A stretch of DNA of 64,000 nt, taken from an uncultured Eubacteriales bacterium. Its GTDB lineage: Bacteria; Bacillota; Clostridia; TANB77; CAG-508. The notes below the pieces were generated by a model. The model worked only from the letters and a program-made list of their open reading frames with translations. It ran no database searches and was not told where the DNA came from. The stretch covers positions 1,102-65,101 of the forward strand of contig CAOKHL010000007.1 in NCBI GenBank assembly GCA_948468315.1. The letters are read 5' to 3'. Position numbers and translations under genes: made by a program. This document shows positions 1-64,000 of this stretch, piece after piece. The number at the start of each line of letters is the position of its first letter. Position 1 is the first letter of the stretch.

Positions 1-4
1 TGAA

Positions 5-292
5 ATGATATGTGATAAAATGTCAGCAAGTATAACTTATAATGGGAAAAATTGGACAAGAAATTCGGAATACGATTATTGGATAAAAGAAAGAGAAAAC
101 ATAGTAGTAAATCCCAAAATAGACAGATTTTTAACAGAAGTATTTACTGAGGTTAAAGATAATGGTATAGAAAAAACAATTACAAAGCAAAATATAAAAG
201 ATTTATATAAGAAATATTGCATAGATGATAAAACAAAATACACATATATTCTTAAAGGAGAATGGAAAAATATTGATGAAAATACTTTATAA
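5..292 (+). CDS. hypothetical protein (95 aa; may extend upstream of the window)
   Basis: ORF track only; no motif recognised. Confidence 0.3.
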   Translation: MICDKMSASITYNGKNWTRNSEYDYWIKERENIVVNPKIDRFLTEVFTEVKDNGIEKTITKQNIKDLYKKYCIDDKTKYTYILKGEWKNIDENTL

Positions 293-333
293 AAAAAGAG
301 CATATTCTCAAAATAAGAAAGGAATGATTTTTT

Positions 334-1255
334 ATGAAAGAAGAAAAGAAAGCAACAAGAGAAAGTTATGGAGAAACATTAGAAAAATTAGGAGAGAAAT
401 ATAAAGATATAGTAGTATTAGATGCAGATTTAGCAACAGCTACCAAAACAATAAAATTCGCAAAAAAATATCCAGATCGATTTTTTGATATGGGAATAGC
501 AGAAGCTAATATGATAAGTACAGCAGCAGGAATGGCAACAACAGGTAAAGTACCTTTTGCAAGCACATTTGCAGTATTTGCAGCAGGTAGAAGCTATGAC
601 CAAATAAGAAATAGTATATGTTATCCAAATTTAAATGTGAAAATTTGCAGTACACATGCAGGAATAACAGTAGGAGAAGATGGAGCTACACACCAGATGT
701 TAGAAGATATAAGTATGATGAGAACACTTCCTAATATGACTGTTTTAAGTCCATCAGATGACATACAAACTCGGATGGGTAATTGAAGAAGCATATAAAA
801 TAAAAGGTCCAGTATATGTAAGACTATCAAGACTTGCTACACCAATTATTTATGAAGAAAATCAAAAGTTTGAACTAGGAAAAATGGTTCAAATAGGAGA
901 TGGAACAGATGCTAGCATATTCGCAACAGGAGATGTTGTATCAGAAGCATTAAAAGCAAAAGAAGAATTAGAAAAGAGAGGAATTAATATAAGAGTAATA
1001 GATGTTCATACAATAAAGCCTATTGATGAAGAAATGATAAAAAAATGTGCAAAAGAAACAAAAAGGCTAATATCAATAGAAGACCATAGCATAATTGGTG
1101 GTTTAGGTTCAGCTATTTCAGAGGTATTAACAAGCAAATATCCTGCAAGACTAGAACGAATGGGAATAAAAGATACATTCGGAAGATCTGGAAAAGCAGA
1201 AGAGTTATTGCATTATTATAATATAGATGCAGAAGAAATTATTAGCAAATTTTAA
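334..1255 (+). CDS. tkt: transketolase C-terminal subunit, split into ORFs 334-786 and 758-1255 by a +1 frame break at in-frame CGG 772-774
   Basis: Motifs [41 protein letters not shown]. Conserved sequence resumes in the +1 frame from GGA 773 (..[23 protein letters not shown]). Confidence 0.85.
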
Positions 1256-1272
1256 CAAAAAAAGGACAAGAT

Positions 1273-1326
1273 GGAGGACAAAAGGGACAGGTCTTTTCGA
1301 GAAAAGACCTGTCCCTTTTGTCCTCC
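1273..1326. terminator. bidirectional hairpin (25-bp perfect stem, 4-nt loop) between convergent tkt and rbr; member of the GGGACAGGTCTTTT palindrome family
   Basis: ggaggacaaaagggacaggtctttt / aaaagacctgtcccttttgtcctcc read directly. Confidence 0.8.
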
Positions 1327-1340
1327 ATTTTGTAAGAAAA

Positions 1341-1883
1341 TTACTCTGGAACTGTATCACTTTCAACCTTATAAAAAGCTTGTGCATGTCCACAAACAGG
1401 GCAGACTGCAGGAGCTTCAAGAGCAATGTGAATATTTCCGCAAACCTTGCATTTCCAGACAACAATTTTATCTTTCTTAAAGATTTTTCCTTCTTCTAAT
1501 TCCTTAAATAATTTCCTAAAAATCTGTTCATGATTTTTTTCAATTTCTCCAATTAATCTAAATCTATTAGCAATTTCTTTAAAGCCTTCTTCATCAGCTT
1601 CAATAGCAAATTGTCTATACATATCAGTCCATTCATAATTTTCACCAGCAGCTGCATCAGATAAATTATCTAAAGTTGGAGTTTTAACACCATTTAAATA
1701 TTTAAAATGTATACGAGCATGAGCATTCTCATTTCCAGAAATTTCTTCAAAGATACTAGCGATTTCTTCGTATCCCTCTTTTTTAGCAAGAGAAGAGTAA
1801 TAAGAATATTTAGTTCTAGCCTCGGATTCTCCCGAAAAAGCTTGCATCAAATTTTTTTCAGTTTTAGAACCTTTTAAATCCAT
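1341..1883 (-). CDS. rbr: rubrerythrin
   Basis: Ferritin-like N-terminal domain ([15 protein letters not shown]) plus C-terminal rubredoxin-like CKVCG...CPVCG. Confidence 0.9.
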
Positions 1884-2108
1884 AAATACCTCCTGAATTT
1901 TTATATATTGACTTTAATATGCACATAATTGGATAATTTATACATTAAGTGCAAAATTTAAAACATTTCAGAAAAAATATAAATAATAAAAAAATATGAA
2001 TTTTTTATTGAATTTATTAAATGTTATTGATATAATTTTTTTATTATAAAAAGTGTTGAAATATTGTTAATATATTTTAGCAAAATAAAGAAGGGAAAAG
2101 AGAAAAGA

Positions 2109-4319
2109 ATGGAGTTATTTAAACAAAAGAGTACAAAAGAAATTAAATCAAGAAAAACAGAGAAGGGAATAACACTAATAGCATTAATTGTAATAATAAT
2201 AGTATTACTAATATTATCAGCAATAAGTATAGCAATGTTAACAGGGCAAAATGGAATATTAGATAAAGCAGCAGAGGGAAAAAGCACAACAGTTATAGCA
2301 GAAGAAAAAGAAATAGTTTCATTTATTGGAATGGAAGCTATGATGGAACTACCATATGGGCAAATTACAAGAACAAATTTAGAAAAAGCTATACAAAGTC
2401 AAAAAAGAAGTAGAGAAATAGAGATAAAGAATGAAACAGACACAGAATTTATAATTTTATTTACAGACACCAAAAGAGAATATACTATTAATAAAACAGG
2501 AGAAAGTGAAGACGAAGGATTAACAAAAACAACAGACCCAACACCAGGAGATTTTGAAGGAGATGGAACAGAGGATAATCCTTATATAATTCAAAGTATA
2601 GAAGATGTTGTAGCATTATCAAGAAATGTAAGCCCAGATAAAAATGATGAAGACAGTTCTACAAAAACATATAATCACTATGAAGGAAAAATATTTAAAT
2701 TTCTTATAACTTTAGATTTTAATGAAAGGGACTCATATGTTAATCCCGATAGAATAGACTTTGGAGATGTTAATGGAGATGGAGTATTACAAACACTAAT
2801 AGAAGAGGTAACAACAGGAGAAGGGTTCAAAGCAATTGGGGAATATAGTCATACATTTAAAGGGACAATAGATGGAAATAACAAACAATTAAGAAATTTA
2901 TATATGAATAATACAAGAGATTATCAGGGATTTATTGGATATGCAATGGGTAATAATGTAGTAGTAAAAAATCTAAACTTCAAAAATGTAAATATAAAAA
3001 CAAATTCATATTCAGCAGTAATTATAGGAAGGTCTGATGCATCAAATACAACAGTTGAAAATTGTACAGTAACAGGAAATTTACAATTTGGAAGTTATTC
3101 AGGAGCAATTGTAGGACAAGCTAAAAACAATGTAACATTAAACAAGAATGTAAATAAAGCAGCAATAAAGATTGCAATAAGAGGAGATAGCTGTGGGGGT
3201 ATAATCGGAGACATCGAATCACCACAAAACATAAATGTTGATAACTGTATAAATACAGGAAAAATAGAGGCGACAGAAACTAGCAATATTGGTGGAATAA
3301 TTGGTTATATGGATAGTTGTACTGCAAATGTAACAAATTGTCATAATACTGCAAATATAACAGCTCAAAATGAAATGGGAGGAATTATAGGAGCAACAGG
3401 ATCTTCATCTACACTTTTATTAAGAATAGAAAATTGCTATAATACAGGAAATATAACAGGAAACGGAACTTATGTAGCAGGAATAGTAGGAGATTTATAT
3501 CAAAGTGCAGATATAATAGGTTGTTACAATACAGGAAATATAGAAGGTAAAACTAATTATGTTGCAGGAATATCAGGAAGAGGTCCATACAATATAAATG
3601 TTGAAAATAGTTATAATAAAGGTACAATAAAAAATGATGGTACATGTGGGGGAATAATTGGAAAATGCGAAGGAGTATCAAATATTACCAAATGTTATAA
3701 TAATGGAGAAATCATATGTAATTCAAATTCTAGTGGATGCGGAGGAATAATTGGTGCAGATAGTGGAGCCTCAGGTGCTACAATTAGTAAATGTTATAAT
3801 ACAGGATATATTACTCAAAACGGTACAGGGCTGGGAATTGGAGGAATTACAGGAAACGGATTTAAAGATATTAACAATTGCTATAATACAGGAAAAATTT
3901 TCTCAAATGGTGGAAGAGTAGGCGGAATTGTAGGACTAAGTATGAGTGGAGGAACTAAACTTGAAAATATTTACAATATAGGAGAAATAGAAACAACTTC
4001 TACTAGTAATGAAATAGGAGGAATTGTAGGATATCTTAATTCAAGTGAAATCTCATTTAAAAATGCATATAATTTTAAACCTATATTGAGTGGAATTGAT
4101 TCAGTAGGTTCAATAGGATATTTATATATAAATTCAATGGAAAAGATTTATTATTTAAAAGGAACTGGAAATGTAGGAAATACATGTGAAACAGGAGCAA
4201 ATACAGCACAAGAGATAGAAACAGAAGCAAATCTAAAAACATTATTAAAAACAGATCTATTATCAGTAGAAGGATGGAAAGAAGATACAAATACAGGTTA
4301 TCCAATTTTAGACTTTTAA
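2109..4319 (+). CDS. large surface protein: pilin-like N-terminal hydrophobic module plus GLUG-motif repeat region
   Basis: N-terminus KGITLIALIVIIIVLLILSAISIAMLTGQNGIL. About 12 repeats of NxxNxGxI....(G/A)GI(I/V)G. ATG 2109 is preferred over the track start 2064. Confidence 0.6.
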   Translation: MELFKQKSTKEIKSRKTEKGITLIALIVIIIVLLILSAISIAMLTGQNGILDKAAEGKSTTVIAEEKEIVSFIGMEAMMELPYGQITRTNLEKAIQSQKRSREIEIKNETDTEFIILFTDTKREYTINKTGESEDEGLTKTTDPTPGDFEGDGTEDNPYIIQSIEDVVALSRNVSPDKNDEDSSTKTYNHYEGKIFKFLITLDFNERDSYVNPDRIDFGDVNGDGVLQTLIEEVTTGEGFKAIGEYSHTFKGTIDGNNKQLRNLYMNNTRDYQGFIGYAMGNNVVVKNLNFKNVNIKTNSYSAVIIGRSDASNTTVENCTVTGNLQFGSYSGAIVGQAKNNVTLNKNVNKAAIKIAIRGDSCGGIIGDIESPQNINVDNCINTGKIEATETSNIGGIIGYMDSCTANVTNCHNTANITAQNEMGGIIGATGSSSTLLLRIENCYNTGNITGNGTYVAGIVGDLYQSADIIGCYNTGNIEGKTNYVAGISGRGPYNINVENSYNKGTIKNDGTCGGIIGKCEGVSNITKCYNNGEIICNSNSSGCGGIIGADSGASGATISKCYNTGYITQNGTGLGIGGITGNGFKDINNCYNTGKIFSNGGRVGGIVGLSMSGGTKLENIYNIGEIETTSTSNEIGGIVGYLNSSEISFKNAYNFKPILSGIDSVGSIGYLYINSMEKIYYLKGTGNVGNTCETGANTAQEIETEANLKTLLKTDLLSVEGWKEDTNTGYPILDF

Positions 4320-4320
4320 G

Positions 4321-4364
4321 ATAAAAGGGACAGGTCTTTTCGTGAAAAGACCTGTCCCTTTTAT
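4321..4364. terminator. hairpin terminator (20-bp perfect stem), same palindrome family, followed by a partial extra arm at 4365-4385
   Basis: ataaaagggacaggtctttt cgtg aaaagacctgtcccttttat immediately after the stop at 4319. Confidence 0.8.
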
Positions 4365-4615
4365 CTCTGTCCCTTTTGTCTTCTTTTTCTTTTTTTATAA
4401 AAAATTAAGAATTATCAAATATACTAAAAGTTACCACTAAATAGCAGAATAATGCAATTTTTCTATATTTTAACTACTTGCAATTTTTATGAAAGTATAA
4501 TATAATGTAAAAGTCTATAAAGACTTAAGAAAACTAAAATAAGAGACGAAAATTTTATAAAAAAGGAAGGGAGGCTATATGTTGGTTGAACACATAAGAC
4601 TAACATAAATTAGCT

Positions 4616-7333
4616 ATGAGTGATAAAAAAAGTAAAGAAAAACCAAGCAAAAAAGATAAAAAAATAAGCAATAAAAAAGAAAAAGTAAAATTTTCTAAAA
4701 AACATCCTAAACTAACTATATTCTTAAGATTGTTAATATTATTAATAGTGATATTAGCGGTAATAGGTACAGGAGTAGTTGTAGGAATGTTATATGGAGG
4801 CCTAGGTGATGACTTCGAAATAACAAAAGAAGAATTAGTAATAGGTTCTTCAAATTCAATTATATTAGACAAAGATGGAAATAAGCTAGCAGAACTAAGT
4901 GGAGATGAAAACAGAAAAATAATAAAACTAGACCAAATGCCAAAAAATCTAAAAAATGCATATGTAGCAATAGAAGATGAAAGATTTTATGACCATAGTG
5001 GTGTTGATTTCAAAAGAACAGCAGCTGCTATAGTGCAATATGTATTACATGGAGGAAAATCATCATTTGGAGGAAGTACAATAACACAACAATTAGTAAA
5101 AAACATAACAAAAGATGATGAAAGGTCAGGAAAAGAAGGAATAATAAGAAAAGTAAAAGAATGGGCAAAAGCATATCAAATAGAAAGAATGATATCAAAA
5201 GACCAAATACTTGAATTATATTTAAACATAATATTTGTTGGGGGAAATAATAATCTTGGTGTAGAAGTAGGAGCAGAATATTATTTTAACAAGCCAGCAT
5301 CTGAATTAGATTTAGCAGAATGCGCATTTTTAGCTGGAATTAACAGTTCTCCAAATTCATATAATCCATATGGAGAAAAAGATAATTCGGAAAAAATAAA
5401 AAAGAAAACGAAAACAGTACTTAACAAAATGCGTGAATTAGGAATGATAGAACAATCAGAATATGATGAAGCAAATAAAAAAGTAGATGAAGGATTACAA
5501 TTCCAAAAAACCGAATCAAAAGGATCAATATATTCATATCATACAGATGCGGCAATAGCACAAGTAATAGAAGATATTGCAAAAGAAAAAGATATTTCAA
5601 AAAGTTTAGCTTCTGCATATGTATATAGTAGTGGGCTTACTATTTATTCAACACAAGACACAAATCTTCAATCACAAATGGATGAAATAATGGTAAAAAA
5701 TAGTGGTGAATATACAAGAAATTCGAAAAAAGTAGAAGGAACAACTTCACAATCAGCAATGGTAATAATAGACAATGAAACAGGGTATGTTGTTGGAGTT
5801 GAAGGAGGACTTGGAGAGAAAAAAGAATCAAGAGGATTAAATAGAGCAACACAAAGTACAAGACAAACAGGTTCCTCAATAAAACCATTAACATCTTTAG
5901 TTCCAGGAATAAATGAAGGAACAATTACAACAGCAACAATATATGATGATAGTGAAACAGACTTTAAAATAAAAGGATGGAAACCAAAAGACTATAATGC
6001 ATTTAAAGGACTAATAAGTGTTAGAAGTGCAGTAACAACATCTCAAAATATACCATTTATAAAAATAGTATCAGAACTTACACCAGCTAAATCAGTAGAA
6101 TACTTAGAAAGGATGGGAGTTACATCAATTAATAAAGAAAAAGATGGATTAGCAGCAGTATCAATAGGTGGATTTACAAATGGTATTACTCCACTTGAAA
6201 TGGCAGGGGCATATGCAACAATAGCAAATAAGGGAGTATACAGAAAACCAGTATTTTATACAAAAGTTACAGACCCAGATGGAAATACAGTTCTAGAGTC
6301 AAAACAAAATCAAGAACAAGTAATATCAGAACAAGCAGCATATGTAATAAAAGACATGTTAAAATCAGTTGTACAAAGTGGTACAGCAACATATTGTAAA
6401 ATATCAGGAATGGATGTAGCTGCAAAAACAGGTACAACAAATGATAATTACGATAAATGGTTATGTGGATTTACAAATTATTATACAGCAGCTTGTTGGT
6501 ATGGATTTGACCAAAATGAAGAAATAAAAGGTTCAACAAATGTAGCAGGAAGAATTTGGGAAGCTGTAATGAAAAAAGTACATTCAGGAAAATCAGGTTC
6601 AAGATTTGATAAACCATCAGGAGTAGTATCAGTATCAATTTGTAGAAATTCAGGTAAAAAAGCAACAAGCAAATGTACAGACACATATCAAGAAATATTT
6701 GTAGAAGGAAAAGTACCAGGAGACTGTGATGGTCATGCAAATTCAGCACAAATCTGTAATGAAACAGGACTACGTGCAAATGAATACTGTCCAGAAAAAG
6801 TAACAAAATATTATTCTTATACAGTAGAAAAAGAAAGATTATCATTATGGAATACATCAAGCTCAAGCTCTAAAAATCCACCAGAAGGATATTGTAATGT
6901 ACACAATGCATCAAACTCTGGAAGTCAAAACCAAAATAGTGATAAAGAACCAACAATAACTTTAAATGGTGAAAAAAGTATTACAATAAATGTTGGAGAC
7001 ACATATTTGGAACAAGGAGCAACAGCAAAAGACGAAAAAGATGGAGATATATCAAGTAAAATAGAAATATCGGGAACAGTAAATACATCTAAAGCTGGAA
7101 AATACACTATTAGCTACACTGTAAAAAATTCTAGTGGAAAAACAGCAACTGTAAAAAGAACTATTACAGTAAAAAGTAAAACTCCAGATCCAAAACCAAA
7201 TGAAACACCAGACACAAACACGAATTCAAACACAAATGCAAATGTAAATGTCCCACCAAATGGAACTGGAACAGGAGGTTCGACAGGTGGAAGTACAGAC
7301 ACAACTAGTGGTGGTACAACATCAGAAGAATAG
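4616..7333 (+). CDS. class A penicillin-binding protein (glycosyltransferase plus transpeptidase) with a long C-terminal extension
   Basis: EDERFYDHSGVD and GGSTITQQLVKN (GT51); STRQTGSSIKP and KTGTT (transpeptidase); N-terminal TM segment. Confidence 0.9.
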   Translation: MSDKKSKEKPSKKDKKISNKKEKVKFSKKHPKLTIFLRLLILLIVILAVIGTGVVVGMLYGGLGDDFEITKEELVIGSSNSIILDKDGNKLAELSGDENRKIIKLDQMPKNLKNAYVAIEDERFYDHSGVDFKRTAAAIVQYVLHGGKSSFGGSTITQQLVKNITKDDERSGKEGIIRKVKEWAKAYQIERMISKDQILELYLNIIFVGGNNNLGVEVGAEYYFNKPASELDLAECAFLAGINSSPNSYNPYGEKDNSEKIKKKTKTVLNKMRELGMIEQSEYDEANKKVDEGLQFQKTESKGSIYSYHTDAAIAQVIEDIAKEKDISKSLASAYVYSSGLTIYSTQDTNLQSQMDEIMVKNSGEYTRNSKKVEGTTSQSAMVIIDNETGYVVGVEGGLGEKKESRGLNRATQSTRQTGSSIKPLTSLVPGINEGTITTATIYDDSETDFKIKGWKPKDYNAFKGLISVRSAVTTSQNIPFIKIVSELTPAKSVEYLERMGVTSINKEKDGLAAVSIGGFTNGITPLEMAGAYATIANKGVYRKPVFYTKVTDPDGNTVLESKQNQEQVISEQAAYVIKDMLKSVVQSGTATYCKISGMDVAAKTGTTNDNYDKWLCGFTNYYTAACWYGFDQNEEIKGSTNVAGRIWEAVMKKVHSGKSGSRFDKPSGVVSVSICRNSGKKATSKCTDTYQEIFVEGKVPGDCDGHANSAQICNETGLRANEYCPEKVTKYYSYTVEKERLSLWNTSSSSSKNPPEGYCNVHNASNSGSQNQNSDKEPTITLNGEKSITINVGDTYLEQGATAKDEKDGDISSKIEISGTVNTSKAGKYTISYTVKNSSGKTATVKRTITVKSKTPDPKPNETPDTNTNSNTNANVNVPPNGTGTGGSTGGSTDTTSGGTTSEE

Positions 7334-7370
7334 ATGGAAAAAATCCATTAAATTAAAAATTAGCAAAAGT

Positions 7371-7410
7371 AGACTGTTATTATCTACTAATTAGATAATA
7401 ACAGTCTTTT
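7371..7410 (+). terminator. rho-independent terminator after the PBP gene
   Basis: 16-bp perfect stem agactgttattatcta/tagataataacagtct followed by a T-run. Confidence 0.8.
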
Positions 7411-7425
7411 GGGAAAGGAAACAGA

Positions 7426-8814
7426 ATGGATATATATTTTTATAACACATTAACAAAAACAAAAGAAAAGTTTATACCAATAAACCAAGAAGAAGTAACA
7501 ATGTACTCATGTGGTCCAACAGTATATAAAGACGCAACAATAGGAAATATGAGAACAAACATAATGAATGACTTAATAAGAAGAGTTTTAAAATATAATG
7601 GATATAAACTAAAACATGCAATGAATATAACAGATGTAGGACATTTAGTTTCAGATGGAGATGAAGGAGAGGACAAAATGGTAAAATCATCAAAGGAAAT
7701 GCACAAAACTCCTACTGAAATAGCGGAATATTATACAAAATTATTTTTCCAAGATTTAGAAAAATTAAATATAGAAACACCAGAAATAGTATGTAAAGCA
7801 ACAGCTCATATACAAGAAATGATAAATTATGTTCAAAAATTAGTAGATAATGGATATGCATATGTTACATCAACAGCAGTGTATTTTGATGTTTCTAAAT
7901 TAGATGAATATGGAATACTATCAGGAATAAAGCTAGATGAACAAAAAGCTGGAGCAAGAGTAGATGTAGATGAAGAAAAAAGAAATCCATATGATTTTGC
8001 TTTATGGATAAAAGCACCTGAAAATCATATTATGAAATGGGAGAGCCCATGGGGACTTTCATATCCAGGATGGCATATAGAATGTTCAGCTATGGGTCAA
8101 AAATATTTAGGAGAAGTATTTGACATACATACAGGAGGAATAGACTTAATTCCTACACATCATGAAAATGAAATTGCGCAAAGTAAAGGAGCATGTGGAA
8201 AAATACCAGCTAGATATTGGATACATGGAGAATTTATGTTAATAAATGGTGGAAAAATGTCAAAAAGTCTAAATAATGCATATTTAGTTAAAGATTTAGA
8301 AGAAAAAGGATATGACCCGCTAACATATAGATTATTCACATATTCAAGTAGTTATAGAACAAAAATAAACTTTACATGGGAAGCAATGGAAGCAAACCAA
8401 AAAGCTCTTGAGAAACTAAGACAAGGGTATAAAAGCAATTTAGAAGGAAATGACAATATAGAAGATGAAGAAATTTCAAAATATGAAGATAAGTTTCATA
8501 AAGCTATAAATGATGACTTTAATATGCCTCTTGCTATGAGTGTAGTTTGGGATGTTATCAAAAATCAGAAAAAGTCAAAAAAATTAGCAGAGTTATTATT
8601 AAAATTTGATACAGTATTAGCTTTAAAAATTGATAAACCATTTGCACAAAAAGAAAGCGATATTCCAAATGAAGTGATAGAATTAGCTGAGAAAAGAAAG
8701 GCAGCAAGAAAAGAAAAAAACTGGCAAGAATCAGATAGATTAAGAGATGAAATTGCAAATAAAGGATATGTAATAAAAGATAGTAAAGAAGGATATGAAT
8801 TGGCTAAAAAATAA
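7426..8814 (+). CDS. cysS: cysteine--tRNA ligase
   Basis: YSCGPTVY, NITDVGHL, GWHIECS, HHENEIAQ, KMSKSLNN. Confidence 0.9.
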   Translation: MDIYFYNTLTKTKEKFIPINQEEVTMYSCGPTVYKDATIGNMRTNIMNDLIRRVLKYNGYKLKHAMNITDVGHLVSDGDEGEDKMVKSSKEMHKTPTEIAEYYTKLFFQDLEKLNIETPEIVCKATAHIQEMINYVQKLVDNGYAYVTSTAVYFDVSKLDEYGILSGIKLDEQKAGARVDVDEEKRNPYDFALWIKAPENHIMKWESPWGLSYPGWHIECSAMGQKYLGEVFDIHTGGIDLIPTHHENEIAQSKGACGKIPARYWIHGEFMLINGGKMSKSLNNAYLVKDLEEKGYDPLTYRLFTYSSSYRTKINFTWEAMEANQKALEKLRQGYKSNLEGNDNIEDEEISKYEDKFHKAINDDFNMPLAMSVVWDVIKNQKKSKKLAELLLKFDTVLALKIDKPFAQKESDIPNEVIELAEKRKAARKEKNWQESDRLRDEIANKGYVIKDSKEGYELAKK

Positions 8815-8841
8815 TCAAAGAGATTAGAATAGGGGGAAAAC

Positions 8842-9849
8842 ATGAGTAAAAAAAGAATAGTAACAGGAGATAGGCCAACAGGAAAGCTTCATATTGGGCA
8901 TTACTTTGGTTCCTTAGTAAATAGAGTGAAAATGCAAGACGAATATGACCAATATATATTAGTAGCAGATGTTCAAGCATTAACAGATAATTTTAATAAT
9001 CCAGAAAAAGTAAGAAACAATGTAAAAGAGCTAGTAATAGATTATTTATCTTGTGGTATAGACCCAGAAAAAACTTGTATTTATATACAATCAATGATAC
9101 CTGAAACAGCAGAACTTACAGTATTTTATTCAAATCTAGTTACAATATCAAGATTACAGAGAAACCCAACAGTAAAAACAGAAATAGCTCAAAAGAAAGA
9201 ACTATTTGGGGAAAGTGTAACATATGGATTTTTAGGATATCCTGTAAGTCAAGCAGGAGATATAACTGTACTTGGTGGGGAAATAGTACCAGCAGGAGAA
9301 GACCAAGAACCATTAATAGAGCAATGCAGAGAAATAGTTAGAAAATTCAATTCTATTTATGGAGAGGTCTTCAAAGAGCCAGAAATATATTTATCACAAA
9401 ACAAAAGAATAAAAGGACTAGATGGTAATGAAAAAATGGGAAAATCATTAGGAAATGCTATATACATATCTGACTCAGAAGAAGAAATAACAAAAAAAAT
9501 AATGAGTGCAGTAACAGATCCAAACAGAATAAAAAAAGATGATAAAGGAAATCCTGATATATGTATGGTATCATATTATCATAAACTATTTAGTTCAGAA
9601 CAAGAATGTAAAACAGTTTGCGAAGAATGTAAAGCTGGAAAAAGAGGATGTGTTCAATGTAAAAAAGAGCTAGCAGCAAATACGATAGAATTTTTAAGAC
9701 CTATGAGAGAAAAAAGAGAATACTTAGAAGCACACCCAGAAATAATAGAAAAAGTTCTAAGAGAAGGAACTGCAAAAGCGAAAAAAGAAGCAGAAGAAAC
9801 AATGAAAAAAGTAAAAAAAGCAATGAAGTTAGATTACTTTTGCGATTAA
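8842..9849 (+). CDS. trpS: tryptophan--tRNA ligase (Cys-rich C-terminal variant)
   Basis: TGDRPTGKLHIGHY, KMGKSLGN; RBS gggggaaaac upstream. Confidence 0.9.
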   Translation: MSKKRIVTGDRPTGKLHIGHYFGSLVNRVKMQDEYDQYILVADVQALTDNFNNPEKVRNNVKELVIDYLSCGIDPEKTCIYIQSMIPETAELTVFYSNLVTISRLQRNPTVKTEIAQKKELFGESVTYGFLGYPVSQAGDITVLGGEIVPAGEDQEPLIEQCREIVRKFNSIYGEVFKEPEIYLSQNKRIKGLDGNEKMGKSLGNAIYISDSEEEITKKIMSAVTDPNRIKKDDKGNPDICMVSYYHKLFSSEQECKTVCEECKAGKRGCVQCKKELAANTIEFLRPMREKREYLEAHPEIIEKVLREGTAKAKKEAEETMKKVKKAMKLDYFCD

Positions 9850-9970
9850 ATCCCTAAAAAAGAACCGGTACCAAACAAGGAAATAGCTAATTCCCTAAAA
9901 AAGAACCGGCACCAAACAAGGAAATAGCTAAATCCCCAAAAAAGAACCGGCACTAAACAGGGAAATAGAA
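9848..9970 (+). repeat. three tandem 41-bp units (AAATCCCTAAAAAAGAACCGGCACYAAACARGGAAATAGCT) filling the trpS-argS spacer
   Basis: Units at 9848-9888, 9889-9929, 9930-9970. Array starts on the trpS stop codon and ends in the argS SD aaaggag. Confidence 0.9.
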
Positions 9971-9980
9971 AGGAGAAAAA

Positions 9981-11690
9981 ATGACAGATTTTAAAGAGTT
10001 AATATCAGACGAAATTGCAAATGTAGTAGGAATAGGAAAACAAGAATTATTAACATATATAGAGGTTCCAAAAGATATAGCAAATGGAGATTATGCATTT
10101 CCATGTTTTAGGCTTGCTAAAGCTTTGAAAAAAGCACCACAAGTAATTGCAAGTGAAATAAAAGAAAAAATTAAATTAGATGAAAACTATTTTTCAAAGA
10201 TGGAAGTTGCTGGGGGATACCTAAACTTCTATATAAATAAAAATATACAAATAATGGATGTATTAACAAAAGTAGGAAATGGTGCAGAATATGGAAGGTC
10301 AGAATTAGGAAAAGGCAAAAACATAGTAATTGACTATTCATCACCTAATATTGCAAAGCCATTTCACATAGGACATTTAAAAACAACTGTAATAGGAGGA
10401 GCATTATATAATATTTATAAATATTTGGGGTATAATGTAATAGGAGTTAATCATCTAGGAGATTATGGAACACAATTTGGAAAGTTGATAGAAGGCTATA
10501 AAAGATGGGGAAACGAATATGATTTAACTGAAAATGCTATTGATAAACTAGCAGATATTTATAAAAGAATAGATGGATTGTGTAAAGAAGATGAAGAAGT
10601 TTTAAACAAATGCCGTGAAAACTTTAAGCTTTTAGAACAAAATGATGAATATTGTACTAAAATTTGGAATGAATTTAAAGATTTAAGTATAAAAGAATTT
10701 CAAAAGATTTATGACTTACTTGGTTCTAAGTTTGACTCATGGAATGGAGAAGCTTTTTATGCAGACAAAACAGATGAAGTAATAGATATATTAAATAAAA
10801 CTGGAAAATTAGTAGAATCTGAAGGAGCAAGAATTATAGATTTAACAGAAAGTGGAATAGAAACACCATGTATAGTATGTAAATCTAATGGTTCAACAAT
10901 ATATGCAACAAGAGATTTAGCGGCAATTCTTTATAGAGCAAGAACATATGATTATGATAAATGTATATATGTTACTTCATATGAACAAAATCTTCATTTT
11001 AAACAAATATTTGAAGTAGCAAAACTTTTGGGGTTAGATGAAAAATATACCAGAGGATTAGAACATGTATCATATGGAATGGTTAGACTTCCTACAGGAA
11101 AAATGTCTACAAGAGCTGGAAATTTTGTAAAAATAGAAGATTTATTAACTAATACAATAAATAGAGCAAAAGAGATAATATCAGAAAAAAATCCTAATCT
11201 CGAAAATAAAGAAGATGTTGCTAAAAAAGTTGGAATTGGAGCAGTTATATTTAATAATTTATCAAGTAGTAGAATGAAAGACGAGGTATTTGATATAAAT
11301 GAAATGCTTAATTTCCAAGGTGAAACAGGGCCTTATATTCAATATACTTATGTTAGAACAAAAAGTGTATTAGAAAAAGTAGGAATGGTTCCAAAAGCAA
11401 GCGATATAAAAGCTCAAAACTTGACTGATGAATATTCTTTGAAATTAATAAATATTATATATAATTTTGAAGATATTTTAAAACAAGTAATAGAAAAAAG
11501 TGAACCATCAATTTTATCAAGATATTTAATAGATTTAGCAAAAGCATATAGTGCATTTTATAATGAAAATAAAATTATATGTGATGATAAATCTTATCAA
11601 GATGCAAGAGTTTATTTAACATATGCAGTTGGAAAAGTTTTAAAACAAGGAGCAAAATTACTTGGAATAGAAATGCCAGACAAAATGTAG
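9981..11690 (+). CDS. argS: arginine--tRNA ligase
   Basis: SSPNIAKPFHIGHLKTTVIG; MSTRAGNF (KMSKS-equivalent); length 569 aa. Confidence 0.9.
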   Translation: MTDFKELISDEIANVVGIGKQELLTYIEVPKDIANGDYAFPCFRLAKALKKAPQVIASEIKEKIKLDENYFSKMEVAGGYLNFYINKNIQIMDVLTKVGNGAEYGRSELGKGKNIVIDYSSPNIAKPFHIGHLKTTVIGGALYNIYKYLGYNVIGVNHLGDYGTQFGKLIEGYKRWGNEYDLTENAIDKLADIYKRIDGLCKEDEEVLNKCRENFKLLEQNDEYCTKIWNEFKDLSIKEFQKIYDLLGSKFDSWNGEAFYADKTDEVIDILNKTGKLVESEGARIIDLTESGIETPCIVCKSNGSTIYATRDLAAILYRARTYDYDKCIYVTSYEQNLHFKQIFEVAKLLGLDEKYTRGLEHVSYGMVRLPTGKMSTRAGNFVKIEDLLTNTINRAKEIISEKNPNLENKEDVAKKVGIGAVIFNNLSSSRMKDEVFDINEMLNFQGETGPYIQYTYVRTKSVLEKVGMVPKASDIKAQNLTDEYSLKLINIIYNFEDILKQVIEKSEPSILSRYLIDLAKAYSAFYNENKIICDDKSYQDARVYLTYAVGKVLKQGAKLLGIEMPDKM

Positions 11691-11717
11691 ATTAAATAAT
11701 TTGGAGGTATTATATTT

Positions 11718-12587
11718 ATGGAAAAAAGAAAAGTTGTTTTAATAGGAACAGGTTTTGTTGGAATGAGTTTTGCGTACTCATTGTTTAATCAAGGTGGAGC
11801 AAATGAATTAGTACTAATAGATGTATTAAAAGAAAAAGCTCAAGGAGAAGCTTTAGATTTAGCACATGGAATTGCGTATTCACCATCAAGAATGGATGTA
11901 AGATATGGAGAATATGATGAATGTAAAGATGCTAATATTGTAGTAATAACAGCAGGTATAGCACAAAAGCCAGGACAAACAAGATTAGAGCTTGTAGATA
12001 CTAATACTAAAATAATGAAATCAGTAACATATGTAGTACAAAAAGTTTCTGGAATGCCTACTGGAAAGGTAATTGGTTCAGGAACAATGTTAGATACTGC
12101 AAGGTTAAGATATTTACTTGGAGAAAAACTAAATGTTAATCCTAAAAATACACATGCATATGTTATGGGAGAACATGGAGATTCATCATTTGTACCATGG
12201 GAACATTGTTATGTAGGATGTAAAAGATTAATAGATATATCAAAAGATAGAAACAAAACAATAGAAGATTTAGAAAAGATAAGAGAAGACGTAAAAAATG
12301 CAGCTTATGAAATTATAGAAAAGAAAAAAGCAACATATTATGGAATTGGAGTAGCTTTAACAAGACTTGTAAAAGCTATATTAGATGATGAAAAATCAAT
12401 ATTAACAGTTTCAACATATTTAAATGGGGAATACAATGAAAAAGATATTTATATAGGTGTTCCAGCAATTGTTACAAGTAAAGGAATAAGAGAAATTCTT
12501 GAATTGCCTTTAGATGAAAAGAACCAAGAAAAATTATCTAATAGTTGTAAAATATTAAGAGAAACAATACAAAAACTAAATATATAG
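11718..12587 (+). CDS. ldh: L-lactate dehydrogenase homologue carrying an in-frame internal deletion of about 22 aa
   Basis: VVLIGTGFVGMSFAY, ITAGIAQKPGQTRLEL, VIGSGTMLDTARLR, GEHGDS. The segment normally containing NPVD is absent. Confidence 0.75.
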   Translation: MEKRKVVLIGTGFVGMSFAYSLFNQGGANELVLIDVLKEKAQGEALDLAHGIAYSPSRMDVRYGEYDECKDANIVVITAGIAQKPGQTRLELVDTNTKIMKSVTYVVQKVSGMPTGKVIGSGTMLDTARLRYLLGEKLNVNPKNTHAYVMGEHGDSSFVPWEHCYVGCKRLIDISKDRNKTIEDLEKIREDVKNAAYEIIEKKKATYYGIGVALTRLVKAILDDEKSILTVSTYLNGEYNEKDIYIGVPAIVTSKGIREILELPLDEKNQEKLSNSCKILRETIQKLNI

Positions 12588-12704
12588 CAAAAGTTTGTAA
12601 TAGAAATGTAATATAAAAGTAATAAAAAAAGGTTGAAAAAGAAACATAAAAATGATATCATTATTTTAATATTTGTTAATAAACAAAAGATAGGGGGAAA
12701 AGGA

Positions 12705-13043
12705 ATGTTTATATTTGATTTAACTAATCCAATAACATTATTATTAGTTGTAATAGCAACAGCATTATTAATATTTTTGGCACAAGAAATAAAGAGAAGC
12801 TCAGTAGCTATAATTCCATTAATATGTTTTCTTGCATTATTAATAGTTCATGTTGTACAAGTATCAACTTTATCATCTGAATTTGCAAATTTATCAGGTA
12901 CAATATATAAATGTATAGCAATTGATTTTCTATTCATATTAATCTCATTCTTCTGTTATTTATGGGTAGATGATTTGGAAGCTAAAAAGAATAATATAAG
13001 AAGTATAGATAGTAGTTTAGATTGGTTTTGGAAAGAGATATAG
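12705..13043 (+). CDS. small membrane protein (3 predicted TM segments)
   Basis: ATG 12705 preceded by gggggaaaagga; hydrophobic segments. Confidence 0.4.
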   Translation: MFIFDLTNPITLLLVVIATALLIFLAQEIKRSSVAIIPLICFLALLIVHVVQVSTLSSEFANLSGTIYKCIAIDFLFILISFFCYLWVDDLEAKKNNIRSIDSSLDWFWKEI

Positions 13044-13158
13044 TGGAAAGGAGATTTTTCTCTTTTCTATTTTTTTATTTAAAATAACCAAGGTTGGTTA
13101 AAAAGTAGTAAAAGTCTTGATTTTTTTTAATATGTAATATATAATATCCTATATATTT

Positions 13159-13234
13159 GCTTTCATAGCTCAGTTGGTAGAGTGCAGCCTTGGTAAGGCT
13201 GAGGTCACGGGTTCAATTCCCGTTGGAAGCTCCA
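13159..13234 (+). tRNA. tRNA-Thr (anticodon GGT), CCA encoded
   Basis: Hand-folded cloverleaf: acceptor GCTTTCA/TGGAAGC, anticodon stem CAGCC/GGCTG with loop TTGGTAA, T-arm ACGGG-TTCAATT-CCCGT; 76 nt. Confidence 0.85.
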
Positions 13235-13274
13235 ACCACGTATCTGTTCAAACTAATAGAATAGATATATATAG

Positions 13275-13305
13275 ATATCATTCTAAAAAGGAATGATATT
13301 TTTTG
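13275..13305 (+). terminator. terminator downstream of tRNA-Thr
   Basis: atatcattc / gaatgatat stem followed by tttttt. Confidence 0.6.
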
Positions 13306-13566
13306 TTTGAGAAAATTTATTGCCTCGCAGAGCCCCCATGTTATGATAGTATGTCATAACATATAGGTGGTTAGGACTTGTGACAAAGCCAAAGTCCTAT
13401 GCTGTGAATAAAAAGTTAAATACATAATAATGTCAAGTTAATAATAAAACTATTGAATTTTTACATAAAGAATGATATACTAACTATATCATTCGTAGCT
13501 ATACGAACTATAATAAGAATAGCAAGTTTAGAAATTCTCTAAAAACAATTGTTAGGAGGAAAAGGT

Positions 13567-13962
13567 ATGTTAAGCTTAATAATTATTTTGTATGGAATCG
13601 GAATGATGTTCGCTATGAGGAAGTGGAAGAAATGTAATTTATGGTATTGTAAAATCTTATTAAGAAGTTACAAAATTGTGTTTCCATTTTTGATTATTAC
13701 ATGGTCTGCATTGTTTACAGTAGTTAATCAAATCGACACTGCTTATTCGCAACAACAAATTGATACTTTAACAGAAGTAAACAAACAAATGGAGAATTTG
13801 ATAGAAATAATAAAAGACGAATTATCTGATAATCCTGAGTTATTAAACCATGTAGAAGAATATCTAAATGAGGATATTAATTCCAACAATGAAAAAATAA
13901 GTCGAGGTAACAACTTACAAAAAAATAGAGTAACATATCGATGGTGGCTTTATTTTAGATAA
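13567..13962 (+). CDS. hypothetical membrane-anchored protein
   Basis: RBS aggaggaaaaggt before ATG 13567; N-terminal TM segments; no motif recognised. Confidence 0.35.
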   Translation: MLSLIIILYGIGMMFAMRKWKKCNLWYCKILLRSYKIVFPFLIITWSALFTVVNQIDTAYSQQQIDTLTEVNKQMENLIEIIKDELSDNPELLNHVEEYLNEDINSNNEKISRGNNLQKNRVTYRWWLYFR

Positions 13963-14373
13963 TTCTTTTTTAAGCAAGTACAAATAAACATTATCTAATT
14001 TCTTAGGAATTAGATAATGTTTATTTATATATTTATTTACAATATTTTCTATTAAAAAATTTATCTAATTATTTTTGACTTAAGTAACTAATCTTTGTAA
14101 CTTTCTTTTTCTCTATATTTTCACCTCTTTTCTTTTGTAAAACTATTTATATAACAATATTTTTCAGTTAGGGTATACACTATCTGCTGGTTGTTTCGTA
14201 ACTAGGAGAGGGGGATTTTCTTGTTTTTTTAATAAATTTATTGCAATTTATCCAAAATATGATATACTTTAGTATATTAATTGATATTTACATCAATCAT
14301 TAAGAGAGCAAAAAAGTAATAAAAAAACTACAACAATTGCTCAAAAAATAAAAAAGAAAAAGAAGGGAAAAAC

Positions 14374-15466
14374 ATGAAAATAGGAATTGTAGGTCTTCCA
14401 AATGTAGGAAAAAGTACATTATTTAATAGTATAACAAAAGCAGGGGCAGAATCAGCAAACTATCCATTTTGTACAATAGAGCCAAATGTAGGAGTTGTAG
14501 CTGTACCAGATGAAAGGTTAGAAAAATTAGCACGGAATGTATAATTCAAAAAAAATAACACCAGCAATTGTAGAATTTGTTGACATAGCAGGACTAGTAA
14601 AAGGAGCAAGTAAGGGAGAAGGACTAGGAAATAAGTTCCTATCACATATAAGAGAAACAGATGCCATATGTGAAGTTGTAAGATGTTTTGAAGACTCAAA
14701 TATAGTACATGTTGCAGGAAATGTAGATCCAATAAGAGATATAGAAACAATAAATCTAGAATTAATTTTTGCAGATATAGAAACAGTTGAAAAAAGATTA
14801 GACAAAGCAAAAAAAATGCTTAAAGCAGATAAAAAATATCAATCAGAAATAGACTTATTAGAAAAGATAAAATTAGCATTAGAAAATGGAATGCCAGCAA
14901 GACAATTAGAATATAATGAAGATGAAAAAGTTCTTCTAAAAGAAATGTTTTTATTAACATCAAAACCATTAATATACATAACAAATGTATCAGAAGAGCA
15001 ATTGGCTGATAGTGAAAATGACGCTAATGTACAAAAAGTAAAACAGTATGCAGAAAGAGAAAAAGCAGAAGTTATACCACTTTGTGTAAAAATAGAAGAT
15101 GAATTATCTACATTAGATGATAATGACAAAAAAGAAATGCTAGAGGCACTTGGGTTAAAAGAATCAGGACTAGATACATTAATTAAAAAGAGTTATGATT
15201 TATTAGGATTAATGTCATTTTTAACAGCTGGAGAGCCAGAGGTAAGAGCATGGACAATAAAGAAAAACACAAAAGCACCAGAAGCAGCAGGAAAAATACA
15301 TTCAGATATAGAAAGAGGATTCATAAAAGCAGAAGTAATATCATATGATGAACTAATGAAAGAAGGTTCAATGGTACAAGCAAAAGAAAAGGGACTAGTT
15401 AGACAAGAAGGAAAAGAATATGTTATGCAAGAAGGAGATATAGTACTATTCAAATTTAATGTGTAA
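14374..15466 (+). CDS. ychF: ribosome-binding ATPase YchF, split by a +1 frame break at in-frame CGG 14533-14535
   Basis: [18 protein letters not shown]...[10 protein letters not shown] in frame 1 from ATG 14374. Continues from GGA 14534 as [36 protein letters not shown]-terminal TGS-like FIKAEVI. Confidence 0.85.
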
Positions 15467-15521
15467 CAAACCTGTAAAAAAAATGTAATATAATTGTAAA
15501 GCAAAAAAATATATAAAAAAA

Positions 15522-15550
15522 TTGACATACGTAGAAAAATGTTGTAAAAT
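15522..15550 (+). promoter_or_regulatory. sigma-70-type promoter candidate (TTGACA-17-TAAAAT)
   Basis: Read directly upstream of the gene at 15627. Confidence 0.5.
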
Positions 15551-15626
15551 AAAAAAGAACTAACAAATGATAATTTATATTATTATGTTATATTAATAAT
15601 TTAATTTGATAAGGAGAGATTATAAA

Positions 15627-16022
15627 ATGAAAAATGAAAAAATATTTAAAAAATTAGTAATAATAATGTTAAGTTTAGTATTTGTATTAGTAAGTGCAAC
15701 TTCTGTATTAGCAGCAGATGATAGTGACTTATTTTTCCAGAACCTTGAAAAAACAGAAAATACACAACAAGATGGAAACAATACAGCAAATAATACAGAA
15801 AATACAAATAGTAATACAAATGGAACATCATTAACAACAAATACAAATAATACAAGCAATACTAATTCAAATGTAAATACAAACAGAAATGTATCAAATA
15901 CAAATGAATTAGCAAAAACAGGGTTATCAAATACAGGAAGTATAATTGCTTTAATAGTAGTAATATGTGGAGTATCTGCAATTTACTCTTATAAAAAAGT
16001 AAATGATTATAAAAAATTCTAA
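15627..16022 (+). CDS. small secreted Asn/Thr-rich protein with a sortase-type anchor (LAKTG plus TM plus basic tail)
   Basis: Signal peptide ...SVLAADD; LAKTG followed by IIALIVVICGVSAIY and KKVNDYKKF; RBS aaggagag. Confidence 0.65.
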   Translation: MKNEKIFKKLVIIMLSLVFVLVSATSVLAADDSDLFFQNLEKTENTQQDGNNTANNTENTNSNTNGTSLTTNTNNTSNTNSNVNTNRNVSNTNELAKTGLSNTGSIIALIVVICGVSAIYSYKKVNDYKKF

Positions 16023-16108
16023 AATAAGAGATATAAAATAAAAGTAGCAATAAAAACAACAATTTTATTGCTATTTTTATTTTTTTTTGCTATGATATAA
16101 ATAGGTGT

Positions 16109-16189
16109 AAATCCCTGAAAAAGAACCGGCCCTTAACGAGGAATTAGCTAATTCCCTGAAAAAGAACCGGCACTAAACAGGGAAATAGA
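16109..16189 (+). repeat. two tandem 41-bp units of the same family, ending in the SD region of the gene at 16204
   Basis: aaatccctgaaaaagaaccggcccttaacgaggaattagct + aattccctgaaaaagaaccggcactaaacagggaaataga. Confidence 0.9.
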
Positions 16190-16203
16190 AAGGAAAAGAA
16201 CTA

Positions 16204-17331
16204 ATGAAAAGTAAGTTTACAACAGTAGTGTTATTTTTAGTAGCTATAATACTAGTATTAGGAATAGTAGTATTAGGTGGAGCAATATATAATGATTTAT
16301 TAGGTGGAGATACAAGTGATATTATATATACAATTCAAAATATAGCAGCAGAAGAACCAAGTGAAAATACACATAAAAATATAGAGACTTCAAATCAGAA
16401 TATAAATACATCAATTCAAGGAATATCTAGTAGTAATGTACAAGAACCGCAAAAAATAACAACGAATAATAATAAATTTTTTTATAACCAATTAAAAGGA
16501 AATGAAAAAATTATATATGATAAATTACAAGATAATAAGCAAAATTTAAAGCAAGGAAATTATGAAATAAAATTTGGAGGGGTTTTTTCTGATACATTGT
16601 CTGAAGAAAATGGAGGAGAGAGATTAGGACAAGAATATCAAACCGCAATAGAAGCATTTGTACATGATAATCCAGATATATTTTATTTAGATGTAAATAA
16701 AATGTATTTAAATATGGAAACAACAACAAAGTTTTTAAGAACAACATATAATGTGTATATATCACCAGCTCAAGGCCAAACATATTTATCAAGTGAGTTT
16801 TCTTCTACAAGTCAAATTGATAAAGCGATAGAGGAAATAGAAAGTGTTAAAAATAATATAATAAATAGATTAAATGGAACAGATTATCAAAAAATTTTAA
16901 CTATTCATGATTATTTAGTAGACAATATAGAATATGATTCAAGTTATCAAGCTAAAGGAAGTTACGGTATTTATGGAGCTTTAGTTGGAAAAAAATGTGT
17001 ATGTGAAGGATATGCGAAAGCTTTTAAATATTTAACTAATGCAGCAGGAATAGAATGTGAAATAATGCAAGGAACAGCTACAAATAGTTCTGGTCAAACT
17101 GAAAGTCATGCATGGAATTGTGTAGAAGTAAATGGAATTTGGTATGGTGTAGATGTAACCTGGGATGATCCTATAATAATCGGTGGAGGAAGAACTGTAT
17201 CAAATGAACATAGATATAAATATTTCCTAAAAGGAAGAAATACTTTTGAAAAAGACCATGTATTATCTTATAAATTTTCTGAAAATGGAAAAAGTTTTGC
17301 TTATCCAAGTATGAGTAGAAGTGATTATTAA
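16204..17331 (+). CDS. membrane-anchored transglutaminase-like (Cys-His-Asp) domain protein
   Basis: GKKCVCEGYAKAF...ESHAWNCVEVNGIWYGVDVTWDD. Confidence 0.7.
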   Translation: MKSKFTTVVLFLVAIILVLGIVVLGGAIYNDLLGGDTSDIIYTIQNIAAEEPSENTHKNIETSNQNINTSIQGISSSNVQEPQKITTNNNKFFYNQLKGNEKIIYDKLQDNKQNLKQGNYEIKFGGVFSDTLSEENGGERLGQEYQTAIEAFVHDNPDIFYLDVNKMYLNMETTTKFLRTTYNVYISPAQGQTYLSSEFSSTSQIDKAIEEIESVKNNIINRLNGTDYQKILTIHDYLVDNIEYDSSYQAKGSYGIYGALVGKKCVCEGYAKAFKYLTNAAGIECEIMQGTATNSSGQTESHAWNCVEVNGIWYGVDVTWDDPIIIGGGRTVSNEHRYKYFLKGRNTFEKDHVLSYKFSENGKSFAYPSMSRSDY

Positions 17332-17418
17332 AAAAGTAAAAAAATTTTTTAATACTACTTGAATACACCTAAACTTTATGATATAGTATTTAAAACTAGA
17401 TTAAGAGGTGAATGAAAA

Positions 17419-19128
17419 TTGGAAAAGAAAATCAATTATTTCAAAACATATGAAATAGAAGATTTGAAAGACATGTTAGAAAAGACAGCTCAAAGAAATG
17501 AGAAAAAAGTAGCATTTAAATTAAAAAATGAAAATGGAAAAATTGTAAATAAAACATATGGAGAATTCAAAAAAGATGTAGAAAATTTAAGTACGAAATT
17601 AATAAATATGGGATTAAAAGATAAAAGAATAGCAGTTATGGGGAAAAATAGTTATAATTGGGCTATTTCATATTTATCAGCTACAATAATTGGAATAGTT
17701 GTTCCAATAGATAAAGAAGCGTCAAATGAAAATATAAAAGAATTTTTAAATGTATCAGAAGCAGAAGCGATGATTGCAGATAGTAAATATTTAAATGAAA
17801 TATCAAAATTTCAAAAAGAATTAAAAAAAGAAACAATATTAATAGATATGCAAAATACTTCAAAATATCTTAATTTAAAATATTTATTAGATGATGGAGA
17901 GAAAATAATTTTAGATGGAAATAAAGATTTTCAAAATATAAAAATTAATCCAGATGAAATGAAAATATTACTTTTTACATCAGGAACAACAGGAAACTCA
18001 AAAGCTGTTATGTTATCACACAAAAATATATGTTCAAATATAATTTCTGTTGCAAGTATTGTAAAAGTAGATAATAGTACAACAGTTTTATCAATATTAC
18101 CACTTCATCATACTTATGAATGTACACTAGGATTTTTATTAGTAGTATATGGAGGAGGAACAATTGGATATTGTGAAGGTTTAAGATATATTACTAAAAA
18201 TATTGAGGAATATAAACCAACATTTATATTATGTGTACCATTACTTTTAGAGAATGTATATAAAAAAGTAATAAAAAATTTAAAAACAAGTTTACCAAAG
18301 AAATATACAGGAGATGAAAGCAAAATAATAGATAATTTACCTGTTTTTTTGAAGGCAATAGTAAAAAGAAAAGTAAAGAAATCTTTAGGTGGAAAAATAA
18401 AGACTTTTATAGTTGGAGCAGCAGCTATAAAACCAGAAATAGTAGAAGCATTTTTCAAATTAGGAATAAAAGTATTACAAGGATATGGTTTAACAGAATG
18501 TTCGCCATTAGTTGCTGGAAATAATGATTTTTATTATAAAGCAGCCTCATGTGGAATGCCAATACCAAATGTTGAATATAAAATAGATAATCCAAATGAA
18601 GAAGGAATAGGAGAAATAATTGTTAAAGGTCCTAATGTAATGCTTGGGTATTATAAAAATAAAGAAGCAACTGATAAGGTTTTAAAAGATGGGTGGTTTT
18701 ATACTGGAGATTTAGGATATATTGATGAAGAAAAATTTTTATATATTTCAGGAAGAAGCAAAAACATGATATTAACTAAAAATGGAGAAAACATATATCC
18801 TGAAGAAATAGAAAATATATTAAATGATAATAATTTAATAGAAGAATCATTAGTAATAGGAACATCAAATGGAAAAGATGATGTTCAAGTAAAAGCTAAA
18901 ATATTCCCCAATTTAGAAGCGATAAAGGAATATCTAGGAAGCAAAATTCCGACAAAAGAGGAAGTAAGTAAAATATTAAGTGAAGTTGTAAAAAAGGCAA
19001 ATGAGAAGTTGCCTAATTTTAAACATATAAAATCTTTTAAGATAATGGATGAGGACTTTGAAAGAACAACAACTAATAAGGTTAAGAGATTTGGAAAAAA
19101 TATGGAGGATGAGGATAGAAAACAGTAA
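17419..19128 (+). CDS. AMP-dependent acyl-CoA ligase (long-chain fatty acid CoA ligase-like); TTG start
   Basis: LFTSGTTGNSKAVMLSHKN, GYGLTEC, YTGDLG, NGENIYPEEIE. Confidence 0.8.
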   Translation: MEKKINYFKTYEIEDLKDMLEKTAQRNEKKVAFKLKNENGKIVNKTYGEFKKDVENLSTKLINMGLKDKRIAVMGKNSYNWAISYLSATIIGIVVPIDKEASNENIKEFLNVSEAEAMIADSKYLNEISKFQKELKKETILIDMQNTSKYLNLKYLLDDGEKIILDGNKDFQNIKINPDEMKILLFTSGTTGNSKAVMLSHKNICSNIISVASIVKVDNSTTVLSILPLHHTYECTLGFLLVVYGGGTIGYCEGLRYITKNIEEYKPTFILCVPLLLENVYKKVIKNLKTSLPKKYTGDESKIIDNLPVFLKAIVKRKVKKSLGGKIKTFIVGAAAIKPEIVEAFFKLGIKVLQGYGLTECSPLVAGNNDFYYKAASCGMPIPNVEYKIDNPNEEGIGEIIVKGPNVMLGYYKNKEATDKVLKDGWFYTGDLGYIDEEKFLYISGRSKNMILTKNGENIYPEEIENILNDNNLIEESLVIGTSNGKDDVQVKAKIFPNLEAIKEYLGSKIPTKEEVSKILSEVVKKANEKLPNFKHIKSFKIMDEDFERTTTNKVKRFGKNMEDEDRKQ

Positions 19129-19140
19129 AAAAATCCGTTA

Positions 19141-19189
19141 GAAAAGCATATATAGTTTTATTTTAAATATAAAACTATATATGCTTTTC
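19141..19189. terminator. bidirectional hairpin (20-bp perfect stem) between convergent genes
   Basis: gaaaagcatatatagtttta / taaaactatatatgcttttc. Confidence 0.75.
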
Positions 19190-19213
19190 TAACTAGTTTG
19201 AGTATAAATATTT

Positions 19214-20305
19214 TTAAGTATTCATTGATTTTTGTATAGTTTTAAATGTTTCAGTTGTTTTGTTAAAATATTGTGTCAAAGGTTCTTTTTTATCCATACT
19301 ATTAATTACTTGAGCAACAAAGTAAGACATATCAACACTGTAAAACCAGTCATGATTTGAGAATTCTCTTGGAATATATGAAAGGTTTGTTGTGTAAAGA
19401 GCATCAAATAAGCCTTTTTGTTTGGCTTCTAAAAACTTGTCGAAACCTGATGTAAATAAAGCAAATGTACAAGTAATACAAATTTTATTTGCTCCCATTT
19501 CACGAAGTTTACCTGCAACTTCAATTACAGAACCTCCAGAAGCTATCATATCATCTACAATTAGAACATTTTTGCCTTTTACATCACTTCCCATATAAGT
19601 ATGTGCAACAATTGGATTCTTACCATCTATAACTTTACTTAAATCACGTCTTTTATAAAATACACCAACATCACAACCTATAATTTCAGCATAATAGCGA
19701 GCTCTTTCCATTGCTCCAAAGTCAGGACTTACAACTAATGCATTTTCAAAAATTGTAGGGTCATTTTGTGCCATTTCTTGTATTATTGTATTTGTAGGAT
19801 AAAAATTGTCAAATGATAAACTTGGTGTAGCATTTATTACATTAGGGTCATGAGCATCAAATGTAATGATACTTTTTACTCCTAATCTTTCTAGTTCTTG
19901 AAGAGCAATAGCACAATCTAAAGATTCTCTTCCTTTTCTACGATGTTGTCTTGCTTGATATAAAAGTGGCATAATAACAGTTAATTTTGTACTATGTCCA
20001 CATGTTGCAGAAATAACTCTTTTTATATCTTGAAAGTGTTCATCTGGCATCATTTCATGGTCTCTTCCGTGACATTTGTATGTAACACTGTAATTTCCGA
20101 TATCACAAAGTATATATATTTCTTTATCTCTTATTGAGTCATCAATAATAACTTTTCCTTCACCATTTGAAAAACGTGAAGCAGTTAATTTTGCAATGTA
20201 TTTTTTGTCTTTTTCATTACGCATTTGTAGTAGATTTTTTTCAACTTTTTCTCCGAATTCTTTACAATTATCTAGTACTAATAATGCTAAATCATTTTTC
20301 GACAT
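19214..20305 (-). CDS. prs: ribose-phosphate pyrophosphokinase family protein (long form, 363 aa)
   Basis: VLIVDDMIASGGSVIEVAGKL PRPP-binding loop; SPDFGAMERAR. Confidence 0.7.
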   Translation of the reverse strand: MSKNDLALLVLDNCKEFGEKVEKNLLQMRNEKDKKYIAKLTASRFSNGEGKVIIDDSIRDKEIYILCDIGNYSVTYKCHGRDHEMMPDEHFQDIKRVISATCGHSTKLTVIMPLLYQARQHRRKGRESLDCAIALQELERLGVKSIITFDAHDPNVINATPSLSFDNFYPTNTIIQEMAQNDPTIFENALVVSPDFGAMERARYYAEIIGCDVGVFYKRRDLSKVIDGKNPIVAHTYMGSDVKGKNVLIVDDMIASGGSVIEVAGKLREMGANKICITCTFALFTSGFDKFLEAKQKGLFDALYTTNLSYIPREFSNHDWFYSVDMSYFVAQVINSMDKKEPLTQYFNKTTETFKTIQKSMNT

Positions 20306-20448
20306 TTTTAATCCTCCTTATTTTGTAACTTAATCTAAATTTATTATATTTAGACCGAGTAAAAAAGTCAAGATATGACTAAAAATAGTTAGAAAAAACT
20401 TGAAAAATAATATGTGATGTGATAAATTAAAAAAGAAAATTATAATAA

Positions 20449-21969
20449 ATGAAAACAAGAGAGGAAAAAATGTTAAAAAAACTAAAAAATCAAAACACAT
20501 TAAAATACTTAATAATTTTAGGAATAACACTTTTATTATGTCAGAATTTTTTACAAATGCACTATTCATCAGATACTTATGTATTATATGATTTAGGATA
20601 TATGAATTATCCTCAAAAATACTTTTTATTAGATGGAAGACTTATTTCAGCAATAGTTTGCTATATGGCAGGAATTTTACATATCCCAATAAAAGCTTAT
20701 ATAATAGGAATGGATTTAATAGGAATTATATTTTTAGCAACAGCAATATTCCTAATAAGTAATATAATAGAAAATATAATTAAACCAGAAAAAAATATAA
20801 CAAAGATTTTGATAATGGTATGTTCATTCATACTAATATTAAACCAATTTACATTAGAATATTTAGTGTTCCCAGAATCAGCTATTATGTGTTTAGGAGT
20901 ATTATTAAATGTTATAGCTATAAAAATAATGGTACAAAATTCAAAATTAAAATATCTAAAAATATTCTTAGTATTATTAATATCAGGTCTTTGCTATCAA
21001 GGAGTATTAAATGTATTTCCAATATTAGCAATAATGGTATATATAGTAAAACAGATAATAGATAAAAGAGAATACAAAATAAAAGAAAAAGAATTTTTCG
21101 TAGAAATGATAAAATTAGCAGCTATAGTAATAATAGTTCTAGGAATTTGTATGGCAGCAATAAAAATAGGAAAAACAATGCTAAACAGCAAACAAGATAG
21201 AATGATGCATTTAATAGATATAGAAGCCGTAAAATTTCGAGGAGAAACAGTACTAGAATATATGGATGAATTATGGAATAAAGGAATGCATATGTTGCCA
21301 ACTAATATTAACACAATTATATTAGTAACTAATTTCTTAATATTACTATTATTAAAAACAAAAAAAGAAATGATTATGCAGTACATATTATTATTAATTG
21401 TAGCATTTACAATATGTATAGTTCCTATGTTTTTATTTAATACTGGAGTATGTGGGAGAGTAAATGAACCACTTATGATGTTATGGGGAGCTTCTTTAAT
21501 TATAATATTAGCACAAAGTACAATTATACCAGAGGGAAAAAGAACATCATTAATAAATATACTAATTATAGTTTCATTTATTATTAACAACATATATATA
21601 ATGCAAAATATAACAGAACATATAGCAGCTAATCGTGTAGATGAGAATATGGGAAAAACAATAAAATATGCATTAGAACAATATGAAAAAGAAACAGGAA
21701 ATAAAATAACAAAATTTTCGTATACATATGATAGAAATCCACAACAATATTCGGTAGGAATAAAACCAATAGGCTCATTAACAGAAAGAAAATTTGCATG
21801 TTCATGGAGTATAGTTTCAACAGTTAATTTTTATTGTGAGAGAAAGTTTGAAGTAATTAGAAAAATACCAGAAACAAGCACCATAGAGACATTAAGTAAA
21901 GATTATACTGAATTTTCAGAGGAACAATTAATTTTCGATAAGGATACTATGTATATGATTATATATTAA
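20449..21969 (+). CDS. polytopic membrane protein, possibly a GtrII-like glucosyltransferase (alternative start 20470)
   Basis: About 10 hydrophobic segments; N-terminus resembles Glucos_trans_II-type proteins from memory only. Confidence 0.4.
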   Translation: MKTREEKMLKKLKNQNTLKYLIILGITLLLCQNFLQMHYSSDTYVLYDLGYMNYPQKYFLLDGRLISAIVCYMAGILHIPIKAYIIGMDLIGIIFLATAIFLISNIIENIIKPEKNITKILIMVCSFILILNQFTLEYLVFPESAIMCLGVLLNVIAIKIMVQNSKLKYLKIFLVLLISGLCYQGVLNVFPILAIMVYIVKQIIDKREYKIKEKEFFVEMIKLAAIVIIVLGICMAAIKIGKTMLNSKQDRMMHLIDIEAVKFRGETVLEYMDELWNKGMHMLPTNINTIILVTNFLILLLLKTKKEMIMQYILLLIVAFTICIVPMFLFNTGVCGRVNEPLMMLWGASLIIILAQSTIIPEGKRTSLINILIIVSFIINNIYIMQNITEHIAANRVDENMGKTIKYALEQYEKETGNKITKFSYTYDRNPQQYSVGIKPIGSLTERKFACSWSIVSTVNFYCERKFEVIRKIPETSTIETLSKDYTEFSEEQLIFDKDTMYMIIY

Positions 21970-22106
21970 AATTTGTTAACAATTTATAAATAAAATAAAC
22001 ATAAATCGATAAAAATAAGAGGGGAGGCAAAGAAAATGAGTTAATACGTCAAAATTAATTTGCATAATAATAAAATTGAAAATTAAAGATGAAAGAGGGA
22101 AAAGGA

Positions 22107-23498
22107 ATGGAAAAAAATAAATCAATAAAGATGTTGAGAAAAGAAAAAGGAATAACTTTAATAGCACTAGTTATTACAATTATAGTATTATTAATTTTGG
22201 CAGGTATAAGTATAGCTATGTTAACTGGACAAAATGGAATATTAAATAAGGCAGCAGAAGGAAGACAAGAGTCTGTAAAAGGACAAGCTAAAGATGAAGT
22301 AAGTTTAGCAGTAAATAATTTGATGATAGAAGATAAGTTAAAAAATTTAACACAAGAACAAAAAAGAACAATGTTAGAAAATGATGTAAAAAAATACAAA
22401 GAAGATTCAACAGTAGAAATTAGTGGAACAGGATTTTTAATAAAACATAGGGGATATGAGTTTGAAGTAAGTAATACTTTTCAAATAGTAGAAAAAGAGC
22501 CTTTTGTTGCAGAAAAATGGGATGAAAAAGCAGCTTCAGAGGATGTTTTTATATGGCAAAGTGATGACTCAAGTAATGCGGGATATGGTATAGTAATTGG
22601 ATATAATGCAGGTGTACAAAATTATTCAACATTGAGATATCCAAGTAGATGTACAGAGGTTCAAAACTCTCGCCTAGCCAATGATGGTCAAAGTACAGAA
22701 ACGATTAGAAGTTATACTAAGAATATAAAAGAGATTGAATTACCAGATACAGTTACAAAAATTGGAAAGGGAGCTTTTTACAGTCATGGGGATAATTTAT
22801 TTGGGTATTTCTTTGACACATTAAAGAAAATAAATATTCCTAATGGTGTAACTAGTATTGGGGAAAATGCTTTTAGAGAATGTACAGAATTAACAAGTAT
22901 AATAATTCCAGGAAGTGCTACAAGTACTGGAGCATATGCTTTTAAAGATTGTACTGGATTAACAAATATAACAATCTTAGATGGAGTAACTAGTATAACT
23001 TATAATTCGTTTGAAGGATGTACAGGTGTAACAAATGTAACAATACCAAGTAGTATAACAGAAATAGGAAATAATGCATTTTTGAGGTGTACAAGATTAA
23101 ATAATTTAGTAATTCCAGAAGGAGTAACTAGTATTGGAAACAGTGCATTTTCTGACTGTATAGGAATAGAAAACATAACAATTCCAGGCAGTGTTAAAAC
23201 AATATTAACTGAAGCATTTAAAAATTGTACAGGATTAAAAAAAGTAACAATTTTAGAGGGGATAACTGAAATTTATTATAGCGTATTTAGTGGTTGTACA
23301 GGATTAACAAGTGTGACGATACCAAATAGTGTGATAACTATTAGAAATGGTGCATTTGGTGAGTGTACTAGTTTGAATGATTTAAAAGTACCTGAAAGTG
23401 TTACAAGTATAGAGGATGGAGCGTTTTACGGTGTCCCACACATCACCTACAACGGAACAGCTACAGGTTCACCATGGGGAGCAACAGCAATAAATTAA
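22107..23498 (+). CDS. surface protein: pilin-like N-terminal module plus BspA-type leucine-rich repeats
   Basis: KGITLIALVITIIVLLILAGISIAMLTGQNGIL; repeats IPxxVTSIGxxAFxxCTxLTxxxI about 8 times. Confidence 0.7.
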   Translation: MEKNKSIKMLRKEKGITLIALVITIIVLLILAGISIAMLTGQNGILNKAAEGRQESVKGQAKDEVSLAVNNLMIEDKLKNLTQEQKRTMLENDVKKYKEDSTVEISGTGFLIKHRGYEFEVSNTFQIVEKEPFVAEKWDEKAASEDVFIWQSDDSSNAGYGIVIGYNAGVQNYSTLRYPSRCTEVQNSRLANDGQSTETIRSYTKNIKEIELPDTVTKIGKGAFYSHGDNLFGYFFDTLKKINIPNGVTSIGENAFRECTELTSIIIPGSATSTGAYAFKDCTGLTNITILDGVTSITYNSFEGCTGVTNVTIPSSITEIGNNAFLRCTRLNNLVIPEGVTSIGNSAFSDCIGIENITIPGSVKTILTEAFKNCTGLKKVTILEGITEIYYSVFSGCTGLTSVTIPNSVITIRNGAFGECTSLNDLKVPESVTSIEDGAFYGVPHITYNGTATGSPWGATAIN

Positions 23499-23551
23499 TA
23501 TTCAAAAAATATTAAACAAAAGAAATAAAAAGAATATAATAGTATAAAAAC

Positions 23552-23588
23552 AAAAAACTATGTAGACCAAATATCTACATAGTTTTTT
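23552..23588 (+). terminator. rho-independent terminator
   Basis: aaaaaactatgtaga / tctacatagtttttt. Confidence 0.7.
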
Positions 23589-23602
23589 AGAAGGGAGACA
23601 AC

Positions 23603-24568
23603 ATGAAACAAAAAAATAACGTAATTGGAAACACACCAATGATACAACTAAACTACGAATACCAAGGAGAAAAGAGAAAAATATACATTAAACTAGAATA
23701 CTACAATCTAACAGGAAGTATAAAAGACAGAGTGGCATATTACATTATAAATAAAGCAAAAGAACAAGGAACCTTAAAACCATCAATGCCAATAATAGAA
23801 GCAACAAGTGGAAATACAGGAATATCATTAGCAGCATTAGGAGCATATTACAAACATCCTGTATATATCTACATGCCTGATTGGGCAAGTGTAGAGAGAG
23901 TAAAACTTATGAAATCATACGGAGCAAATGTAAAACTAATTTCAAAAGAAGAAGGAGGATTTATAAAATGTGTTAATGAAGCTAAAAACAAAGCAAAAGA
24001 AATAAACGGATTTTTAGCAAATCAATTTGCAAATCAAAATAATTATTTAGCACATTATGAAACAACAGCAGAAGAAATAATAAAGCAGCTTCCAGAAGAA
24101 GTATATGCATTTATATCAGGTGTTGGAACAGGTGGAACTTTAATGGGAACAGGGAAAAGGTTAAAACAAGAATTCAAAAACTTAAGAATAGTTGCATTAG
24201 AGCCTGACAAAATGCCAATAATTTCTACTGGTAAAATGATAAGTAATCATAAAATAGAAGGAATTGGAGATGACTTTGTTCCAGATTTAGTAGAAAAAGA
24301 AGCAATAGATGATATTATATTAGTTAATGATGATGACGCAATAAATATGTCAAGAAGATTGTCAGCAGAATTGGGATTAGGAGTAGGAATTTCATCAGGT
24401 GCAAATATAATTGCGTCAATATTATGGCAAAATAAAACAAATAAACCAGTAGTTACAGTTTTTCCAGATGATAATAAAAAATATTTATCAACAGATTTAA
24501 TGAAAGATATAGAACCTAATAAGGAATTTATTTCAAATAAAATAAAATTATTAGATTATATAAAATAA
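23603..24568 (+). CDS. cysK: cysteine synthase / O-acetylserine sulfhydrylase family
   Basis: GSIKDRVA (PLP lysine), TSGNTGISLA, GVGTGGTLMG. Confidence 0.8.
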   Translation: MKQKNNVIGNTPMIQLNYEYQGEKRKIYIKLEYYNLTGSIKDRVAYYIINKAKEQGTLKPSMPIIEATSGNTGISLAALGAYYKHPVYIYMPDWASVERVKLMKSYGANVKLISKEEGGFIKCVNEAKNKAKEINGFLANQFANQNNYLAHYETTAEEIIKQLPEEVYAFISGVGTGGTLMGTGKRLKQEFKNLRIVALEPDKMPIISTGKMISNHKIEGIGDDFVPDLVEKEAIDDIILVNDDDAINMSRRLSAELGLGVGISSGANIIASILWQNKTNKPVVTVFPDDNKKYLSTDLMKDIEPNKEFISNKIKLLDYIK

Positions 24569-24605
24569 AAAAAGTTGGTTAAACTATAAAAAAGGAGATT
24601 TTTAT

Positions 24606-25604
24606 ATGTTTAATCCAGAGAAAATATATTATGAAAAAGATATAGTAGATTATCAATTAGGAAAGCAATTGCTTGAAAAGTATAAAGAAACACCAAAAAT
24701 AATAATAGAAAATCATAATAATATAGAAGAGATGAGAAAAAAGCAAAATTCAGAATTTGGGAAGATGAAAAGAAATTTAATAATAGGTGTTAGAAAAACT
24801 CATAAATTTGTAGAAAATCATAAAACATCTGATTATTTAGTTCCATATACATCATCTGGATGTACAGCAATGTGTATGTATTGTTATTTAGTATGTAATT
24901 ATAACAAATGTGCATATTTAAGACTTTTTGTAAACAGAGAGCAGATGTTAGAAAAAATAATAAAAACATCGCAAAAAAGTGAGAAAGAGTTAACTTTTGA
25001 AATAGGAAGTAATAGTGACTTGATATTAGAAAATACAATAACAGGTAATTTAGAATGGACAATAAAAAATTTTGCAGACACAAATAAAGGAAAATTAACA
25101 TTGCCTACTAAATTTGATATGGTGGATAGTATTCTTCCTTTAAATCATAATGGTAAAATAGTAATAAGAATGAGTGTAAATCCAGAAGAAATTATAAATA
25201 AAGTAGAATTTGGAACATCAAGATTAAAAGGAAGAATACAAGCGATAAATAAATTGGCAGAAGCGGGGTATAAAGTTGGAATTTTGATAGCACCAGTAAT
25301 TTTAGTAGATAATTGGAAGATGTTATATACAGAGTTAATTCAGAGGCTTAGTCAAGAATTATCAGAAAAAGTAAGGAAAAATGCTTTTTTTGAAATAATA
25401 TTTATGACATATAGTTATGTTCATACTAAAATAAATGAAGAAGCTTTTCCTAATGCTATAAATTTATATAATAAAGATATAATGACTGGTAGAGGAAGAG
25501 GAAAATATGCTTATAAACAGGAAACAAGAAAAGAAGCGGCAGATTATATAAAACAACAGATGGAGAAATATTTTCCAAGTAATAAGATAGAATATATAGT
25601 GTAA
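24606..25604 (+). CDS. splB: spore photoproduct lyase (radical SAM)
   Basis: MFNPEKIYYEK..., GCTAMCMYCYL CxxxCxxC motif, 332 aa. Confidence 0.75.
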   Translation: MFNPEKIYYEKDIVDYQLGKQLLEKYKETPKIIIENHNNIEEMRKKQNSEFGKMKRNLIIGVRKTHKFVENHKTSDYLVPYTSSGCTAMCMYCYLVCNYNKCAYLRLFVNREQMLEKIIKTSQKSEKELTFEIGSNSDLILENTITGNLEWTIKNFADTNKGKLTLPTKFDMVDSILPLNHNGKIVIRMSVNPEEIINKVEFGTSRLKGRIQAINKLAEAGYKVGILIAPVILVDNWKMLYTELIQRLSQELSEKVRKNAFFEIIFMTYSYVHTKINEEAFPNAINLYNKDIMTGRGRGKYAYKQETRKEAADYIKQQMEKYFPSNKIEYIV

Positions 25605-25904
25605 CTTTTTTTAAAACTCATATTTACTTAACAAGTATGAGTTTTTTATTTAATTCTCAGTAACAATATGAAGTGAGTTAAGATGAAATTAATGGTTATG
25701 TCAAAATTTGTCGAACGATTATTGTTGACATAAGTTATACAAGGAGTTATAATAAATAGCTGGAATGTTTTTTCAAAGAAAATTTAGAATTATTTTATTT
25801 CAGAAAAAATTTAAATCTAAAATTTATTAAAAATAAAAAGCTTAAATAATCTTGAGAAAATATTGCAAAAAAGACAAATAAATATTATAATAAGGAGGAA
25901 CTAT

Positions 25905-26810
25905 ATGGTAAAAAACAATCAACAAATATCAGAAGAAAATATTGATAAAACTAAAGAAAACAAAAAATACAATCTAAAAAATGACATAATATTTAAAACA
26001 TTTTTCTCAAGAAAAGGAAATGAAATATTTTTAATAGATTTTTTAGAGGCACTACTTAAAATAAAAATAGAGGAGATACAAGTAAAAGAAGAAGTAAATT
26101 TAGAAACACTAGCAGTAGAAGAAAAAGGTGGAAGATTAGACTTACAAGCAAAATTAAATGATGGAATAATAGTAAATATAGAATTACAAATAAAAAATCA
26201 TCAAGATATAGAAGAAAGAACGACATATTATAGTTCAAAAGTAATATCAAGGGAAACAGAAAGAGGAACAGAGTATAAAGACATAACAAAAGTAATAATG
26301 ATAAATATATTGGACTATGAATTATTAGGATTTGATGAATATATATCAGATACAGTAATAGTACTAGACAAACATAGAGAATATGAAGTATTAAAAGGAA
26401 TAAAATGGTATTTTATAGAACTACCAAAGTTTAGAAAGCAAAATCCTAATATGAATGAAAAGCTAAACCAATGGTTGGTCTTTTTAGATGATTATAATAA
26501 GGAGGCGGTAAAATTGGCAGAAGAAAAAAATGACACACTAAAAAAAGCAAGAATAGAAATGAATTATTTAACAGGAGATGCAGAAGTAAGGCGATTGGCA
26601 GAATTGCGTGAAAAGTGGGAAATGGACAGGATTTCTGAGATAGGACATGCTAAAAGAGAAGGGATTAAAGAAGGAGAGAAGAGAGGGGAAAAGAGAGGCG
26701 AGAAAAAAGGTAAAATAGAAATAGCCAAAAAGATGATTGAAAAAGGGATGAATATAGAAACAATAATAGAAATAACAGGGTTAACTAAAAAAGAAATAGA
26801 ATCAATATAG
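25905..26810 (+). CDS. Rpn-family recombination-promoting nuclease / putative transposase (PD-(D/E)XK)
   Basis: NDIIFKTFF, GGRLDLQAKLNDGIIVNIELQ, C-terminal basic repeat GEKRGEKRGEKKG plus IAKKMIEKGM; RBS aaggagg before ATG 25905. Confidence 0.7.
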   Translation: MVKNNQQISEENIDKTKENKKYNLKNDIIFKTFFSRKGNEIFLIDFLEALLKIKIEEIQVKEEVNLETLAVEEKGGRLDLQAKLNDGIIVNIELQIKNHQDIEERTTYYSSKVISRETERGTEYKDITKVIMINILDYELLGFDEYISDTVIVLDKHREYEVLKGIKWYFIELPKFRKQNPNMNEKLNQWLVFLDDYNKEAVKLAEEKNDTLKKARIEMNYLTGDAEVRRLAELREKWEMDRISEIGHAKREGIKEGEKRGEKRGEKKGKIEIAKKMIEKGMNIETIIEITGLTKKEIESI

Positions 26811-26888
26811 TTATTATTTATTAAAATTTTTAAAATATATTTATATTATAAAAAGCCCACCCCCATTGGCAAAGAGAGGAGAAAATAA

Positions 26889-28223
26889 ATGTCAAAACCA
26901 ATAGTAGCAATAATAGGAAGGCCAAATGTTGGAAAATCAACATTCTTCAATTATATAGTAGGAAGTAGAATATCAATAGTAGAAGACACACCAGGAGTTA
27001 CAAGAGACAGAATATATGGAGAAAGTAACTGGAGAGGCAGAAATTTTACACTAATAGATACAGGAGGAATAGAACCAGAAAAAAATGATGTAATTCTTAC
27101 TCAAATGAGATTACAAGCAAATATCGCAATAGACATTGCGGATGTAATAATATTTCTAACAGATGTGCGTCAAGGAGTTACAGCAGCTGATGAGGAAATA
27201 GCGGTAATGCTAAAAAAATCAAAAAAACCAATAATTTTAGTATGTAATAAAGCAGATAGTTATCAAAAATTCCAATCAGATATATATGAATTTTATAAAC
27301 TAGGATTAGGAGATCCTATGCCTGTTTCAGCAAGTAATGCACAAGGAATAGGAGATGTTTTAGATAGTGTTTACGAAAATCTTCCAAAACCTGATAAAGA
27401 TGAAGAAAATGAAGAAAGAATAAAAGTAGCAGTAATAGGAAAGCCTAATGTAGGAAAATCATCTTTAATAAACAAAATACTTGGAGAAAATCGTAATATA
27501 GTAAGTGATATAGCAGGAACTACTCGTGATGCAATAGATTCATATTACGAAAATGATAATGGAAAATATATATTTATAGATACAGCAGGAATTAGAAGAA
27601 AAAGCAAAGTAACTGAAAGAATTGAAAAATACAGTGTAATGAGGTCTATTTTAGCAATAGAAAGAGCAGATGTATGTTTAATGTTAATTGATGCAAATGA
27701 AGGAGTAACAGACCAAGACGCTAAAATAGCAGGAGAAGCACATGAAGCTGGAAAAGGTATAATAATTGTTGTAAATAAATGGGATGAATATGAAAAAGAC
27801 ACAGGAACATTAGAAAAATACAAAAAAGAAATTTATAGCAAATTATCATATTTATCATATGCTCCAATAATGTTTATATCAGCAAAAACAGGACAAAGAG
27901 TAGACAAATTATTTGGAATGATAAATTATGTTGCTGAGCAAAATGCAAAAAGAGTTACAACAAGTCAATTAAACCAAGTTATAAATGAGGCAATAGCTAT
28001 TGTTCAACCACCAACAGACAAAGGTAAAAAATTAAAAATTTTCTATGGAACTCAAGCTTCAACCAAACCACCAACATTTGTTATATTTGTAAATAAAAAA
28101 GATTTATTCCATTTTTCATATGAAAGATATTTAGTTAACCAAATACGCAAAGAATTTGGTTTGGAGGGTACTCCTGTTAGAATAATTGTTAGAGAAAAGT
28201 TGGAAAAAGACGTAAATGTATAA
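26889..28223 (+). CDS. der: ribosome-associated GTPase Der (EngA), two GTPase domains plus KH-like domain
   Basis: GRPNVGKST and GKPNVGKSS P-loops, DTGG/DTAG, NKAD/NKWD. Confidence 0.9.
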   Translation: MSKPIVAIIGRPNVGKSTFFNYIVGSRISIVEDTPGVTRDRIYGESNWRGRNFTLIDTGGIEPEKNDVILTQMRLQANIAIDIADVIIFLTDVRQGVTAADEEIAVMLKKSKKPIILVCNKADSYQKFQSDIYEFYKLGLGDPMPVSASNAQGIGDVLDSVYENLPKPDKDEENEERIKVAVIGKPNVGKSSLINKILGENRNIVSDIAGTTRDAIDSYYENDNGKYIFIDTAGIRRKSKVTERIEKYSVMRSILAIERADVCLMLIDANEGVTDQDAKIAGEAHEAGKGIIIVVNKWDEYEKDTGTLEKYKKEIYSKLSYLSYAPIMFISAKTGQRVDKLFGMINYVAEQNAKRVTTSQLNQVINEAIAIVQPPTDKGKKLKIFYGTQASTKPPTFVIFVNKKDLFHFSYERYLVNQIRKEFGLEGTPVRIIVREKLEKDVNV

Positions 28224-28236
28224 AAAGGGAAATTTT

Positions 28237-29265
28237 ATGAGGAATTTTTCGGAACCAATATATGAGGCTGAAACAGACACTGAAATTAATACAAATAAGA
28301 TAAGAAAAAGAAATGACACAAAACAGTTAGAAAGAGACCAGAAAAGTAATATTATATTTACACAAAGTAAGTACAATGCAGTTGATATAGATATAGGGGA
28401 ATATGCATCAGCTCATGCTTGGATAGAATTAAGGAATGCAAATGCACAATATTTGGTTAAAAATTTTGCCTATAATAGTGGAGGAGAAGCATATAGTAAA
28501 TTTATAAAAAATAATGGTAAGGCAGCAATAGAAATTTCTAAATATAATAATATAATTCTTCCATATATTGGAGAGGAAATATTTCATGTAGAAACTGTAA
28601 AATATCTATTTGCAAAATTTTCAAGAGGAAAGCAAAAGATACCAGTTAACCCTAATATGGAGTATTTAATAACTTTAGATGAAAAAATAAATGGAGAAGA
28701 AATTTGGGAGGGATTAAATGTACTTTTTTCAAATAAGGGAAAAGATACATTGATATTTTCAGAAAGATTAAAGGAAATAGAAAATTTTTTAAAATTAAGG
28801 TATGTACCTAGTCATAAAATACAAGAGGTTTTAGATGAATTTATAAGACAAGAAATATTTAAAAAAACTATAGAGTATGTAGATAATCATAATGGAAATT
28901 GGGCTCTTGGAATTGATGGTAAAAAGGTTAGAGTGTTTCCAGTATATGATTTTGACTTTTGCAGTAGAATTCGAAATATAAAAATATATGAAACATTATC
29001 TGATAATCAAAAAACAGATTTGAAGTCATTTATTATGCAATACAAAGAGCTACCTTGGATTAAAAGATATATTTCAGAAGTAATTCAAAGTTTTGATATT
29101 CAAAAATTAATAGGGATAGCAAGCGAAAAAACTGAAATAAATATACCAAATGAAGTGAGAGTATATTTTGAAGACTTTTATTCAAAGAAGAAAGACATTT
29201 TAGAACAAATATTTAAAGAAATATTACAACAAAAGTCAAAAGGAGATGATGGAATATGCATTTAA
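28237..29265 (+). CDS. HipA C-terminal-like kinase-fold protein (low confidence)
   Basis: DNHNGNW (DxHxxN) followed by VFPVYDFDF, resembling the HipA_C catalytic and APxYD motifs. Confidence 0.4.
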   Translation: MRNFSEPIYEAETDTEINTNKIRKRNDTKQLERDQKSNIIFTQSKYNAVDIDIGEYASAHAWIELRNANAQYLVKNFAYNSGGEAYSKFIKNNGKAAIEISKYNNIILPYIGEEIFHVETVKYLFAKFSRGKQKIPVNPNMEYLITLDEKINGEEIWEGLNVLFSNKGKDTLIFSERLKEIENFLKLRYVPSHKIQEVLDEFIRQEIFKKTIEYVDNHNGNWALGIDGKKVRVFPVYDFDFCSRIRNIKIYETLSDNQKTDLKSFIMQYKELPWIKRYISEVIQSFDIQKLIGIASEKTEINIPNEVRVYFEDFYSKKKDILEQIFKEILQQKSKGDDGICI

Positions 29266-29597
29266 TCCTAAAGTGGTCTAGTAATTCAGGAAAAGTATAT
29301 AGCCTTGGGGTTCTAAGCAAAAAAGAAGAAAAATATATTTTCGAGATAAATGAACAAGAACTAAAAAATGCAATATTAGATGGTTGTATAGGAATAGGAA
29401 ATTTTAGTTTGTTAAACAGAGTAGAAACCTCCAATGAATTATTTGACTTTTTCAAAAATAGAATAGTTAGTAAAGATAGTTGGAAAACAAAAGAATTGTT
29501 AAAAAAGTATAAATTACATGAATATGATGAAATGAAAATTTTATCAATAACAAAGGCAAGAAGTATAAATGATAGATATTGGGTTGAAGAAGTTTAA
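29256..29597 (+). CDS. HipA N-terminal-like / HipS-like small protein (low confidence), overlapping the upstream gene by 10 nt
   Basis: LGVLSKKEEKYIFEIN ... ELFDFFKNRI ... DEMKILSITKARSINDRYWV parallels HipA_N features from memory. Confidence 0.35.
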   Translation: MHLILKWSSNSGKVYSLGVLSKKEEKYIFEINEQELKNAILDGCIGIGNFSLLNRVETSNELFDFFKNRIVSKDSWKTKELLKKYKLHEYDEMKILSITKARSINDRYWVEEV

Positions 29598-29661
29598 TTT
29601 TGATTAGGACTATATCTTTTCTAAAAAGAGGTTTTTAAAAAAGATATAGTCCTAATCAAAA
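29598..29661. terminator. long hairpin (23-bp perfect arms, 18-nt loop), GGACTATATCTTTT palindrome sub-family
   Basis: ttttgattaggactatatctttt / aaaagatatagtcctaatcaaaa. Confidence 0.75.
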
Positions 29662-29666
29662 TAATA

Positions 29667-29695
29667 TTGACATACCCTAAATTTTATATTATAAT
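29667..29695 (+). promoter_or_regulatory. promoter candidate TTGACA-17-TATAAT for the regulator-suf operon
   Basis: Read directly. Confidence 0.55.
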
Positions 29696-29725
29696 GTTAA
29701 CCGAAGCTAACAAAAGGAGATTAAA

Positions 29726-39528: not shown

Positions 39529-40536
39529 ATGAAAGTACTACTATATACAGAAAATGAGAAGTTTTTATCTAAAAGTGGTTTGGGAAAAGCTATAAGACAT
39601 CAAATGAAAGCATTAGATTGGGTTAATATAGAGTATACAACAGATGTATCAGATAATTATGATATTGCACATATAAATTTTTATGGTTTAAAATCTTATT
39701 TACTTGCAAAGAAATTAAAAAAGCAAGGTAAAAAAATAGTATACCACGCTCATAGCACAGAGGAAGATTTTAGGAATAGTTTTATTTTTTCTAATCAAGT
39801 TTCAAAGATTTTTAAAAAGTGGTTAATAAAGTGTTATACATTAGGAGATGCCATAATTACACCAACAGAGTATTCAAAGAAATTGCTAGAAGGATATGGA
39901 ATAAATAAAGATATATATGTTGTTTCAAATGGAGTTGCGATAACAGATTTTGAAGAAGATGAAAAGTCTGGAGAAGATTTTAGAAGAAAATATAATTATA
40001 AAAAAGATGATAAAATTGTTGTTGGAATAGGTCTTTATATTGAAAGAAAAGGAATTGTAGATTTTGTAGAACTTGCTAAAAAGATGCCTGATTATAAATT
40101 TATTTGGTTTGGGTATAGTCCTCTAATATTTTCTAGAAGTAAAGTAAGAAAAGCAGTAAATACTAAGTTAGAGAATTTAATTTTTGCAGGATATGTTGAG
40201 CCAAAAATAATAAAGCAGGCATTGAATGGTTGTAATGTATATGTTGCTATGACTTATGAAGAAACAGAAGGAATAACAATAATAGAAGCAGCAGGATGTA
40301 AAACCGATATGGTTGTAAGGGATATACCAGTATTTGAAGATTGGTTAATAGATAGTGAAAATGTGTATAAAGCAAAAGATATAGACCAATTTGAGTGTAA
40401 AATTAGAAAGATTGTAAACAATGAGCTTCCAAGTCTTAAAGATGAAGCATATAAAATAGCGGAAGAAAGAAAAAGTAATATTATAGGAGAAAAGTTAGGA
40501 CAAGTATATACAAAAGTTTTAAAGGAAAAGGTGTAA
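39529..40536 (+). CDS. GT4-family glycosyltransferase (glycolipid synthase-like)
   Basis: ATG 39529 after aaggag 39516-39521; C-terminal E..EG....EA motif region YEETEGITIIEAAGC. Confidence 0.7.
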   Translation: MKVLLYTENEKFLSKSGLGKAIRHQMKALDWVNIEYTTDVSDNYDIAHINFYGLKSYLLAKKLKKQGKKIVYHAHSTEEDFRNSFIFSNQVSKIFKKWLIKCYTLGDAIITPTEYSKKLLEGYGINKDIYVVSNGVAITDFEEDEKSGEDFRRKYNYKKDDKIVVGIGLYIERKGIVDFVELAKKMPDYKFIWFGYSPLIFSRSKVRKAVNTKLENLIFAGYVEPKIIKQALNGCNVYVAMTYEETEGITIIEAAGCKTDMVVRDIPVFEDWLIDSENVYKAKDIDQFECKIRKIVNNELPSLKDEAYKIAEERKSNIIGEKLGQVYTKVLKEKV

Positions 40537-40597
40537 ATTATACTAAAAATTGATAACGATTATTATATTTATACTTTACGAAAGGGATGTAATAAAA

Positions 40598-41830
40598 ATG
40601 AAAATAGGATTATTTACAGATTCATATCCACCATATATAAATGGAGTGTCAACTAGTGTTTCAAATTTAAGAGATGCATTAATAAAAATGGGGCATGAGG
40701 TTTATATTGTAACAGTAAATAATAGTGCAATAAAGTGTGATTATGATGAAGAAGAAAAGATATTAAGGATATCAGGAATGCCAATAGGAATATATGATTA
40801 TAGGCTTAGCAATATATATCCATTATCAACAATAAAAATAATAAGAAAGTGGAATTTAGATATTATTCATTCACATACAGAATTTGGAATTGGTATATTT
40901 GCAAGAATATTAGCCAAAAAGTTTAAAATTCCATTAGTACATACATATCATACTTTATATGAAGATTATACACATTATATTACACACAATCACTTTGACA
41001 ATTTAAGTAAAAAAATAGTAAAAGACCTTACTAAAATTTATTGTGTAAAAACTGCAAAAGAGACTATTGTTCCAACAGATAAAATTTACAAATTATTTAA
41101 AGAAAAATATCTTATAACAAAAAATGTTTGTATAATTCCTAGTGGAATAGACCTAGAGAGGTTTTTTGAAGAGAATGTTTCTAAAGAAAAGGTTAAAGAT
41201 ATAAAGGAAAAATATGATATTACAGATAATGACTTCACAATTATTTTTGTGGGGAGATTAGCTCAAGAAAAAAACATTGAATTTTTGTTAGAGGCACATA
41301 AAAAAATAGTAGATAAGAAAATTCTAAACATAAAATTGCTAATTGTAGGAGATGGACCTGATAAAGAAAAATATATAAATATAACAAGAAAGCTTAATAT
41401 TTATGATAAAGTGATTTTTACTGGAAAAATTCCTCAAGAGGAAGTTCAATATTATTATCAATGTGCAGATTTATTTGTAACTGCGTCAAATACAGAAACA
41501 CAAGGACTAACAGTAATAGAAGCTATGGCATCTGGGGTAGTGCCAATGTGTATAAATGATATGGCATTCACAGGAATGTTACCAAAAAATAGTTTATTTA
41601 GTAATGAACAAGAATATATAAATCAACTATTAGATTTTGCAAGAAATGAACAATTGAAAAATGAATATAAAAATGAAGTAAGAAAAAAAGCAGAAGAATA
41701 TAGTTCAAAAAGATATGCTCAAAGGGTTTTAGAAGTATATAATGAAGTTTTAAACGAAAATGTAGATAATACTTTTAATAGAAAAGGAATTGAAAATGAA
41801 GAACGAAAAAAGGTTAAAGAATGTATTTAA
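40598..41830 (+). CDS. GT4-family glycosyltransferase (monoglucosyl-diacylglycerol synthase-like)
   Basis: MKIGLFTDSYPPYINGVSTSV, VGRLAQEKN, ETQGLTVIEAMASG. Confidence 0.75.
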   Translation: MKIGLFTDSYPPYINGVSTSVSNLRDALIKMGHEVYIVTVNNSAIKCDYDEEEKILRISGMPIGIYDYRLSNIYPLSTIKIIRKWNLDIIHSHTEFGIGIFARILAKKFKIPLVHTYHTLYEDYTHYITHNHFDNLSKKIVKDLTKIYCVKTAKETIVPTDKIYKLFKEKYLITKNVCIIPSGIDLERFFEENVSKEKVKDIKEKYDITDNDFTIIFVGRLAQEKNIEFLLEAHKKIVDKKILNIKLLIVGDGPDKEKYINITRKLNIYDKVIFTGKIPQEEVQYYYQCADLFVTASNTETQGLTVIEAMASGVVPMCINDMAFTGMLPKNSLFSNEQEYINQLLDFARNEQLKNEYKNEVRKKAEEYSSKRYAQRVLEVYNEVLNENVDNTFNRKGIENEERKKVKECI

Positions 41831-42365
41831 TGTAGCAACAATTGTTATGACAATTTTGATTGTTATATTTATTATATATGGAATAAAAATAGGAATATTT
41901 CGAGACAAAACACTACTTGTTGAATATATGAGCAAATTTGGAATATTTGCTCCATTAGTATTTATATTTATACAAATTGTACAAGTAGTTTTCCCTATAA
42001 TACCAGGAGGAGCCAGTTGCTTAGCTGGTGTATTGGCGTTTGGACCAGTATGGGGATTTGTTTATAACGAAATAGGTTTAATAATTGGTTCAGTAATAGC
42101 ATATTTTTTAGCGAAAAGATATGGTCTAAAGTTAATAAAAAGTTTATTTAAACAAGAACAAGTAGATAAATATTTAGGATATATAAGAAACAATAAATTT
42201 GAAAAAGTATTCTTCTTTGGAATTTTATTACCAGGTTTGCCTGATGACCTTTTATGTTATGTTTCAGGACTTAGCAATATTACATTCAAAAGGTTTCTTG
42301 CAATTATAGTATTAGGAAAGCCTTTAGGATTATTAATGTATAGTGCTTTTGTTGCAGTTATATAA
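41790..42365 (+). CDS. TVP38/TMEM64 (DedA-related) membrane protein
   Basis: PIIPGGASCLAGVLAFG...IGSVIAYFLAKRYG. Confidence 0.7.
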   Translation: MKMKNEKRLKNVFNVATIVMTILIVIFIIYGIKIGIFRDKTLLVEYMSKFGIFAPLVFIFIQIVQVVFPIIPGGASCLAGVLAFGPVWGFVYNEIGLIIGSVIAYFLAKRYGLKLIKSLFKQEQVDKYLGYIRNNKFEKVFFFGILLPGLPDDLLCYVSGLSNITFKRFLAIIVLGKPLGLLMYSAFVAVI

Positions 42366-42455
42366 TTTTTAACATGGGATATACAAAAAGAATAAATTGT
42401 GCTAAAATTATGACATAAGGAATAAAATTTTTACAAAAAGAGAAAGGGGTATAAA

Positions 42456-43058
42456 ATGGAAAAAGAAAATGTATTAGATAGGAGAATTTATGACTTCTCA
42501 GAGAAGGTAGATATTATTCAGAGCATAATAATAGGATTAATAGCATTTATAGTTCCAACATTTTTAGCTAAATTAATTAATATTATATTTGGAACACAAA
42601 GTGTTATAGCAACAAATTCACAAATTATAGTAGGCTCTATTGTAAATATGGCACTAATTGTTTCTGCAATTAATGTAAAAGGTTGGAAAAAAATTGCTGG
42701 AATAATAACAATGCCAAGTGTATCAACAATTTTAGGAGGATTTGTATTTAAAACAGCCTCTGTATATATGGTATATATGATACCTGCAATTTGGATAGGA
42801 AATTTTGTATTAGTATATGCTTATAAATATATTATGCTAGCTAAAAAACAAAATTACTTTTTGGCAGGTATAGTAGGAATTGTTGCAAAAGTTATCGTAA
42901 TTTTCGGCTGTTTTGAGATATTGAAACTATTTTCAATATTTCCAGATAAATTAATTGGAACACTACAAATGGCTATGGGAGGAACACAGCTAATAACTGC
43001 ATGTATTGGTATGATTATATCTTTTGTTATATATCAAGTTGAAAAAAGGAAACTATAA
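42456..43058 (+). CDS. polytopic membrane protein, function unknown
   Basis: Five to six hydrophobic segments; RBS agaaagggg. Confidence 0.4.
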   Translation: MEKENVLDRRIYDFSEKVDIIQSIIIGLIAFIVPTFLAKLINIIFGTQSVIATNSQIIVGSIVNMALIVSAINVKGWKKIAGIITMPSVSTILGGFVFKTASVYMVYMIPAIWIGNFVLVYAYKYIMLAKKQNYFLAGIVGIVAKVIVIFGCFEILKLFSIFPDKLIGTLQMAMGGTQLITACIGMIISFVIYQVEKRKL

Positions 43059-43078
43059 AAAATAGGAGGAAGAGGAAC

Positions 43079-43279
43079 ATGAAAAAGAGATTATATAAAA
43101 TTGAACAAGGAAGAAAATTAGATGGTGTATGTGGTGGAATTACAGAATATTTTGATATAGATGCAACATTAGTTAGATTAGCTTGGATATTATTTACTGC
43201 ATGTGCAGGAAGCGGAATAATAGCATATATTATAGCTTCTATTATAATGCCAAAGAAATCAGATATAATAGAGGGATAA
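43079..43279 (+). CDS. PspC-domain membrane protein
   Basis: LYKIEQGRKLDGVCGGITEYFDIDATLVRLAWIL. Confidence 0.75.
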   Translation: MKKRLYKIEQGRKLDGVCGGITEYFDIDATLVRLAWILFTACAGSGIIAYIIASIIMPKKSDIIEG

Positions 43280-43290
43280 TTTTTTTTAAG

Positions 43291-43327
43291 AAAGGACTAT
43301 ATCTTTTGCAAAAAGATATGGTCCTTT
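43291..43327. terminator. bidirectional hairpin, GGACTATATCTTTT sub-family
   Basis: aaaggactatatctttt / aaaagatatggtccttt (one G-U). Confidence 0.7.
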
Positions 43328-43334
43328 TAAGAAT

Positions 43335-43931
43335 TTATTTTAAAATTTTGCGTATTTCCTTAAATAGGATAGGTTTAAATTGTTCAATAGGTAAAGGCAT
43401 ATTATATAATATAGAATTAAATGCGGTAGAACTAGATAGTTCTATTATCATAAATAAAGTAGCTTCTGGATTTTCTAATATTATATTATTTTTTTCAATA
43501 CCATTCATAAAAATATTGTAAATAGAATCTTCATTAGAACCTTTTAAATCAGCAATTTTTGTTACAGCTTGATTATATATTCCTAGTGAGAGATTTTTTG
43601 ATATGAATTTTAATAAAACATGATTTTTATCTAATGCATCAATTATATGTTCAATTACAAAAATAATTTGGTCTTCAAAGTTTTGGGTATCAGTTTTTTT
43701 CAAAGCTTTAACAGCGTCTGAAAATAATTTTTGTGATTTTTTTTCAATTAGTTTATTTTGAATATCATATTTATCTTTAAAATATAAATAAAAAGTTCCT
43801 TTTCCAATACCTGCATTATCTACAATATCTTGAATAGAAGTTTCTTTAAATCCTTTTTTAGTAAATAGGTTAAATGCTGTATCTAGTAGGGTTTCTTCTT
43901 TTATTTTTTTCTTTTCATCTGATTTTTTCAT
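43335..43931 (-). CDS. TetR-family transcriptional regulator
   Basis: LLDTAFNLFTKKGFKETSIQDIVDNAGIGKGTFYLYF. Confidence 0.85.
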   Translation of the reverse strand: MKKSDEKKKIKEETLLDTAFNLFTKKGFKETSIQDIVDNAGIGKGTFYLYFKDKYDIQNKLIEKKSQKLFSDAVKALKKTDTQNFEDQIIFVIEHIIDALDKNHVLLKFISKNLSLGIYNQAVTKIADLKGSNEDSIYNIFMNGIEKNNIILENPEATLFMIIELSSSTAFNSILYNMPLPIEQFKPILFKEIRKILK

Positions 43932-44000
43932 AGATTTACTCCATTTCTTTAACTTCTATAAAATTAGATTTACAATTAAATTATCTCACAAACTAAAATT

Positions 44001-44083
44001 TTAGTCAATAATTTTTATAAAAATATTGACTAATGGTCATAAAAGTGCTACAATAAATCACGATAAAAATGACTAATGGTCAT
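44001..44083. promoter_or_regulatory. candidate TetR operator region: 33-bp palindrome plus two direct copies of TGACTAATGGTCAT
   Basis: ttagtcaataatttttataaaaatattgactaa (44001-44033); tgactaatggtcat at 44027 and 44070. Confidence 0.55.
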
Positions 44084-44142
44084 ACAAAATTATTGAAAGG
44101 AGGAAACTTAACTAGTAAAAAGACTAGTATAAGTTAATAATA

Positions 44143-46230
44143 ATGAAAAAATTTGGCGAATTTATTTGCAAACATAAGATAATAATTCTTATAATAGCAA
44201 TAATCTTATGTATTCCATCAATTTATGGAATGCTATCAACAAGAGTAAATTATGACATTTTATCATATTTACCAAATGATATAGAAACAATTAAAGGAGA
44301 AAATATCTTATCAGAAGATTTTGAAATGGGTTCATTTTCAATTGTACTTGTAAAAGATATGCCACAAAAAAATCTTATAAATTTAGAAAAAAGAATTAGA
44401 CAAATTGATTCAGTAGGAGAAGTAATAGGTATAACAGATGTAACAGGAAGTGCGATTCCAATAGATATGTTACCAGATGAAATATTAGATAAAATCTATA
44501 AAGAAGATGGAACAACAGCGGTACTAGTTACTTTCAAAGATGGAATAGCAGAAGATAGAACATTAGATGCAATTCAAGAATTAAGAGACATAACAGACGA
44601 AAGCTGTAAAATAAGTGGAATGTCTGCTACAAACTTAGATATAAAAAATATTTGTAATTCAGAAGTAATAATATATGCAATAATAGCAGTAATATTATGT
44701 GCAATTATTTTAAGTATAGCATTAGACTCTTATATAATTCCATTAATACTATTAGGAAATATAGGGATTTCCGTATTATATAATTTAGGTTCAAATATGA
44801 TATTTGGGGAAATTTCTTATATAACAAAAGCAATAAGTAGTGTATTACAATTAGGGGTAACTATGGATTTTGGAATTTTCCTTTATCACAGTTATAAACA
44901 TCAAAAACAAACTGAAACAAATAATGAAAAAGCAATGGCTCTTGCTATATCAGATACATTAAGGTCAGTTGTTGGAAGCTCAATGACAACAATAGCTGGG
45001 TTTTTAGCACTTTGTACAATGAGTTTAACACTCGGAAAAGATATTGGTCTAGTTATGGCAAAAGGTGTTGCAATAGGCGTAATATGTACAGTAACAATAC
45101 TTCCAGCTTTAATACTTGTATTAGATAGATTAATTGTAAAAACAAGTCACAAAGAAATATTACCAAAATTTACAAAATTAAAAGAATTGGTAATAAAACA
45201 TTATAAACTAATTACTTTAATATTTATAATAATGTTACCATTTGCAATATATGGATATACACATACAGAAAGCTATTACAACTTAATGAGTGGTTTACCA
45301 AAAACTTTACCAAGTGTTCAAGCAAATGACGAACTTTCTGATAAATTCAATATGGTTTCAACAGAATTAGTTTTAGTAGATAAAAATTTATCTGATGAAA
45401 AAGTTTCAGAAATGGTTAATAAAATTGAAAAATTAGATGGAATAGAACTTTGCCTAAGTTATTCAAAAATAACTAATAGCCTAGACATGCCAGCAGAATT
45501 TTTACCAGAAGATATATTAAAAATATTTACAAGTGATAAATATCAAATGATAATAATAAGTTCAAAATATGAAAATGCAACAGATGAGTTAAATAATCAA
45601 ATTGCACAAGTAAATAACATAATAAAAACATATGATGAAAATAGTTTAATGGCTGGAGAAGGGCCACTTATGAAAGACTTAGTAGAAATTGCAAATCATG
45701 ATTTTAATAGTGTAAATACATTTTCAATTGCAGTAATATTTGCTTTAATGTTTGTAGTTTTAGAATCTCTTTCATTGCCAATTATTCTAATCTTAGTTAT
45801 TGAATTTGCAATATTTATAAATATGGGAATTCCAGCATATATGGGAAATCAAGTACCATTTGTTGCCTCAATAGTAATAGGAACAATTCAATTAGGAGCA
45901 ACAATAGATTATGCAATTTTAATAACAAATAAATATATAGAAAAACGTAAAGAAAAATTAAGTAAAAAAGAAGCAATAGATTATGCACTTGGAACATCAA
46001 TTAGCTCAATAGTAGTAAGTGGTTTATGTTTCTTTGGAGCAACATTTGGAGTAGCAATATATTCACAAATAGCAATGATAAGTTCATTATGTGTATTAAT
46101 ATCAAGAGGTGCAATAATAAGTATGATAACTGTTATTTGTGTATTACCAGCATTTTTAATGATTTTTGATAAAATTATTTGTAAAACAACATTAGGAATG
46201 AAAAAAATAGGAAAGGAAGTTAATTTATAA
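44143..46230 (+). CDS. MMPL/RND-superfamily membrane transporter
   Basis: Two blocks of about 6 TM helices separated by soluble loops; N-terminus typical of the Firmicutes MMPL (YdfJ-like) family. Confidence 0.65.
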   Translation: MKKFGEFICKHKIIILIIAIILCIPSIYGMLSTRVNYDILSYLPNDIETIKGENILSEDFEMGSFSIVLVKDMPQKNLINLEKRIRQIDSVGEVIGITDVTGSAIPIDMLPDEILDKIYKEDGTTAVLVTFKDGIAEDRTLDAIQELRDITDESCKISGMSATNLDIKNICNSEVIIYAIIAVILCAIILSIALDSYIIPLILLGNIGISVLYNLGSNMIFGEISYITKAISSVLQLGVTMDFGIFLYHSYKHQKQTETNNEKAMALAISDTLRSVVGSSMTTIAGFLALCTMSLTLGKDIGLVMAKGVAIGVICTVTILPALILVLDRLIVKTSHKEILPKFTKLKELVIKHYKLITLIFIIMLPFAIYGYTHTESYYNLMSGLPKTLPSVQANDELSDKFNMVSTELVLVDKNLSDEKVSEMVNKIEKLDGIELCLSYSKITNSLDMPAEFLPEDILKIFTSDKYQMIIISSKYENATDELNNQIAQVNNIIKTYDENSLMAGEGPLMKDLVEIANHDFNSVNTFSIAVIFALMFVVLESLSLPIILILVIEFAIFINMGIPAYMGNQVPFVASIVIGTIQLGATIDYAILITNKYIEKRKEKLSKKEAIDYALGTSISSIVVSGLCFFGATFGVAIYSQIAMISSLCVLISRGAIISMITVICVLPAFLMIFDKIICKTTLGMKKIGKEVNL

Positions 46231-47951
46231 TGAGCAAATTAATAAAAAAGATAGTTTGTATAGCAAGCACAATATCATTATGTAGTATCTATGCAATTCC
46301 GATATATGCAATATCAGAAAAAGATACATCATATTGTAAAATGAATAATATAGGAGAAGTTTATAAAAACACTTCTAATCAAGAAGAAAAAAATGAAGAA
46401 ATGCCAATAGATACAGAAATAAAGTATTATTTAAATGATGAAGAAATATCAAGTGAAGATATAAAAGGAAAATCTGGAAAAGTAAAAATAGAAATCAAAT
46501 ACATTAATAAAGATGAGAAAATAGTAGAAGTAGATGGAAAACAAGTAAAAATGTATACACCATATATTGTATCTTGTGGAATGATATTAGATAATGAAAA
46601 ATTTGAAAATGTAACAGTATCTAGTGGAAAGACAATAGATAATGGAAGTAATACAATGGTAGTAGGTATAACTATGCCAGGAATGCAAGAAAGCTTGGAT
46701 TTAAATAAAGATGATATTGAAATACCAGAAAAACTAACAATTGAGGCAGATGTAAAAGATTTTGAATTGGGAAATATGTATATGTATATCGAATCAAATG
46801 TATTTAATAGTGATTTGGAATTTTTAAGTGAGTTTGAAAGTATTTATAGTGATATTCAAAATTTAAAAAATGCAAGTAAACAATTAGTAGATGGAACAAA
46901 AACATTGAAACAAGGAACTGATACTTATACAGAAAAAATGGGAGAATTCAATAATGGACTTGGGGTATATACAAATGGTGTAAATACAATAAGTAATAAT
47001 TACACAAAAATTAATGATGGGATATCTACAATTAATTCTAATACAAAAAAGATTGCAGAAGGAAGTTCAAATTTATCAAATGGAATAACAGAATTAAAAA
47101 CAAATCTTTCTAGCTTAATTTCAGCAATGAGCAAAATTAAAAAAGGAACAGATGGAATTAATTTAGGAACACAAGAAATAATCAAAAATGTTGAGAGTTC
47201 TATAACTAAAATATCAGCAAGTACGTCAGAATCTTCTGATACGACGAAAAATTTAACAGCTTTAGGAACAGCAACAGAAACAACAATTTATAAATTAAAT
47301 GCCACTAAAACAGCTTTAGAAAAAACAGTAAATTCTATGGAAGAAAGTGAAGAAAAAACAGTATTATTAAGCCAAATATCATCTTTGGATAAACAAATTA
47401 CAGAATTAAAAACAAATGTGGCAACAGAAAGAACAGCTTATAATAAAGTAATAAAAGAAGAAACAAAAGAAGTTTTAACAGGATTAAATCAATTAAAAAC
47501 AGCATTAGGGCAATTACAAGGAGTATCTTCACAAGTAAAAAATGGTGTAGATACAATAATAAGTAGTTCTCCAGAGTTACAAAATGGATTAAATAAATTA
47601 GAAGATGGATCAAGTACATTATCAAAAGGAGCGAATGCTTTAAGTGCAGGAACTAATACACTTTCAAATGGTGCTAAAGAATTAAAAACAGGAATTGAAA
47701 CATTAAATTCAAACACGGAAACAATTAAAGAAGCGGGAATTGGTTTAAAAGATGGTGCTAAAACTATATCAGATGGAGCAAATACTTTAGCAGATGGAAT
47801 GAACAAATTTGATAATGATGGAATAAGCAAGATTTATAAATTAGTAAATGGAGATATAAAAGGAATACAAAATAAAGCCCAAAAATTGATTGATTTATCA
47901 AAGAAGAGCAATTCTTATAAATATATATTGAAAGTTGATAGTATAAAATAA
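46230..47951 (+). CDS. secreted YhgE/Pip-N-terminal-like protein with xxxLxxG heptad repeats
   Basis: Signal peptide; LVDGTKTLKQGTDTY, LSNGITELKTN, LSKGANALSAGTNTLSNGAKELKTG. Confidence 0.55.
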   Translation: MSKLIKKIVCIASTISLCSIYAIPIYAISEKDTSYCKMNNIGEVYKNTSNQEEKNEEMPIDTEIKYYLNDEEISSEDIKGKSGKVKIEIKYINKDEKIVEVDGKQVKMYTPYIVSCGMILDNEKFENVTVSSGKTIDNGSNTMVVGITMPGMQESLDLNKDDIEIPEKLTIEADVKDFELGNMYMYIESNVFNSDLEFLSEFESIYSDIQNLKNASKQLVDGTKTLKQGTDTYTEKMGEFNNGLGVYTNGVNTISNNYTKINDGISTINSNTKKIAEGSSNLSNGITELKTNLSSLISAMSKIKKGTDGINLGTQEIIKNVESSITKISASTSESSDTTKNLTALGTATETTIYKLNATKTALEKTVNSMEESEEKTVLLSQISSLDKQITELKTNVATERTAYNKVIKEETKEVLTGLNQLKTALGQLQGVSSQVKNGVDTIISSSPELQNGLNKLEDGSSTLSKGANALSAGTNTLSNGAKELKTGIETLNSNTETIKEAGIGLKDGAKTISDGANTLADGMNKFDNDGISKIYKLVNGDIKGIQNKAQKLIDLSKKSNSYKYILKVDSIK

Positions 47952-48003
47952 ATATTTAGGGAATAATTAGAAGTAGTAAAACTTGGGTTTAAAGGAGGAA
48001 GGT

Positions 48004-48549
48004 ATGGAATATTTAGAAAAAATTTTAAAAAGAACAGGAATAAGTTCTTTAATTACATCAATTATTTTTGCAATATTAGGAATTATTTTAATTATAAATC
48101 CAGAAGGAACAATAAAATTTGTATCTATAATTTTAGGTGCAATGTTTATATTAGTTGGATTATATAAAATTTTAAATTATATTAGAAATAAAGGAAAATA
48201 TGATTTTTATAATTATGATATATCTTATGGAATAATAGCTGTTATATTAGGTGTTATAACAATTTGTTATAGTAGTCAAATAGGAACTATATTTAGAATT
48301 TTAATAGGATTATGGATTATTTATAGTGCTATTATTAGAATTAGTTTATCAGCTAAATTGAAAAATATTTCTTCTAATGTATGGTTATATAGTTTAGCTA
48401 TTGCGTTAATAATGGGAGTTTGTGGAATATATATAATATGTAACTCAGGAGCAATAATAGTAACATTAGGAATTGTTGTTTTAATATATTCTATTTTAGA
48501 TATTATAGAAAGTATAATATTTTTGGGAAATGTAAATAAATTAGTATAA
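48004..48549 (+). CDS. HdeD/DUF308-like membrane protein
   Basis: Six hydrophobic segments in a repeating pattern; RBS aaaggaggaaggt. Confidence 0.45.
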   Translation: MEYLEKILKRTGISSLITSIIFAILGIILIINPEGTIKFVSIILGAMFILVGLYKILNYIRNKGKYDFYNYDISYGIIAVILGVITICYSSQIGTIFRILIGLWIIYSAIIRISLSAKLKNISSNVWLYSLAIALIMGVCGIYIICNSGAIIVTLGIVVLIYSILDIIESIIFLGNVNKLV

Positions 48550-48614
48550 CAGAATTATTTAGTTGCTAATTATCTATTTTTATATTATAATCATACAAGA
48601 AAGGAAGAAATAAA

Positions 48615-48932
48615 ATGGCAACTACAATTGAATATATAGAGTATGTATGTGAACAAATAGAAGGAATTGGAGACATAAGGTATAAGAAAATGTTTGGGGA
48701 ATTTATGGTATATGTTAATGATAAGCCAGTTATTATAGTTTGTGATAATAATGCATTTGTCAAGAAACTAGACTGTATAGAAGAAATGATGAAAAATGCA
48801 GAAACAGGTTATCCATATAGTGGTGCTAAAGAACATTATATATTAGATATTGATAACTCTGACTTTTGCAAAATGGTTGTGTCTGAAATAGAAAAAGTAA
48901 CACCTATACCTAAACCAAGAAAAAAGAAGTAA
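48615..48932 (+). CDS. TfoX N-terminal domain protein
   Basis: YKKMFGEFMVYVNDKPVIIVCDN. Confidence 0.6.
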   Translation: MATTIEYIEYVCEQIEGIGDIRYKKMFGEFMVYVNDKPVIIVCDNNAFVKKLDCIEEMMKNAETGYPYSGAKEHYILDIDNSDFCKMVVSEIEKVTPIPKPRKKK

Positions 48933-48975
48933 GATAAAAATATAGCAATAAAAAAGTATTGCTATATTTTTTACA

Positions 48976-49056
48976 AACTATTTAGAAAAAAATCTAAATA
49001 GTTATTGACATTATATTTTTAAAGTAGTATAATCTATTTAGATATATATCTAAATA
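48976..49056 (+). promoter_or_regulatory. promoter TTGACA(49005)-17-TATAAT(49028) flanked by two palindromes sharing TATTTAGA / TCTAAATA
   Basis: aactatttaga/tctaaatagtt (48976-49003); tatttagata/tatctaaata (49035-49056). Confidence 0.55.
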
Positions 49057-49067
49057 CAGTAAGTGAG

Positions 49068-49358
49068 GTGATTAATTTGGGAATATCAGAAACTCTAAAA
49101 GCAATTAGTGACCCTGTAAGAAGAGAGATACTAGAATTGTTGAAAGATGGTAGAAAAACAGCAGGAGAAATATCAAACAGTTTTAATTTAACTGGAGCAA
49201 CAGTATCTTATCATTTATCAAACTTAAAAAAGGCAAATCTAATAACTGAAACAAAACAAAAAAACTTTATATTTTATGAATTAAATAGTTCTGTATTTGA
49301 AGATGTTTTAGTGTGGATTTATAAATTGGGAGGAAATAAGAATGGAAAAGAAAAATAA
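49068..49358 (+). CDS. ArsR/SdpR-family autorepressor (start GTG 49068 or TTG 49077)
   Basis: LKAISDPVRREILELL...GEISNSFNLTGATVSYHLSNLKKANLI. Confidence 0.8.
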   Translation: MINLGISETLKAISDPVRREILELLKDGRKTAGEISNSFNLTGATVSYHLSNLKKANLITETKQKNFIFYELNSSVFEDVLVWIYKLGGNKNGKEK

Positions 49359-49890
49359 AAAAATATTAATTTTAAGTGTGATTGTATGTTTATTACCAAT
49401 GATATTAGGCATTGTGTTTTATAACAAATTACCAGACAAAATGCCAATTCATTTTACAATAAATGATGTACCTGATAATTATGCACCAAAGAATTTTGCT
49501 TTATTTGGAATACCTTTAATTATGGCTGTTGTGCAAGCAATATGCATTATATTTGTAGAGAAGGTAAACAAAATAAAAGATAATGAAAAACCTAGAATTG
49601 TAAAAATAATGGAATGGTTTATTCCTATTATAACAGTATTATTATATATTATTATGATAGAGGTTCCATTAGGAAGTACTGTATATGTTGGAAAAAGTGT
49701 ATGTTTGATTTTAGGAATATTATTTATGATAATAGGAAATTATATACCTAAAATGAGTTATGAAACTGGAAGCATAATATTTCATCCAACTCCAAAAAGT
49801 GAGAAGTCATTTAGAAAAATGAGTAAAATAATGGGATATTCTTTTGTTGGAGTAGGAATAGTTTTACTTGTTTTAATAATATGGGTATAA
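49342..49890 (+). CDS. SdpI-like / DUF1648 membrane immunity-type protein
   Basis: Overlaps the repressor gene; 4 TM segments; FYNKLPDKMPIHF N-terminal signature. Confidence 0.6.
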   Translation: MEKKNKKILILSVIVCLLPMILGIVFYNKLPDKMPIHFTINDVPDNYAPKNFALFGIPLIMAVVQAICIIFVEKVNKIKDNEKPRIVKIMEWFIPIITVLLYIIMIEVPLGSTVYVGKSVCLILGILFMIIGNYIPKMSYETGSIIFHPTPKSEKSFRKMSKIMGYSFVGVGIVLLVLIIWV

Positions 49891-49912
49891 AAGATAAATT
49901 AGGAGTGAAAGT

Positions 49913-50468
49913 ATGACAGAAAAACAAAAAAGAGATTGCCAACAACTATATGATGGAAATTATAATCAAGAGCTAATAGAGGAAATGAAAAAGGCTAAGG
50001 ATTTGTGTTTTCAGTATAATAATATTAAACCATCAGATAGAGAAAAAAGAAAAGAATTTATAAAGAAATTATTTGGAAAAACAGGAGAAAATATAACTGT
50101 TGAATCTAATTTTCAATGTGATTATGGTTACAACATTAATGTTGGAGAAAATTTTTATATGAACCATAATTGTGTTGTATTAGATGGTGCAAAAGTAGAA
50201 TTTGGGAATAATGTTTTTATTGCTCCAAACTGTGAGTTTTATACAGCAGGACATCCATTAGATTATGAAACAAGAAATAAAGGATTAGAATATGCAAGGC
50301 CAATTAAAATTGGAAATAATGTATGGATTGGGGGAAATGTTGTTGTACTTCCAGGAGTAACAATTGGAGATAATGTTGTAATAGGAGCAGGAAGTGTTGT
50401 AAATAAAGATATTGCATCTAATACAGTAGCTTGTCGGGAATCCTTGTAAGGTTATAAGAGAAATTTAG
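49913..50468 (+). CDS. maa: maltose/galactoside O-acetyltransferase (left-handed beta-helix); last 11 codons shifted +1 at in-frame CGG 50435-50437
   Basis: Hexapeptide repeats IGNNVWIGGNVVVLPGVTIGDNVVIGAGSVV. After skipping C 50435: G-NPCKVIREI-stop at 50466-50468. Confidence 0.85.
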
Positions 50469-50488
50469 TGACAATTTATAATAAATAG

Positions 50489-50521
50489 GACAAATGATTA
50501 GTTGAAAATCATTTGTCTTTT
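50489..50521 (+). terminator. rho-independent terminator
   Basis: gacaaatgatt / aatcatttgtc followed by tttt. Confidence 0.7.
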
Positions 50522-50605
50522 ATGGTATAATTGGAACACAAGATATTAAGTTGTTGCTGAGGTTGAATTTTAAATTTTTAATAAAATAAGAAAGGGAAAA
50601 AACAG

Positions 50606-51307
50606 ATGTTACATAAAATGAGATTAAATGAAAGTCCATTTGAAGGAATAAAAAATGGAACAAAAACAATTGAATTTAGATTATATGATGAGAAAAGACA
50701 ACAAATAAAAGTTGGAGATAAAATAGAATTTTCAAAATTACCAGATTTACAAGAAAAGTTGTTAGTGGATGTTATTGAATTATACAGAGAAGATACTTTT
50801 GGGAATTTATTTAGAAAATTATATGCTGATGAAGATGAAATAAATAGAAAAACTAAATCAATGTATCAATACTATTCTCCAGAAAAAGAGAAAGAATATG
50901 GAGTTTTAGGGATAAAGATATCGTTAATTAGCAATGGATTTAGGTATACATATAACAAATTAGTAAGAGATAAAATTCCAGAAAATATAGATAGTGAGTT
51001 TGGCAGAAAAAGCAAATATCGAATTCTTAATGATAGCGAATATCTAACCGAATTAAATAAAAAAGTTTTGGAAGAAGCTAATGAATTTATAGAAGAAAAT
51101 AGTATTGAAGAACTTGGAGATTTAATGGAAGTTATAAATGCAATAATGAAGCTAAAAAGTTATAAAATTGAAGAAGTGTATAAAATTATGAAAGCTAAGG
51201 CTGATAAAAAAGGAACTTTTGATTCTAAAATATATTTAGAATATGTTGATGAAGAGAAAAGAAATATAGAGGAAGAAAAAGAATTAAATAAGAAATTTAG
51301 AAAGTAA
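50606..51307 (+). CDS. ASCH domain fused to a MazG-like nucleoside-triphosphate pyrophosphohydrolase domain
   Basis: N-terminal IKNGTKTIEFRLYDEKRQQIKVGD; C-terminal YNKLVRDKIPENI...EEANEF...EELGDLMEVI. Confidence 0.6.
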   Translation: MLHKMRLNESPFEGIKNGTKTIEFRLYDEKRQQIKVGDKIEFSKLPDLQEKLLVDVIELYREDTFGNLFRKLYADEDEINRKTKSMYQYYSPEKEKEYGVLGIKISLISNGFRYTYNKLVRDKIPENIDSEFGRKSKYRILNDSEYLTELNKKVLEEANEFIEENSIEELGDLMEVINAIMKLKSYKIEEVYKIMKAKADKKGTFDSKIYLEYVDEEKRNIEEEKELNKKFRK

Positions 51308-51335
51308 TAATAAGCAAGGAGCAGGAAGTGTTGTA

Positions 51336-51644
51336 ATGAAGATAATAACATTATGTGGAAGTTTGAAATTTCAAAAAGAAATGATGATAGTTGCAGAAAA
51401 AATGACATTAGAAGGTAATTGTATTCTTACACCTGTTTATCCAACATTAGATAATATTAAAAGAACGGAAGAACAACTAATAAAACTAAAAGAAGCACAT
51501 TTTAAAAGAATAGAATTGTCTGATGCTATATTGGTAATAAATGTAAACAATTATATTGGAAATAGTACAAATATAGAAATAGAGTATGCAAAAAAATTAG
51601 ATAAAGAAATTATTTATTATACTGATATAATAAAAGATGATTAA
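51336..51644 (+). CDS. small nucleoside 2-deoxyribosyltransferase-like-fold protein (tentative)
   Basis: IITLCGSLKF...SDAILVINVNNYIGNSTNIEIEYAKKLDKEI pattern. Confidence 0.35.
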   Translation: MKIITLCGSLKFQKEMMIVAEKMTLEGNCILTPVYPTLDNIKRTEEQLIKLKEAHFKRIELSDAILVINVNNYIGNSTNIEIEYAKKLDKEIIYYTDIIKDD

Positions 51645-51783
51645 AATAAAATTAAATATTAAAAACAAGGTGAGTATATTAATTTAAATATATTTACCTT
51701 GTTTTAATTATGTAAAATTCGTAAAATATAGTATAATATATGTAGTTCTGTATATTGCAAGAAATAAAAAAGGAGGAGATTTT

Positions 51784-52480
51784 TTGAAAGAGTTATTTGT
51801 TAAAAATGTAATAAATGAAACTACAAATTTCTTAGACAATAACCAAAGATTAAAATTAAAAGAGATACTAACAGAGATATACAAATATTATAAAATTGAA
51901 AAATTAGAACAAACCCAAAAGCAAGAAACACAAAAGAATAATACAGATATTTTAAATAAGTTTATATCATCTAAAGAAATTGATGGTTGCTAAACAAAAA
52001 CTTTAAATCATTACAAAGAAAATATAAATAAAATGCTTGATGTTGTAGACCTTCCAGTAAATGAGATTACTATTGAAATATTAAGAAACTATTTAGCAGA
52101 TTATAAAAATAATTCAAATGCAAGTATGGTAACTATAGATAATATGAGAAGCGTATTATTAAGTTTCTTTGCTTGGCTGTATTGTTTTAGTTAAAGGTAA
52201 TAGCGAAAGAGAAGTTTATTTCAGTGCTAAAAGTAAAAATATAACAGACTTGGAATATATGGTGTTGAAATATTAATTAGAAATTTTGGAAAGGAGGCTA
52301 ATATAAGCAAAGTACCCCACATAAATTTAGAAGAACAATGGCAACAATGGCTATTGATAAAGGTATGCCAATTGAACAAGTTAAAAATTATTAGGACATA
52401 TAAAAATAGACACTATTATGGAATATGCAATGGTAAATCAAAATAATGTCAAAAATTCACATGGAAAATATATTACATAA
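51784..52480 (+). pseudogene. tyrosine recombinase/integrase remnant (in-frame TAA at 51991, internal deletions, at least two frameshifts)
   Basis: Fragments TKTLNHYKENINKML...ILRNYL, VKGNSEREVYFS, HKFRRTMATMAIDKGMPIEQVKKLLGH...TIMEYA across three frames. Confidence 0.75.
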
Positions 52481-52676
52481 GATAATACTAAATTTAAATG
52501 TTAGAATTAGTGGACAAATAGAGAAAAATGTAATATAATGGAGACGGTTTAAAGAAATTAAAAAAATATGAAATTTAATGTTTTAGAATTAGATGTTAAA
52601 TTAATACTAAAATCATTTATATTATATATTTATCACTATTTTCTAATTTATAAGTTTTTATAAAAGGAGAACAAGA

Positions 52677-53051
52677 ATGTTAAATAAACAAAACGAATTA
52701 TATGAATTATTAAATGAAAATAATAGTTTAAATGAAATTCAAGATTACATAAGAAAAATAATTACAATTAGAGGTTTTTCAGAACAAAGAGTGCAAGATA
52801 AAATGCTACTATTATTTGAAGAAACTGGTGAATTAGCAAAAGCAATAAGAAAAACACTACCTGAAGCTTCAATCGATTATGATAAAATAGAAAATTATAC
52901 AGATATTGAAGAAGAAATTGCAGATGTATTTATTGTACTGGTTTCTATATGCAATAGATTAAATATAAATTTATATGATGCGATGAAGAAAAAAGAAGAA
53001 AAAAATATGAAAAGACAATGGAAAGTAAATAAAGGAGAGAAAAATGAATAA
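52677..53051 (+). CDS. MazG-like nucleotide pyrophosphohydrolase
   Basis: LLFEETGELAKAIRK and EEEIADVFIVL (EExxE / ExxD motifs); RBS aaaggag. Confidence 0.7.
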   Translation: MLNKQNELYELLNENNSLNEIQDYIRKIITIRGFSEQRVQDKMLLLFEETGELAKAIRKTLPEASIDYDKIENYTDIEEEIADVFIVLVSICNRLNINLYDAMKKKEEKNMKRQWKVNKGEKNE

Positions 53052-53547
53052 TAGACAATCATTATATTTATTATGGGCAACTATCCTAAATCAATCTCAA
53101 AGTGCAGATACAGTACTTAAAAATACATTTGAATTGTTTAAAAGATTGAATTTGCTTTCAAATTTTGATAAAGGATATAAAAATCTTGATTATGAAAATA
53201 TAGAAAAATGTCTTACTACAAAACCATGTTTACATAGATTTCCAAGAAATATGTCAATGAATATATGGGATAGTGTTTTTGTGATAAATGAAAAGTATAA
53301 AGGAAATCCAAAAGAAATATTTGTAAAATCTAATGAATGTGATGATGTAAAGAGTAGGTTGATGGAATTTAGAGGAATAGGAGAGCATAAAGCTGATACA
53401 GCAATAATAATTTTAAAAATATATGAAGAAAACAAAGGACTAAATAGTGTATTTGATGCTAAATGCACGGAATTATATAAAACAATAGGACAAGAAATAC
53501 AAATTTTAGATAAGTTGGGAGATGTTGAATTAGATTATGATAGATAA
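53044..53547 (+). CDS. HhH-GPD-superfamily-like protein (DNA-glycosylase-like fold; tentative)
   Basis: WATILNQSQSAD and LMEFRGIGEHKADTAIIIL (helix-hairpin-helix-like); start overlaps the MazG stop by 8 nt. Confidence 0.4.
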   Translation: MNNRQSLYLLWATILNQSQSADTVLKNTFELFKRLNLLSNFDKGYKNLDYENIEKCLTTKPCLHRFPRNMSMNIWDSVFVINEKYKGNPKEIFVKSNECDDVKSRLMEFRGIGEHKADTAIIILKIYEENKGLNSVFDAKCTELYKTIGQEIQILDKLGDVELDYDR

Positions 53548-54460
53548 AGTTTTTTTGGATATAACAAAATTTTGTAATGCGGAATGTAAATATTGTTTTA
53601 CAAATGCAGTACATTATAATAATGAAATTACAAATGAAGAACTAAATATTGATGAAATAGTCATTTTTCTAAATGAATTAGTAAAAAACGAAATATATAA
53701 AGTTTCTATTGGTGGTGGAGAACCATTCTTAAAAAATTTGGGAGAAATCATTAATAGAACAAATGAAAAAATGAAATTTTCAATAACTACAAATGGTTCG
53801 ATGTTAAGTGACGAATTTATAAAATTATTTATAAAAAACAAGAATATAAAAATAACAATCAGTATTGATAGTTTAGATAATGATAAATCTAATATGATAA
53901 GAAAAAATATAGATATTAATAAAGTAATAGAAAATATAAAAAAATTATGTAAGTATGAAGAAATAAGAGAAAGATTATCAATTAGAACTACTATTTCTAC
54001 AATAAATTATAGAGATATTTATGACATTATAAAATTTTGTGAAGACAATAAGATAAAGAATTTAAAAGTAAACTCAACAAACGAATTTGGTAGGGCAAAA
54101 GATAATAAAGAGTTAATACTTCCTTTTAAAGAATTTATGAATTTACTTGAAGAGTTGGTAAATTATTGTGATCAAAATATAAAAAGTGTAAATGTGGAAT
54201 TGCCAGTAGAAAAGTATTTAAAGGTAATTAATAGAAAATGCTTATGTGGGAATACATCGTTATATGTAAATTGGCATGGAGATGTCTATCCATGTGCTTT
54301 TACAGAGGGAGAGCTAAAACTAGGAAATATAAGAGAGAAAAAGATTGATATAATTCTGAAAGAAATTAAAAATTTTACACATGATAATGAATTTTGCTAT
54401 AAATGTCCGATTAATAGATATAAAGATTATGAAAAAATGACAAAGGAAGTTATTAAATGA
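53537..54460 (+). CDS. radical SAM enzyme with a partial SPASM/twitch C-terminal domain
   Basis: CNAECKYC, GGGEPF, CLCGNTSLYVNWHGDVYPC...GNI...CYKC; start overlaps the upstream stop by 11 nt. Confidence 0.8.
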   Translation: MIDKVFLDITKFCNAECKYCFTNAVHYNNEITNEELNIDEIVIFLNELVKNEIYKVSIGGGEPFLKNLGEIINRTNEKMKFSITTNGSMLSDEFIKLFIKNKNIKITISIDSLDNDKSNMIRKNIDINKVIENIKKLCKYEEIRERLSIRTTISTINYRDIYDIIKFCEDNKIKNLKVNSTNEFGRAKDNKELILPFKEFMNLLEELVNYCDQNIKSVNVELPVEKYLKVINRKCLCGNTSLYVNWHGDVYPCAFTEGELKLGNIREKKIDIILKEIKNFTHDNEFCYKCPINRYKDYEKMTKEVIK

Positions 54461-54519
54461 CAATCCTATATCTAAATGATTTCATATAAACTTACTATAT
54501 GATAAATGGGGGTGATACT

Positions 54520-54579
54520 ATGAAAATTGCAAAAAAAACAAAAAAACATATAAAAAAACTATCAAATTTACACATGTAA
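54520..54579 (+). CDS. 19-aa basic peptide MKIAKKTKKHIKKLSNLHM (candidate precursor peptide; speculative)
   Basis: GGGGGTGA (54508-54515) 4 nt before the ATG, a GC island in an AT-rich spacer; located 70 nt upstream of the RRE-bearing radical SAM gene. Confidence 0.3.
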   Translation: MKIAKKTKKHIKKLSNLHM

Positions 54580-54649
54580 TTTATTATTAAATATTTCAAC
54601 CAATGATAAAAAGATATAGGATTAAAATTATATAAAAAAAGGTGCAAAT

Positions 54650-55931
54650 ATGGATAAATTAGTTTTAAAAAAAGAATTCTTTGGTGGAATATTATATGAT
54701 AAAAAATATAAAGAAAATTTATGTATTGACAAAGATACATATCAAATTTTAGAAATGTTAGATTTGAATAATTTAGAGTACACCAAGAATATAGAGTATA
54801 TTAAAGAAAATGTGGAGGAATCGGATGTACTAGAAATTTTTAGAGAGTTAATTGAAAATGGTATTATTTCTTTAAATGTTGAAAGATGTAAGCAATATGA
54901 TATACCAGAAAATTACTTATCGGCTCCATTTAGAGTTTTCTATGATATTACATATAAGTGTAATTTAAGATGTAAACATTGCTTTACAAGTTCTGGTATA
55001 CAAAAGAAAGATGAGTTAACAATTGATGAAAAAATAAAATTGGTAGAACAATTATCTAAATTGGGAGTAGAAAGGGTCTCAATAGCTGGTGGAGAGCCCT
55101 TTGTTTCAGAAGATTTGTACAAGTTTATTGAAAAATGTAATGAAAAGGATATTGATGTTTCAATTTCTACGAATGCTACGTTATTTACTAATGAGGTAAT
55201 TGATAAAATAAATAAATTAAAAATAAAAAATATCACTGTAAGTTTTGATGGACGTTACAGAAAAAAGTATGGATTTTATAAGAGGAAATGGTACATATCA
55301 AAAAACAATTGAAGGACTAAAATTATTAAATGAAAAATACAATAAAGCCTATTCTATAAAGACTACTTTAATGAAAAACAATATTCATGAGATAGAAGAA
55401 CTTATAAACCTTGCAATAAAGTACAATTGCAATACAATAAAATTCAATTGTGTAAGAGAAGATGGTAGAGCTAGTCAAAATAAGAATGATATTGTTTTAT
55501 CACAAGATGAATATATTGAAGTAATAAAAAGTATAGAAGAATTAAGAAAAAAATATGAATCTAAAATAAAAATTAGAGCTCCGTTAAACATATTTGGTTG
55601 TGATGATGATTATGAATTTATACCAGAATTAGGATTTGGTTGTTTTGCTGGTAAAGAAAGTATTTGCATAGATCCGATTGGTAATGTAAAACCGTGTTCT
55701 CATTATCCAAAAGAATTTATTTGTGGAAATGTGAAAAAAGATGAATTAAGATATATATGGAACAATAGTCCTATTTTGAAACAGTTCAGAGAGTTCAAAG
55801 GAAACGATACTTGTAATAATTGTAAAGAATACACCAATTGTAGAGGTGGTTGCAGGTATAGATGTTTCAAAGATGGAAATATTAATGGAATAGATCCATT
55901 TTGTTATTTGAAAAATAATTTAAGTTGTTAA
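54650..55931 (+). CDS. radical SAM/SPASM peptide-maturase-like enzyme with an N-terminal RRE (PqqD-like) domain; +1 frame break near 55253 (GGA-CGT-T)
   Basis: FFGGILYD...TYQILEML, CNLRCKHC, AGGEPF, VSFDG|VTEKSMDFIRGNG, CFAGKESICIDPIGNVKPC...GNV...CNNC...CRGGCRYRC. Confidence 0.8.
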
Positions 55932-55936
55932 AATTG

Positions 55937-55970
55937 AAATCTACATTGATGTAAATTCTAATGTAGATTT
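55937..55970 (+). terminator. rho-independent terminator
   Basis: aaatctacatt / aatgtagattt followed by atttt. Confidence 0.7.
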
Positions 55971-56093
55971 ATTTTAATATATTAATATAAAAACAAACAC
56001 TAAAAGTCATAAAGATATAGAAGATTTTTAGAGATAACCTTACCGACAACTTAGGAGTATGATTATGGATAATATAAAAGAGAGGATAAAAAA

Positions 56094-56177
56094 ATGAAAA
56101 TTGGACTATTACTAGAAGGTGGTGCAATGAGAGGTATATATACAGCAGGAGTTATTGATGTAATAATGGATATATAA
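56094..56177 (+). pseudogene. patatin-like phospholipase N-terminal fragment (27 codons, then decay)
   Basis: MKIGLLLEGGAMRGIYTAGVIDV (GGGxRG-type oxyanion motif) followed by a stop. Confidence 0.5.
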
Positions 56178-56411
56178 AGTACAATAGTCAAGTTGAAAAA
56201 ATCATAGAATTAGAAAAATAAAATATTTGTCATTAGAACATCAAGAATTGTCAATATAAAAGGAATAGAAAAAATTGTGATAAAATACAAGAAATATATG
56301 ATTTAGGCAGAGAAGATATAATAAAATAATTAGAACAATTAAAGGAATTCTTAAATATATAGGGATAGATAATACATGGATTAGTTGAAATAGCTAAAAA
56401 GGAAGTGAAGA

Positions 56412-57020
56412 TTATTCATTTCCTTTTAATATATTCATAATTATACCAATTACTTCATCTTGCATAATATCATAATTAATTTTACTATGTTTATGATAAA
56501 CCACCTCATGACAAAAATTATCAACAATGTTCCAAAGAATATGAACTTTCTCTCTAGGATTTTGAAGGTAAATATTGTTATTTTCTAATAAAACTACTAT
56601 TTTTTCTGTCATTTCGTATTCAGAATCCTTAAAAATTTTAGCAACATCATCATCTAAATGCGACATAGCAAGTAATTCTTCATGAGCTTTTTTAGAAATA
56701 TTATGATTTTCAATAAATTTTTTAATTATATTTTTCAAAAGATTTTCTAAGTTTTTAATCTCAATTTTTTCTGATTCTAATAAACTAATCATTGGGTACA
56801 TGATATGATTAGAATATTGTTTTACACCTTCCATAAATATATCTTTCTTATCATTAAAATACTGATAAATGATACCAACAGATACATCAGCATATTTTGA
56901 TATATCGGGCATAGTAGTATTAAAATATCCTTGTTCGCACATAAGCTCAAAACCTTTTTCTATAATTCTATTTCTTTTTTCAATAGACCTTTTTTGTGTA
57001 GGCATTCTTATTTCTGACAT
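56412..57020 (-). CDS. TetR-family transcriptional regulator
   Basis: RNRIIEKGFELMCEQGYFNTTMPDISKYADVSVGIIYQYF. Confidence 0.85.
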   Translation of the reverse strand: MSEIRMPTQKRSIEKRNRIIEKGFELMCEQGYFNTTMPDISKYADVSVGIIYQYFNDKKDIFMEGVKQYSNHIMYPMISLLESEKIEIKNLENLLKNIIKKFIENHNISKKAHEELLAMSHLDDDVAKIFKDSEYEMTEKIVVLLENNNIYLQNPREKVHILWNIVDNFCHEVVYHKHSKINYDIMQDEVIGIIMNILKGNE

Positions 57021-57072
57021 TTTTATTTACCTCCTCTTTTTAATTATACAATGATAAAAAATAAAAAGCAAG

Positions 57073-57158
57073 AAATATGAAAATATTTTCATATTTTATT
57101 GACTACAAAAGTAAAAAGAAGTATAATAAACAAAAAAATATGAATAAATATTCATATT
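57073..57158 (+). promoter_or_regulatory. promoter TTGACT(57099)-17-TATAAT(57122) bracketed by two palindromic operator candidates sharing AATATGAA
   Basis: aaatatgaaaat/attttcatattt (57073-57096); aatatgaata aa tattcatatt (57137-57158). Confidence 0.6.
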
Positions 57159-57181
57159 ACAAAAACAAGTTAGGGGGAGCT

Positions 57182-57892
57182 ATGGAAAATATAGTAGAAA
57201 TGAAAAATGTAAGTAAAACTTACAAAATAGGAGAGAAAGAGTTTAAAGCATTAGATTGTATAAACCTATCAATCAAAAGAGGAGAGCTTGTGACCATCCT
57301 TGGTCCATCGGGAGCAGGAAAATCAACATTACTTAATTTAATTGGAGGAATGGATAATGTAACATCTGGAGAAATTAAAATAGATGGAGAAGAAATTTCA
57401 AAATATAATGAAAATGAACTTTCAAATTATAGAGCAGAAAATATTGGATTTATTTTTCAATTTTATAATATATTACCTACATTAACAGTATTAGAAAATG
57501 TAGAAATAGTAAAAGATATTGTAAAAAACGCAAAAGATAGTAAGCAGGCAATTAAAGATGTGGGATTAGAAAACCACATGAACAAATTTCCAAACCAATT
57601 ATCTGGAGGAGAACAACAAAGAGTATCAATAGCAAGAGCAATAGCAAAAAATCCAAAATTATTATTATGTGATGAGCCAACAGGAGCATTAGATTCCAAA
57701 ACAGGTGTAGAAGTTTTAAAGTTATTAAAAAAACAATGTGATGGAAACAATGGAGCAAATACAGTAATTATCGTAACACATAACAGCCTATTTGCAGAAA
57801 TAGCAGACACAGTTATAAAAGTTAAAAACGGAAAAATAGAAGAAATAACTTCAAACAAAAATCCTAAAAAGATTGATGAGGTGAAGTGGTAA
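57182..57892 (+). CDS. ABC transporter ATP-binding protein (MacB/FtsE-like)
   Basis: GPSGAGKST, LSGGEQQRVSIARA, LLLCDEPTGALD; RBS gggggag. Confidence 0.9.
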   Translation: MENIVEMKNVSKTYKIGEKEFKALDCINLSIKRGELVTILGPSGAGKSTLLNLIGGMDNVTSGEIKIDGEEISKYNENELSNYRAENIGFIFQFYNILPTLTVLENVEIVKDIVKNAKDSKQAIKDVGLENHMNKFPNQLSGGEQQRVSIARAIAKNPKLLLCDEPTGALDSKTGVEVLKLLKKQCDGNNGANTVIIVTHNSLFAEIADTVIKVKNGKIEEITSNKNPKKIDEVKW

Positions 57893-57893
57893 G

Positions 57894-64000: not shown

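Follow-up and report, generated by a model that had tools for sequence, protein, structure and literature searches.

Short, sense-oriented tandem repeats adjoining the Shine-Dalgarno sequences of unrelated genes in an uncultured gut Clostridia lineage

What is a short repeat that stands in several copies, always in the same direction, right in front of the ribosome-binding sites of genes that share no function? The question is raised by the trpS>argS spacer of an uncultured gut lineage of Clostridia, spore-forming and of low GC content (26.8%), in which three copies of a 41-bp unit lie between a stop codon and the next Shine-Dalgarno (SD) sequence. We explored the window, by which we mean the whole ~64-kb stretch of host genome analysed here, together with ~115 kb of DNA from relatives, covering six independent loci overall. 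The first-pass annotation had described the unit in four arrays (3+2+2+2), co-oriented with the genes and followed by genes of unrelated function. All of this stands: a profile search and shuffles agree on nine units in four arrays, the units are all intergenic and on the + strand (9/9), and Pfam assignments of the flanking genes (trpS>argS, a transglutaminase-like gene, mnmA>copZ-copA and GT4) place each array, in sense orientation, before a functionally unrelated gene. The features of the window are the following.

9847..9849, + strand: stop codon TAA of trpS, overlapping the first bases of array 1.
9848..9970, + strand: array 1, three 41-bp units (9848-9888, 9889-9929, 9930-9970).
9857..9868, + strand: an example of the invariant 12-nt core AAAAAGAACCGG, unit positions 10-21.
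9969..9983, + strand: SD AAAGGAG and ATG (9981) of argS, native, outside the repeat, identical in the relative L088.
16068..16096, + strand: promoter-like TTGCTA-17-TATGAT with TG in front, directly upstream of array 2, a consensus match only.
16109..16190, + strand: array 2, two units (16109-16149, 16150-16190), the 5' UTR of the transglutaminase-like gene.
36799..36801, + strand: stop codon TAA of mnmA, overlapping the first bases of array 3.
36800..36881, + strand: array 3, two units (36800-36840, 36841-36881), 84% of the mnmA>copZ spacer.
39395..39403, + strand: extended -10-like TGTTATAAT upstream of array 4, read from the letters and missed by a two-hexamer scan.
39405..39431, + strand: small 5' hairpin GGACAAAAGGGACAGGUCUUUUGGUCC, directly before array 4.
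39432..39513, + strand: array 4, two units (39432-39472, 39473-39513), 5' UTR of the first GT4 gene.

Each unit is formed by TCCC, the core AAAAAGAACCGG, YMC and a variable tail with a GGAA end, and the units are joined contiguously head to tail, with no unique spacers of the CRISPR type. The core is identical in the nine window units and in four units of a related species (L091), in which the period is 31 bp instead of 41 bp. A period of 41 was called by Tandem Repeats Finder in two of the four arrays, the unit pattern gave 0 matches in 100 shuffles, and the profile search on both strands of the window yielded no further copies. Array 1 makes up 92% of the trpS>argS spacer, its repeat-derived part stopping at ~9968, and array 2 starts 13 nt past the end of the promoter-like -10 hexamer. 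One arm of the shared terminator stem motif recurs in the hairpin in front of array 4. A promoter within the units was considered and rejected, since neither array 1 nor array 3 gave a sigma-70-like match; an ECF-type promoter was likewise rejected, since the GAAC..CGT spacing is a misfit by eye.

At the upstream edge, a TAA identical to the unit junction sequence precedes every array. The start of an array on the stop codon of the preceding gene, claimed for two loci, was found at both (9847-9849 and 36799-36801); the C-terminus of TrpS comes 3 residues earlier than in the relative L075 and that of MnmA 1 residue later than in the relative L087. At the downstream edge, the arrays end 12-19 nt upstream of the start codon, against the SD (gap 0-2 nt). 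The initial proposal was an autonomous 41-nt hairpin, with a 7-bp stem and a 19-nt loop carrying GAACCGG, which would bring its own Shine-Dalgarno and would share its tail at three loci. Of the four tails, two match GGAAATAGAAAGGA exactly and the others read ATAGGAAAGGAAG and GCAGGCAAGGAG; two arrays do end in an identical 10-mer, ATAGAAAGGA, which is absent elsewhere in the window. However, L088, whose ArgS is 92% identical, carries no repeat, yet an identical copy of GAAAGGAGAAAAAATG stands in front of its argS, with SD and downstream sequence unchanged. Thus, the SD of argS is native and the array merely adjoins it, contrary to the claim of a ribosome-binding site brought in by the element. 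An SD at the end of a repeat need not come from that repeat.

The fold TTCCCTG/CAGGGAA, attributed to each unit in the first-pass annotation, is true of one unit only. In this unit, 16150-16190, all seven stem pairs are made (-8.7 kcal/mol, z -2.45); the remaining 8/9 single units, with energies from -0.5 to -6.5 kcal/mol, do not surpass their shuffles. The analysis of the 7-bp stem gave no covariation, with pairs in 74% of the cells versus 75% in column shuffles. Invariant stem pairs are limited to the UCC/GGA core (U4-A34, C5-G33 and C6-G32), and the changes are C.A and A.C mismatches, which break pairs instead of compensating for one another. Considering that single units are weak and compensatory changes were not found, an autonomous hairpin with its own SD appears very improbable. 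An apparent hairpin unit can instead reflect pairing between neighbouring units, which here takes place via the palindromic CCGG and the junction palindrome GGAATTAGCTAATTCC.

In every array the antisense strand is far better folded than the sense strand. The antisense folds of the four arrays reach -45.5, -33.9, -33.4 and -30.8 kcal/mol (z -6.0, -6.0, -4.6 and -2.6) versus -25.9, -22.3, -19.3 and -27.9 kcal/mol for the sense folds (z -2.95, -2.7, -0.9 and -0.5), and the same asymmetry is present in the arrays of L091. The pairing of neighbouring units through the CCGG arms amounts to 9.1/10 in antisense and 7.2/10 in sense. In 4/4 minimum-energy folds of the sense strand both the SD and the start codon are unpaired, and this strand has no terminator-like site and no U-run. 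The long hairpin followed by UUCUUUUU, which is terminator-like, occurs on the antisense strand only, and a terminator scanner flagged antisense sites at 36848-36830 and, in L091, at 5247-5259.

These data point to small interspersed tandem repeats of a family not described before, recent and lineage-specific, which would propagate selfishly and be tolerated in sense orientation before native SD sequences; we give this reading a probability of about 0.55. Its closest behaviour would be that of MIRU and BOX-boxB, with effects on the mRNA that are modest at most. Arrays of 2-3 units occupy transcribed non-coding spacers, from an upstream stop codon or a predicted transcription start to the native SD. 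The sense RNA is A-rich and, because of the A.C mismatches, weakly structured, and it leaves the ribosome-binding site unpaired. In the opposite orientation the A.C mismatches become G.U pairs, and neighbouring units would form a long stable hairpin with closure by the CCGG arms, resembling an intrinsic terminator together with the sequence that follows it. Antisense copies that separate a gene from its promoter or from the gene before it would presumably be removed by selection, and this folding alone could leave the sense orientation as the only one surviving upstream of genes. The units may spread by some transposition or recombination route, with lengthening of the arrays by slippage or unequal exchange. 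Possible secondary effects are a stop codon provided for the upstream gene, a longer 5' UTR or intercistronic spacer, and a modest change in mRNA stability.

The recent origin is supported by relatives. No unit is present in the argS-upstream region of L088 (in which trpS was not seen upstream), in the trpS>argS or argS-upstream regions of L074 (90%) and L075-77 (79%), or in the mnmA>copZ spacer of L087 (CopA 81% identical). Because the same spacers at 92, 90, 81 and 79% protein identity lack the arrays, these are best seen as recent insertions. A riboswitch or a conserved leader does not fit with absence at argS (92, 90 and 79%) and at copZ (81%) together with the lack of covariation, and the earlier preference for a dispersed repeat over a pathway-specific riboswitch proved right, given the restriction to one lineage, the unrelated genes and the absence of an Rfam match. 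Several observations run against the selfish-repeat reading. The search for a transposase, for terminal inverted repeats and for target duplications was negative, so that mobility is suggested by presence and absence only; all arrays at the six loci lie at an SD, with none between convergent genes or at the downstream side of a gene; the strains show no variation in copy number; and the core is the same in 13/13 units, which speaks for a constraint beyond neutral drift. As to enzymes, Pfam scans and gene tables of the examined DNA contain no Y1 transposase (RAYT), and the sole mobile-element-like gene of the window encodes a PD-(D/E)XK (PDDEXK_2) protein (25863-26810) with no demonstrated link to the repeat.

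The 12-nt core recurs in the related species, where L091/L092 hold two arrays of two 31-bp units each. One L091 array lies in the pyrB leader and begins right after a promoter-like TTGACA-18-AAAAAT site; the second occupies the minus-strand spacer between POR-gamma and ferredoxin and runs in the direction of the minus-strand genes there. Both are in sense orientation and end at an SD, bringing the sense-oriented independent loci of the two species to 6/6. Decayed orthologous copies are present in L075, and the pyrB region of L089 and L187 has no copies. In the pyrB leader of L075, a hairpin was considered as a PyrR binding site and rejected, as there is no Rfam PyrR match. The core is thus common to 13/13 intact units of two species whose ArgS proteins are only ~79% identical, and its invariance despite differing period and flanks indicates a sequence-specific constraint beyond neutral drift, which could serve either the propagation of the element or a host function.

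Such a constraint would also be expected from a cis-acting RNA platform, in which the transcribed core and the purine-rich GGAA would be bound, in every unit, by a trans-acting protein or sRNA that acts at the adjacent ribosome-binding site on translation initiation or on mRNA stability. It could take the form of a 5' stabiliser or processing module, with an effect like that of the Firmicute 5' stabilisers of the STAB-SD kind, reportedly the subject of work by Agaisse and Lereclus in 1996 and said to block RNase J1. The persistence of the core at periods of 41 and 31 bp, the proximity of sense-oriented arrays to an SD at 6/6 loci including the minus-strand operon, the start of arrays 2, 4 and the L091 pyrB array at a predicted mRNA 5' end, and the unpaired ribosome-binding site are all consistent with this possibility. 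We nevertheless regard it as doubtful: the genes that follow have unrelated functions, relatives at 79-92% identity lack the arrays in the corresponding spacers, covariation is lacking, the sense RNA is the poorly structured strand, and no candidate binding protein was identified. Furthermore, GGA is not kept in every 31-bp unit, one of which reads CTGCAGAAC. CsrA sites (ANGGA) were rejected as well, on account of this incomplete conservation of GGA and because what is conserved is the A-rich/CCGG core.

The 31-bp arrays bear on another alternative, of the MIRU type, in which the array would encode a mini-ORF that starts on the upstream stop codon and stops on the downstream start codon, translational coupling carrying ribosomes across. 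MIRUs are described in PMC12548453 (citing Supply et al. 1997) as start-codon inserts with a coupled internal ORF. In agreement with this, the POR-gamma>ferredoxin spacer of L091 (5214-5324) has a 36-codon ORF with TAATG at the POR-gamma stop and ATGA at the ferredoxin start, and by direct reading all sense frames of the 31-bp unit are free of stop codons. This is, however, the one locus where such an ORF is found. The 41-bp units of the window are devoid of ATG, GTG and TTG, except for one strain-specific mutation at 39479, arrays 1-3 have stop codons in all three frames, and in the pyrB leader of L091 the corresponding frame is without a start codon past the predicted transcription start. 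Coupling through a mini-ORF is highly unlikely as an explanation of the arrays.

It may also be that the conserved element is read as DNA, by a protein bound to one face of the helix at sites whole helical turns apart; a regulator, a roadblock protein, a recombinase or a methylation-dependent factor would be candidates. The palindromic or half-palindromic sites would be GAACCGGTTC in L075, where the 10-bp palindrome is perfect, GAACCGGTCC in L091, and GAACCGGYMC plus the junction palindrome in the window. The CCGG-to-CCGG spacings of 22, 30, 31 and 41 bp correspond to ~2, 3, 3 and 4 helical turns, and 9/10 CCGG sites of the 64-kb window lie within units, with 1 observed outside versus 7.4 expected under a Markov model. 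This low count is, however, largely the general depletion of CpG (CGCG 0; ACGT 20 versus 152 expected from base composition), which also explains most of a restriction-site reading of CCGG, rejected on this ground. The conserved part is moreover asymmetric, its A-rich left half being invariant and its right half variable, a symmetric DNA site needs no strict sense orientation, and no associated DNA-binding gene was seen. We thus hold a DNA-level array to be unlikely, and less so only than the mini-ORF or the autonomous hairpin. DNA uptake, Chi or parS-type signals were also rejected, their density and distribution being different.

Returning to the small interspersed tandem repeats, the comparison with known families places them closest to MIRUs and BOX-boxB in behaviour. 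As described in PMC12548453, MIRUs are short direct tandem units (~40-100 bp) dispersed over many loci, they stand at gene starts or between genes of one direction, whose orientation they share, and they contact flanking stop and start signals while operon expression is preserved. A tandem array with such placement was found at 6/6 loci, including the minus-strand operon. In contrast, the small ORF of MIRUs is coupled to the downstream gene (-4 nt overlap in the same description) and the window units have no start codon; the MIRUs also differ in sequence, with no similarity, in host phylum and in GC content.

The pneumococcal BOX, RUP and SPRITE repeats are species-restricted, are read as parasitic, affect co-transcribed genes via structure and can modify gene ends; parasitic repeats usually gather downstream of genes or between convergent genes (PMC3049150). 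The present arrays resemble them as clade-restricted small interspersed repeats of a low-GC Firmicute, co-transcribed and with orientation-dependent structure, and resemble BOX in a tandemly repeated internal module (boxB, ~45 bp). Unlike BOX, they consist of one unit type without boxA/boxC terminal modules or terminal inverted repeats; unlike the pneumococcal repeats, which are enriched between convergent genes, they stand upstream of a gene, at the SD, and no copy-number variation between strains was seen for them.

With REP/BIME and MITEs (ERIC, Correia, RUP-type) they have in common that they are short, intergenic and GC-richer than the genome, and that they can form hairpins when transcribed, with a possible influence on mRNA stability or termination. 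REPs are, however, individually stable imperfect palindromes in inverted pairs, linked to RAYT, whereas the units here are direct and weak; MITEs have terminal inverted repeats and target-site duplications, which the arrays lack, since their ends share only TCCCT/AGGGA (5 bp) and no direct duplication was read in the flanks of the four arrays. The label REP/BOX/MITE-like given in the first-pass annotation thus fails in the strict sense, in view of the absence of inverted pairs, terminal modules, long terminal inverted repeats and target-site duplications. The STAR elements of Staphylococcus aureus, another low-GC Firmicute, are intergenic and have a short GC-rich core every ~40 bp with AT-rich sequence between; the arrays share this arrangement and differ from STAR in the core sequence. 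We know of no report that STAR elements adjoin ribosome-binding sites or are strictly co-oriented with genes.

If this is just a small interspersed repeat, it explains contig breaks in assemblies of an uncultured gut lineage, provides a strain or species marker and offers a clean case of strand-asymmetric structure (A.C versus G.U) imposing one orientation. A bolder and rather doubtful reading is that the core is the recognition element of a dedicated trans-acting factor, belonging either to a new layer of control or to a new mobile element that targets SD spacers. In the former case a mobile repeat would have put post-transcriptional or roadblock control before the ribosome-binding sites of unrelated genes; in the latter, an insertion machinery would target the spacer from the stop codon or transcription start to the Shine-Dalgarno. 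In either case the conservation of the core, the difference in period between 31 and 41 bp and the strict sense placement at the SD would be functional and not by-products of selection against terminators. A factor that recognises the core would make of the repeat a mobile element rewiring translation-initiation regions, and the 12 nt would be a handle for finding that factor.

Searches beyond the window agree with a family of narrow distribution. Rfam gave one tRNA only for the whole window at the gathering threshold, noise far below gathering scores for array 1 at E<=10, and no match for the L091 arrays at E<=1. The pattern AAAAAGAACCGGNNCNNAANNNGGAA, too specific to capture the 31-bp variant, had only single matches in unrelated taxa in GTDB representative genomes, JGI metagenomes and IMG/VR, which profile rescoring attributed to chance, and a relaxed core pattern had 94 single matches in IMG/VR, about the chance expectation. 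Blastn against plasmids and phages gave nothing relevant, and a literature search with the core sequence retrieved no relevant paper. Walking outward in same-species DNA gave no extra arrays beyond the window ends; L084 and P0001, considered as additional DNA of the same species, were rejected as misassemblies.

The same arrays were recovered in independent metagenome assemblies of the same species (L032-34, L082, L083, L085 and L086), array 1 being identical in L032-34, L082, L083 and L085 and array 3 in L086, and they are therefore not assembly artefacts. Contigs such as ERZ28622191 scaffold_711 and JGI 3300051405 Ga0531673 mark samples in which this species is present. A strain comparison as evidence for purifying selection was set aside, because the flanks in L086 are also essentially identical, which makes this comparison uninformative on selection. 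At position 39479 of array 4 the window has A and the strain L086 has C.

Nine 41-bp units were found in the window, all on the + strand and arranged in four head-to-tail arrays, as the first-pass annotation had described, and a profile made from the nine units detected no further copy on either strand of the window. Tandem Repeats Finder returned a period of 41 with 90-92% matches for two of the arrays. Against shuffles, the unit pattern gave 5 matches where 0 were expected and the unit core 10 where 0.8 were expected. The names already given to the neighbouring genes (trpS, argS, transglutaminase-like, mnmA, copZ/copA and GT4) were confirmed by Pfam.

Arrays of the 41-bp unit, with predicted folding of the sense and antisense strands
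9848-9970, + strand: array 1, 3 units, trpS to argS; sense -25.9 kcal/mol (z -2.95), antisense -45.5 (z -6.0)
16109-16190, + strand: array 2, 2 units, before the transglutaminase-like gene; sense -22.3 kcal/mol (z -2.7), antisense -33.9 (z -6.0)
36800-36881, + strand: array 3, 2 units, mnmA to copZ; sense -19.3 kcal/mol (z -0.9), antisense -33.4 (z -4.6)
39432-39513, + strand: array 4, 2 units, before the first GT4 gene; sense -27.9 kcal/mol (z -0.5), antisense -30.8 (z -2.6)

The trpS-argS array is common to contigs of several independent samples of the same species (L032-34, L082, L083, L085), and arrays 3 and 4 are present in L086; thus the arrays are genuine and not assembly artefacts. Three contigs (L035, L036, L073) end inside an array or at its edge, as expected of a dispersed repeat. 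In contig L084, trpS is incomplete and only one of the three repeat units is left; P0001, an ArgS, contains internal duplications; and a sufS-like gene (window 33473-34643) and pyrB of the relative L075 (20067-20982) are apparently split or frameshifted; assembly or consensus errors are the probable cause, so that copy numbers from such contigs call for caution. The window has a GC content of 26.8%, and its GC and AT skews are strongly positive throughout, indicating that the + strand is the leading strand. Since exact matches are metagenome assemblies in every case, close homologues are named 'Clostridia bacterium' in databases and relatives possess spoIIAA/AB-sigF genes, SpoIID and CotJ, the host is an uncultured, spore-forming Clostridia lineage.

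The region upstream of argS contains no units in the relatives L088 (ArgS 92% identical), L074 (90%) and L075-77 (79%), and the mnmA-copZ spacer of L087 (CopA 81% identical) is 49 nt long and unrelated in sequence. This absence from the equivalent spacers of close relatives indicates that the arrays are recent insertions rather than conserved leaders. The repeat had been thought to supply the ribosome-binding site; this is contradicted by L088, which lacks the repeat yet keeps a GAAAGGAGAAAAAATG upstream of argS identical to that of the window. Thus, the Shine-Dalgarno sequence (SD) is native and the repeat merely adjoins it.

Arrays 1 and 3 do begin on the upstream TAA, of trpS and mnmA respectively, and take up 92% and 84% of the intergenic space. 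The end of TrpS falls 3 residues short of that in L075, and MnmA runs 1 residue past that of L087, so that the stop codon of both genes is now supplied by the T+AA of the repeat itself. Arrays 2 and 4 occupy only the 3' part of their intergenic regions, which are longer; a promoter-like TTGCTA-17-TATGAT with TG in front is found upstream of array 2, and an extended -10-like TGTTATAAT with a small 5' hairpin upstream of array 4. All four arrays end 12-19 nt from the ATG, flush with the SD (distance 0-2 nt in every array). The insertion seems to 'fill' the spacer partly because native 5' UTRs of the clade are short, e.g. at pyrB in L089. The 41-bp units have no start codon and arrays 1-3 have stop codons in 3/3 frames, so that the arrays are non-coding.

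The alignment of the nine units contains 24 invariant columns, with AAAAAGAACCGG (unit positions 10-21) as the longest invariant stretch. The hairpin proposed for each unit, pairing positions 3-9 with 29-35, is not borne out: it is complete in 1 unit only, it pairs in 74% of cells compared with 75% after column shuffles, and a covariation check found changes that break pairs (C7.A31 in half of the rows, C8.A30 in two) and none that compensates. Taken singly, eight of the nine units fold no more stably than shuffles, at -0.5 to -6.5 kcal/mol. The stem statistics, these folds and the SD of repeat-free L088 together contradict the initial model of a per-unit hairpin with an element-supplied SD. 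Folding resides instead in the whole array, in which neighbouring units pair with each other through the self-complementary CCGG, through TCCCT joining AGGGA in the unit that follows, and through the junction palindrome GGAATTAGCTAATTCC. Sense-strand arrays fold at -19 to -28 kcal/mol (z -0.5 to -2.95), and the SD and start codon are predicted to be unpaired in every such fold.

The reverse complement of the arrays folds far more strongly than the sense strand, because the arms GAACCGGYMC form an imperfect palindrome whose A.C mismatches on the sense strand turn into G.U pairs on the antisense strand (pairing score 7.2/10 and 9.1/10, respectively). The antisense hairpin is directly followed by UUCUUUUU and so resembles an intrinsic terminator; a terminator scanner marks antisense-type sites at window 36848-36830 and also in L091, which shows the same asymmetry, while a scan of the sense strand of arrays 1 and 3 found no terminator-like or promoter-like features within them. 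An array inserted in reverse downstream of a promoter or gene would put a strong hairpin and U-run into the mRNA ahead of the next gene, where it may act as a terminator, and arrays of that orientation would be lost from upstream of genes. This asymmetry is enough to account for the single orientation of the arrays.

The family extends beyond the 41-bp variant. A third species, L091/L092, has two 31-bp units, ATGTCCCAAAAAGAACCGGTCCCAATGGAAC, that directly follow a promoter-like TTGACA-18-AAAAAT in the pyrB leader, and two more occupy the POR-gamma to ferredoxin spacer on the minus strand, in the direction of their genes, ending in ATAGAAAGGA before the ATG. Their 12-nt core is that of the window units. 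At both loci L075 has the orthologous copies in decayed form, with a perfect GAACCGGTTC palindrome among them, and no copy was found at pyrB in L089 or L187. The six independent loci in ~178 kb of clade DNA are all intergenic, sense and adjoining an SD. Co-orientation of the minus-strand array with its genes suggests that orientation is tied to transcription and not to replication, assuming that one replichore contains both L091 loci, which are 5 kb apart. Beside the decayed CCGG-core units, the L075 pyrB leader (19961-20043 and 19793-19861) has a 38-bp unit with small hairpins (GUGCAAGAAAUAUGCAC) in ~2.3 tandem copies and, upstream, a terminator-like sequence of 33 bp in duplicate; the leader as a whole folds at z -5.8 and has no Rfam match.

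We favour, at a probability of about 0.55, a propagating repeat that is tolerated where it stands and in this orientation, its secondary effects on the mRNA being modest. The arrays stand before functionally unrelated genes at many loci, as first noted, their presence varies at the species and clade level, and a CpG-containing core is found in a CpG-depleted genome (9/10 CCGG sites of the window lie within units). Neither the Rfam check nor database and literature searches gave a match to the repeat, the database absence elsewhere applying to the 41-bp variant only. Such behaviour fits small interspersed repeats; mobility, terminator activity of the antisense form and any mRNA effect are inferred. 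Pneumococcal BOX, RUP and SPRITE, which combine these features in a similar manner, are read as parasites that affect co-transcribed genes as a side effect (PMC3049150). The nearest analogue in position and orientation is the mycobacterial MIRU as summarised in PMC12548453 (citing Supply et al. 1997), with tandem units at gene starts in operons and a coupled mini-ORF that preserves expression. One L091 locus has this arrangement: a 36-codon ORF (5214-5324, minus strand) spans the 31-bp array, starting with TAATG on the upstream stop and ending with ATGA on the ferredoxin start. As a family feature, a coupled mini-ORF is very improbable, being excluded by the 41-bp units. The array can also be read, in a different frame, as an open upstream extension of the ferredoxin ORF.

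The core is invariant in 13/13 intact units of two species whose ArgS are ~79% identical, despite a differing period and remainder of the unit, and every array lies within 0-2 nt of the SD; the favoured reading does not account for these two facts, which leave room for two other explanations. A trans-acting factor that uses the repeat as an RNA platform beside the ribosome-binding site is conceivable but rather unlikely. A protein-binding array at the DNA level, for which the palindromic cores and the CCGG spacings of 22, 30, 31 and 41 bp, near whole helical turns, would speak, is less likely still. The repeat belongs to a real, undescribed family of a known general kind, whose conserved 12-nt core and strict placement before ribosome-binding sites merit follow-up.

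The final unit of array 4 is polymorphic between strains: a C to A change at 39479 (compared with L086 11434) weakens the unit stem and creates the ATG of a 16-codon uORF (MKKNRPLTGNCRQGEI), which terminates in a TAA overlapping the start codon of GT4 (TAATG). The nearby copA (37114-39312) is 96.3% identical to that of L086 and its flanking genes 99.7-100%, pointing to import of copA alone by recombination. The sole mobile-element-like gene seen in the window encodes a PD-(D/E)XK nuclease-family 'transposase' (PDDEXK_2, Rpn-like; 25863-26810) and carries an internal tandem repeat, rich in purines, at 26652-26719. The window is strongly depleted of CpG (CGCG 0; ACGT 20, with 152 expected from base composition), and CCGG occurs once in 64 kb beyond the units. 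The strong avoidance of GATC (24 observed, 111 expected from a Markov model) suggests GATC-specific restriction-modification pressure. A second motif, AAAAGGGACAGGTCTTTT (9 matches in the window, 1.0 expected), forms near-perfect terminator hairpins after two genes (1281-1318, 4322-4362) and recurs between other genes as single arms or as direct copies (half copies at 4366-4376 on the minus strand, 33439-33482 and 39407-39424); this has the look of terminators that share one sequence, or of a further small dispersed repeat.

Follow-up and report, generated by a model that had tools for sequence, protein, structure and literature searches.

What is encoded by a run of genes in which a nucleotide pyrophosphohydrolase stands beside a protein with a glycosylase-like fold, two radical SAM enzymes and a peptide of only 19 residues? 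The question is raised by positions 52677-55931 of the 64,000-nt stretch of DNA that we analyzed (the window), from an uncultured Eubacteriales bacterium. A sequence-only reading had proposed a RiPP maturation pair in the second half of this region and nucleotide or DNA-base chemistry in the first, in a combination that is not a described system. Our analysis supports that two-part interpretation, and we conclude that the region is one operon, a five-gene cassette from gut Clostridia that is real, rare and undescribed: we found no match to it among curated families, defence models, Rfam or the literature.

The cassette and its distribution

The cassette comprises a MazG protein, a 167-aa protein, a twitch-type radical SAM enzyme (rSAM1), a small peptide and a radical SAM/SPASM enzyme with an RRE (rSAM2), the last divided in the window between two ORFs:

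52677..53051, + strand: MazG-type all-alpha NTP pyrophosphohydrolase, 124 aa (Pfam)
53044..53547, + strand: 167-aa protein with HhH-GPD-like fold (AF2 model, Foldseek)
53537..54460, + strand: rSAM1, radical SAM enzyme without RRE, twitch/partial SPASM, 307 aa (Pfam, Cys motifs)
54520..54579, + strand: precursor-like peptide gene, 19 aa, MKIAKKTKKHIKKLSNLHM (conserved ORF with Shine-Dalgarno)
54650..55312, + strand: rSAM2 N-terminal ORF, 220 aa, with RRE (~1-70), CX3CX2C and GGE, to the FDG motif (Pfam, AF2)
55245/55248..55931, + strand: rSAM2 C-terminal ORF, 228 aa, with the rest of the barrel and a 7-Cys SPASM domain (Pfam)

On re-reading, the gene coordinates, overlaps, gap and 19-aa ORF first described were all correct. 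The 167-aa ORF overlaps MazG by 8 nt (ATGAATAA) and rSAM1 by 11 nt (ATGATAGATAA), and translation of MazG and of the 167-aa protein is coupled to that of rSAM1. A 59-nt gap separates rSAM1 from the peptide ORF, which has the Shine-Dalgarno GGGGGTGAT. Three further features flank the operon:

51784..52480, + strand: decayed tyrosine recombinase (three-frame translation, Pfam)
52511..52539, + strand: promoter-like site TGGACA-17-TATAAT upstream of the operon (sigma-70-type consensus match only, 11/12)
55937..55976, + strand: AT-rich terminator-like hairpin, AAATCTACATT ... AATGTAGATTT, with a T-rich tail, after the operon (read from sequence)

The promoter-like site is the best sigma-70-type match of the region, and L023 and L011, both close relatives, keep an equivalent TTGACA/TATAAT. 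A terminator scan that requires G+C did not report the hairpin. The recombinase remnant, suspected earlier to be a decayed integrase, has frameshifts, stops and an internal deletion, and its stitched fragments match Phage_int_SAM_4 (36.7 bits) and Phage_integrase (29.2 bits) in Pfam. Patatin debris lies downstream of the window cassette.

Do these genes belong together? The set was found in ~13 diverged lineages, including Eubacterium ventriosum, with unrelated flanks, and MazG, the 167-aa protein, rSAM1 and rSAM2 occur together in all informative loci, even where the 167-aa protein is 26-45% identical, which bears out the proposal that the first three genes travel as a trio. The five-part cassette was recovered in unrelated contexts at 73%, 56%, 48% and 45% identity of this protein, in five further GTDB species, and in loci of the E. 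ventriosum type, the L035 type and M8S5, where the 158- and 165-aa proteins match the profile of the 167-aa family with hhalign probabilities of 99.6 and 99.2. Because the gene order in M8S5 is shuffled (rSAM2, kinase, rSAM1, HhH, MazG), the linkage evidently survives rearrangement. The conserved core holds no peptidase or exporter.

The radical SAM enzymes

The N-terminal ORF of rSAM2 contains CNLRCKHC and AGGEPF and matches Pfam Radical_SAM with 74.7 bits. In the AF2 model its N-terminus forms three strands (4-9, 12-17, 22-27) followed by three helices (28-37, 44-54, 57-69) at pLDDT 78-90, with a low-confidence linker and a pTM of 0.45 for the N half, whose best Foldseek matches are SuiB (2.8e-8), CteB and SkfB. 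We count the RRE by fold rather than by sequence model, because the Pfam PqqD model does not match this N-terminus. An intact, full-length rSAM2 orthologue aligns with SuiB from residue 2 onward, and also with the N-terminal regions of StsB and QhpD. The C-terminal ORF carries the full SPASM Cys set (CX12GX4C...CX2CX5CX3C...C) and scores 48.6 bits with Pfam SPASM and 46.8 with TIGR04085 (cut-off 27). Thus the coding region to 55931 has the RRE and SPASM domain expected of it, but is two ORFs rather than the single gene first described.

The curated family nearest to intact rSAM2 is MftC (TIGR03962), at 185 and 180 bits relative to a cut-off of 265, with model positions 7-332 of 339 covered; the two window halves score 87 and 84 bits. 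NirJ2 ranks next; which family follows, StsB/PqqE or WgkB, differs between orthologues. An intact orthologue aligns with the PqqE structure 6c8v at 77.7 bits. Identification of rSAM2 as PqqE was rejected, the intact orthologue reaching 158 bits on TIGR02109 (cut-off 381) and pqq partners being absent.

rSAM1 matches Pfam Radical_SAM (78 bits) and SPASM (39 bits). Its invariant cysteines are C13/C17/C20 and, toward the C-terminus, C235/C253/C287/C290 only; since just four are found there, we assign it one auxiliary cluster, of the twitch or partial SPASM type. Its best NCBIfam matches (PapB, W-cofactor maturase, WgkB and MoaA) score 80-86 bits, all far below cut-off. Neither enzyme reached any NCBIfam equivalog cut-off, and anaerobic sulfatase maturase was rejected for rSAM1 and the C half of rSAM2 (TIGR03942, 53 and 41 bits; cut-off 349). 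The best PDB matches of both are the peptide maturases SkfB, CteB, SuiB and PqqE. The Pfam results agree with the MazG, radical SAM and SPASM domains called earlier.

The peptide ORF and its bracketing helix

If rSAM2 is a peptide maturase, what would be its substrate? In 12 of 13 cassette lineages the equivalent site holds an ORF that terminates in LHM-stop; it is always preceded by a Shine-Dalgarno of GGAGG or GGGGG and encodes 12-21 aa with the consensus [KR]-[IM]-K-x-L-x-[NED]-L-H-M-stop. Its codons vary synonymously (TTA/TTG/CTC/CTA for Leu, CAC/CAT for His), and among the short ORFs of the window only the 19-aa ORF ends in HM-stop. Within the 15 kb examined, the M8S5 cassette showed no LHM peptide. 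This conservation, with the RRE topology of the rSAM2 N-terminus, strengthens the case for a RiPP maturation pair. Because the peptide lacks Cys, Trp and Tyr, thioether, Lys-Trp and Glu-Tyr chemistries are excluded.

A perfect inverted repeat of 12 nt flanks the ORF:

54462..54473, + strand: 5' arm of the bracketing helix, AATCCTATATCT
54612..54623, + strand: 3' arm of the bracketing helix, AGATATAGGATT

This long-range helix closes the MFE structure (z = -3.8). Its geometry recurs in L019 and L035 with unrelated arm sequences, and L017 has a compensated variant. Alternatively, a short ORF that is conserved, has an invariant C-terminus and lies within an RNA structure could encode a regulatory (arrest) peptide.

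We think it somewhat probable (roughly 0.58) that the cassette encodes an undescribed RiPP-like pathway that acts on the C-terminus of the peptide, with accessory nucleotide chemistry, and yields the peptide in modified form or a small molecule derived from it.

The nucleotide half

MazG scores 37.7 bits with the Pfam MazG model (cut-off 22) and 28 with MazG-like (cut-off 27), and has the acidic metal-binding motifs EETGEL (in FEETGELAKA) and EEEIADV (in EEEIADVF). The MazG family has a dNTP house-cleaning role. For the 167-aa protein, the earlier description as HhH-GPD-like is upheld by a confident AF2 model (pLDDT 84.7) and by its structural neighbours: the top Foldseek matches are EndoIII, NTHL1, MagIII, MBD4, MutY and OGG1 (probability ~1, TM 0.47-0.55, with weak E-values of 7e-3 or above), and nearly all of the 50 PDB matches listed are HhH-GPD glycosylases or glycosylase-like. 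Sequence searches gave no match in Pfam at E up to 0.1, HhH-GPD included, and none in a PDB profile search at E up to 10; TIGR03252 ("HhH-GPD-type base excision DNA repair protein") scored 42.1 bits relative to a cut-off of 136.5. Invariant in the family are NQSQ, M70/N73, GIGxHK, C141 and E151, and a near-invariant HRFP adjoins M70/N73. Across 24 family members there is no invariant or near-invariant Asp at residues 117-150, where the catalytic Asp would lie (~20 residues past the hairpin); this is also the least confident stretch of the model. Since a conserved catalytic Asp is missing and the Foldseek E-values are weak, the protein may be a binder rather than a glycosylase.

The nucleotide-chemistry interpretation gains strength from deeper relatives: in three deep lineages Thymidylate_kin/dNK genes lie within the operon, either 6-9 nt past rSAM2 or between both radical SAM genes. 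Could a free nucleotide then be the substrate itself? In that case the NTP would come from the kinases and be altered by rSAM1, perhaps with rSAM2 as well, and trimming or detoxifying the product would fall to MazG and the glycosylase-fold protein. The small ORF would then serve regulation, as a leader or arrest peptide, or would be a carrier of lesser importance, and the pathway would yield an antimetabolite, signal or defence molecule of the viperin or MoaA kind. The kinases recall viperin-CMPK2 and pVip-kinase pairs, MazG is present in every cassette found and NUDIX or ASCH genes often adjoin it (ASCH-pyrophosphatase or NUDIX genes in the window, L011 and L017), and QNG1, whose glycosylase fold acts on a free nucleotide and not on DNA, ranks 40 among the fold matches listed for the 167-aa protein. 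rSAM1 and the N half of rSAM2 also match pVip (PADLOC, 77.6 and 74.6 bits) and MoaA (80-91 bits), but these scores are generic to the radical SAM core and far below cut-off (about 70 relative to 180 for viperin; 80 relative to 284 for MoaA). Both enzymes have SPASM or twitch domains and peptide maturases as their best PDB matches, and the RRE-type peptide-binding domain of rSAM2 would be needless in a nucleotide enzyme. The helix encloses the peptide ORF as in many attenuator leaders, but sequesters neither Shine-Dalgarno. In PADLOC-DB 2.0 the cassette proteins form no defined anti-phage system, the only matches being the generic pVip ones to the radical SAM cores, with none for MazG or the 167-aa protein. 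We therefore regard free-nucleotide modification as unlikely. Prokaryotic viperin itself was rejected for both enzymes (NF038283, ~70 bits, cut-off 180), which have auxiliary-cluster cysteines.

Fission of rSAM2

The division of rSAM2 is traced to a single position:

about 55253, + strand: single-base insertion (C) splitting rSAM2 (alignment with eight intact orthologues)

The window reads GATGGA[C]GTTACAGAA where intact orthologues have FDGGTEKSMDFIRG. The last 20 codons of the N-terminal ORF are consequently an out-of-frame tail; the C-terminal ORF has 227 aa if counted from ATG 55248, and Prodigal-type calls begin at ATG 55269. Is the cassette of the window, then, a decaying remnant, with the frameshifted rSAM2 and the integrase and patatin debris on either side forming one degenerating island? 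The interruption itself suggests so, the N-terminal ORF runs 62 nt past the start of the C-terminal ORF, which has no Shine-Dalgarno, and in related lineages parts are deleted outright (L022, L030, L031) or fused truncations occur (P0138, P0139). Yet the identical insertion is present in L023 at a dS of ~0.74, no stop has arisen in either half, and dN/dS between the window and L023 is 0.119 for the N half and 0.085 for the C half, comparable with MazG (0.066), the 167-aa protein (0.164) and rSAM1 (0.212). In L023 the stop of the N-terminal ORF overlaps the ATG of the C-terminal ORF (ATGGACGGTAA), as genes do at the operon's other coupled junctions. The split was also called in 9 of 10 independent contigs with an identical 167-aa protein and is present in a relative ~80% identical, and public data hold at least 12 distinct split N-half ORFs (202-220 aa, 82-100% identity). 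The peptide and all other cassette genes are intact. Decay of the window cassette is accordingly quite improbable. Sequencing error is ruled out by the recurrence of the split in independent metagenome assemblies and in the ~80%-identical relative, and purifying selection on both halves speaks against a dead gene.

From the alignments and substitution patterns we conclude that rSAM2 in the window lineage underwent fission through a 1-nt insertion, with both pieces kept by selection. Because both are under selection, the cassette is probably still functional.

Likeness to known systems

A close parallel to the RiPP-like pathway that we favour is mycofactocin (MftA peptide, MftB RRE, MftC), which shares a very short precursor with an invariant extreme C-terminus, an RRE-dependent radical SAM/SPASM gene beside it, and a small, cofactor-like cassette with no obvious exporter. 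However, rSAM2 stays below the 265-bit MftC cut-off, the peptide ends in Leu-His-Met and not in the Gly-Val-Tyr of MftA, the RRE is fused to rSAM2 rather than separate as in MftB, and a second radical SAM enzyme, MazG and the HhH-GPD-fold protein are added; the partner families MftB/D/E/F are absent from all cassettes examined. The case of StsB shows that MftC as top similarity does not predict MftC chemistry (PMC10288494).

The RRE-bearing maturases SuiB (streptide), CteB and SkfB (sactipeptides) and PqqE, which are the best structural and sequence matches of rSAM2, have the same order of RRE, radical SAM barrel and 7-Cys SPASM, with the precursor gene directly upstream. They differ in that our peptide has no Cys, Trp or Tyr, rSAM2 reaches no curated cut-off and the window enzyme is two ORFs. 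With pVip and viperin-CMPK2 the cassette shares weak pVip matches and, in deeper relatives, a radical SAM gene adjoining a thymidylate-kinase-family gene, which suggests a similar NTP-centred logic, but viperins lack a SPASM/twitch Cys cluster, RRE and peptide, and the window cassette lacks the kinase.

Microcin C-type peptidyl-nucleotides offer a possible analogy, as they too pair a very small precursor gene, whose peptide has an invariant last residue, with nucleotide enzymes in the operon and with an RNA structure that keeps the transcript of the peptide separate. The cassette would depart from them in having two radical SAM enzymes in place of a ThiF/MccB-like adenylyltransferase, and Met instead of Asn as the C-terminal residue.

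The 167-aa protein resembles the HhH-GPD superfamily and QNG1/DUF2419 in its all-helical two-lobe fold with a helix-hairpin-helix, and its GIGxHKA aligns with GVGRKTA. It differs from the glycosylases in being only 167 aa long, without the Pfam HhH-GPD match, conserved catalytic Asp or Fe-S loop (it has no Fe-S Cys cluster), in having His at the position of the EndoIII nucleophile Lys120, and in belonging to a biosynthetic operon. A module in which this protein acts on DNA, the radical SAM enzymes modify bases and MazG sanitises the dNTP pool would accord with the structural neighbours, the weak TIGR03252 match, the family role of MazG and the adjoining integrase remnant, but it is very improbable, given the missing catalytic Asp, Pfam HhH-GPD match and Fe-S Cys cluster, the lack of a methyltransferase, transglycosylase, restriction or other DNA-targeting partner, the absence of phage context (the 167-aa protein has no PHROG), a peptide and RRE left unexplained, and an integrase remnant that is not kept beside the cassette in other genomes. 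The hedged analogy with DNA hypermodification or defence is thus left unsupported, both by PADLOC and by the missing Asp.

Proposed pathway

How might the parts work together? In the RiPP-like pathway, the RRE of rSAM2 would bind the K-I-K-x-L part of the peptide, and rSAM2 would perform radical chemistry on the invariant C-terminal Leu-His-Met, much as MftC acts on the C-terminal Val-Tyr of MftA, although the reaction need not be the same. A second radical reaction may be the task of rSAM1. A nucleotide would be handled by MazG and the glycosylase-fold protein, joined in relatives by the thymidylate-kinase-like enzymes; it might be a co-substrate or building block, or else a toxic by-product or intermediate. 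Decayed cassettes in several close relatives (L022, L030 and L031) indicate that the system is dispensable.

Gene Layout and Conservation of the Cassette

The ORF listing and the raw sequence agree on the layout that the sequence-only reading had proposed for 52677-55931, including the overlaps of 8 nt and 11 nt, the 59-nt gap and the 19-aa ORF.

Features of the cassette in the window
52677-53051, + strand: MazG ORF, present in both ORF listing and raw sequence; Pfam MazG, 37.7 bits against a cut-off of 22
53044-53547, + strand: ORF of the 167-aa protein; 8-nt overlap with the MazG ORF
53537-54460, + strand: first radical SAM enzyme (rSAM1); 11-nt overlap with the 167-aa ORF; Pfam Radical_SAM and SPASM
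54520-54579, + strand: 19-aa ORF, MKIAKKTKKHIKKLSNLHM, after a 59-nt gap behind rSAM1; preceded by GGGGGTGAT
54650-55312, + strand: N-terminal ORF of the second radical SAM/SPASM enzyme (rSAM2); Pfam Radical_SAM
55245-55931, + strand: C-terminal ORF of rSAM2; Pfam SPASM

One element had to be corrected: rSAM2, previously taken as a single ORF, is really two overlapping ORFs in different frames. The decayed integrase noted upstream was borne out: it is broken into pieces in three frames, interrupted by stops and with part of its interior deleted, and when joined the pieces match Phage_int_SAM_4 in Pfam, but Phage_integrase at its C-terminal end only. Directly 3' of the cassette is a remnant of a patatin-like phospholipase, assigned by eye from its GGxRG motif (MKIGLLLEGGAMRGIYTAGVIDVIMDI and a stop at 56096-56180, then out-of-frame pieces on to ~56330), so that pseudogene debris flanks the cassette on both sides. 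A TetR-family regulator (- strand) and, divergent from it, a MacB/FtsX-type ABC transporter pair (+ strand) occupy 56412-60263 immediately downstream. We rejected these genes as part of the system because they are missing beside the cassette in other lineages; they adjoin it only in the contigs of this species (L001-L010) and are therefore probably unrelated.

The 167-aa protein has few homologs, with 90 clusters among 5.8 billion proteins and, in 185,579 GTDB species, 10 loci, all from uncultured gut Clostridia. Where this protein is 73%, 56%, 48% and 45% identical, a single gene order is found (MazG, 160-aa protein, 305-308-aa radical SAM enzyme, a gap of ~180 nt and an intact 419-433-aa radical SAM/SPASM enzyme) within completely different flanks. 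Homologs of rSAM1 at 37-47% identity revealed the same set in three further places, namely Eubacterium ventriosum, a second metagenomic lineage and Clostridiaceae bacterium M8S5, in the last of which the genes are shuffled in order yet still together. The 158- and 165-aa proteins of these loci are clear members of the 167-aa family (hhalign probabilities of 99.6 and 99.2). The proposed co-occurrence of the trio in other genomes thus holds across diverged loci with unrelated flanks, and in the shuffled M8S5 arrangement. The three deeper lineages also carry one or two genes of the Thymidylate_kin/dNK family, either 6-9 nt after rSAM2 or between the two radical SAM genes; in E. ventriosum (L032) the order runs MazG, 158-aa protein, rSAM1, peptide, rSAM2, kinase. 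The E. ventriosum version is indexed in 796 blocks of the public assembly collection. Some close relatives have decayed cassettes, with rSAM1 truncated in one locus (L022) and the cassette reduced in two others (L030 and L031) to MazG plus 22-28 codons from the start of the gene that follows. The cassette is therefore an accessory trait, one that lineages can lose.

The 167-aa Protein and the Radical SAM Enzymes

The 167-aa protein has no Pfam match, scores only 42 bits against TIGR03252 (cut-off 136.5), and a sequence-only PDB search with its family profile returned 0 matches. Its predicted structure, of ten helices (pLDDT 84.7), favors the HhH-GPD fold suspected from sequence: nearly every PDB neighbor among the matches listed is an HhH-GPD glycosylase, the Foldseek E-values being weak though the matches are almost uniform in family. 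At rank 40 is QNG1, a glycosylase of related fold that acts on a nucleotide and not on DNA. Invariant in the family are NQSQ(16-19), K60/P61, M70/N73, GIGxHK(111-116), C141 and E151, with HRFP(64-67) near-invariant, and no Asp is conserved at the expected catalytic position. The evidence thus supports membership of the HhH-GPD fold but not equivalence in catalysis.

For rSAM2, the model of the N-terminal half has three strands followed by three helices at residues 4-69 (pLDDT 78-90), with a low-confidence linker and a pTM of 0.45, and its best PDB neighbors are SuiB, CteB and SkfB. This order of elements and these nearest structures point to the predicted RiPP recognition element (RRE) at the N-terminus. 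From residue 2 on, an intact rSAM2 ortholog aligns to SuiB; among curated families it scores best with MftC (185 bits, under the 265-bit cut-off), and among solved relatives with PqqE. In contrast to rSAM2, rSAM1 begins right at its CX3CX2C motif and so is without an RRE, and its four invariant C-terminal Cys imply one auxiliary cluster, in agreement with the partial SPASM (twitch) domain ascribed to it. Its top matches (PapB, the W-cofactor maturase, WgkB and MoaA) all fall far under cut-off, as does MoaA, which ranks first for the E. ventriosum ortholog. Neither radical SAM enzyme reaches an NCBIfam equivalog cut-off.

A Small Peptide Gene with an Invariant C-terminus

In 12 of 13 lineages the gap between rSAM1 and rSAM2 holds an ORF that follows GGAGG or GGGGG and ends in LHM and a stop.

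Peptides encoded between rSAM1 and rSAM2 in the window and homologous loci
Window: MKIAKKTKKHIKKLSNLHM
L023 (close GTDB MAG): MNNAKITKKHIKKLSNLHM
L011: MKKAQTTKKHIKVLSNLHM
L014, L026, L027, L029: MKKNNKK(V/T/I)(V/I)KKHIKKLKNLHM
L028: MKTNKKVHKKHIKKLKNLHM
L017: MKKKSVNPNKKHMKKLKNLHM
L019: MYKIKPLDELHM
L032 (E. ventriosum): MKRRIKKLSELHM
L035: MKLRKAKKRIKFLGDLHM

When right-aligned, the peptides share the unit [KR]-[IM]-K-x-L-x-[NED]-L-H-M. Their Leu and His codons vary synonymously, which indicates that selection acts on the protein sequence, and we regard the small ORF as a gene. An NCBIfam search with the 21- and 26-aa peptides, at E up to 10, found no precursor model. The LHM peptides contain no Cys, Trp or Tyr, and a single Phe in the L035 type only; sacti-, ranthi-, streptide- and triceptide-type chemistries, with their thioether, Lys-Trp and similar known cross-links, are excluded for that reason. 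The region examined in the M8S5 cassette (L034, CP118523) has no LHM ORF; the sole candidate upstream of rSAM2 is MLMLKRRSESLLMELKWW and a stop at ~4990-5046, without a convincing Shine-Dalgarno sequence. If real, it would represent a second core type in the family, ending in ELKWW vs. ELHM.

A long-range inverted repeat encloses the peptide ORF and its Shine-Dalgarno sequence in 9 of 10 cassettes.

Arms of the inverted repeat
Window: 54462-54473 and 54612-54623
L019: 9040-9047 and 9161-9168
L035: 7920-7946 and 8054-8080
L017: 7246-7256 and 7395-7405, a compensated variant

The arms are of three unrelated sequence kinds (AATCCTATATCT, TTGCCTGCA and the 27-bp GTTGCATCGATGAACCCGTATCTGACA), which, together with the compensated L017 pair, argues for a conserved RNA helix. 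It sequesters neither Shine-Dalgarno sequence and perhaps serves in processing or stabilizing a separate peptide transcript. In the E. ventriosum locus the helix is missing, and a terminator-like hairpin follows the peptide in its place. A riboswitch or other known RNA was considered and rejected, there being no Rfam match at E up to 1 for the window region or at the gathering threshold for eight relatives. The upstream leader is conserved among close relatives only.

A Split rSAM2 Gene

What divides rSAM2 in the window? Alignment with intact orthologs places an extra C near 55253, within the conserved FDGGTEKSMDFIRG segment. Sequencing error is ruled out, since the two-ORF call recurs in 9 of 10 independent metagenome contigs coding an identical 167-aa protein, the same inserted C is present in L023 (167-aa protein 80% identical), and a protein search with the N-terminal half found at least 12 distinct split N-terminal ORFs of 202-220 aa at 82-100% identity. 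In L023 the N-terminal ORF ends at once (FDGR-TAA), overlapping the ATG of the C-terminal ORF (ATGGACGGTAA) in a manner that mirrors the other coupled junctions of the operon. In the window the N-terminal ORF overruns the ATG of the C-terminal ORF by 62 nt, and no Shine-Dalgarno sequence precedes the latter. Two forms of slippage were rejected as routes to expression across the split: a -1 shift on A-AAA-AAG gives the wrong frame, as +1 is needed, and transcriptional slippage on the A6 run fails as a general mechanism because the run is GAAGAAAG in L023 and so is not conserved.

Could the window copy simply be dead? That it is a remnant in this genome we consider improbable. Between the window and L023 (Nei-Gojobori, presuming that both inherited the insertion from a common ancestor), dN/dS is 0.119 for the N-terminal half and 0.085 for the C-terminal half at a dS of ~0.74, which argues against a remnant; values of a similar size were obtained for the genes that are not interrupted (MazG, 0.066; 167-aa protein, 0.164; rSAM1, 0.212). 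With the recurrence of the split, this leads us to read it as a gene fission that is probably still expressed and not as a dead pseudogene. Kept by purifying selection, it would constitute a natural experiment in which the barrel is divided into a SAM-binding half and a SPASM half.

Neighboring Genes

Loosely associated with the cassette is a gene with an ASCH domain, arranged in two different ways (window 50606-51307; L011 10943-11842). The two ASCH domains are 80% identical and fused to different pyrophosphatase modules: a NUDIX domain in L011, in a gene directly 3' of rSAM2, and a KLVRDKIPE-type all-alpha region in the window, in a gene ~1.4 kb upstream of the cassette. The latter region has no Pfam match and by eye looks like a PRA-PH/MazG-like pyrophosphohydrolase. 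Two NUDIX genes lie upstream of the cassette in L017. In the window, the ASCH fusion and what is left of the integrase are separated by a 102-aa ORF (51336-51644) that weakly resembles nucleoside 2-deoxyribosyltransferase and DUF4406, below threshold (17 and 15 bits), and is a possible further nucleotide-handling gene.

Extended cassettes adjoin genes of secondary-metabolite type (L032 10190-14873; L035 116-1951 and 10648-14897; L034 9718-13409), comprising NTP_transf_5, AMP-binding with PP-binding, ACPS, BtrH_N, ABC exporters and an Asn-synthase-like gene, and also a separate PqqD and Rce1-like set that brings a small peptide of its own. Some of these neighbors may belong to the same pathway, or the loci may simply be biosynthetic islands.

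Discussion

The conserved operon combines a short peptide of invariant extreme C-terminus, an RRE-bearing radical SAM/SPASM enzyme, a second radical SAM enzyme, an NTP pyrophosphatase and a glycosylase-fold protein. Beyond domain and fold assignment and co-occurrence, its function is what we infer, and the reading that we favor, at a probability of about 0.58, is a RiPP-like pathway with accessory nucleotide chemistry. The RRE would bind the K-I-K-x-L segment and rSAM2 would act on the C-terminal Leu-His-Met, resembling MftA/MftC, in which the last residues are likewise invariant; rSAM1 would contribute a second radical step, and the nucleotide enzymes would act on a partner or by-product derived from a nucleotide, supplying it, trimming it or taking it away. 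The MftC resemblance must be read with the precedent of StsB, whose chemistry was not predicted by its top full-length similarity to MftC (PMC10288494).

A covalent peptide-nucleotide or peptide-base product is a more speculative extension, which we think unlikely. Both radical SAM enzymes would join or co-process the C-terminal His-Met with a nucleotide-derived moiety that the kinases and MazG supply or trim and the glycosylase-fold protein releases, yielding a peptide-nucleobase or -nucleotide hybrid or a new peptide-templated cofactor. A parallel is FO synthase, whose pair of radical SAM domains couples tyrosine to a pyrimidine derived from GTP. That this lineage makes such a product and also has a naturally split radical SAM/SPASM enzyme working as two polypeptides is, taken jointly, a doubtful proposition.

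Equally tentative is a nucleotide-centered antimetabolite or defense system with the small ORF as a regulator. As a defense system the cassette was rejected, since PADLOC recognizes none and gives generic pVip matches only; phage origin was likewise rejected, since PHROGs returned generic MazG and radical SAM matches only, with none to the 167-aa protein. We consider it very improbable that the cassette is a module for DNA modification or repair.

The impression that the combination is not a described system stands: no curated model covers it, and full-text literature searches turned up no paper that brings its components together. A ribosomal peptide modified by a radical SAM/SPASM enzyme is a known general kind; not known so far are this family of precursors, MazG and HhH-GPD-fold proteins as obligatory partners, the association with kinases and a maturase in two pieces, and there is a minority chance of something categorically new.

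If our favored RiPP-like reading is true, common human-gut Clostridia possess a new family of peptide precursors (...L-H-M-COOH) and a new type of gene cluster, one in which RiPP machinery stands alongside an NTP pyrophosphatase, a glycosylase-fold enzyme and nucleotide kinases. Its five genes in ~3.3 kb would then be a compact target in which to look for new radical SAM reactions at His/Met, and possibly also for gut-microbiome metabolites that are hybrids of peptide and nucleotide.
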